64,000 bases of DNA. Source: Bigelowiella natans CCMP2755 (lineage: Eukaryota > Protista > Cercozoa). The notes below the pieces were generated by a model. That model was not told the origin of the DNA. It was given only the letters and a program-made list of their open reading frames with translations, and made no database searches. Numbering within the stretch: the first letter of the stretch is position 1; the number at the start of each line of letters is the position of its first letter. Location of the stretch: assembly GCA_000320545.1 (NCBI GenBank), contig ADNK01001134.1, positions 17,229 through 81,228 of the forward strand, given 5' to 3'. Of this stretch, positions 1 to 64,000 are shown in pieces. The position numbers were made by a program, and so were the translations under genes.

Positions 1-336
1 TTAAGGAAAAAGTGCGAGTGCGAGCTTTGCAAGTCAGGGAAGGTGCGTCCACTAATTGTTGTGAATTTGCAGGTCCCCATTCTGCATGGGAAATACAACA
101 CCGTCTTTAGATATTTGAGTCGATATGATCTACAGGCAACATCTCATAATGATGACTCCCATGACCAGAGCTTAAACCAGAAAATCACTGTTGCTGGTGT
201 TGATTTGCGTTTAATCGGTAGTTTACTTAGTAAATATTGTAGAATAAAACTGTCTTTGTCACTGTCCAAGTGAGTAAGTTAGTAAACAAAATATAATTCA
301 TGTGTATTATGTTTTACATATTTATATTCTTTATGA

Positions 337-378
<42 letters not shown>

Positions 379-643
379 TGTGACGAACTACATCTTGGGT
401 GACACACCTGTAATATCTTCCTCCCCTCTCACCATTTTTTGGTAAGTATGCACTAAGCACGATTGAGCAGGGTTCAAGTTAATTATATGCTATCACTACT
501 AATACTAATACTACGTCGTGGTGGTAACGAGACTACTTTAATGTTTGTAAGGCGGAACGACAAAATGTGCTCGGACGATGATTAGGTAGTTGTGTTGAGA
601 GATGGCCAGTAGCAACCACCAACTACTCCCACTGCTACTACCA

Positions 644-686
<43 letters not shown>

Positions 687-3246
687 GGCTGCTATCGTTT
701 ACCCTGCTTCTCTCACTCATTTGTTTCTTTCCTTCTCAGATACTTCGAGAAAGTATTTGGAGATGATAAAAAAGATGGATCCAAAGGAAAGGACGGTTGT
801 AGAGCACTAGAAGGGAAAAAGGTGTGTCTGTCCTCCGACGCTGCTGCTTCTCCTGCTGCTTGAGATTAGTATATTTCATGATTGATGGATGACTATCTAC
901 ATGTTCTTTCTTAGGTTGTGGAAGTTGGCAGCGGAACAGGTGTTTGAGCTGCAACTATCAACTATGTTGATATCAATTAATATACATGATGAGAAGTAGT
1001 CATTATTCCAACCTCTTCAACATTAATAACCAATTCTTTATCGAATAAGACTGTGAGACGATGACGATGATGATGAGGAATTGTTGTCACCTCCATACAC
1101 AGGACTCGTGGGATCTTGTTTAGCACTTTTAGGAGCTAATGTGGGTCACAACAGAACACACGTCTTCTGCAACTTGCTGCTGCTGATGGATCGATCAATC
1201 ATCATAATTTCTCTTTTTCTTATATCAATGAGCTAGAATTACTGCTACCACCACAAACACAACTGCCATCGTTGTTATTTGTTTTTATCCATCATTATGA
1301 TACTGCTGGTATCAGGTGACAATGACAGACCAATCGTACGTGATGGAAGTTTTAAATTTCAATCTCAACAAGATCGGTACGTTGGTATATCAGTAGTATC
1401 AGTATTCTCATTAGTAGATTTATCATCATTGCTAGTAGTATTGTAAGTCCGTTGATCAAAGTAATGAAAAACGGCATGCCACAAATGCAAGTAGCTCAAT
1501 AGTAGTAGTAGGGGAGGAGGAGGAGACCGAATCACCATGCTAGTAGGATTTGTAGTCCACAGCTCATTGCTAAATGATTCAATCAATGCTGCACAATGCT
1601 GTTCTTTTTTTATATATTCTTCGATACCATCAATGAAGTAGAAGGAAGGGAGGAAAAAGGAGGACATCCAATTATTTATGTGTTTTCATGATTTCGGAGA
1701 TTCCGTAGATTGCTATCAGATGTTATATTATTCTGGCTTCTTCTTATTATTATTATTATGGTATGTCAGGCAAAACAGCAGCAGTTGCAAAGAAAGCATT
1801 TAATGTTGAAACCAAGGTGAGGAGGACAATATGTTATTGTAGTAGAAGAGGAGGAGGCAGTAATGATTACATTTATACACACACACACACACACACATAC
1901 ACACATACACATACACAATCTGTAGTAGAGAAAGAGGAGTAACAGCGTGTACATGATTCAAAACTGGATGAGAATGCAACGTAAACTATAAGTATTTGGT
2001 TTGCAGGCAATACTCTTTACATGCTTTAACTCAATAAAAGAAGAAAAACGAGTATTGTTTTAGTAACAATCTACCGACAGTGTGGCTACTACTACAGCAG
2101 CTGTTTTTTGCAGATACATTATCTATTTTCTATAAATGTTGTAATTGTTTTTTAAAGGCGATGTTTGTTTTAGGAGCACGTTTGGGGAACAGACACAAAG
2201 GAATTAGTGTACTTTATTTAACGATAACTTTGTTTTTCACTGCTAATAATCAATACATAATATAAGGCATAGATAAACTAAACATTTTATGCCAAAATGA
2301 TATTTACATCATCATCACATCATCATCATCATGCCGTTGTTAACTGTATCTTTGTCGCCGACATCAACAAACAGCCCGTGTGATATTGTGGTGGGATCGG
2401 ATCTTATATTCGCTTTGGAGGGAATACGGCCTTTAGGTAGAGGACAATCAATATCCAGAGATGTTACCCATGAGTGATCTTGGTTGTTTTTTACACAACG
2501 GATAAATGGTTTATTTTACCGTGTTTCTTCCTTCCTGCCTGCTATCTTTGCACATTATCACCACCATCGTTAATTAACTATAATGGTGGTGATGATGATG
2601 TATTACAACAGTCAAGTCAATCACCAACATGGTGCGCGAATCTAGGAAGAAGAAGGATGATGTGGTAGTAATTCTTCGTCCTTTGAACATCATAATAAAC
2701 TATGTGAAATTGTGATAATCGTTTGTGTATATAAACCACATATCCGCAGGAGCATATCATTGGTGGTGATGACATTTGGACCCCTTCTCATCTCTTTTCC
2801 CTTCTCATCTCTTTTACTTTTTCTCCCTCTCTTCTCCCTCCCTCCTCCGATGGTTCTCTAGGAGGCTTACGTTGCCGTTATTCGACGCTTTGAATGGGAA
2901 AAGCTTTATTTTGATCTTATGGTAGCAGGCAATAGTCGCAGTAGATTGATGATAATGCAATGAGATGTTTTGAAGTAAGAGGAGTGATGACTTAGCATAA
3001 AGTATGTGTGTCTCACGACAGGCCATAGGCCAGATAAATTTATATGATATCTTCATCATTAACGACATTGCATTCTCATCACCCTACCAACAAATTGTGC
3101 AGGACAAGAACTTTGATTCCGAGAAGGTTTTAGAGGTTAGAGTAAACTTCTATTTGTTTTAACAAAACCATCACTAACACCATTGGCAGCAGCCTGATTA
3201 AGCTATAATAAACCGTCTACTTACCACTACCATCACGGTCATCACC

Positions 3247-3294
<48 letters not shown>

Positions 3295-3425
3295 GCTTGC
3301 TGCTTCTGGCTATCATATTGCAGGAGGGTGATATTTGTATATATCGTTACAAATGGCACGGAAAGGGAGGAGGAATAATAAATGATAAAGCGACAAAAGA
3401 CGTTTCGGCGGAAGATGGCAATTAA
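1..3425 (+). CDS. METTL21/EEF-KMT-like protein-lysine methyltransferase (Methyltransf_16 family), multi-exon, 5' end unresolved
   Basis: Small GT-AG exons give RYFEKVF..LEGKK|VVEVGSGT|GLVGSCLALLGAN|VTMTDQ ... EHVWGTDTKEL|PCDIVVGSDLIF ... EAYVAVIRRFEWE ... EGDICIYRY. These match motif I (V-E-x-G-S-G-T-G), the post-I TD, the WG and the D-x-x-x-G-S-D-L-I-F motifs. Stop TAA at 3423-3425. Confidence 0.8.
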
Positions 3426-3930
3426 GTAGATTTATAAGATTGTGTAGTATGTTTCTTCTTATGAAAACATATATGCATTGTTACTTTTTTTATGCCAAAT
3501 TAGCAAGTAGAGTGTGCTCTCTGCAAGCTCACAGAATGTATGTCTTGCCTTGATTTCACTCACCATTATAAGTACATGGCAATATAATACGGAGAACCTA
3601 TTAGCTAGCTAGGCCTAATTGGACGTTATGCGATGCATGCTACATTTATCTACATAGATTGAATCACCATGATTATCTAGTTATGAGCGATTGATGGATC
3701 CAGTTACGTTGTTGTTCGCAACCACCCACCTCCCGATCTAACCATATCTGTAGATCTATCTGATATACATTGCTAGATTACCGTGCACATTGCACTGTGT
3801 TACATAGCGCCGCCGCGGTGCTAGTGGTGTGTGCGAGACGGATGTGATCAATCAATCAAAAATTTTCAATGGTCATCCCTAGATCCTAATGTAACTGCGT
3901 GCAATGCAGCAGCTACAGCGCCGCGGCGAG

Positions 3931-3969
<39 letters not shown>

Positions 3970-4614
3970 CAAGTTGTGTGCGCGCGCGCGATATGCACTC
4001 GATCATGTGCACATCTAGACATCTAGACATGCTATATTGTCTAAATGCATGTTATTTGACTGTCGACGTTAATCATGTAATATGTAAGTGATGCCTAGGT
4101 CTAGCTAGCTAGATAGAGGTGCCTACAGTGTCCTGGTGTCAATGTCTAGAATGTGCACATCAAAGAAGATAACTCCAGAGCAAGCTTTAGATAGCTACTG
4201 GATAAGCTAGCTAGCTAGGGCAATACACCATCACCATCATTATCCGCACAATTGTAGAATGGCGGAGGATGATCAAAGGAATAAGTGTGCGATACGATGC
4301 GACTGTTGTAGATGGCGTAGGCGGACAAGCACACCACACACATCATAATACCTTTTTCACCTATAGCAGTCGTAGTACATATAACCGTAGCATGCACATA
4401 TTATAGTAGCATGCGATGTCTTGTGCCTACACAAATTCTCCATAGATGGATAAGCATGACATGTTGAACGGCTACGTCTAGACGTAATCAAGTTGATTGA
4501 GACACCATCGCTGGATGCTCGATGTTACGTATTGCCATTCGTTGGCAAACGAAACGATACGATGCAACTTGCATATATATTTTTATATGACAATTTACGG
4601 CTTTACTCTAAATC

Positions 4615-4810
4615 CTACGTAAGGTTCAGGGAGAAACTAAGGCCTCCTCCTCCATCATTATAATTATTTCCGAGAGAATGATCTTCTTCCTGGTCTTCGT
4701 ATTCGTCATCATCGCCTTCTTCAGGTACAATCTGAGTTATCACGTTTGAGGGTAACTTTTTTAGTGCAAATAAATCATATGGGGAAAACACAAATCAAAA
4801 ATACAAGAAC

Positions 4811-4850
<40 letters not shown>

Positions 4851-4971
4851 TGGAATGTACTTTAATTTTTTAAAAACGATACAATTTGTCTAAGAATAAG
4901 TAAAAAATATATATTATAATTCATGATAGGTATGTGCTCTGTGCAGTATGTGTATGTGTGTGTGTGTGTGA

Positions 4972-5031
<60 letters not shown>

Positions 5032-5726
5032 TTATAATATATGCATACTGGAACATGTTTTGTATGTATAGTCTTCTTCAATATCAAAAGATGTTTAAAT
5101 TACCAGATACGAGATGAAATTTGTTGACCCATTCCTATCCCGTACAATATGCTGCAGTTTAAGCATGCCCATAGCATTCATCTGCAAACACGAATAATTC
5201 AATAGACGATGGCTCAGTATTACTACTACGCGAAGAGGTATATGTATGTGTATCAAGGTTTGCACCGGACACAAAAGTTTCTTGATTCTGTCAAGAGAAG
5301 GATCCAATGTAGTTACGGATGTTGTCTCTCCAGCTATCGTAATTATTTTGATATCCTCTGTTTATTTCCACCTGGATCATCGTCGTGTCAGTCTTTGGCA
5401 TTTTCGTCAATGACTTGGCGCACATTTGTATTAACCCTATGTTATACCTGAGTAAATAGAAAGAGAAAGTGTTGCATTCTGAGTAGTAACAACAGCTGCA
5501 CTTTGACGCCTTCATTGGACAGCAAGAGCGGTATGGATGGTCCCTCACACCTGTTTGAGCAATACTCCTGACATTGAAAGTGCTCAAAGACTTCAGAGAG
5601 TTCATCGTTGGGGAAATCTATCTGGGAATGTAGAAGACGATTGATTGATGAAAAGGCGGAGATGTATACAATGTGAGAAAACAAGATAACATGGAGCAAG
5701 GGTGCAAAACACACACACACACACAC

Positions 5727-5766
<40 letters not shown>

Positions 5767-6984
5767 GGCAGGATGTGCTGTGCATGCAGTAGACCCTGCA
5801 GAACATGGAGTCACCGCCCGCACGGAAGCTCATAAAGGGCTCGGAAGGTGCCATTACAATTTGGACACTGCTTGTTCCCGGAATGTCGAGCTCCGAGAAA
5901 CAATCTACGATATATCATAAAACGCTGTCATATTAAGCAAGAGACGAGACTTTGGCCGTTAGCATGTATCTGTATGCTTTTGTTCTTGCAAGGCATCTTC
6001 ATCTTCATCACGGCATGGTAAGAACAAGCCGACCTTGCAGATACTTCGACTGACACATTCATATATAATTGAATAGGTAAGATAAAGAAAATGAGTGAGT
6101 GGGAGAGAGGATGGGGGGGGGGTGAGAGGTAGAGGGTGGGCGAGGAAGGAGGAGGAGGAGGTGAAATTATAGCCCTGACTTTACCGAAATTATGATGAAG
6201 CAAACAACAGAACAAAGATACCTTAAGGCATGCTTGGTTTAACAACATTGATTTTCTGAAGTTGAAATCAACAGGCCTTGGACCTTGCACAGTACGAATG
6301 GCGCACTCTGTTATGACGCCTTTATTTTCCAATCTTTAAATTAGAGATTGTATTATGAGATGAAATATAATGCAGCTATTTTGCGTTAGGATGCTATTAC
6401 ATGAGATGGACATCCTCGCCATATCCATTATATGTCATCGTTACATAGCACGAAGAGCTGAATATTCGAAGGCAGTCCAGCATAGTAGTCAAGTCGATCC
6501 TAAACTCTCGATCTTTCTCATCTCCTCCGCTGAGCTTATACTCTTGGAAGATATTGCTCTTCATGTATGCTGATGCCTGGAGAATTTTGTCTTTTTCAAT
6601 TGTGACCTTAATCCCCTCATCTGCGATCATGAACACGGCACCCTGATTATTCGACAGAAGAAGGAGAAGAAAATATATCATTATGTGACGTTTAGGGAAA
6701 TATTGAGCCATGAGATACCACCCATGGACATAAATTCAGGCTAAAAAATAAACGTATCGAACCCTGCCACTTGCTACCTCTTTATTCTTCGATTGTACCT
6801 GCTTGTCCTTCTCCATCTGCAGCACGCTCAAGATCGTTGTGAAGTATTCTGAATCGGTTACCTTGCACGAGAAGACGAAAGAGGAGGACTTGGAGTCCTT
6901 CGAACTGGAGGAAGAGATCTGCGAATGCATTGCGGTGGATTCATTCCTCGTGTCGTTTGCCCCCTCCTGGCGAGGGGAGGCCAT
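4615..6984 (-). CDS. RAD1: 9-1-1 checkpoint clamp subunit RAD1 (PCNA-like), about 9 exons
   Basis: Exons: FSCKVTDSEYFTTILSVL|GAVFMIADEGIKVTIEKDKILQASAYM..FRIDLTTMLDCLRIF..MTYNGYG|LENKGVITECAIRT..VDFNF|SKYLQD|CFSELD|IDFP..VFEHFQC|MNAMGMLKLQHIV..FISYL|IVPEE plus acidic tail. These are typical Rad1 motifs. ATG at 6984, TAG at 4615-4617. Confidence 0.9.
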
Positions 6985-7414
6985 GGGGTTTGGGAGTAGA
7001 AGGTCTTCCCGATCCCCGTTTTGCTTGCCCTTTCCCGCCAAAAGCCGAGTTATTATTGTTCCAAAAAATAGAATAAATAGAGCAAAAGAGAAGAGTAAAT
7101 CACAGAGCGACTTGTCACAGTGCTCCTTTTTTGGAAAATAGTTACATATCACTGATTTCAACGATACAGAGGTGATAGCATGCGTGCGACAAGTGGTCGT
7201 CGAGTAGGTACCCCTCCTTGTAAGGTAGGCCAACTACCGGAAAGACAACTTGTTTTGGTAGAATATATTGTCGCACCATCAAAACAAAGGCATTAATTTC
7301 GTCTTCTGTAGCAATATTAACAACGTGGATAAATAGATCTGGATAGGTGCCCACCCCTCGGAACGACGAAGACCACTTCCTTGTTCCAAAGTGTACACAA
7401 AGCAGCACTCCAAC
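6985..7414. promoter_or_regulatory. Putative bidirectional promoter RAD1/ACAD
   Basis: About 430 bp between divergent start codons. The ACAD start is tentative. Confidence 0.45.
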
Positions 7415-8515
7415 ATGCCCCGCGATCACCACCAACAACAAAATCATCACAATGGGAAAGCTGATCAAGAGGATTATGATCACGATGATAAGGAGGAGGA
7501 GGAGGAGGAGGAGGAGGAGGAAGAGACAACGCACACGGTTTTCGGGTCAAAAACACCATTTGCAGAGCCGAAGGTAAGGTGTGATGAATCCATCAATGTG
7601 AACGTATATGATGTGTAAAGCGTGGTGAATCAATCAATGTGATCGAAAGATGACGATCCGTCGACGTCTTATATAGTATATTTCATCAAGATTTATTTGG
7701 TTGTTTGTTCAGTGGTACGACTCTCGCAACAAGAGCCCTTACTATACCGATGATCACAGGGCTTTTAGAAATCAAATCCGAAAGTTGTCAAGAAAATATG
7801 AAAAAAAAAAGTTCAATTAATGGCTGGACCACATTTTCTTCTCTACATGTAACTTAAGCCTTTCCCCCCCTCCCCCCTCTGTTCTCCTCCTCCTCCTCCT
7901 CCTCCTCCTCCTCCTCCTCCTCCTCCTCTTCCTCTTCCACGGATGATAAGATTTGTGGATGAGGAGATAATTCCTCATGTCGAAGACTGGGAATTGAAGA
8001 ATGCTATTCCCAGAGAGGTATTAGTAGTATTAGTAGGCTTGGCTCTGTTGTGGTGCTGCCTGTTTTCAGCCCACAAACAAACAAACCAAAGTCAATAGAA
8101 ATAATACAAAGATATGCATATCAAATAGACATCGCCACTCAAACTCTTAAACTTCAACACTTTGCTACTGTGTCACCTAGCCGTCGCTCTGATGGCGATT
8201 AGCAATGGGTTTGATAACGATAATTCATATAAACAGAAACCATATTTAATGATTGTGACAGATCTATGTCCGTGCTTATGAAGTTGGAATGATCCCAGCG
8301 GTACTTGTAGTTTTTGGCTATTGTAGAAGTAGTAGTAATAGTAGTAGTACTACTAGTAGTAGTAGGTAGTAGTAGTAGTAGTAGTAGTAGTAGAGTATAA
8401 GGAGATGGAGAGGAGGATGAAGAGAGCAATGTCGGTCAACTTCGGTATTAACACCTCCTTATGCTCCTCATGCTGGTGTTCCCTTTTTCGTTTGAACAAT
8501 AGTCATCATCATAAT

Positions 8516-8550
<35 letters not shown>

Positions 8551-8942
8551 TAATAACTGACACAACTACTCAGGTGATAGGATGGCCTGAAGAGGTGGTG
8601 GGTCGTAAGCGGCCAAAAGGATTTGACGGCTATTTTGCCTTCATTTGCTTTGATGAATTGTCCAGATGTGCCTCGGTACTGCTACTAGTGGTAGTAGTAA
8701 TAGTAGTAGTAGTAGTAGTAGTAGTAGTACTTGTTGTAATAGTAGTACAAAATAATAGAGTTGAAGATAGAATAATGGATAAAGATATGCTGAAGATATT
8801 GTTGGGATGATGAATAATAGCTCTGCTTTGGAGTAAATATTTATCTTTTATGGGTGATACTTGAGCCATCACATCCAATTTATCGTCGTATTCGAACAAC
8901 AAATCTGAGAGCAGAGGATACACAACGTCGCATAAAATAGCA

Positions 8943-8984
<42 letters not shown>

Positions 8985-9230
8985 TTCTCTCGCTTACACA
9001 AGGTTCATTAATATGTTTTTTTTCTCCTGTAAGTCACGCTGTATACTTCATTAAGCTATTCTATATATTTAACGATAACTGGTTCGTGCTGCTACTATTC
9101 TCCTACTTACTTACTACAGGGAGGTGTTGTTTGGGGTTTGGTCGGAGGTAGTACTACTATGTAGTATATATGCATGCTTGTATTTATTATTCTGCCAAGC
9201 TTAGCTCTTAAACTTCACCATCTGGATGAA

Positions 9231-9295
<65 letters not shown>

Positions 9296-10241
9296 TACTC
9301 TTTCTCTCTGTGCATACGTATTTGTGTTTGGTATCCAATCATTGCTCCTGAAAAACGTTGTCTTCGATGACGATAAGGACTCGGCATTGGTCTGCCTCCA
9401 GTCGCCCATTTCGGAAACGAAGAGATAAAGAAAACCATTGCTGGTAGGAGGGAGGGGGGGGGGGTATTATCTGTAAAGTAGCAGCGGCAGTAATATATAT
9501 TCGTTTGTATGGATACAGGGCCTTGTCTTCGAGGAGAAAAGCGTATTGCTCTTGCTGTTAGCGAACCTACAGGTACTAGTACTAGTAATAGTGTTACAAT
9601 AAAACATACACGTACATTTGAGATGTGTATGTGCGTATGGCATCATCTAAAGAATAAGAATAAGATCAGAAGAAGAAGAAGAAGAGGTTGATATAAACAA
9701 TAATGGCTTCCAATGGAGGTGTTAGCGGATATGTGTATATTTATTATCTGGTCTCACTACACGTGAACGAGTAAAACCTGTTGTTGTGGTTGTTGTTGTT
9801 GTTCTTATTCTTTGTACCACTGACAAGCGGGAAGTGATGTAGCGAACTTGAAGACGACTGCTCAGGAGGTTGATTATACATATATACACATATATATAAA
9901 GCAGGAAAAGGGATATGTTGGTTGCCAAAATAGCCCATCCTAACAGCGCGTCTTTAGTGTATTATTCATTTGATTGTCTAGCTCATTGTGTTAAGTGTTA
10001 AGAAGAAGAAGTGAGTCAGTGTAAACGGGTAGTGTGAGGGGAATATAGGCAGCAATTTGCCAATATTGACTGCCTCATATTGAGATGTAGATGATGATTG
10101 GAATAGAGGGAGATATGTAGCCAACAGAACGAAAACCATATTCTCCATCAAATTTCAACCATCTTCTGCACATTTATGGTGCCTATCATCATCATCATCA
10201 TCATAATCATCATTCCTTCTGTTCTTCTAGTATGTAATATA

Positions 10242-10286
<45 letters not shown>

Positions 10287-10986
10287 ATTCTCCTTCATCT
10301 CTTACTATTACCTTCCTTTCTTTTACCCCTTCGTTGGTTGGTAGGATGGCGACTATTACATAGTGAATGGACTCAAGAAATGGATCACTTGCGGACTTTT
10401 TGCAGACTATTTCACTACTGCTGTGAGAACAGGAGAGGAGGTGCCTGACTCGTAGCAGTATACCTAGTAGTAGATCATCGCAAAGGGGGGGAGGGGGGGG
10501 AGGAGAGCGAGAGAATGGTGGAAGTTATAGTATTCTTTCAGTGTTGTTGACCTATCATCGTTACGATCATGCATAGTGGAAACTATCCAACTTGTTTGAT
10601 TGTTGTCATCATTGTTGCGATCGGTTCTCATTATCATCATCATCATCATCATCGTCGTCGTCGTCGTCGTCATCATTCTATTCACGCAATATTTGTGATT
10701 ATCATAAACTCGAATGTTACTAAGACTGCCAAGTCTTCAAATAGTGCTGCTGCTTCATTGCCCCCCTCCCCTCCATTTTACTGCTTTTGGTGTACGACAA
10801 CTCATAGCGGAGGCATTGCATATTTTCTTCTCTTTATTCGTATAACGGCAATTCCTATCATCATCATCATCAAACAGGGCTCTGGAATGATGGGAGTCTC
10901 CTTACTGCTCATCGAGAAATCTCGAAAAGGCGTAAGCGTGAGGCCAATGGACTGTGAGTAGTGTTTGTTACTAAATGTTTTCTCTT

Positions 10987-11024
<38 letters not shown>

Positions 11025-13197
11025 TTCCTCATAGTAGTAGTGGCAGCAGCAGTAGCAAGTAGTGTGTTATAGATTTTCTCAAAGCTGTGTATGTAAATGC
11101 CTTGTGTGTTATAGATTTCCTCAAAGCTGTGTATGTAAATGCCTTGTACCGCTCATCATTCTCCACAAATGCTATCATCAAATTTGTGTTTTTCTTCCTC
11201 GCATCATTCACCTTACTATTAGTAGATAGTAGTTTAAGAAAGGTGGATAATCAGAATGCACACAAGCACATATAAACTGTACACGTGTTACTATGGTGAA
11301 TTTCGTAAACATCTGAAACGCTCCTGCCATCATCGTGATCATGATCACCAAACATGCACATCAACTATAAATCAGGCATGGGCGTTAAAGGGAGTGGCAC
11401 TGCGTAATACGATGAGAACAACAAACAACAACATCCATCACATATAAGCACGCACACACATACACACACACACACACACACCTGTGCGGTACTTTTGTTT
11501 ATCATCACAATGTCCATTAGCAGCGTAGTCGGTGGTCTTCTACCACATGCTATAAATCCCGCTCAAAAGTGCATGAATCCATCCCATGTTGAATCGTGCA
11601 TTCGATGATGAAAAGAAAGACAACACGAGGATGATCATTGGTGCTTGTTCTTCTCCCTAAGGACTGATAATTATACTAGGTACGTGGAGTTTGATGATGT
11701 TAAAGTCCCAAAGGCTAATCTGATCGGAGATGTGACGATTTTGCTGCGAAACTTCGTAACAGAAAGGCTTGGACTAGCAGTACAAGCTAATAGATTTGCA
11801 CGTGGTAGGAATTACATCAGCATAATAATAATAATAATAATAATAATAAGGATGATGATAATGGTGATAACAATGGTAATCATAGAATCATAGTTATTGA
11901 ACCAGACTATCTGAAAGACAGCAAGTTAAAATGATTTCCTTTGATGACAATAGATTGAGCGTCCAAAGCATCTTATCCGAGTGGAAAGAATAATAATAAT
12001 AAGAAGAAGACGTTCACTAAATTATTATATGAGAGTCTTTATCACATCACGTTCCATATAGTATCTACTACTGTGTTTAAAGCACCGTTAGCCAGAATAT
12101 TTGCAGTAGTAGCAGCTATATAGTAAGTAACAATGGACATCCATCATTCATTCATTAAGCACATGACTGATTTTAGAGGCGTTGAGGCTGTCAATCGAGC
12201 ACATTCGTAAGAGAAAGGTTTTTGGCAAAACCCTGGAAAAGCAGCCTGTGGTCCGTTATAAGATTGCTACCATGGCTCGCATGGTAGAAACCACTCACGC
12301 GTTTTTGGAAGCTTTGTGCTACCGTATCGTTGTGGAGGAAAAGGATGGGGGGAACTGGCTTGAACCTCTTCTGAGGCTCGGTGCTGAGGCCGCTCTGGCA
12401 AAGGTAAGATAGTGTCAATGATTTTTTTGCTTTAGAGAACTTCTTTCCAATGTGTTTGGCGTTGAAGTTGCCGTATGGCAGTGGTGGTAAGGAGTAGCAT
12501 TTATTGTTTCATATTGCTGATGATGGTTATTTGGTTTTCTTTTTGTATTTTTCCTTTTCCCATAAAGTCAATTATTGGTAGCGTTGCTTATCATCGCTGC
12601 TCTTTGTTTGTTTTGTTGTCATCGTTTATCATCGATGTACTGCGTATCTGTTCTTAGGTACAAGCGACAAGGACCTTTGAGCATTGTGCAAGGGAGGCAG
12701 CTCATCTATGTGTGTATTCATTGATTCATTTATTAACGCACAGATACCATCATAGTTGGTACATGGTCGATTAAGTATATTTCAGTAGTGTGAAATGAAT
12801 TATTATTGCAGATGGAGGAAATGCTTATGTCAAGGGGAATCGAGTTGAGCACTTGTACTGCTGCTACGACTAGCACTATTTTAAACCTGTATTATTAGTA
12901 TTAGATGTATTTTTTCACCCCCGTTCATCATCCGCATATAATTAACATGGAACACGCATAAATAACAATCACAACTTTAGAGAAATAATTGACATTTTAG
13001 CAGCATCCTTGTCTTGTGCAAATCACTAGCAAGTCATGTGCATATCACCATATAAATCACATGATGATGGAGGATGACCTTGTTTATTGTGATTATTATG
13101 TAGATATCGGCAAGTCCTGTCCCTCGCTATACCTGGTGGTTCGGAAGATGTTATGGTCGATGCTGCAGCACGATTATCGCTAAAGGGGAAGCTTTAA
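7415..13197 (+). CDS. Acyl-CoA dehydrogenase (LCAD-like catalytic arrangement), about 17 exons, C-terminus GKL
   Basis: Exons give FGSKTPFAEPK|WY..SPYY..H..FR, IALAVSEPT|AGSDVANLKTTA, YIVNGLKKWITCGLFADYF, YVEFDDVKVP, NFVTERL, RKVFGKTL, GGNAYV, SLAIPGGSEDVM. Stop TAA at 13195-13197. The start codon is tentative. Confidence 0.9.
11062..11145. repeat. 42-bp tandem duplication (2 copies, 1 mismatch) inside an ACAD intron
   Basis: gtgtgttatagattt(t/c)ctcaaagctgtgtatgtaaatgcctt occurs at 11062 and 11104. Confidence 0.9.
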
Positions 13198-13894
13198 TGT
13201 TTCATCCCCATTCTAGTGCAACACCATTTCAACATCGCAATAAGCGTGCTTAATCGTGATCAATGCAAACCGACATGATACATTGCTGCTGTTTAGAAGC
13301 CCCATGCATGCAGGTTTTATGATTCATGATGCAAATGACATCTAGCATTTATTGCATTATTTGTTTCGAAAGCTAATATAACTGCATGATCGCTGGATCG
13401 ATTGTGCTAGAATGAGTCGCAAATGCAAAGCCACAGCAGCATGTGGTCGCCTCACAGAGACACAAGATAGATGGCTAATAATAAAGATGTCATCGTCACA
13501 ACGTAACGCTGCTGTTCATGTACTCATGCACACGATTCCCTATAGCTCATTGCAACACATCATACACCGGTAGACAGCTGTGCATTTCAGATTTTCTTAC
13601 ACACGTACGCATGGAACGAACGAAGACGACGTCGATCGGAAGACATGTACATAGCAAGCGTTCTAGTGTTGTCTGCTCGCTGCCTTGTGCATTGTTTGCA
13701 TGTGCCTGCTAGCCTGCCTACGCTGATAGAGCAATGCTATGACTAAGTGAGAAGCGCAGCTAGCGCATGCGTTATCAGCGCGACATTCCAATCTAGCAAT
13801 GTACGTACGACGAACACATAAAAAAATGAGTTCCGGTGACTCGGCAGTCATCTTAACATAGTTATTGTACATGTTTGATTTTATGCTGCTATCA

Positions 13895-16312
13895 TCACGA
13901 AGATGTGAGTCCTAAGACGTCCCTGGCATCTGCTATGAGATCGGCGTCTTCACTCGTTATGTTAAGCTCTTCGTCCGTTTTCTTAATCTCTCTGAGTTTA
14001 TCGAGAATACCTAGCATCTGCTTGATTGTCGTCTTGTCAATATCAGCTTCACTCGCATTCTCATCGCCCATGGATGTATCTATAGTCTTCAGGACGTATC
14101 TACAAGTGGTGCTAACCACATAGTCAACCCATTTTTGCATGCAATATGCTGTCATATTCCCTCTTTCTTCTTCTTTATCCCCGCTATCTTTCACTTCCTC
14201 CTTCTCATCTAACGCGCTAATGCTATGGCGAGGATTGTTCTTCTTAGTGTGCTCCAATAATTCTTCCCAGTTTCTTGTTGCTGCAGGCTCTGATAGCATC
14301 TCCACAAAGCGCTTGATTATAATCTCGCTTTGCCGCTTCGAGGCGAACTCGGCAACCTTATCATAGCGCCATTCTGGCATAGCCTCTATGTTAACCCAGT
14401 CATCAACTGCCTTTTGTATTGTCTCCACCTCTGCGCCTTCCATGCTACTTTCTACGGCTGTTATTGAAGTTGATATAGCACTGATGTACTCCTCGTTTGA
14501 CTTTAAATCAGCGTCGTGCTTCTCCGTTTCCGTCTTTGCCTTTTCTTCCCAGTCCTGTGTTAAATAAAGTTGAGCCAGGGATTTCAGCTGATACTTGATG
14601 AGGTTTTTACCATTCTTCTACTATCTATGTACAAACTAGAATGCAAACACTCACTTACTTACTTGCTTACTACACGTGATTCGTCGTTGGACTTACTACA
14701 ACTTCCAGAAACACAACCTACTCTTACTCTCTTATAAAGACTCTCATCATTCTTCTCTCCTGCCTCCCCCACGGTACATCATTTCTTCTTTCTCGTATTG
14801 CGGTGAGATGACATAGAGAATAAAACGTTGTTCTTGCTTTTCACAACTTCGGCACTCGGATACCTTAATCTCCTTCATTTTGCTTTCACAACACTCCAAC
14901 TGCCTTTTGACCTCTTTCTCTCTCCACTGAGCAATGGCTTTGCGATGATTTACCGCTCTCACATGCATCTTCTCGCATGACTCTCTCATACGTTTTCTTA
15001 CATCATCGTCAACATCAATTGCCTTCTTTCCTTCAGCCAAAGTTATCTTTCCTGGTGGTTCTATGCCTTTTTGTGTCTCCTCATCTTTGGCATCCTCGAG
15101 GTATTTCTGCCTCGCTTTTTCCGCCTTTTCGGCTCTTGTTGCTTCGCCAGCACCCCAGGATTTTTTTACAGCTTCAAAGTAGGTCGTCTTAGTAACGTCA
15201 GTCTCCATCACAATGGGGTTATCGGAACTGATCATTATCTCCCAGCCAAGCTGTTCTTGTTGGTGTTTCTGCTCTCCTTGAACCGCCATGATTTTCTTTC
15301 CTTGTGATACTTGATGCAGTGGATCTAGTTGGCATGCAAGTAAGTATTTCTTGGAGCAGCCTAAAGGTATGCTCGGAAAGAAGCATTCTCCAATACGAGA
15401 CATCTTTGATATATGCTTTGAGTCTCCCTTGGGCAGCCCTCCTTCAACTTGGATCTCATTAGCATCGTATAAGTTAACATGAAAGGCCGAAGTTCTGTCT
15501 GTGCAAGCGATTTTCACGCTCACAGGTTGCTGTTCCTCCCCCCCCCCCCCTGCAGCGGCGCATGAGATGAGCTCTCGGAACACCGTGTGTGTGTGATTCG
15601 GAATGTAGTCGCCGCTAAAGTAGGTGATACGAGGAAGACTGGACAGTTTGAACTCCATAAATGGCGCGACGGCAAAGAGCATTATTTTCCAATCGCCCGA
15701 ATCCGTATCATGAGGAAGCCGTAGCGATGCAGTAAGCGAATACCTTTTTATGCGAAACGCAAGAGGGAAAACAACATAGGCAAGTTACGGAAAACGGTAC
15801 TAATCAGCCAAGAGCAGGTAGCGGTGGAATGAAGAAAAGACTAACAAGAGCGACGGCACGCTTTTCATATCAATATCAGGAGCTGATGTTAATTGCTTAT
15901 ACCCAGATTCGTTGACGGAAAGAACCCTAGGAGCAGCATCAAGAAGAAGACTTTGTTGCACTTGTAACGTGTCGTTGTTGACCCAATGGAGAATGACATA
16001 TGGGGCTAGAGACGCATCCAACATGTGCATGCAAGTTGACACACGGAACTTCTCTGATGCCAACTCAATGGAACCCTCCTCCTTTACCTTAGCACCATCT
16101 TCGTTTGATGACGATGACTCGAATGGCCTTGCACTTATACTTTCCGGCACTTTGATTTGAATATTAAACAAAGTTATCCAGTCCCCCTTTTTTTTTCTGC
16201 CATATGTTCCCTCGCCGCTATAATGTACTACATCCCATTCTTTGGTTTCTTCTTTGTCGATCCATTTATACCTACCAAACATCATTCACTTTCAAATAAG
16301 ATATAATGGAAA

Positions 16313-16350
<38 letters not shown>

Positions 16351-18588
16351 GAGAGAGGGGGGGGGGGGAGGGGGAGATGCTATGGTTGCCGGTACCCCTT
16401 TCCACTGCCCCATTCTAAGAACTCGAAGGCCTCATTTGCACATGCGAAGATGTAGCAACCGCATTCATTTGATACGGTGACAGAGTATTGCTTTGCTGTA
16501 TCGATTTGAACCGGCACATAACCAAATCCCGTGAAAACCCGTTGTAGAATCAATTTACGATTGTGGGTATACCAATCGAATTCATGCACTGAAACGACAT
16601 AAGAGTGTTCCAAGACTACTGTTTGCTGCTGCTGCTGTTCCTGATCCAGAGAAGAGGAGGAGGCTCCTCCTCCTTTGGTTGCGAGCGTACATTTCTCACC
16701 ATTGTTTTCATCGTTCTTGAGTTCCTTCGCAGCCTCTACCGTGGCAACATCGCCAACACTTTTCGACTGAAGAGGTTCAAAATTTAAATGCACTGTGATA
16801 GTACTACTCACGCTAGCTGGAGAATCTTCATCCTCTTTCTCCTCCCCCCCTGCTGTTTTTTTGGTGGCATAAAGCAGATGGCGTGGCTGATTTGAAAAGG
16901 GCTTCTTCAAATCTGTCCATAAGTCTTTGATTTCATGTTTATGCTCTAATTTTTCTCTTGGGAACACTGTGGTATAGATGCAGAATCGCTTCCACGCACC
17001 GTGTATGCTCGAAGTCTCTTTGAACGAAAGCGTAGTAGGCTTCTCCTCTTCTTGTCTGCCGTCGAGTGTAAGCCGTTTTCTCCTCTTTTTAAGTCTTGGG
17101 CATAGGTTGGTATATTCCAACATGATCTCTTCTTTGCCTTGGTCACTCCCATTACCTTGAGCACCTTCTTCATCCCCATTTTCTGTTCCTGCATTTGCAT
17201 CTTTGCCTTCGTCCTTGGTTTCTTCATTTAGTTGTCCATTTTTGCCATGGAGGGGTCGTATCAAATAGCATCTTGGATGTGGAATGTGAATCCTGCGCTT
17301 CCGTGCCTTTGGCGTTTTTGGGATCTTCTGTTTCTCTTCGTTTTTGATAGCTGCTGTAGAGGGTTCGTCGTTCTGATCTTGACTACTATCACCAGCATCA
17401 TTAGGTGCAGGGTTGTTCACTGAAGTAGCGTCACCCGCCTGGCCACCATCCTTCATATCCTTTTTTTCTTCAGTGACAGCTGCGCCTTCTCCGTCAGAAC
17501 CCTTCCCCCCCTCTTTTTTTTCAGAAGTAGAAGAAGAAGGTATTTCTGCTGCTGCTGCTGCTGCTGTGTTGCTACTACCACTAGTTTGTTTCTCTTGGTC
17601 ATCTGCGTCTTCTTTTCCATCATCATCATCATTTTGAGGGTTACCACTGCTACTATTGTTACCGGCATCTCCTATCTCTAGTATCTGCCTCACAGTAGGG
17701 CTCATGGGAGGACTTTCTGGCGGTGCGTCAGTAGAAAATGGAGGTTCTTCATACAAAAAAGCCCCTAAACAGGACTCCGCACTCAAGCTGTTGACCCAGC
17801 TGTTTTTCGTCTGGCAGGATGATGATTCAGATATTTCCCCATCTCCATCTTCCCCTTTTGCATCATCGTTAGCACCGTCAACGACCTGTTGTACTGCATG
17901 TTCTTGCGTCGTCCAACCGCATAAGTAATTCAGAAAGTTTGACCCGCCTGGATTACAATCCCATGGCTCTACGTGGCAAAGAGCTTTCGCAATGATGAGC
18001 GGCCAACACTCCCCCGCATCAAGCCATCCCATTGACAACGGGAACACAGGCACTCCGTTCGCATCCACAGGAACTCTATCGTCGATAATTACTGACCGCC
18101 AAGTCGAGTGGTAGAAGATGCGGACCACATACCTCCCATTTGATTGATAGATCGGGACTCCTTTCTTGTCTTGGGGATAGATGTTCCTCCACAAGTACTT
18201 GCCATTCGAAGGAAGCTTCTTTGTCAAGTGTGCTACGGCGTGTGCCACAAAGTTGAGTTGGCTGGTAAGATATGTAGCCCAGTAGTTGTTTGTCCCTGAT
18301 GAGAGATCCTCTTGCTGCTGCTGATTCTTGGGAACTCTAGGGGCAATCTGTGACGATACATATACAAATATCCAATCGCCATAAGAAGAAGAAGATAAGA
18401 ATATAAAATGAGGATTACATACCATAATAGGATCTTTGATAGTTTCATCAATAGGGTCCTCCTCTTCCTCATCTGGCTCCTCCTCTCGTCTCCTCTTCTG
18501 CAATTCGATCTGAGTTAATAATAACAACAGTCCATTAGTTGAAGTATCACCCACCTCATTTTACAAACATAGACAGACATGCAAACAT

Positions 18589-18632
<44 letters not shown>

Positions 18633-19084
18633 CACACACACCGAAGACAACCTCTTTCTTCTGAATATCTGTATATATTTCGTGTATTCTTCGCCAGCCG
18701 ACAGTCACTTTCGCCAGGGTAGGGCAAAGCTTTGGTAACTTTTGCTCGAAAGTGGCACCTTCCAGTTTAGGCAGATTTCGGATAATACTTTCATCCCATT
18801 CCGGGAATGAATATAATTCGCATCGAGTTGTCCCTTCTTCAATTTTTTTTGCATCCTGGAGTATCTGACGCCATGCATTGTAGTGATAGTTATGTATAAG
18901 ATCGCGGTTCCAAAATCGTTAACAAAACTCAATTGATGATTCAATCATTCAATACTGAATACTGTAAGTGGCTATCGTAAAACTCGCTTATTGACCAATA
19001 GTCTTCATATTAGTTACAGACCTCTTGATCTTTCTTTCTAGATTGGAGAACGAGCTCCTCAGGAGCTTCAACTTCTGCAGGCAT
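13895..19084 (-). CDS. ADGB: Androglobin-like (ADGB) calpain-domain protein lacking the globin/IQ segment
   Basis: Motifs FPEWDE; LWRNIYPQ..GVPIYQSNGRYVVRIFY..WRSVIIDDRVP..ECWPLIIAKAL; ILHWVNNDT; DYIPN..VFR; VKKSW..GEATRAEKAEKARQKYL. They are collinear with animal ADGB as recalled. Large exons lie in ORFs 16380-18554, 15800-16285, 14747-15682 and 13895-14443. Confidence 0.8.
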
Positions 19085-20020
19085 AGGACGTCTTCTCTAT
19101 AGAAAGAAACAACCCGGAAGCGTACCACCCGCAGATAAAGTGAATCACAGGGAAGGACGGAACCTGCCCTGTACTTGAAAGCACTTCGAGACGGGGCGCC
19201 TGATGTGACACAACACTTTGATTTTTGCGGTAAAGAGGTAGTCTTAAGCCTCCAAAATTTGGCGTGCCTTCCCCCGTTTGAGTGCAGTATTCTAAATGAA
19301 GATTGTCGTGGGAAATAACCGAATCACTGCAGGGAACAGAGCGATACGGGAGGGGGCAGCCACAGGGGCGTTTCTGGACGAGTAACGCTGAATCAGAAAA
19401 CTAAGAAAGATTTATGTATATAAAATCAGCAATACCACATGAGATTTCTTATGTAGATAACATATTAAAGCTGTCGTTACTTTATTTTAGGCAACATCTG
19501 TATCGTTTTTCATTGATTTGATCTGAACCACTTGATCCCGATTTAAAAAAGTACCCCCGAATTATTAATGTTGGGTACATATTTTTCGGCCACGAGAACA
19601 GATGTTCCTCAGCCTATCTCCATGCAAGATGAGTCGTACGGAACCAGGAGTAAGCAAGATGTGCAACAGATTCATTATATTCAAAATAAGCGACAATGAA
19701 TTAAACGTTTTTAGTCCAAATTTTCTTCCTTGGTATAGCAGACAAACAACTGAAAACCTTCGTTTAGGTAAGCTTTCCTGCCAGCTTCGCTCAGAGCAAA
19801 GCAGAGAAAATTTTTGAGGGCGAAGCTTGGGTCCTGTGAATGAGAGAGCGTCAAATTCTATCCACTAACTTAAGCAATGCGTTATCCTCCCTGCGCAAAT
19901 TTATAAATGGGATGCCTCAATGGAGTGATAGTTTTAACAGCTGTGATAACTAAGTACATCCGCTTGATGCATGCATTGTGTGTTGGAAAAAATCACGACG
20001 TAATTGACACTCTCCTTTAA

Positions 20021-21217
<1,197 letters not shown>

Positions 21218-21580
21218 AGTAGAAATTATCCCCTCGCAAATGGGGGCTTCGGCACATGCATAAAGGAAAAAATATTAGGACGCTCCGGTGGTCACTGCCG
21301 ATGCTACGTTACCTCAAATAAATTAGGTGTAGCTACTGGGACACTATTGTCAAAAATTAAAAAATCAGTAACACACAATAAAATGTTGCGTTTGCTTTAT
21401 TGTTAACGCATAGCGCATGATGGACGTAGTTGCAAGGTGAGAGCGCTCTGCTACTATCTAAAGCTCTGGAGCTCAACTCGCTCTTTAATTATGTGCAGTC
21501 ACAGCATCACAATAGACAGAAGTGTCTAGTCATGTACGTACTAGTAGAGTATGTTTACGACCCATTTGTATCGTTATATT

Positions 21581-21697
21581 ATAGGGACTAATAAGTCCAT
21601 ATACGTGGGTACATGTGTAGTTGTAGGTACATGTGAAGTAGTTGACACACATGTCGCAGACGGCTTATTACACACGCATAGGGACTAATAAGTCCAT
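21581..21697. repeat. 20-bp perfect direct repeat pair (atagggactaataagtccat)
   Basis: Copies at 21581-21600 and 21678-21697. Each contains the GGACT-AATA-AGTCC dyad. Confidence 0.85.
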
Positions 21698-22270
21698 GTA
21701 ATGTACATATACATTGCAACGTAACTCACAGAAACACATCATAGCGGAGACCAACAGATTCAACATAGCTTTGACATGCATGTGGAACCGCTGCATTGTA
21801 CAGCTACATGAGGATGAACATTGAACAAATTTAATTGATTAATATTACATGCATCTTACACATACCTAGACACAGCTAGACAGTTATGCCTTGGGTAGCC
21901 GCTACGTACGACTGCTGGCTACATGATTTATAAGTCGATGTTGCATATAATTATCCATGTAATAAGCGATGTGATTGAATATTTCTGGGCGTTGCAATAA
22001 TGCCGGCAATGTAATAATGAAGGATGACATCAATATTGAAAGAAGTGACGTCTACAATATAACTAAATCTGAATGATGCTGTCTTGACCTTTTACGACGG
22101 CATGATAATCTTTATGAGTCTAATTTTACTATAATCGCGCTGGAAGTATTCTGTCTATACTACCTACAGATCTTCATCTAAACTGAGGAAAGAATAGAAT
22201 GGCTGCTTCATACATTTATGCTCACCACTCACCACACACCGCAATGAATTCGATAACAAATTCCACGCTA

Positions 22271-25049
22271 TTAAGGTGATGTAGGGGCAGGCAAAATAAT
22301 GTCCGACATATCCACTGGGTGGTCGCACGCGGTTCTTAGCCCGGTCTCCTTATTTAGATCTCGGGGAAAGAATCCTTCGTCTACGGCCTGTGGCAGTAGG
22401 AGCTTGTGTGAGTGGTGATGAAGACAATAAAAAATGCACGATAAGTCGTATGTGTCTAGATGCTCAAAATGTTCGAGTGGAATCGGAGTAGAAACCGATT
22501 TTACTCCATACAGGGAGAGCATGTTTGGCGGTTGATGGTGTGGAGAGCTACCATGCTGTAGCTCCAGTATTTCGCTGAAATATCCTTGCTTGCGCTGCCA
22601 TCGACTTTCCAAGCCCAGAAAACCCAACCGAGTTCCTTCTCAAATACAGACTTTTGACCGACAAGTAAGGAAACGTCAAGTAGGAACAAAGTCTCTCAAG
22701 CTCATACAACGGGAGAATAAGGGGAATTATGCGAGATAATAAATTTCTTCCCCATCATCATCATCATCATCATCTTTTATGGAAACGGGCCAGAAAAGAT
22801 TGTTGGACAATTAGTTCATCCTCATCATGGTTTACTTACCCTCTGTCGTTTGGCAAAGTCAGTGACGAGTTCTTTCCATTGGTTGTCGTTGCTCCTCTTG
22901 GCGATGTTCTTGCACTGCCCAAAATCTTGAAACTGATTTGCAGAGCTAGTGGAGCCAGTGAGGAATCCCATACAATCATCTATTGCTAGCGACCATTCGC
23001 CGGTCATCGTCGGTAGGGACGAGCAGGTCTTGTAACGTAGAAGACTTCCATACCCACAAGCCATATCGTTGTGAATAATCTGTTTCATCATGTCATCGTG
23101 AGGGTTGTCGCTGGCCACATCCGATGGATTGAAAGCGTGGTACAAGTGCGTGTCCATGTACACGTTTCTAAAATCAAAGCCCTTACGCCTCAGCAGCCAG
23201 TGCCATTCCTCGTGACGAAAAGCATCACACACCAAAATAGGAAGAGTCCCGTTGATTTGGCGGACCATGGGAATGGCCTTGACGTAGAAATCGCGCACAA
23301 TGCTCATGTCTCCGAAAACCCACGGCTCGTTCATCAGCTCAAGCATGAGGATGTTGTCAACGCCTTTCGAACTTAGCATATTGATGTACTTCGTCATGAC
23401 TTGAAGGATCTCAATGGTGCGCTCTTGATCTTCATCGCTGTAAAACCACCCGTCCCCCCATCTCTCTGGAACAGGGTCCATCGAGCGAATACCGGAGTTA
23501 TCGAGACCGTTTTGACTGCCTGGGGCTCCATGGAGGTCAAGGATGACATGGATGCCGTGTTTAGCTGCGAAACTGATGACCCTGGTGATCGGATGATTCA
23601 TGTCTGTCAAAATGTCCTCATCAGGAGTGATGTAGGGCGCTGGGTCCTGCTGCGCAGCTGCTGCGAAATACCACCAGCCTACAGGTACACGAGCGGTGTT
23701 GATTCCGTATGAGGCCATGAGTTCGAAGTCCTTCTCTGTGTAGAAAGAATCCCAATGTTTCTTGAGAGAGTTTGATAAGCTGGTGTTTCCGGCACCAGCT
23801 TTGCAGTATGTGTATTGGTCGCGGATATCGTCGTTCCATGTGGTGAAGCCCTTGTTGATCCAGGGCTCGAGGACAAACAGCCCACCGACATTGACTCCAC
23901 GTATAGGGTTATCACCGAGAAGGCCTACCCATGGGGTTTTCTTCCATGGATCCACACGTGATGCGCCGCACCAAAGATGCGCCATTCCATTGAAAGAGCA
24001 CGAACTAGGACCAATACCAGCAGTGGTGTTGAATACACCGCCAATGTACGTGCTTAAATAACCAAGATCCCTGAACAATGATTCAACATTTTAAATTGTC
24101 AAAAACATCCCCCGCAGTGCGTCGTTGTACCTCCTAATTTCAAGTTTGTAACTGCAGCTCTCTTATTTGGATGTTGCATTCAACTGTATCCATCACTAAT
24201 CTATTGCTGGGCATCGATGTTTACGCGGTAAAGTATGCAGTGTAGTGTGATAGGCGTAGTACTCTATTCTCATGTTCGACATTATTCTGCAGTCAGTTCT
24301 ATGAAATTATAGTTTATCGATCATATCATTATTACTGTTCCACATCACGTCCTGGAGTGAAAAGGTCAGCGACTCCATTGGGGCAGCTCCAATCCTGGGG
24401 CAGCTGTCCGCAGTTAAAAGTGTGCCCTGGATAGTCTGCGAGAGTGAAAATTCCACGATTTAATCCGCATGAAGATCCCCATATTTGTCCAAGGTTGTCC
24501 CTGGAAGCGGAGTAAGACAATAAAAACAAGGTAAGAGTTGGCAAAGAACGAAAGTTGGATGGATGAATGGACGGCTGTTCTCAAAACATGGATAGATTCT
24601 ACCTGTAGCTATCGATGTTTTCCGCCGTGACACGGTTATCAAGTCGACACTGCATCTCAGAAAAAAGAGCTCCCGCGCGATAAATCTGCAGGGAATTATA
24701 CCAAATGATGAATGACAATAAATATAACGAAGAGGATGGCCAGATAAATAGAATATAAACTGCCGACGTGCAGTGGAAAAAATAGTGAGTTCCCCCTTTT
24801 TTTTCCTATCTGTATATTTCTTCTTACATGGCTCTCGTTGAAGGCCACAATAGCCTCGCTAGGAGCTTGTGCAGGATCATCTCTATGATTGTGGTAGACA
24901 ATAGAGAGAAGAAGGCAGATAGCGGTCATGACAACTACAACTTTGGTTATAGCCTGTCGTGCTCGTTTATCGCCCCACATATCCGAAGCCTTTCTTCCGG
25001 CTTTCCGTCCAAACGCGATAGTTCCATATTCACTGAATTTCCACGCCAT
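22271..25049 (-). CDS. Glycoside hydrolase family 5 exo-beta-1,3-glucanase-like protein with N-terminal membrane anchor
   Basis: IRGVNVGGLFVLEPWI, GINTARVPVGWW, VILDLHGAPGSQNGLDNSG, acid/base ELMNEPW, DTHLY, nucleophile TGEWSLA, GWVFWAWK. Hydrophobic VVVVMTAICLLLSIVY lies near the N-terminus. Confidence 0.92.
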
Positions 25050-25653
25050 GCTGAAACGCAACCCGTGACTTTGTTTTCCGCGGAATGTATCGAGTTACAC
25101 GTAAAATAAAGCTGATTAAACTTTCCCCCACCGTTCTCAATGCAGAAGCAGATTCTAATCCTCTTATAAGTTAGATCCAATAAACTTAGTGTTCGGTCAC
25201 TATTTCTGTTCGTTGTAATTAGGAAGTGAGAAAATGATGGCTATAGGTGATCCCTCCCCGCCTCTCTTTCCTTTCTGTTCCACTGAATTGCCAACAAAAC
25301 TTAAATCTATTCCTATTCTCACCGAGAAATGCCCTATAATTCGTACGTGATGCAATCATTTCTTGTTGACTCATGGTATAAATAGGAGCAAAGGCTGGTA
25401 CGGAGCTTGTAGATACGAAGCTGCTATGAATAAGTGTAGTCGCTCAAATAGGAATTCTGCATATTTATTACTAGCGACACCGGTTTATAGGGTACTTCCC
25501 AAAGAATTCATGCTAAACTTTATAAAATAGGATATATCTGGTTGTCGCATATAGGAATTCGCCTTATTCGGTGAACTAGCAGAGGCAACTGGTGCTTTCA
25601 AACGAAATCGGTGGCACCCGCGCGCGAACTACGAATCCGCCCTCAGTACGACG

Positions 25654-27266
25654 ATGGCCTCTGCATGGCCGTCGATGCCTTCCCTTACGCAGACGATTGC
25701 CACAATTATCACACTCGTTACTGTCAAGTGGTTCTTCTCTTCATCTCCTTCTTCGTCTCAACGTGTACGGTTGCAGCAGCAGCGACTTCGTAGTCATCAC
25801 GAAATGGGTACTACCACAATGCCTATGCAGCGGATGATGCAAAGACGACGCTTGTCCCCCGCCTCGCTCCGCAGTAATGTTCTCCAACATAAACCTAGTT
25901 CGAAGCTGGCCGCGGCCAGCGGAAGTGAATCATCTAGCCCTCCTCCTTTCACCGTGGAAGAGCGGGATCGGGTCATATCATCACTACAAAAAGTATCCGT
26001 TAAAGCTGACGGGGTCGACTGGGCTAAACTAAAGCAACTCATTTCGAGCACAGCACATCAATCACACAAGGATTGGGAAAATACGGAGAGGGCGTCCGAC
26101 GTGCTGGCTGGCATTATCGGGGGCCCGGATAATGCCAACTTTAGGAGCATGTTCGAACGTGTACTTGGAGAAGGGAACTGGGAATCTGCCGAGAAGAGCG
26201 CAAATGCTAGGCCTTCAGGGCAGAAGCCATGGGCAGTCCTCGTGACTGGTCTGAATGGGATAAGGTAATTTATTGGATGTCGTTGTCCACTGAGAACCCG
26301 ATCGTTTACGTTAAAATGGTGATGACTTACTTAATCATCGCATTTCATCGCATCATTACTATTATTTCACAATGTATTGTCTTATTGCTTAGGAAAACCA
26401 CCTCAGTGTATCAGCCATGGTTTAAGAAAGCACTCTTTGAGGCTTTACAGCTGAAAACTGGGAGCGCCGCTACCAAATCGTTGCTGGGACTGTCGACATT
26501 GTCTTCCTCATCTTCGAGTATTACCAAAGAAGAGGAAGAAGCATTGCTTCAAATTCTTCCTGATGGAACAAATTCTTTCTTTCGCCAATTGGATTTCATG
26601 ATCGCCACGGTCGCAAACGAGGAATTCAAGGAGCTGTATAAGATCGAGGATATTCCTTCTTATGCGTCGAAGAAAAGCGACATCTTCTCTCGATACCGAA
26701 TGCTGGCGGAGATGCTGGGAGTTCTCCTCGTGAAAGAAGCGCAAAAATCCAAGTTGAATGTGATGGTTGAGACTAGTGGCAAGGATGTTGCTATGTTCCA
26801 CTATGTTGACAAGTTCTTTCCAGACGAGCACTACAACAAGCTCGCACTGCATTTCACAATCGATGACATTAAGTTTGCAGAGGATTCTGTTGACACACGA
26901 ATGTTACGTGAAATGAAAGATGGGAAAACAGCAATGAATCGCCTGGTTGGTCTTGAACAAGGTGCAGCGTCAAGGTCGCCTTCTCACCCATCCGAGGTTG
27001 CAAGCGCTACGAAGACGATGATCGATGCGAATGCAGGCGGTCCGTATGGGTCAGCGGTTCTTAAAGGCGTCCAAGAGGCTTCGGACAAAGTTTGGTCTTC
27101 AGTTATAGAAGGAAAGGACGAAGTAAAGGGTGCGGGGGAATCTTGGTACAAAGCTTCATTTGCGATTAATGCGAGTGATAGCAAGCCATGGACATTAAGT
27201 GCAATCATCCCTCCCAAAGGAGAGGAGCCTATTGCAGCTTCTAGATATGTATTCGAACGCAGATAA
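25654..27266 (+). CDS. Zeta-toxin-like P-loop kinase with putative bipartite plastid presequence; 2 exons (intron 26265-26392)
   Basis: Splicing yields WAVLVTGLNGIRKTT (Walker A-like) and LNVMVETSG (Zeta-type Walker B region). The N-terminus is hydrophobic, followed by a Ser/Arg-rich, acid-poor stretch. Confidence 0.7.
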
Positions 27267-28238
27267 TGTATAATTAAAATGCTGCTTTATAGTACACCCG
27301 GCTGAAGCGCCACGTCTTTCGAAAGAGTGAAAAGATTCTAATATTCCGAATTTTTCCCGGCATGACTCATGGAGCTTTGGGGTGTTTCCCAATATTAACA
27401 GTGTCAAGCTATTTAATCCCCTCAGAGCTGTATCGTATTCTAGCTCGTAACCTTAATTGATAACTACACAATTTACAATCAGATGATATCGTCATGAACG
27501 ACCTAATAAATGATGCAAGTCAATTTAGATATGTATATATGATGCATGTACACACACAATATTGTGTAGTTTCTAAATGCAAGTACGTGGCAGATGCCTC
27601 AATGTATGTGACGGCTGTAATGAACAAATCAAAATTTGTTTTCAAATTGTGCCACCATCTAGCCATGATGTAGCATTATTAGAGCAGGCTCAATGCGATG
27701 TGTGCCGATGATCAGATCGAACTAGCGAATCGGAGCGCAAACGCGAATGCTGCCAATAAAAGCTCCCTCCTTAGAGCGCGTAAACGAGTAAGGGCTCTAG
27801 GGCTCCAGCGGCTGCATGCGTGCGTGCATGCATGTGTGTACGTGCATGTTCTACACGCTGAGACGACTGCTTGTTTGCTCTGCTACTAATGCTAAGGTGT
27901 GTGTGTAGTAGCATTAGCAAGCGCCGAAATTGTGGTTACAGCTGGCGCGATAATAGACACAGTCATCGCGTGGAGGAGTCGATCCTAGAAATGCTAGAAG
28001 GTCATTATGAACACCTCCACATCTAGACATTTCTAGAAACCATGTCACCGGTCATGCAAATGTCTCTATCTAGATCTCTAAAAGCGTGAGTAGGTAACTC
28101 ATCATCAACCAACCACATGCGCAGCAACGGCTGCAACTATACAACAGGGCGCATCTAGCCAGTACACAGCAATAAAATGAGACATAGGCTGCCCCGTAAA
28201 TGAAATTCAAGCATCGCATCGCTAGATAGTAGTATCAA

Positions 28239-29453
28239 CTAACAGCCACCATCGAGCCAAACATCGATCTGCGCAAGTGCCCTTTCCTTGAGCTTCGCTG
28301 GAGCTTTGGAGTACGTAATGCTGTTTCGTGCGAGGGTCGCAAGCTGCTTGTCGGTGAACCCAAGAAAGTGTCGTACGATGAGATACTCACGATTGAGGCT
28401 GTGCGCGTTGACAGACGTACCGAAGAAGCCAGGATCGTCGGAGCCAAGCTGCACATGACGCATAGTACACGACATTGTCGATTATTTATTCTTCCAAAGG
28501 GGGGGAGGGGGAGCGAAGTTTCTTTGATGAAACATTGACCAAAAAATGGAAAACGAAAAAAAAATCACACGCTAACATCCATGACATGTGCTGTGCGAGT
28601 TGAGTGATTGGAAATTGGCAGCAATGTGATAGGATGATGGCGAGAAGAGAGGGATGAGATCAGTGCAGTCCTACCGTGCACGGTATGCCTGCATCGAAGA
28701 GCTTGCGGAGGGGGTGGGAACGCAGCCCGTTGGGGATATACGTCAACATGCGATTGCTCAGCGGGCAGACTTCCAAACACACCCCCTTCTCCTTGAGCTC
28801 CGCTATGAGTTTCTCGTCGGTCACAGCGCAGATGCCGTGTCCAATCCTCTCTGCTTTCGCGAAGCGAAGCGACGCCCACATGTTCCCCGTCGACCGTTTC
28901 TCCTCGTCTCCCTTGCTCAGGTACTCACCCGCGTGGTGGCAGATGATAGGATACCCTAGTTGAATGATAAAAAACATAATCGTCATACTAAGAGAGGCCC
29001 CAATAACGATACAAAATATTTCCTGTTGTGTCAGGTTCTTTGGTGTGTGTAATGGATGCGATTTGATGAGAGCCACGCTCTCCCTGCCCAACCTGCATCT
29101 CTCAGCATCTCAAAAACCTCCTTGCTCTCTGCAGCGCTGTCCTCGCTACCCCACGCTCCAAAACCAACGATCGAAATAGCGTCGTCATCGCCGAGGGCCT
29201 TGATCCAAGCTAACACCGTTTTGGCTTCAGCTGGACTCTTTGGGTGGGGTAGGATGAACCGAAGAGAAACCTACCGCACAAAGGTATGATGTCTCACTCC
29301 TTTCACCTCTCCCTCACACAATGATTGTCGTTGTTGCAAAGGCGAGAGAATACCTTGCCCTTGTATTCCTTCTCCAGTTCCCTCCATACTTTCAATATCA
29401 TCTTGTACCGACTGTCATCAACCTCTTTCCCTAACACCGCGTATGCAGAATAT

Positions 29454-29509
<56 letters not shown>

Positions 29510-29760
29510 TGTGTGCGTGTTTGTGTGTTTGCGTATGGAACAAACCGTCTTCATCGAGGCGTAAGGCCGGAGCAGCTGCTTCTATCCACACTATGTTCTC
29601 CTTGACCGCGTCCACGTACATGGTCTTCATGTAACGGCGGAGCGCATCTTCGCCGCCAGATTCGATCATATATGACGCACAATATTGCCTGTCCTTCGCT
29701 CACGCAAAATGCAATGCACACGTAGACTTATGTTCTCATTTTGTCGTACATGTCTGGTGG

Positions 29761-29804
<44 letters not shown>

Positions 29805-30510
29805 AGAGAGAGAGAATGAGGGTATGGGCCAATGGAACGTTGTCACATAGATCTATCCATACCCATATTTTAGGAAACTCTTTGAGGCTGTCCAGTCTTT
29901 TAACTTCTCTCAGGATGTCGTTCTCACTGGCATTCGGCTCTAGCGTTCTATTCACAACAGACACCTCCTTAACCCTCAAAGACATTACTCATACAACAGT
30001 TATTCCTCGCCCATTCCCTGTCTCTTTCTCAATATGTACTAGTGTATTATTGCCTGGGTCCGAAGAAAGCCTGGATGGGATCTGGTGTGGCGAGCTTGTC
30101 TGCACGCCTGTAAAACTTCTCGGCTCTTTTCGGGTTGGATTCTTTGATGGAATCGGCATAATCCCTCGCCTTCTTCACGAACCTGGAGAATCCAATTGTG
30201 TAACAACAACCCCATAAATCTTCATCTACGTGTCGCATAACCTCTCCTTGTCAAAATCCTTCGCTAACTGCTCCATCAGCTCACGAGTAACCATGGCTGC
30301 CCCGAAGTGGATGTGCAGGTGAGCCTACGGCCAAGATTGGGTGGAAGGGAAGGGAAAATATCCAATCAGAGAGCATCTTCAAGATTTCTTTTTGGTCATC
30401 AGGGTGCGGATCGCATGCAAAAGCCACGATGGCCATCGTTGAGTGAACTTTACTTTAGGGAGCGCGTTGAGGTCGCGTCGGCGGTGGGGGCGGGAATGTA
30501 AGCACCCCAT
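28239..30510 (-). CDS. Adenosine/adenine deaminase family protein, about 9 exons
   Basis: ALPK|AHLHIH, HHAGE, RIGHG, EVCPLSN, GSDDPGFF, REY..GFT..L..LARNSI. All metal and catalytic motifs are present. Probable start MGCLHS at 30510. Confidence 0.9.
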
Positions 30511-30924
30511 CCGGTTAGGGCATCTCTTCTCTGTGGTCGGTCGTCGACGTGGGTTGTAACGGTACACACAGCCGACTCGACAGTTTCCGGTTTTTGGTGT
30601 TTTTCGGTGTGATTTTCCCTAAAAAAATGCATCGTTTCTCAGAGCACGGAATGGCTTCTTTCATGACGACAAGGGTCGCTGCTCGCATTTCCGAACAATT
30701 TGAAAAAGCTTCCCCCGAACATGCGAATCGAGCAATCGAAGAGACTTCGCTCGGCCTCCTCGGTTTCATCATGCGGCAGCTATGCTTGGCTGCCCTAGAT
30801 CAACCCCCGCCTCCCTTCCTTCCCGTGGTTCTAATCTGTGCGATTCCCCCGCTAGCCCGCCCGACACCCGAATGCCGAATGCCACGTACTCATTCACTGC
30901 ACGCCCATTGCGCTCATGTCTCCA

Positions 30925-31250
30925 TGTTGCGCGTAAGGTGTTCACAGGCCGAGGCGCTACGTGCACAAGTAGGCAGGGGGGGGGAAAGGCACGTTTGCTT
31001 CCTTTTGAAGAGTTGTGTTTATTTTTATTAAAGATTATATTTTTATTAAATCGTGCACTGCGTAATCATTCGCGAAGCTTTCGCGAATGCCGCCGCACGT
31101 GGGGCAGCACACTTCCGGTGTGCTGCCATGAGTCCCGCCGGAACCCACGTGCCTATGCTGTATTAATATCTACGTTATCTATATTCTATATCCGCGACAA
31201 CCCCTTTGTTGTCGCACGTGACTTGTGCCCGCGTAGTGGTACGCGCTACA
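30925..31250 (-). repeat. 3' LTR (326 bp)
   Basis: Direct repeat of 36313-36638. Terminal inverted repeat matches at 10/11 positions (TGTTGCGCGTA / TACGCGCTACA). Confidence 0.97.
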
Positions 31251-31258
31251 CCTCCCCC
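31251..31258 (-). other. Polypurine tract (GGGGGAGG)
   Basis: Purine run on the element's sense strand, directly abutting the 3' LTR TG. Confidence 0.85.
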
Positions 31259-31301
31259 AAGTCACGTTGCTCCTTCCTTCCTTCCTTATTCCCTTAGACC
31301 T

Positions 31302-34300
31302 TCATCGCTTTCGGAACTTCACCAACCACCAGGTAATAGATTCCTCTCTAACCTTATCTCCTTTGTCGCTTACCCAGAACTCACCTTCGTCCTTAGGTTC
31401 GTGTCCATACCAGCCCTCTGCATCAAGGTCCCCCAGGACCTTATACCAGTGCTCAAAGGGTAAGTCGGGAACAGCTAGGTAGAGTAGCTGATATTTTCCG
31501 TCCTTTATTTTCATAGCTACCCTCTCCATATTTCGTAATCCAGGGTAGCCTAGATAGACAATCTTCATGCGCCAATCGTCGTTCACCCTGACCTTATTGT
31601 TTCCATATTCCACATCGAACTTAGGTCGGGGTCCTAAACAAGGCATTGCTCGCTCCCACACAGTAGGGTTTACTTTAACATCCTCTAGGAGCTTCTCACC
31701 GATATCATAATTCTTTAGGTGACTGATGTGGCGCAAGGTGACCCTGTTCCCATCATAGATGTAGTACTGCTTCCTCCCCTTCCTCTCGGTAACCTTTGCA
31801 ACGCCACCCCAGAAGGGGTCTTGTTTATTTCTCGATCTCAGATTTACCTTGGCCCTAACATACTGTCCTTCCTTTAGAACTCGGCCATCGTACGGGACCT
31901 TCTCGTCTTCGCTCTCGGTATCGTCGTCGTTGTCGTCGCCTTCTTCCCTCTCCTTATCCTTGATACCTCCCCCAGACGTGAAGGTGTCGTTTACTAACCC
32001 TTGTATCTTGTCTGGTGTGGTGCTATTTATCCTGCTTAGGTTGGCCAAGGTGCGGTGGAGTCGCTCTACCTTGGAGTTGGACTGGGCATAGTATACAGGT
32101 GAGGCATCAATATTAGGGTGTGGTAGCTGTAGAAGAGAGGTCTCATTATCCACATGTAACTTCTTTGGTATCTTGTTTATGCTAACTTCATCAGGGATAG
32201 CCTGGAGCTCAGACTCCCAGGTACGGTAGCAGTTAGTAAGCCTCTGCTTATATAAGCCTTTGTTCTTCTTAGCAACGTTGACCTTGATAATCTTTTTAAC
32301 CCAGCACTTTCCAGTGGCCACATCAACGAAGGTAAGGTAGTGATAGCCATCGTACTTATAAACATCAATTTGCACGATATCTAAGAAGTTCCTTGCTTTG
32401 ATTTTCTTAGATGCACGGCTCTTGCTGGACTCCTTGGTGGCGACGCCTGCCGCCTTCAAGCTGGAGCACCTGCAGCCACGCAGGTATGTCCTTATCTCTT
32501 TTAGCTTGTAGGGCCAGTAGTAATGGTAGAGTAGAGCAGTGATATGGTTTTCTCCTACGTGTGCAGGTCCATGGGCGGTAAAGAGAAGGGCTCCCCTGGT
32601 CCGCCGTGGCACGTAGGTACGCCTAACATTATTAGTGTATACATATATCCTATCACTAAGTACCTCATGCTTGTGTTTGTATTTATCCAGGTGTTCTTGA
32701 AGGTGCTGGAGCTCCTCTGGCTCAGGCAGGAAGTCGCCGTCCTCGAAGGTAATCGCGTTAACCATAGGGGTGACCTGGGTAGGGACTTTCTTTTCGAACA
32801 GCCTGCTGAAATAGTCAGCAAGCTGCTTGTCTCCTGGTGCGTAGACCACTGTCCTCTTGTCCCTAAACTCTTCCGTGTCCGCCCTCATAGCTGCATACTC
32901 ATCGTTAGGCGCTTCGAGCTTGCGGTCGATGCCTAGGAGGGGCTTGTGGTCAGTCATTAAGGTGAAGCTGGGCACCGACAGCAGGTAGTATCTTAGTTTC
33001 CTCTGCGCCTCAGTCATGGCTTTATACTCTCCTTTTGTAGGGCTGTACTTGGCCTCAGCTGCTGTGCAGGCCCTGCCCCACACCCGTATGATCTGCTGGT
33101 CTTGGGTAAGTACAGCAGCCATACCTAGCTTAGACCAGTCTGTCCATAGGGTAGCTGGTCTAGTAGTGTCTAGCTTAGCATTCAATAGGGTGTTGCTGCA
33201 TAACTTTATTAGGTTATCGAAGTGGGCATCAAGGCCAGCCTTGGCCCACACCTTAGCGAAGCTGAGGCCTACAGAGTTCTCCTTCCGGTAAGCAGTAGTA
33301 AAAGCAGCTGCAGTCCTAGCGTAGGTAGGGGAGAACCTACGTAGTATCCAAGCTGCAGTCTGCAAGAATGACTTTAACTCCTTTGCATTCTTAGGTTTAG
33401 GGGCTTGCTGTAGTGCTGCTACTTTCTCGGGGTTTGGGGTGATGCGGCCTTGCTCCAGGTAATATCCACACCACTTGATTCTTGTAGCTAGGAATGTACA
33501 CTTCTGCAGTCTAATAGTAAAACCGAAGTGTGCAAACCTAATAAATATATTTTCCAGGAGGAAGATCTGAGCGACGACTGTGTTGGTACATATTATGTCA
33601 TCATCCACATACACAAACACAAACACCCACAACACAGACGCCATCCCATCATGTGTGTATGCCCTGTAGTTCTGACTACTGAACGCATCCCCTGATATGC
33701 TTAGGCCGTAAGGGAATACGACGAAGTGCCACTTCCTGTGCCTGCTGGAGAACGCGGTAATGGGGCGGGAGGTTTTGTGGATGGGTGTCTGCATGTATGA
33801 TTCATTTTTATCTAGGGAAGAGTAGTATTTGTATCCTATGACGTGTTCAATAACGTCATCTATCCTTGGTGTAGGTGTCTGGATCCTCTTTATTACTCGG
33901 TTGTGGCGGATGAAGTTGTGCGCCAGGCGGAAGAAAGGGTAAGTAGGTTTCTTAGCTAGCACATGTCTCACGTTCCATGGTGAGTTGCTTGGCTCTATCT
34001 TCCCTTCCTTTGCCCATTCATTGATCTGCCACTCTATCTTTTCCCAGTCCGCTTCCGGTCGCCTATGTTCTGGGTCATTGATGATGCACTCTTCGTATCC
34101 CTTCTTTAGCTCGATCTTTACTGGGGTAAGCTTGCTGGAGGGCTTCGTCGTCGGCTTGGTGATGTCAGAGTACTTCTCGTTTAATATTTTATTAATGTAC
34201 TTTTTGCCTTTGTCGATATCCCAATCATCAGCTGGGGGGGTCTTGTCCAGTAGCTCCGTTATCTGTCGGATGGTCTTGCCGGGGTTCTTCTTCCGTAGCT

Positions 34301-35744
34301 CGGTAGGTGTAGGTAGCTTGTTGTCCGCTAGGTCCATAAACTCTAACGCATTAACGCTTGACTCAGAGGTCCACTCGTCAAGCCGTATCATGTTCTGGCT
34401 GATGGTCCTGCCTGACTTCTTTGGCAACTTAGCAAAGTATATCTTGTGATTGTAGAATGATATGATCCCCCCTAATTTTTCTAGGGCATCCTGTCCGAGG
34501 AGTAGTTCCATGGATAAAGTCATGGCTACTCGGGTCTTGATTTGGGTCTCCGCGTCGCTGCCAGGTATCTGTAGCTTTAGCATTAGCTCACCGACGGTCT
34601 TCATGGAAGAGCTTCCGTCTGCTTGAGCATATTTACGTTCTTTCTTAGTCACTTGATCCAATAGTCCTAACCTTCTTACTGTGCTTAGGCTTATGAAGGA
34701 CTTCGGCATGCTGCCACTATCCCAAAGGGCAGGTAGTTTCTTGTAGTCTCCGTAGCTGTCTTTAACTTTAACCTTGGTCATAGCAACTTTGATAGTCCTG
34801 TTAGCGTCTTCGTCATTAATGTTGCATACTCCTAAGTTCTTTATGTCGTCTAGGGTCATGGGCTTGTCTTGGTCCTGCGTTGCTGGTACTGCTGTCTTCG
34901 TCGGCGCCTGCTTAAGGTGATCTAATATTCCGTTTATCTGCTGCTGTATAGCATTGATACTGTTCTGCTTTTTGTTCTTATATTTATTGTTCTTCCCGTT
35001 GTTGCTGCCTTGCCATTTGCTGTTGTTATATCCTTGTCCTCTGCCTTTCTTTCTCTTTAACTTCTCGTAGTGTTCGTTGAGCTGCCTGATCGTCATCCTG
35101 GGTCGTCCTTCTTTCCTGTCTCTGCAGTCTTTAGCGGTGTGTTTCCCTTTACGTGAGCAGTATCCGCAACGTCGGTTACCTTCCCTGTCCTTGTACCAGT
35201 CTCGCTGCGGCTTAATAGCGTTAATGTTTCCTATGCCAGGTACCTTAGGGCTGGTAAACTTGCGGTCCTGCTCCTGCTCGCGTAGGGATATAGCCTGCAC
35301 TGCTGCCTCCATCGTGGTGTAGCCTTTCTCCGTAACGTAAGTGGATTCCTTTATCTTTAACTTGAACTCTTCAAACCTTGCCTGATCATCACCTGTGTTG
35401 TAATTAAAATCATGTAGTTCGTCGATCATATCCTGGAAGCGCGTGGCAAAGTCTCTAACAGGTTCTCTCTCATGCTGCATCATTGCTCTGTATTTTCTAA
35501 TAGCCTGGGGTAGGGAGTTAGCATCCTGTTCATTTACAAAAGCCTTCATTATCGCCTCAACGTCTCGTAGCCCACTAACTGTAGTGTGTATTTTCTCTAG
35601 CTGCCTGATCCGGGTCCTGCCTGTCTCGTAAAGGTCCATGGCTTGCTTTATTATAGCTAGCCATTTGAGCTTGTCGTTTTCGGTGGGGTTAGGTAAAGTC
35701 GCAGAGTATACTCCTAGCGTTCTTCCACCACCTCCTTGCCTCAC
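31302..35744 (-). CDS. Retrotransposon ORF2: capsid C-terminal part, zinc knuckle, aspartic protease, RT, RNase H, integrase, C-terminal Dam-like domain
   Basis: Q..EPVRDFATRF; CGYCSRKGKHTAKDC; ALWDSGS; YVDD (about 33600-33611); WTDWS..TDHKPL; IVQID..HVDNE..KVERLHRTL. The ORF starts at a GTG with no ATG nearby. Confidence 0.95.
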   Translation of the reverse strand: MRQGGGGRTLGVYSATLPNPTENDKLKWLAIIKQAMDLYETGRTRIRQLEKIHTTVSGLRDVEAIMKAFVNEQDANSLPQAIRKYRAMMQHEREPVRDFATRFQDMIDELHDFNYNTGDDQARFEEFKLKIKESTYVTEKGYTTMEAAVQAISLREQEQDRKFTSPKVPGIGNINAIKPQRDWYKDREGNRRCGYCSRKGKHTAKDCRDRKEGRPRMTIRQLNEHYEKLKRKKGRGQGYNNSKWQGSNNGKNNKYKNKKQNSINAIQQQINGILDHLKQAPTKTAVPATQDQDKPMTLDDIKNLGVCNINDEDANRTIKVAMTKVKVKDSYGDYKKLPALWDSGSMPKSFISLSTVRRLGLLDQVTKKERKYAQADGSSSMKTVGELMLKLQIPGSDAETQIKTRVAMTLSMELLLGQDALEKLGGIISFYNHKIYFAKLPKKSGRTISQNMIRLDEWTSESSVNALEFMDLADNKLPTPTELRKKNPGKTIRQITELLDKTPPADDWDIDKGKKYINKILNEKYSDITKPTTKPSSKLTPVKIELKKGYEECIINDPEHRRPEADWEKIEWQINEWAKEGKIEPSNSPWNVRHVLAKKPTYPFFRLAHNFIRHNRVIKRIQTPTPRIDDVIEHVIGYKYYSSLDKNESYMQTPIHKTSRPITAFSSRHRKWHFVVFPYGLSISGDAFSSQNYRAYTHDGMASVLWVFVFVYVDDDIICTNTVVAQIFLLENIFIRFAHFGFTIRLQKCTFLATRIKWCGYYLEQGRITPNPEKVAALQQAPKPKNAKELKSFLQTAAWILRRFSPTYARTAAAFTTAYRKENSVGLSFAKVWAKAGLDAHFDNLIKLCSNTLLNAKLDTTRPATLWTDWSKLGMAAVLTQDQQIIRVWGRACTAAEAKYSPTKGEYKAMTEAQRKLRYYLLSVPSFTLMTDHKPLLGIDRKLEAPNDEYAAMRADTEEFRDKRTVVYAPGDKQLADYFSRLFEKKVPTQVTPMVNAITFEDGDFLPEPEELQHLQEHLDKYKHKHEVLSDRIYVYTNNVRRTYVPRRTRGALLFTAHGPAHVGENHITALLYHYYWPYKLKEIRTYLRGCRCSSLKAAGVATKESSKSRASKKIKARNFLDIVQIDVYKYDGYHYLTFVDVATGKCWVKKIIKVNVAKKNKGLYKQRLTNCYRTWESELQAIPDEVSINKIPKKLHVDNETSLLQLPHPNIDASPVYYAQSNSKVERLHRTLANLSRINSTTPDKIQGLVNDTFTSGGGIKDKEREEGDDNDDDTESEDEKVPYDGRVLKEGQYVRAKVNLRSRNKQDPFWGGVAKVTERKGRKQYYIYDGNRVTLRHISHLKNYDIGEKLLEDVKVNPTVWERAMPCLGPRPKFDVEYGNNKVRVNDDWRMKIVYLGYPGLRNMERVAMKIKDGKYQLLYLAVPDLPFEHWYKVLGDLDAEGWYGHEPKDEGEFWVSDKGDKVREESITWWLVKFRKR

Positions 35745-36273
35745 CTCTTTTCCCGTTGTATTTCGTTATCATAACCGGTGCTGTTTTAACAGACATGAAC
35801 TGGGTGTTCCGCTGTACCGGCTGCTGCTGCTTGACGGTGCTCTGGGTCGTCCCCCGCGAGGCGCCCAGACCCCCGTCGTTCCTAAACAAAGCTGCCCACT
35901 CTGGAGGTAAGTCTGCTTCGTAATCCATGATGTCCTGCATGATAGCTGCCCAAACATCATGTGTCTGATACTTGTATTCTATCGATACTTTCAGTTTGGC
36001 GTAGTTGCTCGCCCTGGGTCGCAAGGCTCGTAATGCCATTACGACCTTCTTGCTTTCGGCGGCCACGTCCTCGTCGTCCGCCTCGTAGAAGTTCTCCAGT
36101 GCCTCTGCTGCTGCATCTGCTTTCTTAATCCCGGGTGCTGGTCCCGGCGGTGCCTGTGGAGGTGTTCCTCCTCCTTCCTTAGCGTCCGTATCGCCCTTCC
36201 TTTCCTGTTTCTGCTCGTGCCCTTGCACGGCCTGCGAGCCAAAGTCCTGCTGTTCTTCTAGCTGCTGTGACAT
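35689..36273 (-). CDS. Retrotransposon ORF1: N-terminal part of Gag (194 aa)
   Basis: ATG lies just downstream of the PBS. The ORF ends with the capsid-like ITKYNGKRGEARRWWKNAR motif and overlaps ORF2, which is in the +1 frame. Confidence 0.85.
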   Translation of the reverse strand: MSQQLEEQQDFGSQAVQGHEQKQERKGDTDAKEGGGTPPQAPPGPAPGIKKADAAAEALENFYEADDEDVAAESKKVVMALRALRPRASNYAKLKVSIEYKYQTHDVWAAIMQDIMDYEADLPPEWAALFRNDGGLGASRGTTQSTVKQQQPVQRNTQFMSVKTAPVMITKYNGKRGEARRWWKNARSILCDFT

Positions 36274-36289
36274 TGTTAGTCAAATCGTT

Positions 36290-36307
36290 TCCCGTGTGTG
36301 GAAGCCA
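36290..36307 (-). other. Primer-binding site TGGCTTCCACACACGGGA
   Basis: Begins with TGG (complement of tRNA CCA) 5 nt after the 5' LTR. The plus strand reads like a tRNA 3' end: ...TCCCGTGTGTGGAAG-CCA. Confidence 0.7.
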
Positions 36308-36312
36308 AAGGT

Positions 36313-36638
36313 TGTTGCGCGTAAGGTGTTCACAGGCCGAGGCGCTACGTGCACAAGTAGGCAGGGGGGGGGAAAGGCACGTTTGCTTCCTTTTGAAGAG
36401 TTGTGTTTATTTTTATTAAAGATTATATTTTTATTAAATCGTGCACTGCGTAATCATTCGCGAAGCTTTCGCGAATGCCGCCGCACGTGGGGCAGCACAC
36501 TTCCGGTGTGCTGCCATGAGTCCCGCCGGAACCCACGTGCCTATGCTGTATTAATATCTACGTTATCTATATTCTATATCCGCGACAACCCCTTTGTTGT
36601 CGCACGTGACTTGTGCCCGCGTAGTGGTACGCGCTACA
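36313..36638 (-). repeat. 5' LTR (326 bp)
   Basis: Identical to 30925-31250. The sense strand has a TA-rich TATA-like segment followed by clustered AATAAA. Confidence 0.97.
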
Positions 36639-37379
36639 TCCACATGATCTAGATGATGTCCATGTCTCAAAATGCTAGAATGGCATGAATGCGGTGTGCG
36701 ATGTGCGCGTGCGGGCCGCGACACATTGCTCGATTGAGCTAACGAGATGCACGTGTTTGGATGCAAGCGTGGAAATAGCGGCCCGCCCAGCTAGCCAGCT
36801 TCGCATCGCTGCATTCTGCGAACTGTGCATGAGCTAGACGAGGTTCAGCTAGAGCTCCACCAGGCGTGCTCCATGGGTGCTGTGCATGCGCAGCGGGGAT
36901 CGAAGCTTGTTGGTCATGCAATTAATGGAAATGCGATGCATTACCGTTTGTACGTGCAATGATGCATGTCTCAATTGTATGGCTTGCAGTTTTCTATATT
37001 TCATGCAGACTAGCCTACTACACATGGCAAACAAGCTCCTATTAGCTGAGCTAGCAATGCGCACATCTAGCTAGACACACCTCAGCTACGTGTGTGATAC
37101 AGTGGTTGGCCAACCTGCTTTCCCTTAAACCGCGCGTCACCGCTCTCATGCTACGCGGATTTGCATCTATGGCTTAGTGGATGATCTGGATGCTCGGGAA
37201 GCTAGAAGAAGTATTAAGTGTGACTTCAATTCGTTTCGAGTGCTTAACCCATTGCCTGCTGCGTGTAGACTAACGCACGAATTGCAACGAAAAATTACGA
37301 GCCTTGGCCATGTCAACGTATGCCTGCGCAATGGTAGTGAAGAAGAACAGAAGAAAGAGGAAATATATATAATTAAAGA

Positions 37380-37998
37380 TCAAGCAAAAGTAAACTTAGA
37401 GGTCTGCTGCATTTCTGAAAGATTGTTGAACAATTTGGTGTCGGCTTATTGAATTGTGTAATCATGGCAAATGGCCAAAATCTTTGCGAGAAGCAGCTGC
37501 ATTGAATGCTGATAAGTATATGAACCATAATGTGCTTTACCTCGGGGATGTAATCAAAGTACATCGCATATTGGTGGAACAATCCGGACCTTTAATAAAC
37601 CAAACCACATCATAATGAACGACTGCTTATCAAAACCACCGGAATCTGCAATGTTCTCTCTTATTTGTTTTTAATTAGAATAAATTGATTTGTATCTTAA
37701 ACCTTTGTGCGTAGGTATTCCTGACACCTAGCTTCTGGAGCTCGTTCCACGTATACACTGTCGCCATACCTTTCACGGGTAAATAATATCAATGCACGAG
37801 ACAGCCAAAATGATGATGCTGAAGAAGAAGAAGATGAAGCAGATGATGAAGTTGACAGCTTCTAATTCTAATGACAGATCTCATTATCACCCCCATCACT
37901 GCAATGACTCATAACAGATCTCACTATCACCACCATCATTGCAATGACCTGGGAACTCAGACTTTTCCCACAGCATTGCAACTGGGCCAAGCTGTAAT

Positions 37999-38036
<38 letters not shown>

Positions 38037-38376
38037 CGTTTCAGAAGAAGCTAATATCAGCTGCCTCATCTCTACCCTATAAACGCCCTTACTTAGCGCT
38101 CAACCAAAACAAACAATGGGCTCACTAAACAACCCACCGCTATGAAATCATGGTTGTAGGGCGATATCAAGCTCAGATGGTGTTGACGCTGCATCATGGT
38201 GATGCCGCTGTCTCCTTCCTCGTCCCCCTCCTCATCGCCCTCGTTTCTTCCCAAATCTCCTGCTTTCTCTGTTCGGGTGCTCCGCTCCGCCGCAGCTAGA
38301 GATATGTTTGCGTAGAAAGAGAGGTCTTGAGCGCTTGGAGAGGCATGCAGCTCAATGTCGTGGTTTCCTTCCTAAT

Positions 38377-38412
<36 letters not shown>

Positions 38413-40622
38413 CAGGAGAATGGACGATGGGGGATGGATCGACCGGGGCATGAAACACTGAAATTGAGAGAATCATTCACATCGTCGTCAAAGCAACTAT
38501 GATTGCCTTAAGGAGCGAGGACGCTACTACTCAATGAGGTTGATTGGTTGTGATCATGCATGGGGAGCGTCTACTTATATATAAATCTATATAATATTTC
38601 TAAACCTGAGGAAAGGCATCTGTGAGATCTAAGATAGGGCTCACAAGAACAGTAGCAGCCGGCATGTAGACACCTCGGCTACATATCATATACGACGAAA
38701 AACAAAAACAAAAAAATCAAAAAATCAAGAAGAAAATCAAGAAAGGGGCGAGAACAGCCATAGCCTATAACAGAAGCAGCAGCAGCATCAACAACAACAA
38801 CAACAATAGCACTACTACTACTACTACTACTACTACTATACATCGACTGCTACGAATACAGAATTCCTACTTACTTCCGAAGGCGGAGGAGAGATGAAAA
38901 GGCCACGTTCCCTCCCAATCCGCTGCCAAAGAAAACAACCTTTTTGGGTTGCTCGAGGAAGAATTTCGCTCTGAACACCTTCACGAAGTCTTGGTAGCTT
39001 GACTATTTTACGACGACGACGCGCAATAGAAATGCATTTAGCAAGAAAGTAATAATTAGGATATATGTGCTGCTACTGGTACAACATGAGGATAATGTGA
39101 GTAAAGGAACATCGACGACGAGGCGGACAGGTAGTATGATGATGAAAATTATGAAAAAGCAGGAATGAACCCTCTACTCGTAACGAGAATGAATATGTTT
39201 GTATTATCAATAGCTGTATTGCTCGCAGGTATTATATAGCCGCCGACTTGGACGTTGCTTATCGCTTTCAAAACGACAAACGAAGGCTTTTATATTACTG
39301 TGATTGGGTGGAGGGGAGGCTGGCGAAAGTGCACGGCTAGCACTCGCATTTTCCAAAAATGTGCCAAGGCGCAGGGTACGGAGAGACGATGCGACTCCAA
39401 CCTCTCAGAAAAGCTACTGCTACCACCTGATATTAATTCGGAAAAACGTTCAAAAATTAAAAGAAGGCTATGGCCGAATGATGGCAAAGTAGATCGATAG
39501 TGAGAGAGAAATTAGGAGAGGATTGTAGAAATAAATGCAAAATCAACAAGTAGGAGGACTGTGACATGGAACGAATGATAGGTGTATAGAAAAATATTTA
39601 ATTATTTCCAAAAACATTCTACCATCTTCTACGAAGCCCCCTCCGTGTGCGTACATTAGGGTTGGCGACTCAGTGTCGTTCTTGGTAGTATTCGGCAACC
39701 GTAGTTATTAATAAGAAATCATACACATTTATCAGTTGAGCGGTAACCGTTTGCAATGTTTATCTGATGCGACTGTGTATGCGTATGTTTGTGTGTGTGT
39801 GTGTGTGTGTGTCTAATCAGCGATCTTCCGTTTGCAAAAGCATCCAAGGGGATTAGCAATGCTAGAATCTGCTGTACAGAAACAATTCGATAGAGTGATG
39901 ATCATAGCATCATCTTCTCTCACTGATGCATATCAACGCACCTGGTTTTTGCCACCACCACCTGTAGTAGCTGTGACCCATGTTACATCGACTCCTTCAA
40001 TGACACTCGCAACTGCCTCGCAGGTATATCCACTCGTAGGTTTATTGGGATGAGTACCATCGCTCTCAGAACGTGACTGCTGCTGCTGGGGAGGGGGGGA
40101 AGAGGAAGAGTACACGTTGTACTTCCCAAATGTTTGAGTAAGCGCGCGTTGTTGTTGACGATCGAGATGTTGTCCCCCCTCCTCGTGCACAGTTGCTGCT
40201 GCAGAGACGCCCTCCATTGTTTTAGGAGTCAACCCAGAGAAGATTCCATATCGAATCCCCATTTTTATCACCGCTGCCTCCGGAGATATTTCTAAAGTAA
40301 GAAGGCGGAGTGCAGAGATTTAGCTCATTGTTATTCTATTACTCGGGATTGTGTACACTTGTACGACGTTTACCTTGGCCGAGAAACGGAAACACGCGGA
40401 ATACAGTCGACCCAATCCGCACATATGCGCGCATTTGCTGGGCCTCAGGCAGTAGAACGGCGTATATGATAGCGAGGAGTGCTACACATGCTGCAGGGAC
40501 CCAGGTTACGAACTAGAAAGCAAGATCGGGAACAGCAGCACATTAGAGTGTGTTAGGCGACGATCACGTTAGGGCGACGATGACGACGATGACGACGTGC
40601 TTGTATCTACATTCACCTTCAT
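37380..40622 (-). CDS. HSL-family alpha/beta hydrolase (Abhydrolase_3-like) with N-terminal signal/anchor and no canonical nucleophile Ser; 3' end approximate
   Basis: Exons: MK|FVTWVPAACVALLAIIYAVLL; EGVDVTWVT; GGSSSF..SHR..CALA..RVLAVHFRQPPLHP; VVFFGSGLGGNVAFSSLLRLR|NRGVYMPAATVLVSPILDLT; LISPYNHD; LGPVAMLWEKSE; GLFHQY..YIPE. Confidence 0.75.
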
Positions 40623-41032
40623 GATTTCCAATGTATGGATGCACGAGGAGGGAATAGTTTCGTCAATGCGAAAGAGAGACAGGGAATCCCCCCCCACAAA
40701 GTAATCTGATGTTGTACAGTTCCTTTCTTAGACGGAGGAGGCGGAGTCCCCTTCCCTCTGCCGACGGGCCGATTTGACGTAGATGTTGGTACAAGTTCAT
40801 TCACACATATCGTTTTCTCCCTGCGACAATGCATTTTCCTTGTCGCCAATACCAAGAGTCATGGAGGATGTCGCAATCGCAAAATACCCTGTGAATTTTG
40901 TCCTGCGATAATCTGAAGCATCTGTCGCGACTGAGGTGAAAGTGAAACTAACGCAGCTATCAGCGATCAGCAGCGTCGACTGGAATTATCCGCCTCCACC
41001 ACGGATCACGATCACGATAGGGAATCCTCGCT

Positions 41033-42557
41033 ATGATTAGCGATGACGGTATCAGCGCTTACGAGCGCCAGCGGCTGGAGAACATACGCCGGAATGAAGA
41101 CATGCTCAGAAAGTAAGTCTCTTGCCACGATCATTCTTGAGACGGCATAGGAAGCCAGAACGCCCCTGATTGGACGCCGTTTGACGATAATGTATCTCCA
41201 GATTGGGCCTTCATGTTGAGTCGTTTTCCACGGCTGTGGCTGGCTATAACCGAGGAGGGCATCCAACATCGGGGAAGTCATCTTCTAGACCGCAAAAGAA
41301 GAAGACCTCTAAGAAGGTAACAGAAAGTAGATCATATTGCAAATTTCGGTGGCATTAGAAGATCAACCATTCTTTACTGCATCTCTCTCTCTCCCTCTCT
41401 CTCTTTGAAATCGCATATGCGCCACGTTATACCTTACCCTCGGCAGAGAGGAGGAGGAGCATATCTCAAACAACCACAAGATAGATCAAAGATAGGAGGT
41501 AAATGACACTCATCCGGTGACATGCTGTTTCCGCTGCATGATGACTCTTGGCCAGAACAACACACCAATACGATATAATTCTGTGGATTGTAGTGAATCT
41601 TGTTGTTGGCTGGCGTGAATTAGGGAGCCGGAGATCCTTGAGGCTTTTGGGAATAAAAGCAAAGCCTCAGGTGGTGTTTAGATTGTTAGCAGTCATTGTT
41701 AATTCAGACAAACACGACGATATACAAACACCGAGTATGTACAGAAAATTGAGAGAATACAGAGAATTAAGGGCGATATGGTCGAATTATGTCACACACG
41801 AATGTAGATTATTACTTCTCGACGATCATGCTCTCTGTTTTAATCCCCCCCCCCCAAAAAAAGAGTGAGGCGGACGTTGCTTTGTTGGACTCTCTCGATG
41901 AGGAAGTAGATGAAGACGGAAGCAACCATAGCAAGAAAAGATATCGCCCGCAACAACAACAACAACATTATTCTCACTTGAATAAAAAGAAGAAAACCAC
42001 CAAGGAACCTAAACCAAGGCCACCCCCAGCCAAAGATTCATCAAGGTAAAAGCAAACCACGTGTAACGATAACGATGCAGCTGAACATAATCAACACTGG
42101 AAAAAACGCAAGAAGAAGAACAATAATCATAATCATGGTAGCATGACGATGTTCATATTTTTGTTGGAGCAGCAAGTAAGTTTGCTACCAACACACCAAG
42201 TGTGCCAAGGAGAGTCTCAAATCGAGGAATCCTCAATGCTTATTGATGTTGTCCTTTTCGTCGTTGCACAGGGCCCTTGACGTGGATTTAGATAATTTAC
42301 AGCAGAACTACCTTGGAAAACCGGTAGTAGCATGATTGCCCTGACATGTGAGATGGTGATGGTGTTAGTAAAGAAGATGTGCCAACCGCGCCACCATCAT
42401 TATCTCATTACAACCCACTGTGTGGATCAGTGCGGTAGGCTAAAGCGCGAGGTAGTGTCTGTTTTGCATCCTCAGAGTATGCACGTCAGATTCTCCAAAT
42501 ACTCCGGCATTTTAGGTGCTGCTGGTTCCCTGCCCTCACTGTAACTTGGCGATGATA

Positions 42558-42589
<32 letters not shown>

Positions 42590-42755
42590 AGTGAATGATT
42601 ACGGTGGTGGTGATGAGGATAATGGTCGCGTGTGCTTGGAATAAGCTGATTGTTCTTCGCTGAGCGGATATGGTCAAAGTTGTTGCTTGATTGAGGACTC
42701 ATTGATCGAAACTACTTACTGAGTTGACTGGTTTTTTTTGCTTTTCTCCCCCGCC

Positions 42756-42806
<51 letters not shown>

Positions 42807-44220
42807 CTTTCGGTCTTCCCTGCATACTTGCATCAACATGTCGTTATTGTGGCGGCTCCTTGTTGATTCGTGTCGATGTATGATGGGTCCAGAATGGAAG
42901 AATGCCATAGTGCTATGGGTCATACTACTAACGCTCTTTTGCCTTCCTCACTTCACTCATTAGATTCATAGATTACTAATGCTAATGTTAATGATGATGA
43001 TGATAATGATGATGATGATGATATCGATGGTGATGATCTCGATGGTGGTGGAGGTGATGCATATTTTATCTTTTGCCATCATGTTAATAAATGCACATAT
43101 CATCCTCCCTTACAGGTCAATATATACGGGGATAGTTACAAAAATCTCTTCTTGGAGAATGTGCGTCAATGATGATAATGACAATAACGATGACGACGAC
43201 GGCGATGATGATGATGATGATGATTCAATGTATTTTTACATCATATGAAGACAACTCATCAGACACGTTCTCAGTTACACATATGATATGCATTTATCAC
43301 GTATTTATAGCAATGCTAATGAGCGCCACCACACTGTGTATTCATTGCTACGGCTGTTCGAATTAAAGCAGCATCATCATCGTGATCGGTTTTCCCTACC
43401 ACAATGGTGATGATAATAACAACAATAATAATATTATAAACCTGCATCAGGGGCGACAGCTCACGTGGTTCGGACAATCGAGACAGACAGAAGAAACACC
43501 CGTGAGTCGTACAAGAGAGAGGAAAGAGGGGGGGGGGGTTATAAAAAGGAAGAAAAAGAAGAGAGAGGGCGAAAGAGCAAAGGTGAATGGTTGGATTTTC
43601 AATTGAGTAGATTGAGTAGTAATGTTGGTAGAAGGATATGGTGATGTTGATGTAGTAGACAATTCCCTTCTTTTGAATGTTCCTTCTAATGCTCCTACCA
43701 CTGTAACTCCTTTCAATTTTTAGTCACATTCATTCATCGTTGTCTTTGTTATTCCATGCTGATGTATCCTTTCTCCTTCTTCTCCTTCTCCTTCTTCTTT
43801 TCCTCCTTCTTCCTTTCCTCCTTCTTCTTCTTCTTCTTCTTCTTCTTCTTCTTTTTGTCGTTTATTTTTATTTTTCTCCTTTCCTCCTCCTCATCCATCT
43901 GATCTTCTGCTTCTTCTATGCAACCACCACCTCATCAAACCTTAGGTAATTCGTAAGATGATTCCCTCAACCCCCCCTTCGTTGGATGAAGGAAGCTGTC
44001 GCACTAAAGTAGCGAAGGAGGAGGGAAAACAAGAAGGAGGGAAGATGTTACCAGTGTTACTACTCTGCCGACTGGAGGGGGGAGACTATATCTATTGCGG
44101 ACGTTTGAAGTACTAGCTACTAGACGCATAATATTAGAATATAATTCAAGTCATAATCGCGCTACGAATGTAGCGTATTGTCAACAGCACGTCCTTTCGC
44201 CGAATTACGTCGCATTAGTT

Positions 44221-44255
<35 letters not shown>

Positions 44256-44761
44256 TATCACTGTTATTGTTGTAATTGTTGTTATTGTTATCATCCACCA
44301 CACGGTCTTCTTTGTGTATCACTACATCGTATCGTGCTCGTACAAACATAACAATAACGCCATCAAGGAGGAGGAGGAGGAGGAGGAGGGGGGGGGAGAG
44401 GAGGAAGAGCAAGTAATTGAAGAAACGATGATCGGTATGTGGTTTCGATGATTCTCACAGGTATCTTGCTCATGATCCAACCAAGCTGCCGCTGCGTTTC
44501 GTGTGGGAACTTGCCTCCCACCAGCAGCTGACTAAAAAGAACAAGAAAGGGGGGGGGGGGAGGAAAAAGAACAAGATTAAGAGAGGTGATGGAGCGTGCA
44601 ACCATGATGATCTTTCACCGCATCGTTCAAATATGTGTTTTAATGAATCAATCAACGAGTGAATAAATGATGAGATATATACACCGAATCATCTGTCTGA
44701 CCCATGTACAAGGGGATAATGACGATACTTATATATACATATATGTAATATAATATATGTG

Positions 44762-44805
<44 letters not shown>

Positions 44806-44816
44806 GACATTTATGT

Positions 44817-44853
<37 letters not shown>

Positions 44854-45005
44854 CGTGTGTGTTTATGTGAGCAGAAAAAGGAAATGATGATACCGATGAT
44901 GATGATGATGATGATACCGGCACTTCTGGAGATGACTACTTCATGGGTCTTGTGAGAGAGTCAGAAGCGATCGCTGGCAGTCTCTATTCTAAGAACGTGC
45001 AGTAA
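41033..45005 (+). CDS. Protein with N-terminal YERQRLENIRRNEDMLRKLGL helix, basic linker and C-terminal DUF3427/SRA-like domain; about 14 exons
   Basis: Exon 1 (41033-41112) and exon 2 (from 41202) give the helix. RRSLRL follows, then RFSKYSGIL|EWKNAIVLW|VNIYGDSYKNLFLEN|GRQLTWFGQSRQTEETP|VIRKM..VLLLCRLEGGDYIYCGRLK|YLAHDPTKLPLRFVWEL. Middle and last exons are tentative. Confidence 0.7.
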
Positions 45006-46512
45006 TATCACGATGTCGCATTTACGAGTGAGAATATTTCGATTATGTTAAGTCCAATAATCTATCCTCATTGAATGATGTCGAGGGTTGTCCGGCCATG
45101 TAATTTGTATCACAAATATATGCGGATTGCCCTTCAAGTAGAAATTGTAGTAATGCTTTCTGTGACAAACCACAGTGCACGACACGTCTAGACATGACCA
45201 CAGCACCACCATGCTATCTGCTAATAACAGATGGTGAGCATGAAATTGCAGCATTGAATGAACAAAATGCCAAATTGACAGCTATGCAAGCGGTTGCGTC
45301 TGTGACTGAAGCATCTGTCGTTTTTATTTGCTATTTCCCCAACCCATCCTCCATGTAGAATAGCCATATAATCATACTTCATATATTCACTAACCTACTA
45401 ATAAATTATACTACTCCTTTTCATATATTTTATCGTCCTAGGGCAATTTAAGGACTAAAAGCCGTCGTAACAGCTTTATTTAGACTTTATTTATTATATA
45501 ATAATTGCTGTTAGTATTCTTATTTCCCCATTTGCGTTTCTTCGCAAATCTTACTTATCGTTTTTCAGAATACATTACTCGCACTTCACATATCTTATAA
45601 TGTGAGATATCTTTGAATACTATGGACATGTGTGCAGAGCACATGAGCAATGCGATGAGGCTGTGACGACCTCCCCGATGGACCCACCTAGCCACCCACC
45701 ATGTGCTAGGAGCAATGCTTGCAGACTGTTTGAACACGTGCGCAGACCGCCAAGATGGTGAGAGGACAATGCAGTTTGAATGCCGTGATGAAATTGCCAG
45801 CTGTCATCACGTGCATGCTAGCATGGACTGCCTTGGAACAATGCAATATTTTGCCAAAAATCGTACACCACAGTTTCCACTACGTGCAATCTTCATTGCG
45901 AAACATTTTCTTATGATGCGATATAGTCACGCATATAAGTACGCAGGCCGCGCAGTCAAATGATGCCATATGCAATCTAGCGCACAAGCTAGTAAGGCTA
46001 GAAGGCCCAACGAGCCACACCAGCACTTTAATAATAGTGTTCCACAAACAATTCATGGCACAGCATCTAAGATCATTAAGGACGACTGACTGCAGGATGT
46101 ATCTACTAGGTATATGTCGATTAGCGGCTAGCGGCGTCTATGTAATCGTGCGCGCGCACATGTGTAGATGCACATCCTACAGCATGTGTGTCCTACGTTT
46201 GTTACATTTGTTTATCGATTAGATTGAACTTTTCCATTAGTCGATCACTTGTGCACGTGAGAGTGCGCTCATAGCATGTGCACCAGACCGCATTCGCCTT
46301 TGAGCCTTGTTACTTTGCCACCGTGCGCGACCGATTGGATAACTTACAAAGCTGCAGAAGATAATCCAACGTGTTCGAGCTACGATTCAAATGCTCACAT
46401 CTTCCGATCTCTACGGAAAATTCGGTAATTTATATACCAGTTCTCATATGCAATGGCTTTGCATAGGAAAGGCACTCTTTCACATCATTTGGCTTACGTC
46501 AACCACCTCTTT

Positions 46513-47529
46513 TTACAGTTGTGTTCCAGAGGATGAATAAAGAATATATAATGCTATAAGTCCAATGACAACTGGCACTGCTGTGACGCCCCATACAGCA
46601 GCTACTCCGCCGATATCTCTCGGGGTCAAAGACTGTGTAATAACGGCCACACAAGAAGACAGATGCGGGAAGTTGTCAGTCGGGAAACTTGCTAGAAGAT
46701 AATACATATGTGGGAACAAAATATGTGTAAATCATGGTGTCACCTTTTCTTCCTCGACAAATTCTCTCCCCTGCTCCATAGCTGATATTTTCTTCATTTT
46801 CTTCGTTTTGTCTTCGGGGTTCACCATGGGCATCTGCGCCAGCTCCGTGGCAAGCAATCTAAGCGAGTCTCGGTCCCTTGGAATTGTCTGCTTCTCGATA
46901 ATTTCTTCTAGTGCGGAAATCATGCCGTTCCTTTCTTCGCTGTTGTCTTCTCTCTCATCCTCATAAGTCATCTGTGCTGCATCCTTTGCATCAAGGCCAG
47001 CCATGAGAACAAGCTTTAGCTCGACTGGGCCCATATCTCGCTCCGATCGAAATTCCTTTAGTTTTCGTACGACGTATTGGAAAGCTTGCTGGTCAAGCTT
47101 TTCGTCGTCTTCTGTCCGTACAACTTCGAAATCGGTTCTCTCTTCGTCAATGCTTGGTAGGCCCATCTCCGCCCATTCCTTGTCTGAGATCTGCATTTTC
47201 TTTTTGAACTCTTTCATGCTCTCAGGGTCCAGGTCGGAAAAATCTCCCATAGGCATCTCATCTTCACCCCACATGCTGTTCGTTCTATGGAGCAGTCTGA
47301 GCCTTCGTGGCCCCCCTCTGTGCATACCCCACCCTGATGGCGACCTGTCCTGCCTCCCAGATACGCTACGGGAAGGTGGAATATCGGAAACAGAGACGGG
47401 CGCAACCCTTCGAAGTGATGTGGCAAGATAAGGACGGGAGCGGCATAAAGTGCTTCTTCGTCCTTGCACAGCAGGCCGTGCACTTGCACTAAGAACCACA
47501 AGAGCCCCGAGGAGCCTAAGAGCCGCCAT
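46513..47529 (-). CDS. Y3IP1: Ycf3-interacting protein 1 (Y3IP1/CEST) homologue, photosystem I assembly factor, bipartite presequence, 2 exons
   Basis: RDMGPVELKLVLM, ALEEIIEKQTIPRDRDSLRLLATELAQMP and the C-terminal TM WGVTAVPVVIGLIALYILY parallel plant Y3IP1 motifs as recalled. N-terminus is MAALRLLGALVVLSASA plus an Arg/Ser-rich transit-like region. Confidence 0.8.
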
Positions 47530-47723
47530 TCGCTGAATAGGGAGATTTTTTGGAGATTCAATCACAGGTTTGTCTCTCTCTTAAAACTCTTGCTCAGTTT
47601 ATCCTTGTCGCATACTCAAAGTCACCTTCTCTCCATCATAGCGACTGTCAGGAGCATCGATGCAGCCAACAACCCGGACAACAATCATTACAACAACGGG
47701 TCGGAAGAGCAGCCAGGAATGGA
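47530..47723. promoter_or_regulatory. Putative bidirectional promoter Y3IP1/DUF1214
   Basis: Only 194 bp between the two divergent ATGs. Confidence 0.55.
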
Positions 47724-49338
47724 ATGAGGCTTACTGTGAGCATCCTCCTCGCTGTGGTTGCAGCTGTGCTGCTTCCTATGATAGCACAGTTGTCGAACAA
47801 CAGGATTCTGGTGGGTAAAGGAAGACATCGTGTGTGGTTCTTTCTTTGTTCCTGAAGCTGCGATTAATTAACTGGTGACATGCTACTGGCCTTCTCTCAT
47901 GAATGTGTCGGCTTATACAACCTTAGCCTGAGAAGCTCGCCATTGCTGTAGATCTGATGGGGTAAAGAGCAAGATAAAATCTGAGAAATAGGGAGATATA
48001 CTTTACGATTCTAGTTGGGGAGTGGACTAGTTCGTAGACATTATTCAACGATGATGGCTATACTTTAGCTGATTTCAAATTCGGAATTGATACCAAATAC
48101 ATATTATTTCTGTAGTTGAACATTTTGAAGATATATTTCTCGGAAAACGAACGACGAGCAGCTTGCAATTTGTCATAGATGTGTGTTGTATTCTCTCGTC
48201 AATGCACCCAACAAAATGTTTTTTGTTATCACCATCGTTGCCGTCATCACTATTACGTTCATCCAAATCGCCACTGCCATCGTCATCATCATCATCATCA
48301 TCATCATCATCACCATCACCATGACCAATGTTGCATCATCGTTTTTCGCTCAGGTGGGATGGTTTGATGAATGTCACAAGAGAAAACATCGCAACTAGAC
48401 TCCTTGGGCACAAGAAGACCTCAAGGTTAAGCAGACAGAAACAGCACTTGGAGTGTTGTCTTTGTGTGTAACCCTTCTTTTCTCTCTCCTTTCCCCTCTT
48501 TTTGTAGTATTTTATGTTTGAATCTCAACCCCACAGCGTTGTTATTGTACTGAAAACTATAAGAAGTCTTGAAAAATACTACATACAGTCGGGAAGCATA
48601 CCACTCGCTACTTAATACTCTTGCAGAGGTGATTATCCTCCTCCTCCTCCTCCTCCTCCTCATTCTAATAAATCGCAGTGCTATCATCGCCCTGTTATAG
48701 GAAAGGAAAAACCTAAGGCGTGCGGGGGGGAGAGAGAGCTAAGATTCATACGTGCTTATATGTACTTAGAAAACTATGTGCATGCTTTTTGCGTAAATAA
48801 CAGGTGGATTTGAAGTATTTGGGTCCCGAGAGAGCGGTACCTAACACTAGCACAGCACCAATATTAGAATATAAGCAGCGGTCGGTCGATGAGCAGCACA
48901 AAGAGAGGAAAAATAATGAATGGAGTGCTAAAATTTGACGTTGAGCGAGAGGACAAACACCCAACAGATAGCGAAGAATAACAGAAAATCCTATTGGTTA
49001 AAGGTTATAAGTCCCGATGATATTGCGGAGGGCCATAGGTAAACAAATCAAAGGCACCATCGTTATCACTTATAGCTAAAAATAGTCTACTTCTCATATT
49101 ATATGCATGGTACTGCTTGGTGTGAACGACCCTCTTTGTAGTATTTTTGAGCGGTGTTTACACACACACACACACACGCACTGAAACAAATACCGCATTT
49201 ACGATTCTTGATATCAATGGGGGCACCATTTGCCCCTCCTCCTCCTCCTCCTCCTCCTCAGAATGATCAACCACCTGCTTCGGACAGGTACTTGCGCGCG
49301 CTCTCGCTATCTCTCACGCACTCTCTCTATTATAATGC

Positions 49339-49388
<50 letters not shown>

Positions 49389-49520
49389 ATATATATATGA
49401 ATTCACGGCAGCGAAACATAACATCACGCTTTCTTATTCTTGGCATTTTGTGGTGTCAGGAATGGAGTTTTATGTGGAACAAAGCCCGAAACATCCCAAA
49501 CTGAGGCGATATGTGAGATC

Positions 49521-49559
<39 letters not shown>

Positions 49560-50186
49560 CACGCACGAGAAGACAGAGAGCAGCAGGTTTGGAAGAGGGG
49601 GGTTGGTGGGGGAGATCGAGCTTCTTCTGTTTCTCTCTCCTTTGCTGTTTATTAAGCAATGCGTGTTATCATCTGGCACCCTCAAAGATGTGGTACGGGA
49701 TGGGTATTTAAGCACTAAAATTGAATGATTCGCATCGAAGGTTTCTCCGACCCGAAAGCTCATGGGGGACAATCCAGGTAGTAGTGTGAGATTGGATTGT
49801 AATGCTGCTGCTGCTGCTGCTGCTGCTAGTTATGCTGATGATGATGTGCGTGGACTTTTCTCTCGACGTTAAAGCACCAAACAAGGCAGATGGGTATTGA
49901 GGAATTAGTAGCAGTGGTTATCTTTCACCATCACCATCGTCATCATCATTATCATCATCATCATCATTCCTCTCCTTTATTATTGATGAGTCCTCCCCTT
50001 ACTGTTAGTTTTCCTATATTATATTCATACACGTGCTTGCTGACACCTTCCTTCGCTGACCACACACGTAGACGCTCTGTACTACTTTGCTCCAATCGAC
50101 ATCCAAGCCACGTCAAACAAAGGGTGGAAATCAACAGAAAAGGGGAGAAGAACGAGGGGGGGGGGGGAGGGGGGGAAGGGAATGTA

Positions 50187-50220
<34 letters not shown>

Positions 50221-52306
50221 TGAAATGATAGTGTGATGATGAGCATTGTTTAGGTATGTGATAAAGGGCCGAAGACACCCCGACGAGGTAGTATGAGTTC
50301 GTAATTGTTGATATATTTCAATTCAATCATATCTGAAAGAAAAGCAGCTAGTAATAAGCAATAGATTGCCATGTCACACACCCACGAAGTAATGATGCTC
50401 ATGATCTACTAACCGGAGATCGATGCTGCTCGAGCTATGGAACTTCACCATACTTATCATCATTAACATCATCATTATTATCATCATCACCTTCATCCTC
50501 CTCCTCCTCCTCCTCTGACAATGACGTATGGTTACTTCTAATAAAACAATAAGGTATATTTCTCCATTACTTTATACGGAGCAAATACCTTTGCTGGATT
50601 CGCAGATCGGTACTACTACTACTACTACTACTACTACTGCATCAAATAGACAGCCTCTCGTTCCACAGCCATGCTGCTGCAGTTGATCGATACTGTCATG
50701 TATGAGCTTAAGATACCGATAATGTGCAATGTTGGCCAGAGATTCCATCAAATATGGAAACACAACAATATAGGAGAAGGATCATCACCATCATCATCAT
50801 CATCTTCTTCATTATCATCACCACCATCATCATCATTATCACCTTCATCATTGCAAGAGCCTTTTTCTTCTTCCACATTATTTATCATTGCACAACTGCA
50901 TCCTCCTCTATCCTCCCCCCCCCCTCCTCCTCCTCGAACATAACGACAAGGGTCATCGGCGAGATGAATGACCGCAAACTAATCCCTTCTGCCCCCCCTC
51001 ACTCTGAGAAGAACACCAGCAGCGGCGTCAATGACGGTACTATATAGCCAGAGGAAGATGTACCGGTGGCCATATTCTTCGCCGCCCCCGTGAATGCTTT
51101 TTATCTTGAGCACGTAGTAGTAGTAGGAGGAGGAGGAGGCTCTGCTAGCTTGTCGCCTTCTTGCTGGGTGCGACATGGTGAACGAATGTGTTTCTGTGCT
51201 CTTTCTAAAGAGGAGACGCATCGTACTACTTTGAGTTGTACATTACTCCGGAAAGGCCGGTTAGTGATAACAGTGACAGCAGCAGCAGCAGTAGTAGTAG
51301 TAGTAGTAGTAGTAATGATACAGCAGGAGATGAGCGAAGCAAACGTACCCGTAGTGCTAGCATGCCCCCCCCCCCCACAACCACACAGAGAAGGAGGCGT
51401 CTGGTGTCACATGCAGGGAACCAAGCACATATTATTAAACACAATGTTGATGTCTTTATTTCGAGTCTCTCCTCGGTATCTTCTTGAGAATTGCATCATC
51501 CTCTGCTCCTTTGGGCAGGTAGGATCACGAAACTGGCTGCGGTTGACACCGAACGTGACCTGTGTTATTACGCGGCACTATTTCGAGCGGGTAATAACCT
51601 GCTGTGTAGCCAAAAACACGGCGGACTTCGGGCAGATTATGATTAGCAATGATGATGATGATGATGGTGAGATGATGGTGATGATGGTGACGATGATGAT
51701 GATCCTGTCCACGCACAGCCATCTTACACTACTGACTACAACAATTCGTAATGATACGCATTATTGAGCACCACTGCTTGCTGGTCGCGACGATGTTTGC
51801 GACTTGTGAGAGGAGAGAGGAATGAGGGGGGGTACGGTTGAGCACGAGCACAACCCATTGATTCCACGTACTTCCTATCGATGCGCGCACTAACACTTGC
51901 ATGCATACATTTGGCTCCCCCCCCCCCATCCCCCTTTTTTATGAACGTAAGGTCGGAACTCCAGCTGCTGTGGACCCGACGGTTGAGCGTCGGATCGATA
52001 TGAGGTGCGGTAGTAGTGGAATAGGCGACATAAATTAGAGTGAATTGTGTTTAAGAGAGGTGGGGCATAAAAACGCAGGCAGCACTAGCCAAGCATAGTC
52101 AATGTCTGTTATTCTTGGCGTGTGTGAGCGGATTTGCTTCCTGACGAAATCTGCAGAAGTTGTTTTTTAAGAATCGGTAGTCCTTCCTAGTGATCGACAT
52201 CGCTATCATCATCATCATCATCATCATCATTTTGTTGGAGAGTTCTATAATTACTTTGCCATTGTTATAATCATCGATCGCTACGCACTATCTATTCTCT
52301 CTTTCC

Positions 52307-52363
<57 letters not shown>

Positions 52364-52484
52364 TCACTCACACACACACAAACAGTATCTCAAATCTGGG
52401 CCTAAATGCTGGAGCTCAGCCGCAATCCCCTCTCCCTGACCTCGAGATGTCGCAACGACTGAAACTTGTGGTAGGAGGCCATGC

Positions 52485-52526
<42 letters not shown>

Positions 52527-53301
52527 TCTCTTTCTTGCACTAATCGGAGCATAATTGAACAACCAAGACGCCATCTCTAATCAGGAGGAATTTGTGCGCG
52601 AAAGGACCGTAGGAAGGCCCAAGCAAGATCCAACCAAGGTAAAAAACGTCTCCACCATCATCGTAATACCCGCTGTCGCGCTCATCACCATCATCACCGT
52701 CACCATCATCACCATCATCATCATCACCATCATCATCTTCATCATATTTCATCGTCGAGCCGTAGCGAATTAGTGACGTATAATGGCGGATAACAACCTA
52801 CCTCAGGCCCCTCCTTGGTTTTCGTTTCAACCGAATACAATAGGGAAGCCCGCGATGTGGGGGGGGGAGGGGAACAACGACGATGGAGGCATGGGGGCAG
52901 TCGATATAGCTTACGCGGCTGGTAGTAGTTGTATTATTATTATAGCATGATGCGGTTATGTGGTATATGTAGCTTCTAGCCTATTTATTTTTATTTTTTA
53001 TTTTTTTTTTGAATGGTGGTAAGTAGTAGGGTTTGTTGTGTTTTTCCTTCTCCTTCTACGTCTCCTCCTCCTCCCTCCTTCTTCATCACGAACCAACACT
53101 ATGTGCGTGTAGGTTTCTTCAAATTGGAGGAGGGCCAGTCGATAGAGCTGACGGGGAAGATCCCAAAATGTACTACTACTCCTACTACTACTACTACTAC
53201 TACTACCACTGCAAACAAATATGCCCTCATGATTCGAATGTGCTTACAGTGCAGAAAACCAAAATATTCTTGTCATCATCACCTTCATCACCATTATGAT
53301 T

Positions 53302-53336
<35 letters not shown>

Positions 53337-53517
53337 TAATATTCACAAGAAAAACACTATCAAACAACCAGGTGCGTTTGCAAATGTCGTGCTATGGAAT
53401 CGGTAGTAGTAGTAGTAGTAGAAGTAGTAGTAATAGTAGTAGTTCTTATTCGTGTTGTTCTTCTTGTGCTCTGCGATAACAGACAGCTCCATATCTATGA
53501 TTGTGCGACACTGAAGG

Positions 53518-53553
<36 letters not shown>

Positions 53554-53655
53554 CCCCCCCCCCCTCCCCCCCCTCTAGCCCTCTTCTCTCTTACAGATGC
53601 AGATATTTCTTATGCCTTCACACACCCGCGATTGAATAGCTCATATATGATGGTA

Positions 53656-53687
<32 letters not shown>

Positions 53688-53787
53688 CAGGTTTCTCCAG
53701 TCGCTGGATTACGAGCACCGTGCCGTCTCCCTCAATCGGAAGTGATGACGCTAATCTTTGGCCTTTTCGTTTTCATTATTGTTATTC

Positions 53788-53822
<35 letters not shown>

Positions 53823-54035
53823 AGGTAGTAGTAATAGATTCGTTGTTCCATTTCTGCCCCCTCTACCACCCTGTTTATAAACAACGGCCGCTCATGTAGC
53901 ATCAGCAAGAGTGTATGCTACTTTCGCAGAGAATAGTCTTGATTGTAAAGCCGTTGTATAGAACTTTACACCATTCTGTTATCAACACCTTCATCATCAC
54001 CTTCATCGGCCTCCTCATGATTATCATGATCATCA

Positions 54036-54077
<42 letters not shown>

Positions 54078-54177
54078 ATATGACTAAAGGCAAATGACAT
54101 TGTCTACCGAGGGGACTTACAAGATCTTACTTTCTTCCGCACCCCCAAGTGAGGGGGAAAATGAAATATAATATATT

Positions 54178-54216
<39 letters not shown>

Positions 54217-54271
54217 TTAATGGAGAATAGTCGTCTCACATTATATTCATTCTGGATGAATATTATAATTA

Positions 54272-54312
<41 letters not shown>

Positions 54313-54824
54313 AATATTCTATATTTTATATTTGTATATTTATGTTTGTGTGTGTATGTGCTATAATAATTATCAAAAAGATAACAGCAGCTGGGATTGG
54401 CTCGATTCCGAAAATAGAAAAGGTGCATGATTGCTTGATGATCTCTACTGATTTATGCACGAATTTACTTCCGTTTACTTCCTACGACGACGACGATTTC
54501 AAAGGCAGTAGATAGTGCTCGTGATTGCATCTATTTTATTATTCCCCAATAACTGATGTTACTGCTGATGTTATGTGTATTTATGCTAGCGGGCAGTATT
54601 CAACTAATCTTCACCAAATTCTTTTGTTTTGCAAATAAGCGTTTACTCCATGATTCGGATATCTCCCTGTTTTACATTTCCCCCTGCTTGTTACTGTGAT
54701 TGGTGCGGGGATTTCTCATTTTAAACATCAATATGCATCAGGAGGCATAATATTCTGGCGGTTCATATTGCCCACTGAGGACATCGAAACACCACAGATT
54801 AGAATCATTGAAGCCGCCGATTAA
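47724..54824 (+). CDS. DUF1214-family (bacterial-type) protein with signal peptide, more than 20 small exons
   Basis: MRLTVSILLAVVAAVLLP; VSPTRKLMGDNP|DALYYFAPI; YVIKG; VYFSITLY; NWLRLTP..ITRHYF; AYAA|GFFKL; CAFANVVLWN|RFLQSLDYEHRAVSLNRK; DWLDSENR|GGIIFWRFILP. Stop TAA at 54822-54824. Confidence 0.75.
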
Positions 54825-55587
54825 AAATGCTATAAATGAGTTTTGCTCCTTCGGGCAGCAGTCTAGCAGTCAGATGGGCCTTCGATGTTGATGATGATGA
54901 TGTAATAATTTCGTTATTCACTAGTTCATTTCATAGAAATGCATAATCTAGTAATAATCGCAATTATACAATGCTCTGGTGCTGGTGGACACATGCAGCA
55001 AATAATGTGATGCTTTGCACGACGTGCATCGAGGCATGTTTATGTGCGTACACTCATAAGTTGGGAATATGTCACGAATAGCTAGATAGCTATATGCATA
55101 AGCGCATGGTAGCACTATAGAGTCATATGTGTTATTGCCAACATTTCTGAATTATCACACTGCTCATCACGAATGGGTACTCGCTGCTAGCTAGTGCACC
55201 AACCTAGCAACCACAACGTACGCACATAACTAGATAATAAAGCGCCATCGTAGCGCTTTTGCCTTCATGAAGCCTTTGACCGCCCCATCTTAATAAACAT
55301 TTAGCTAGCAGTAGCCTTGCTAGCATGCTGCATTGCTATAGATTGTGCTGAATCGTGCCACATCTCTTTGCTCTGCACATGTACACAACATACAGCAGAA
55401 CACTACTGGTGTTACGTTATAATGAAAACATCAACCGTAGACTTTATTTCAATTTATTGCCGAATAATAAAATAGAGCGATGTTGCTTGCAATGCAGCTT
55501 TGAATGGTGTTTTCGATACAAATCAATGGCTGCTGCTGCTTTACTGGTGAGAGCAAATTCTCACTGCAGTTTTACCACTCATCGACC

Positions 55588-56608
55588 CTATTTACGAGTT
55601 GATCTGCCTTGCCCCTTCTTGTTCCCTCTGTGTTGCATTAGGGAAAACACGCGAACAAAGTAAGAAATAAATGACAAATAAATGACAACGCAATACCGCA
55701 GATATCCAAGAAAAATACTAAAATTTCATTGCAATATATCATATACCTTCTTTTCTTATTCGAGGTGTTTCCCCCCCCCCCCGGTTTGTTATTCCTCTTC
55801 TTGTTGCTGTTTACTGTGGGATCCCATCCCGACATATCTGCTGATGACTCAGCCGTGTTTGACCTGTAGCGCTTCTTCTTTCCGCCAAAGCCAAACCTGA
55901 CGTATAGCGTATTATGATTAGGCCGCGTGGTATCGAGTCATCACTAAGAAGAAATAAATGGCCGACACTAAAGAGTAGGCTGCTGAGAGGCGAAAAGAGC
56001 TGCGGGCACGATCTATTCTAACAGCAATTATCTAATATTTCTTACTTCTTATCTGCGAGCTCACGCTTCTTCGATTTCCTGCCTTGGCCTCCTCTGCCGC
56101 CCCCTCCCCTTGTGTTGGTGCCATCTTTGCTGCTAAGCCATCCCATTTGCATTCTGCCATACGAATATATGATCCTGTAAACAACTCGTTGGATGATAAC
56201 TAACTAGGATAGAGAGAGAGAGAGAGGGGGGGGGGGGGGGTTGGTGTTCTCCATGCGATCCTTTAAGTTTTCAGCAAACTTTCATTTTTGGCATTATGTG
56301 TGTGCTTTCGCTGTCATTCTTATCAATTATTGGCCACTACTTACTTTTCATTCGATTCCCCGGATGAACCCATCTTCTTTATGTCCTCGAGCTCCTTTCT
56401 CTTCCTCTTCGCTTTTGCTTGCAGCCGCTTAAAGGGGACTTGCTTAACGTATTTACCTGCTTCTTTCTGGCAAAAAATGATTTGTGAGCATTTTGTGTTA
56501 CAATTTTCATCACATAATAGATAGCACCATTATAGTATCCCCACCCCCTCTATTAACATGATCATTCCTTTGCACACAGAGCGGCGGCCGTAAAGAAGAC
56601 GAGATGGA

Positions 56609-56648
<40 letters not shown>

Positions 56649-57815
56649 CATATTCCGAACCACAATGTTGTGCCCTTCCTGTTTTATTCTTCTTTGTCAT
56701 GTGCATCGATAAAGGAAGTTCGTGTACAAGAATTTCGCTTATTTTTGCAGCAGCAGTCAACGCATCTGGCCATGATTCAGGGAGAAACCTCTTTGATTCG
56801 GTTTGCGGTCGCATCCATCTTCTTACGCTCCACTAGGAGCTTTGCCTTGACCTGGTGGCAATGAAGAAATGATGACGACGATATTGGTAGAAAAGGCCCA
56901 TTTTAAATCACAATGGTACTTCTTTACAGAAGGAAAAATGAAAATGCTGCAAATTATCAATCCCAGATGAATAGAGAGCATGAATCTCTTCCCGTCTTCT
57001 TCTTTATCTTCTCCTTCTATTACCTTAGCCATATGAGCATCGGTCTTGACCATTTCTGCATAGAAATCCTCTGGTCTCTCGAACGGTATGTTCATCTGCT
57101 TGAGGTTTTTTAGGCATATCTTCGCTGCTTTCAAACTTTCGGTGTAGCTGTATAAGAAGAAAACACAAACACATATTGCGTATATGAGGACGTTTCCTTC
57201 GTAATACAGACGCAGTAACTGCTTTAATCCATTTCTCCATATACCAACGCTTCTTCCCCCCCCCCAAAAAATAATGTTTTCCTCCTGCACCTATCGACGA
57301 AAAGACGCGAAACACGAAGTACTCACAATGCAGCCTCCCTCTTTAAATCGTCATGAACATCTTCGAGCTCCAAAGGCTTCGTGCTAGTCACTGCTAGACT
57401 TTCGACCCAATGGAATTGTTCAGGCAGCTTTATATCTCTAAGCTTGCTCTCGAGGCCGAGCTGGTTATTGGATAATGCACGTGTCGTGTTAGCAAAATCA
57501 ACAGGACAAAGCAGATTGTTTGGCTGTCGTTATATTGCGTTAGAAATTATGCAATGCACCACACACAAGAGTCTCTATTTCCCATTCTTTCTAATATAGT
57601 AGCGTGAGAGATGGCGACTATTGTTGTCTCATTGCAGCTGCTGCTTTACACGCACTGCCCTATTTGTCTCCATCCGAATCGTCACATTCCTTGAACTAAA
57701 TCTACGCTTATGTCGTCAGTGGTTACCACGTCGATCTTGTTCTTTTTGGTAGCCGGTTTCGATTTTTCAGTATCTAGGAGACACAAAATCATCAAGTGTG
57801 AATTATATATGTACA

Positions 57816-57852
<37 letters not shown>

Positions 57853-58066
57853 GTGCGTGCGTGTGTGTGTTTGTGTGTGTATGTGTGTGTGCGCGTGCGT
57901 GCATGCGTGCGTGTGTGTTATACACAGAAAAGGAAATGAGTGTCATAAATTTCGGTAAATTTTGAACAGCTGCACCTCCATCATTATCTGAATCTCCTTC
58001 GTTTTCTTTCAGCTTCGCAAGCAAGGCCAAATCGTCATCTTCCTCGCTATAGTCGTCTGCTCCCAT
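55588..58066 (-). CDS. EBP2: rRNA-processing protein EBP2 (EBNA1BP2), multi-exon
   Basis: WVESLAVTS..VHDDLKREAAF|YTESLKAA..IPFERPEDFYAEMVKTDAHMAK|VKAKLL, with an acidic N-terminus and basic C-terminus. Confidence 0.9.
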
Positions 58067-58433
58067 GATGCTCTCTTCAGGCTGAATGCTATGCTTCTGT
58101 CAAATGGCAGAAATTCGTGTGGTTTTTGTTGTTACAGTTTATTCTCCTGTTTCCTTTTCCCTCCTTATGGCTACTGAAGCATGCCCCCCCCTCGGCGATT
58201 TGGTTATTATGACGCTTATTAATCTCCGACGACGGGAGTAACAGTAAGACTTAAGAACATCGAACAATTTCCTTGTCGTATGTGGCAGTTTAAGGACAAT
58301 TATAGTCTTCGACATGCCAGAACTCATTCAGTAAAAATGCAATTTTTAAGCATTGTCGCTGATGTACAATGTCGAGCATTTTTGAGATAACTCTCGCCAG
58401 AACGACACAACGCAGTGAAAGGGAGCAAGGACG

Positions 58434-59727
58434 ATGGGCTTCCCGCCCTCTCCAGCAGCGCGCAACTTTCTCGCCCTGCTCATTTCGTCTTCACTGGCTC
58501 TTTGTGTGGCTTCTAGTCGATCAGCTGTTCGGATACAATTTGAAGAATCATTCCCCCTCGATGAAATTCGCAACGTAGTACTAAGTACATTGCATTGCGC
58601 AACTTGAGAACTCCTATTCTCGTGCGGACTGTATCTTATCTTTAAGTAATGTCATGAAGGTATAACTTCAAATGTCGGATGATAATGTCTATGGTGTAGG
58701 CTAAGTCGACTCAGATGAAGTTTGAGCGCGACCTTGTTCATCAAGTAAGAAGGGCAGTTTAATTGTTTCAAAGGTTATGCTCATCGGGTACTGTTTTCAT
58801 CTCATATTCTTCAGCTGAGCTCCGTTCTCGAAATATCGGAAGATGCTGTAAATGTTCAATCTGTGAGTTGGCGTGATTCAGCCGTACGAGTAATATATCC
58901 TAAATTTACGGAAATACATACTCCTCCATATTATTAATTCGTTGCCCTGATTCCCAATTTCCCTAACTATTTCAGCTAACTTTCTCTGAAAGCGAAATCG
59001 GCCGGACAACGGAAGAGATTGCTCGCGAACTCGACAATCACCGCCTTGATCCAAATAGTGACCTTTGGTTAAAGTCCGTCACATCATACCTTGACGAAAG
59101 AGTCCCGATAACCTCTGTGAGCATTGTAACTCAAAGCTCGGCGATATGGGAGGATGAATCGACATTCTTGATGGAGAACATGGTGAGAACATGACCTTTG
59201 TTAAAATTAATTTGGGATCGCAATGCAGAAAGAATTATGCTCCATCTTATCTATTCAGCTCCCCACTTCAGCCATCTGGGATTTAGCAAACATTAAGCTG
59301 GGTACTAATTTTCAAAAAAATAGAATTATAAAATTTCTCCAGACTTAGAGTAATCAAACGAACGATATACCTTTTAAAAAATAATATGTTGTCTTACTGG
59401 CGAATAGGCTACACAAAGCGAACGTTGTTGTTGGCTGCCTCGATAGTTCTTCTGGGGATTTTTTACGTATTATGCCTTCCAAAGACGCGATTTATTCAAG
59501 TGCAGGGAACAGGGAGATCTATAAAAATTAGCTCAGGTGATGATCACGGCCCTGGGCAAGGTTCCCCGTATAAAGATATAGTAAGTTTGTTTACTTTTAT
59601 GGAGAAAATGGTTGAAGATAATTTCCAATAATTTTTGTTGCAGATCAATTTTTACACCGTGAGAAACCGAAAGCGTTATTCTAAGGATAAGCCACCAACT
59701 CCGCGACGATTAGATTCAAGTTTATGA
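58434..59727 (+). CDS. Small type I membrane protein (signal peptide, SEA-like ectodomain, TM, basic tail), function unknown
   Basis: Exons: MGFPPSPAARNFLALLISSSLALCVAS..|AKSTQMKFERDLVHQ|LSSVLEISEDAVNVQSV..|..ELDNHRLDPNSDLWLKSVTSYLD..|..LLLAASIVLLGIFYVLCL..|INFYTVR..SSL*. Confidence 0.55.
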
Positions 59728-60817
59728 GAGCTTTTCTGCTTAAACATAGCAGCCAGATGTGCAAAATATGAAATGTAAATTAAAAATGTTATGGACGGCC
59801 CATCTCTACATCGCATCTAGACATGTGCATCGCATGCACTAGTGCAGGCAATGATGATGGCACGAGAAGTGCCTCAAATAACTAGATGAAGTGTCACAAA
59901 GCTTCAATGTTGCACCGTCAACATCCTGCACATACATTGTGCCGACCAGCCTACTCTCTAGCTCTAGCTAGCATGATAGACATGCAATACACAATAGTGT
60001 ATTGCTGTGTCTATTATTAGCTAGTACTTACTAAGAAAAATTGTTCGCTAGGCTAGTAGGCGCTCCGTCATTTAGATCATGTCTGCTGGACGCAGCTACG
60101 GCAGGCACAATTTCTTGTGCGTGGCTGCGCTTCATTTTATTTTCTCTGATGCAAATCATCTAGGTCGTCGTCGTGATCTCTGTGAGTTCATTCTAGCGCA
60201 TTGCAAAATCACGCTAGCTGCGCATGCAGTGCACACTAGAACAGCTAGACAGGCACAACCGCAAGCCAACAACTAGACAACGAACGCCACTGCAAGAGCA
60301 AGCGTGTGAGTTTTGTTAAGGAAGTTTATGGAGAAGCGAGAAAAGTTTCGATCGAACTTCGAGCGGTGGCCCGAAGCGGTTCTCACATGCTGCATGACGC
60401 AGATGATCCCAGATTTTTGTCTGAAAGAATTCTGCTCTTTCATGATTGATGCCATCGATTTCAGCATTTCTCGATGTCACAAGCATGTGAGCTGATCAGG
60501 TTGTCTTTAAATTGAAGGTAAGTGCAGAGAACTAAGACCCCCCCCAACTAGCCAAGCACAACGCAAATTCGTAGGGGGAGCGTTGAATGAATGTTGGGTT
60601 CCCTGACCTGCCTTTCATGAAAGAGAACCCGTCACTAACCGACAGTAACGACTCATTTTATCTGATTTGAATTCAAATACAAAGCCTCAAAAAACGGAGA
60701 AAACGAATCGTTTTTGTTGTCGCAATCACTAAATCGCTGGAAATACTTGTTCTCTTGGCTAATGTTGATGAACACCACGGTCTTCATTTTCATGTTGACT
60801 GCACCATCCCTGTCTGC

Positions 60818-62469
60818 ATGATGATGACTGAAGGTTCTCGGCCTAGGAGGGGGAGGAGAAGGAGGGCATCGCACCAAACTGTAGCACCTCTCCTGGTGCT
60901 GTTACTGGTAGAATCGTGTGTCTCAGGCACGTACGCAAAGCAGCAGGCCGCCCCTCTCCCAACGTCGCTTTCGCGAGGTGCTTACGGCCGCCCAGCGAAG
61001 ATATGTCATCCCCGTTCAGAATGTCCAGAATACGAGCTGCTGTACAAATACGTCGAAGAAAACAAGATAGAGAAGTACGATCTCGCCATCGCAGAGTTCC
61101 ATGGGCCAATGGAGGGCATTCGATACCGTGGCCTTGTGACTGTGACGCCAAAGCGGAAAGGCGATTTGCTAATCAGGGTGCCTCTAGAGGCCATGATCTC
61201 TCGTACCTCCGCGGTTTCGTCGTCCATTGGACCCTTACTTCAGGCCTTAGAAAAGGTAAGTTTTCGTAAAGAAATGAAGTGGTGGTGGTGTTAGATAGAA
61301 ATCGATGTGTCGCTAATAATAAACATGCATATCAACATCATATCGTTTACCATTCAAAGTAATTATAAAAAAGAACTTTCGTTTTAATGTAGATTACCGG
61401 CCCTAGGATTGTGCTTTCCTTGTATCTCCTGTACGAATATTTTGAGAAGCAACGAAGAGAGCAGAAATCGTCGAGATTGGAAGGCTACTTCGTCAGCCTG
61501 CCCGGGGACATCAACAGCCTCCTCTCCTTCTCCGATGACGATATGGCTGAGCTCCAATGTCCAAGCGACGATGCTTGCCCAGGTGATGTTCAGAATAATC
61601 TTAGTTATGTTGGTAATTATGTGCTGCTGCTGCTGCTACTGATGATGATGATGATGAAGATAACGAGGCCAGTTGGCGGAAACAGTACGCTTGATAAGTG
61701 CAAGCGAAAGCATTAATTTATGTACGATGCTGATACACTTGGCGATTGCGATCATCCGACAGGCTTGGCGGGAGTTTCTCTCGCTCGTAAAGAGGCTCTT
61801 GCTCATCTGCAAAAGACGCACGAGGTCCTCACCCCGTCGCTGACCAAAATGGGGGTCTTCCAAGCAGAAACGCTATCGAAGGAGAACCTTACTTGGGCAT
61901 ACAGCATGGTTCGATCAAGGTGATGTATATACATGTATATGTATATGATACAAATTGCTTATTTCTTTATTCAAAGTATTGCCAGAATAAACGAGTGATG
62001 AAACCCCCAAAAAATATGGCCAATACTATTGTATTCGGCAGTCGCAAGCGACGTTGAGTTGGATGATTATATATTGGAACGTATATTTGCTAATTTCTGC
62101 ATATGGGTAGGTCCTTCTCACTTAGCCCTGACAACGACACGATATTGCAGCAGGTGAATGCGTTTGTGTGTATATTCAGGGGGAGGGGGAATGGGATGGA
62201 AGTTTTTTATTTTCAATTTCTTTCTGCTTTTTATTATTAGATGTTATTTTGGAAACGGTGTAACTACCTATCTACCTATCTCTTACTCCTCCTCCTCCTC
62301 CTCCTCCTCCTCCTCCTCCTCCTCAATCGCCTTGTCTGTTTATCTCTTATATTCATCTGCCAGGGCTTTCTTATGGCGCCCTTTGCGGATCTGGTCTTAG
62401 CCTCACCACCACCACAAACAACAACAACAACAAGAACAATAGCAGCAGTCACACAGCCAACAACTCATC

Positions 62470-62559
<90 letters not shown>

Positions 62560-62920
62560 ATAATGAATGTCGCTTTTCTTCTCCCACAGATCAACCACCA
62601 CAACATCGGCCCCCTCACCGAGCAGCAATATGCGTACAACGTCACAACGAAGACACTGGAAATCAGAGCTGATCAGGAGTGAGTCGTAGCAAGCTGCTGA
62701 ATAATGATGATGATTATGATGATGATGATGATGATGATGATGGTGATGATATGTTGATGATGATGGTGGCAATGATACAGATAATAATCATATTGGCGGT
62801 GATGACTTGCAGAAGAGCTTATGATGGATATTAATGATGACAACAAGTGTGAGAGAGGAAAGGAGTGATGAGATGGATACATTCCCTTGAAAATACTGCC
62901 ACCACAGCATAGCACGCGAT

Positions 62921-62959
<39 letters not shown>

Positions 62960-64000
62960 TAAAGCGCAAGCATATATTAGAACATTCGTAATAATAATAA
63001 TGACAATATTGCCTTTCCGTTATTGATTGGATGGGTGTGATTTTGCAGCTACGCAGGGGGGGAAGAGGTATTTATTTCGTACGGGGCTTTGAGCAACCCG
63101 CACCTGCTACTGAATTATGGTTTCAGTCTCCCGGACAATATCTTAGAATCTATCGGCCTCAAGGTAGGAAGGGGACGCATTTCATCGATAATTGATATAC
63201 CATCATCATCACCATCATCATCACCCCCACTATCATCATCACCAGGTTTCTCTCGATGAGTCCGACCCAGAAATGCGTGTGAAAAGAGGCATCGTCTCCA
63301 AGATTCTTGAGCACAATCCAAACGCAACAGAGGCCCGCCTAACGCTCTCTGGGGATCTGCCTTTGGACTTCATCGATGTGAGGAGGATGATGAAGAAGAT
63401 ACACGAAATAGCAAAATCAACATAAACAGTGTAGTGTGTGGAATGCATCCTTGCTTTGACGATGGAGAGAGGAAGAACGAGCACGTATGATGATGGATTT
63501 GAGAAAGGGATGAGACATTTTGAAGATGAGACGTTTTGTTTACTTGATGATGCTCTCAGGTGCTTCGCCTTAAGCACGAAAGGAACGTCGAGGCCAAGAT
63601 TCAGGCCCTCCGGCGTAATAGCAGCAAGAGCACAGGCGAAACGGAGGGGGGGGGGGAGAAGAAGAAGAAAGAGAAAGAGGAAGGGGTGGAAATCGTTGAT
63701 TTAGCAAAGGATATCATGGAAAAGGAGGAGGAGGAGAAGAAAAAAAAGGAAGGGGGAGAGGAGGAAGGCCGAAATGACACTTCTAAAGCCAGCAAAGAAA
63801 TACAGAGCGACGGGGAGGGCAAAGCAGAAGATATACCAAACAAGCAGCAGAGTGATGAGGGGGAGGACAAGGAGAGCACCCAACGAAAGAGGAGGAGAGA
63901 ACGGAGAAGAAGGAGAAGAAGAAGAAGAAGCAGCAGCAGCACAACAAAAAGAACAACAAGAAGAAGGACGAGGAGGAGGACCAGAAGGAGCGGGGAGGGA
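60818..64000 (+). CDS. SET-domain lysine methyltransferase (Rubisco LSMT/SETD3-like) with N-terminal hydrophobic segment; truncated at window end
   Basis: YRGLVTV..KGDLLIRVP; YFVSLP; WAYSMVRSR|SF; MAPFADL|INHH; YAGGEEVFISYG..SN..LLLNYGF. Confidence 0.88.

Follow-up and report, generated by a model that had tools for sequence, protein, structure and literature searches.

A nuclease-free SRA-fold protein of Bigelowiella natans and its protist relatives as candidate HELLS/DDM1 adaptors

INTRODUCTION

Two characterised proteins offer the closest described precedents for an adaptor of the remodeller HELLS/DDM1. CDCA7 depends on its N-terminal helix to bind HELLS, and deletion of the helix abolishes the interaction (PMC11343034); alignments of this helix (HLBH) are available in the figures of that article and in the supplement of PMC12718391. 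The other is WDR76/Cmr1, a DDB2-related WD40 protein and partner of MUS-30/Irc5/HELLS. In Neurospora, MUS-30, the orthologue of HELLS, was co-purified with WDR76, and the two belong to a damage pathway that is independent of methylation; the same link between WDR76/Cmr1 and HELLS is cited there for yeast and mammals (PMC4714748).

On the DNA-reading side, the bacterial relatives of the domain described here are specificity domains of restriction systems (PMC6765204, PMC7913695). SauUSI has been modelled to hold a flipped 5mC with Trp868 and Asp858 (PMC7913695), and in TagI the pocket carboxylate is credited with favouring modified cytosine over thymine (PMC6212794). PvuRts1I, in which Asn217 occupies this pocket position with Glu228 nearby, is described as a reader of (glucosyl-)5hmC (PMC4157451). 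A third precedent is the RRSxR motif, reported to anchor HMGN and Dsup on the acidic patch (PMC12487698).

Here, we describe a gene in a 64,000-nucleotide stretch of B. natans DNA (the window) for which an earlier note had proposed a convergent CDCA7 analogue with a methyl-sensing module derived from a restriction system.

RESULTS

Helix, basic linker and domain are encoded by one spliced transcript

The gene occupies positions 41033..45005 on the forward strand of the window and encodes 384 aa in 13 exons, a model supported by an open frame, by GT-AG borders at all 12 introns, and by protein and RNA matches. The exons lie at 41033-41112, 41202-41316, 41447-41498, 41624-41670, 41864-42045, 42272-42323, 42431-42515, 42893-42918, 43116-43160, 43451-43501, 43946-44109, 44461-44585 and 44875-45005, with the stop codon at 45003-45005. 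Two spliced database proteins match the model almost throughout, P0155 with 378 and P0001 with 368 identical columns out of 384. The latter, a 373-aa protein on a 1403-nt contig, was the only protein returned by the longest domain exon and contains helix, linker and domain within one reading frame. Compared with the span proposed in the earlier note (41033..44520), the start and the motifs hold, while the end moves: exon 12 is longer (to 44585) and is followed by exon 13 (44875..45005, + strand), which encodes an acidic tail and a C-terminal helix and matches P0001 in tblastn at 43/43 positions. Once spliced, all the motifs quoted there are indeed present, namely the helix, RRSLRL, FSKYSG (42491-42508), YKNLF (43137-43151), TWFGQ (43463-43477), LLCR (44060-44071) and FVWEL (44498-44512), all on the + strand.

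Transcript evidence also bears out the assumption that helix and domain are spliced together. Five GT-AG joints (exons 1-2, 3-4, 4-5, 5-6 and 6-7) are found in marine metatranscriptome contigs of close strains, and loose contig ends can be read as exons 7-8-9 (X16, X18) and 10-11 (X16, X17). Joint 9-10 is seen in P0001/P0155 and in a single 10-letter loose RNA end, and for joints 2-3, 11-12 and 12-13 the support comes from P0001/P0155 only; the raw RNA run X21, of which ∼6% was read, placed just 2 reads on the locus and added no support. Because the RNA contigs and the two database proteins span both parts, helix and domain form one chain, which excludes their origin from separate transcripts. 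The third member of the P0001/P0155 cluster is a B. natans gene model, identical over its first 203 residues. We rejected this 213-aa model as the true product, as it reads through the donor of exon 7 and loses the domain.

The C-terminal domain is an SRA fold distantly related to DUF3427

The compact domain spans residues ∼150-318, from the end of exon 5 to exon 12 (42018..44512, + strand). In the AF2 model (pTM 0.63), its core reaches pLDDT values of 89-99, with low values in an insert at 251-280. Foldseek with this model placed SauUSI on top (E 5e-5), followed by LpnPI, SUVH6, TagI, AspBHI and SUVH5. In a wide structural search with VIA, all 15 matches with a Z of at least 5 were SRA domains, the next match dropping to Z 4.7; no EVE, YTH or ASCH structure reached Z 5. 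SUVH5 (Z 10.2, rmsd 3.1, 124 aligned) and SauUSI (Z 9.9, rmsd 2.6, 112 aligned) illustrate the upper end, and the SRA proteins that make up the matches at Z of at least 8 are, by their titles, mostly readers of methyl- or hydroxymethyl-cytosine.

At the sequence level, Pfam returned no match for P0001 or for six single-exon translations, and a PDB sequence search with the family profile gave nothing significant. Pfam DUF3427 (PF11907) did match 13 of 150 family members at E≤0.1 (best 4.2e-10), and four members scored singly reached 14-27 bits, under the cut-off of 27.7 bits. For a bacterial counterpart, 120 loci were fetched with a DUF3427 motif, of which 89 had an open segment of sufficient length and were kept; all eight of the segments checked pass Pfam DUF3427. 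Aligned by hhalign to the profile of this bacterial set, the family gave a probability of 97.2 (E 2.9e-11, 96 columns). Atlas features of 0.88-0.89, taken as a lead only, are in line with SRA/DUF3427. Given the VIA and Foldseek matches and the profile homology, we assign the domain to the SRA fold, with DUF3427 as a distant relative, much as the earlier note had supposed. A restriction-system ancestry is plausible; a quick tree of 56 of 148 eukaryotic and 20 of 89 bacterial rows splits the two sets, with the eukaryotic rows on a long branch, and we therefore claim neither a donor nor a direction of transfer.

What sets the family apart from its bacterial relatives is the absence of an enzyme. 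In the best 150 of 683 clusters, the segment C-terminal to the domain measures 22 residues in the median and 72 at most, with no fused nuclease and no sign of domain shuffling downstream of the SRA domain; only 1 of the 150 rows exceeds 450 aa, and the chain contains no nuclease or helicase domain. Thus, while the fold, a Y-x-[DN]-x-F...W-F motif and the profile homology are shared with the SauUSI target-recognition domain and DUF3427, the family lacks PLD, helicase and PD-(D/E)XK nuclease domains, has Asn for Asp858, is eukaryotic and intron-rich, and falls under the Pfam cut-off in the members with single scores. UHRF1/SUVH SRA domains resemble it in fold (SUVH5, as above; UHRF1, Z 8.3) and in the aromatic sandwich but are only 15-19% identical, and the family is nearer to DUF3427 in sequence and without SET, RING or PHD domains and the pocket Asp. 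The SRA-like domains of PvuRts1I and AbaSI (Z 8.3-8.5) share the pocket Asn; here, the family differs in having no nuclease and no visible conserved counterpart of Glu228.

The base pocket retains its aromatic walls but has Asn in place of Asp

The pocket motif Y-x-N (43137..43145, + strand) contains Y220 and N222 in P0001 numbering, and W233 (43466..43468, + strand) is the counterpart of SauUSI Trp868. In 149 rows, N222 and W233 are each conserved at 99%, and Y220 at 89%. Written side by side, the family reads Y220-K-N222-L-F...T-W233-F and SauUSI Y-E-D858-E-F...K-W868-F, which puts the aromatic walls Y220/W233 in register with Y856/W868 and Asn at the position of Asp858. This register was read from sequence motifs, the family being one residue longer there, and not from residue-level superposition; hhalign put the gap elsewhere. 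By the same register, the Asp/Glu carboxylate typical of 5mC pockets is absent, being replaced with Asn in 99% of the 149 rows, while Asp occupies the position in 86/89 of the bacterial segments, themselves a motif-selected subfamily. Nor do the family rows show a conserved acidic residue after the pocket Trp. With the walls kept, Asn substituted for Asp and no acidic residue following the Trp, the pocket looks intact yet, judged from sequence, not of the 5mC type. Asn would be compatible with cytosine derivatives, since PvuRts1I reads (glucosyl-)5hmC with Asn217.

The idea of a methyl-sensing module thus survives in part: the SRA fold and the aromatic walls agree with it, whereas reading of 5mC is weakened both by the loss of the cytosine-selecting Asp and by the persistence of the family in species without a listed DNMT, as described below.

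The N-terminal helix and RRSxR recur in other architectures

The helix pattern YE..R..NI..N...L..LG covers residues 8-30 (41054..41211, + strand; split by intron 1), and the AF2 model has a helix at residues 9-27 with pLDDT 90-95. Of the 150 aligned rows, 104 have at least 120 residues upstream of the domain; an HMM built from family members matches 88 of these and 0/150 shuffled N-termini, so that the helix is not a chance pattern. Its bit scores are ∼19 in three stramenopile members, including that of Tribonema, versus 35-44 in the other named members.

When a 30-sequence helix profile was run against 7984 scored candidates in a word-limited search, 32 proteins were retrieved, 21 from the family and 11 from outside it: five WD40, three HRDC and one Agenet-PHD protein, plus two of no assigned type. 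R[RK]S.R occurs 53-62 residues downstream of the helix start in 9 of these 11, and both elements are present in all five WD40 proteins. DDB2 is the closest solved structure for P0184, the WD40 protein tested, and P0184 and P0185 align along their length. Going by architecture, DDB2 likeness and mutual alignment, the WD40 carriers look like WDR76/Cmr1, and with this label the proposal that WDR76/Cmr1-like proteins have the helix in common with the family holds. Helix pattern, R[RK]S.R and similar spacing are shared by the two groups, which part ways at the C terminus, where the family has an SRA domain and not a DDB2-like WD40 beta-propeller.

For CDCA7, the comparison is of another kind. No zf-4CXXC_R1 protein, and hence no CDCA7, was among the 32 matches from the 7984 candidates of the word-limited search, and a PDB sequence search with the helix profile returned nothing significant and no CDCA7 chain. 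Any likeness to the CDCA7 N-terminal helix (HLBH) is thus putative. An Atlas search with residues 1-100 yielded eukaryotic clusters below 0.9, a lead only. In layout, the family and CDCA7 resemble each other as small non-enzymatic proteins with an N-terminal helix, a disordered linker and a C-terminal DNA-reading domain. They differ in that the family has no zf-4CXXC_R1 domain (no Pfam match; two CxxC in 0/150 members), uses an SRA fold as its reader, and is kept in DNMT-less species.

The RRSLRL motif (41629..41646, + strand) lies in the basic, low-confidence linker and is a candidate acidic-patch anchor of the HMGN/Dsup type. Among 69 helix-bearing members, 53 contain RRS.R, whereas 200 shuffles gave a mean of 0.97 and a maximum of 4. 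With its RRSxR core in common with HMGN and Dsup, the family may likewise bind nucleosomes.

The family is found in several protist lineages

Searched with phmmer against 50%-identity representatives, the family comprises 683 clusters at a cut-off of E≤1e-3, of which 365 pass 1e-10 and 23 pass 1e-30; family-wide counts in this work rest on the best 150 of the 683. Names were looked up for 30 clusters, and two more came from the helix-profile matches. Named carriers are B. natans, Amorphochlora amoebiformis, Diaphanoeca grandis, Salpingoeca rosetta, Capsaspora owczarzaki, Ectocarpus, Nannochloropsis, Tribonema minus and Cymbomonas, that is, Rhizaria, stramenopiles, a green alga, choanoflagellates and Capsaspora; the majority of clusters being unnamed, these species are a partial range. 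The label GSMAST32 on one member suggests a MAST-3 stramenopile. Among the clusters looked up, each named species has one compact member, annotated as hypothetical or uncharacterised except for one automatic "Sm domain-containing" label.

Outside eukaryotes, no close relative was confirmed in prokaryotic genomes (single-protein query, 28 pattern matches), no relative among 95 pattern matches in viral contigs, and no close relative in plasmids or in phages, where two low-complexity matches were discarded. PADLOC had no match for any of four proteins. Among the papers listed by searches of the open-access literature, no title or abstract opening concerned a eukaryotic DUF3427-like family or the shared helix, and the word stem "eukaryot" does not occur in PMC6765204. 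In agreement with the earlier suggestion of an uncharacterised, widespread protist family, we consider it real, widespread and, within the open-access literature, apparently undescribed.

In a small sample of species, presence of the family follows neither 5mC nor 6mA writers

Three carriers are covered by a published panel (PMC10538959). For Capsaspora, its supplement lists HELLS but not DNMT or CDCA7; for Ectocarpus siliculosus, it gives no DNMT beyond DNMT2 and no HELLS, and 5mC was not detected; for Tribonema, HELLS, DNMT5 and a CDCA7-like gene are listed. The family protein is present in all three and thus coincides with HELLS in two of them, a small sample in which the missing Ectocarpus HELLS may be an annotation gap. 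In the same source, Tribonema is the one exception to a lack of CDCA7 in SAR genomes, and both Rhizaria of the panel, which does not include B. natans, are without HELLS. The 17 HELLS-type sequences that we gathered have human HELLS as their best PDB match, none being assignable to B. natans. Of the partners that the earlier note proposed to profile, HELLS is listed in two of the three species, and DNMT5 and a CDCA7-like gene in one. Base composition is neutral in this regard: the CpG o/e of the window is 0.82, which says nothing on methylation.

As for 6mA, AMT1 is listed in one of five carrier species checked, Capsaspora (PMC12695648, supplement table 1), although gaps in the proteomes may explain why Ectocarpus and Nannochloropsis have zeros throughout their rows. 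AMT1-type 6mA was rejected as a general ligand on this count. In this small sample, taken from the published listings, the distribution of the family matches that of neither 5mC nor 6mA writers, which argues for a ligand independent of any host writer.

DISCUSSION

Our preferred reading, to which we give slightly less than an even chance, is that this nuclease-free SRA protein would act as a HELLS/DDM1 adaptor for nucleosomal DNA with a flipped base, probably not canonical 5mC. Binding of HELLS and of nucleosomes may reasonably be assumed from the literature on WDR76, the CDCA7 helix and HMGN/Dsup. The N-terminal helix would dock on the N-terminal coil of HELLS, as the CDCA7 helix does, RRSxR would anchor the protein on the H2A-H2B acidic patch of the nucleosome, and the SRA domain would flip a non-standard or damaged pyrimidine, be it of the uracil/thymine type, a mispaired T or an oxidised C. 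Such a protein would be the genome-maintenance counterpart of WDR76, working in parallel to it, rather than a factor of methylation maintenance. Capsaspora, with the family protein and HELLS but no listed DNMT or CDCA7, argues for this reading; against it stand Ectocarpus, which carries the protein without a listed HELLS, the two HELLS-less Rhizaria of the panel, and the weak stramenopile helices (∼19 bits), among them that of Tribonema, a species with HELLS. Moreover, the literature consulted gives no mapping of which part of WDR76 binds HELLS, and the pocket Asn of PvuRts1I, a (glucosyl-)5hmC reader, leaves room for cytosine derivatives as the ligand (PMC4157451). A bolder version, in which an ancient and widespread adaptor with a domain of restriction-system origin would, through an Asp-to-Asn pocket switch, couple HELLS to a base outside the known repertoire of SRA domains, for instance uracil, mispaired thymine or 5-hydroxymethyluracil, appears rather unlikely to us.

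The same architecture might instead belong to a convergent substitute for CDCA7, a reader of 5mC or 5hmC through which HELLS would be brought in to maintain methylation where CDCA7 is missing. Such a role would suit the cytosine readers that dominate the structural matches at Z of at least 8, the retained Y220/W233 walls, the lack of CDCA7 in SAR genomes other than Tribonema (PMC10538959) and the example of PvuRts1I, in which a pocket Asn goes with 5hmC reading (PMC4157451). We think it unlikely nonetheless: Asn replaces Asp in 99% of rows with no conserved Glu after the Trp, unlike in PvuRts1I, and the listings have the family kept in Capsaspora and Ectocarpus without DNMT (in the latter with 5mC undetected) and side by side with a CDCA7-like gene in Tribonema. 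If HELLS were not the partner, the helix could be a general dock for another SNF2 ATPase, DDB1/CUL4 or histones, and the protein a base-flipping chromatin sensor. Attachment of the helix to unrelated domains, occurrence of the family in Ectocarpus without a listed HELLS, and the DDB2-like WD40 domain that partners the helix in P0184 would all fit, DDB2 and WDR76 both acting with DDB1. This, too, we find doubtful, given that CDCA7 and WDR76/Cmr1, the two characterised proteins described as having a helix of this kind, both associate with HELLS-family enzymes and that the Ectocarpus gap may be one of annotation.

Other readings turn on the ligand. A sensor of base modifications in viral DNA, be it incoming or integrated, handing off to chromatin silencing and so continuing a restriction role without the nuclease, would account for retention where the host writes no mark; it would sit well with bacterial relatives that are restriction specificity domains (PMC6765204, PMC7913695) and with the 6mA, 5mC and 4mC reported in chlorarachniophyte giant viruses (PMC13196603). 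With PADLOC matching 0/4 proteins, no relative confirmed in viral contigs, one compact member per named species among the clusters looked up, and no sign of domain shuffling after the SRA domain, we hold a defence function to be very improbable. Recognition of 6mA in DNA or of a modified base in RNA strikes us as extremely unlikely: PUA-superfamily folds include adenine and RNA readers, a divergent fungal SRA has been proposed as an m6A reader (PMC4738411), and Capsaspora has AMT1, but this is the only one of the five carriers checked for which AMT1 is listed (PMC12695648), and EVE, YTH and ASCH structures all stay below Z 5.

Should the bolder version of the HELLS adaptor reading be true, CDCA7, WDR76 and the SRA, HRDC and Agenet-PHD fusions would be interchangeable readers on one HELLS-docking cassette, and the retention of HELLS in eukaryotes that lost DNA methylation would be accounted for. 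HELLS/DDM1 persists in many eukaryotes without CDCA7 and DNMT, and the family is a candidate targeting factor there, as in Capsaspora. It adds a eukaryotic SRA lineage apart from UHRF1/SUVH, with an altered pocket, and its shared helix cassette provides a search handle for more HELLS adaptors.

Gene model and transcript evidence

In the public B. natans gene model 134137 (P0154), the exon 7 donor is read through (window 42516-42545), and the predicted protein stops at 213 aa, losing the SRA domain. Because the model drops this domain, the SRA gene would stay hidden in proteome surveys.

Within exon 12, a short direct repeat lies on either side of a G-run (window 44533-44577). Ten residues between the repeat copies are present in P0155 and missing from P0001, the two spliced database proteins that match the 13-exon gene model, a difference that suggests an allele or an assembly collapse. 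Intron sequence at window 41125-41332 and 43232-43348 is covered by single RNA-library contigs (X16 and X18, from marine metatranscriptomes), suggesting unspliced RNA or DNA carry-over.

The helix in other proteins

The helix-profile search also recovered three proteins of 214-250 aa (P0172, P0175, and P0178) in which the helix plus RRSxR cassette is joined to an HRDC domain, without a helicase. They are candidates for a further adaptor family. Two other helix-bearing proteins, P0177 and P0179, have in common an unassigned stretch that contains a W[FL]LSHP motif; P0177 additionally carries Agenet and PHD domains, and a Pfam search of P0179 gave no matches. Among named members of the SRA family, the helices of the three stramenopile proteins P0032, P0118, and P0218 scored about 19 bits, compared with 35-44 bits for the others.

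Other apparent genes in the window

By eye, a 1487-codon open frame on the minus strand (window 31305-35765) resembles an LTR-retrotransposon gag-pol; a repeated stretch lies on both sides of it, near 30700-31300 and near 36100-36650. Also noted by eye were an apparent calpain-type gene (window 13898-18560, minus strand), an exon resembling a Rab11-type small GTPase (window 20627-21061, plus strand), and a 421-codon frame resembling a GH5 glycosidase (window 22828-24090, minus strand).
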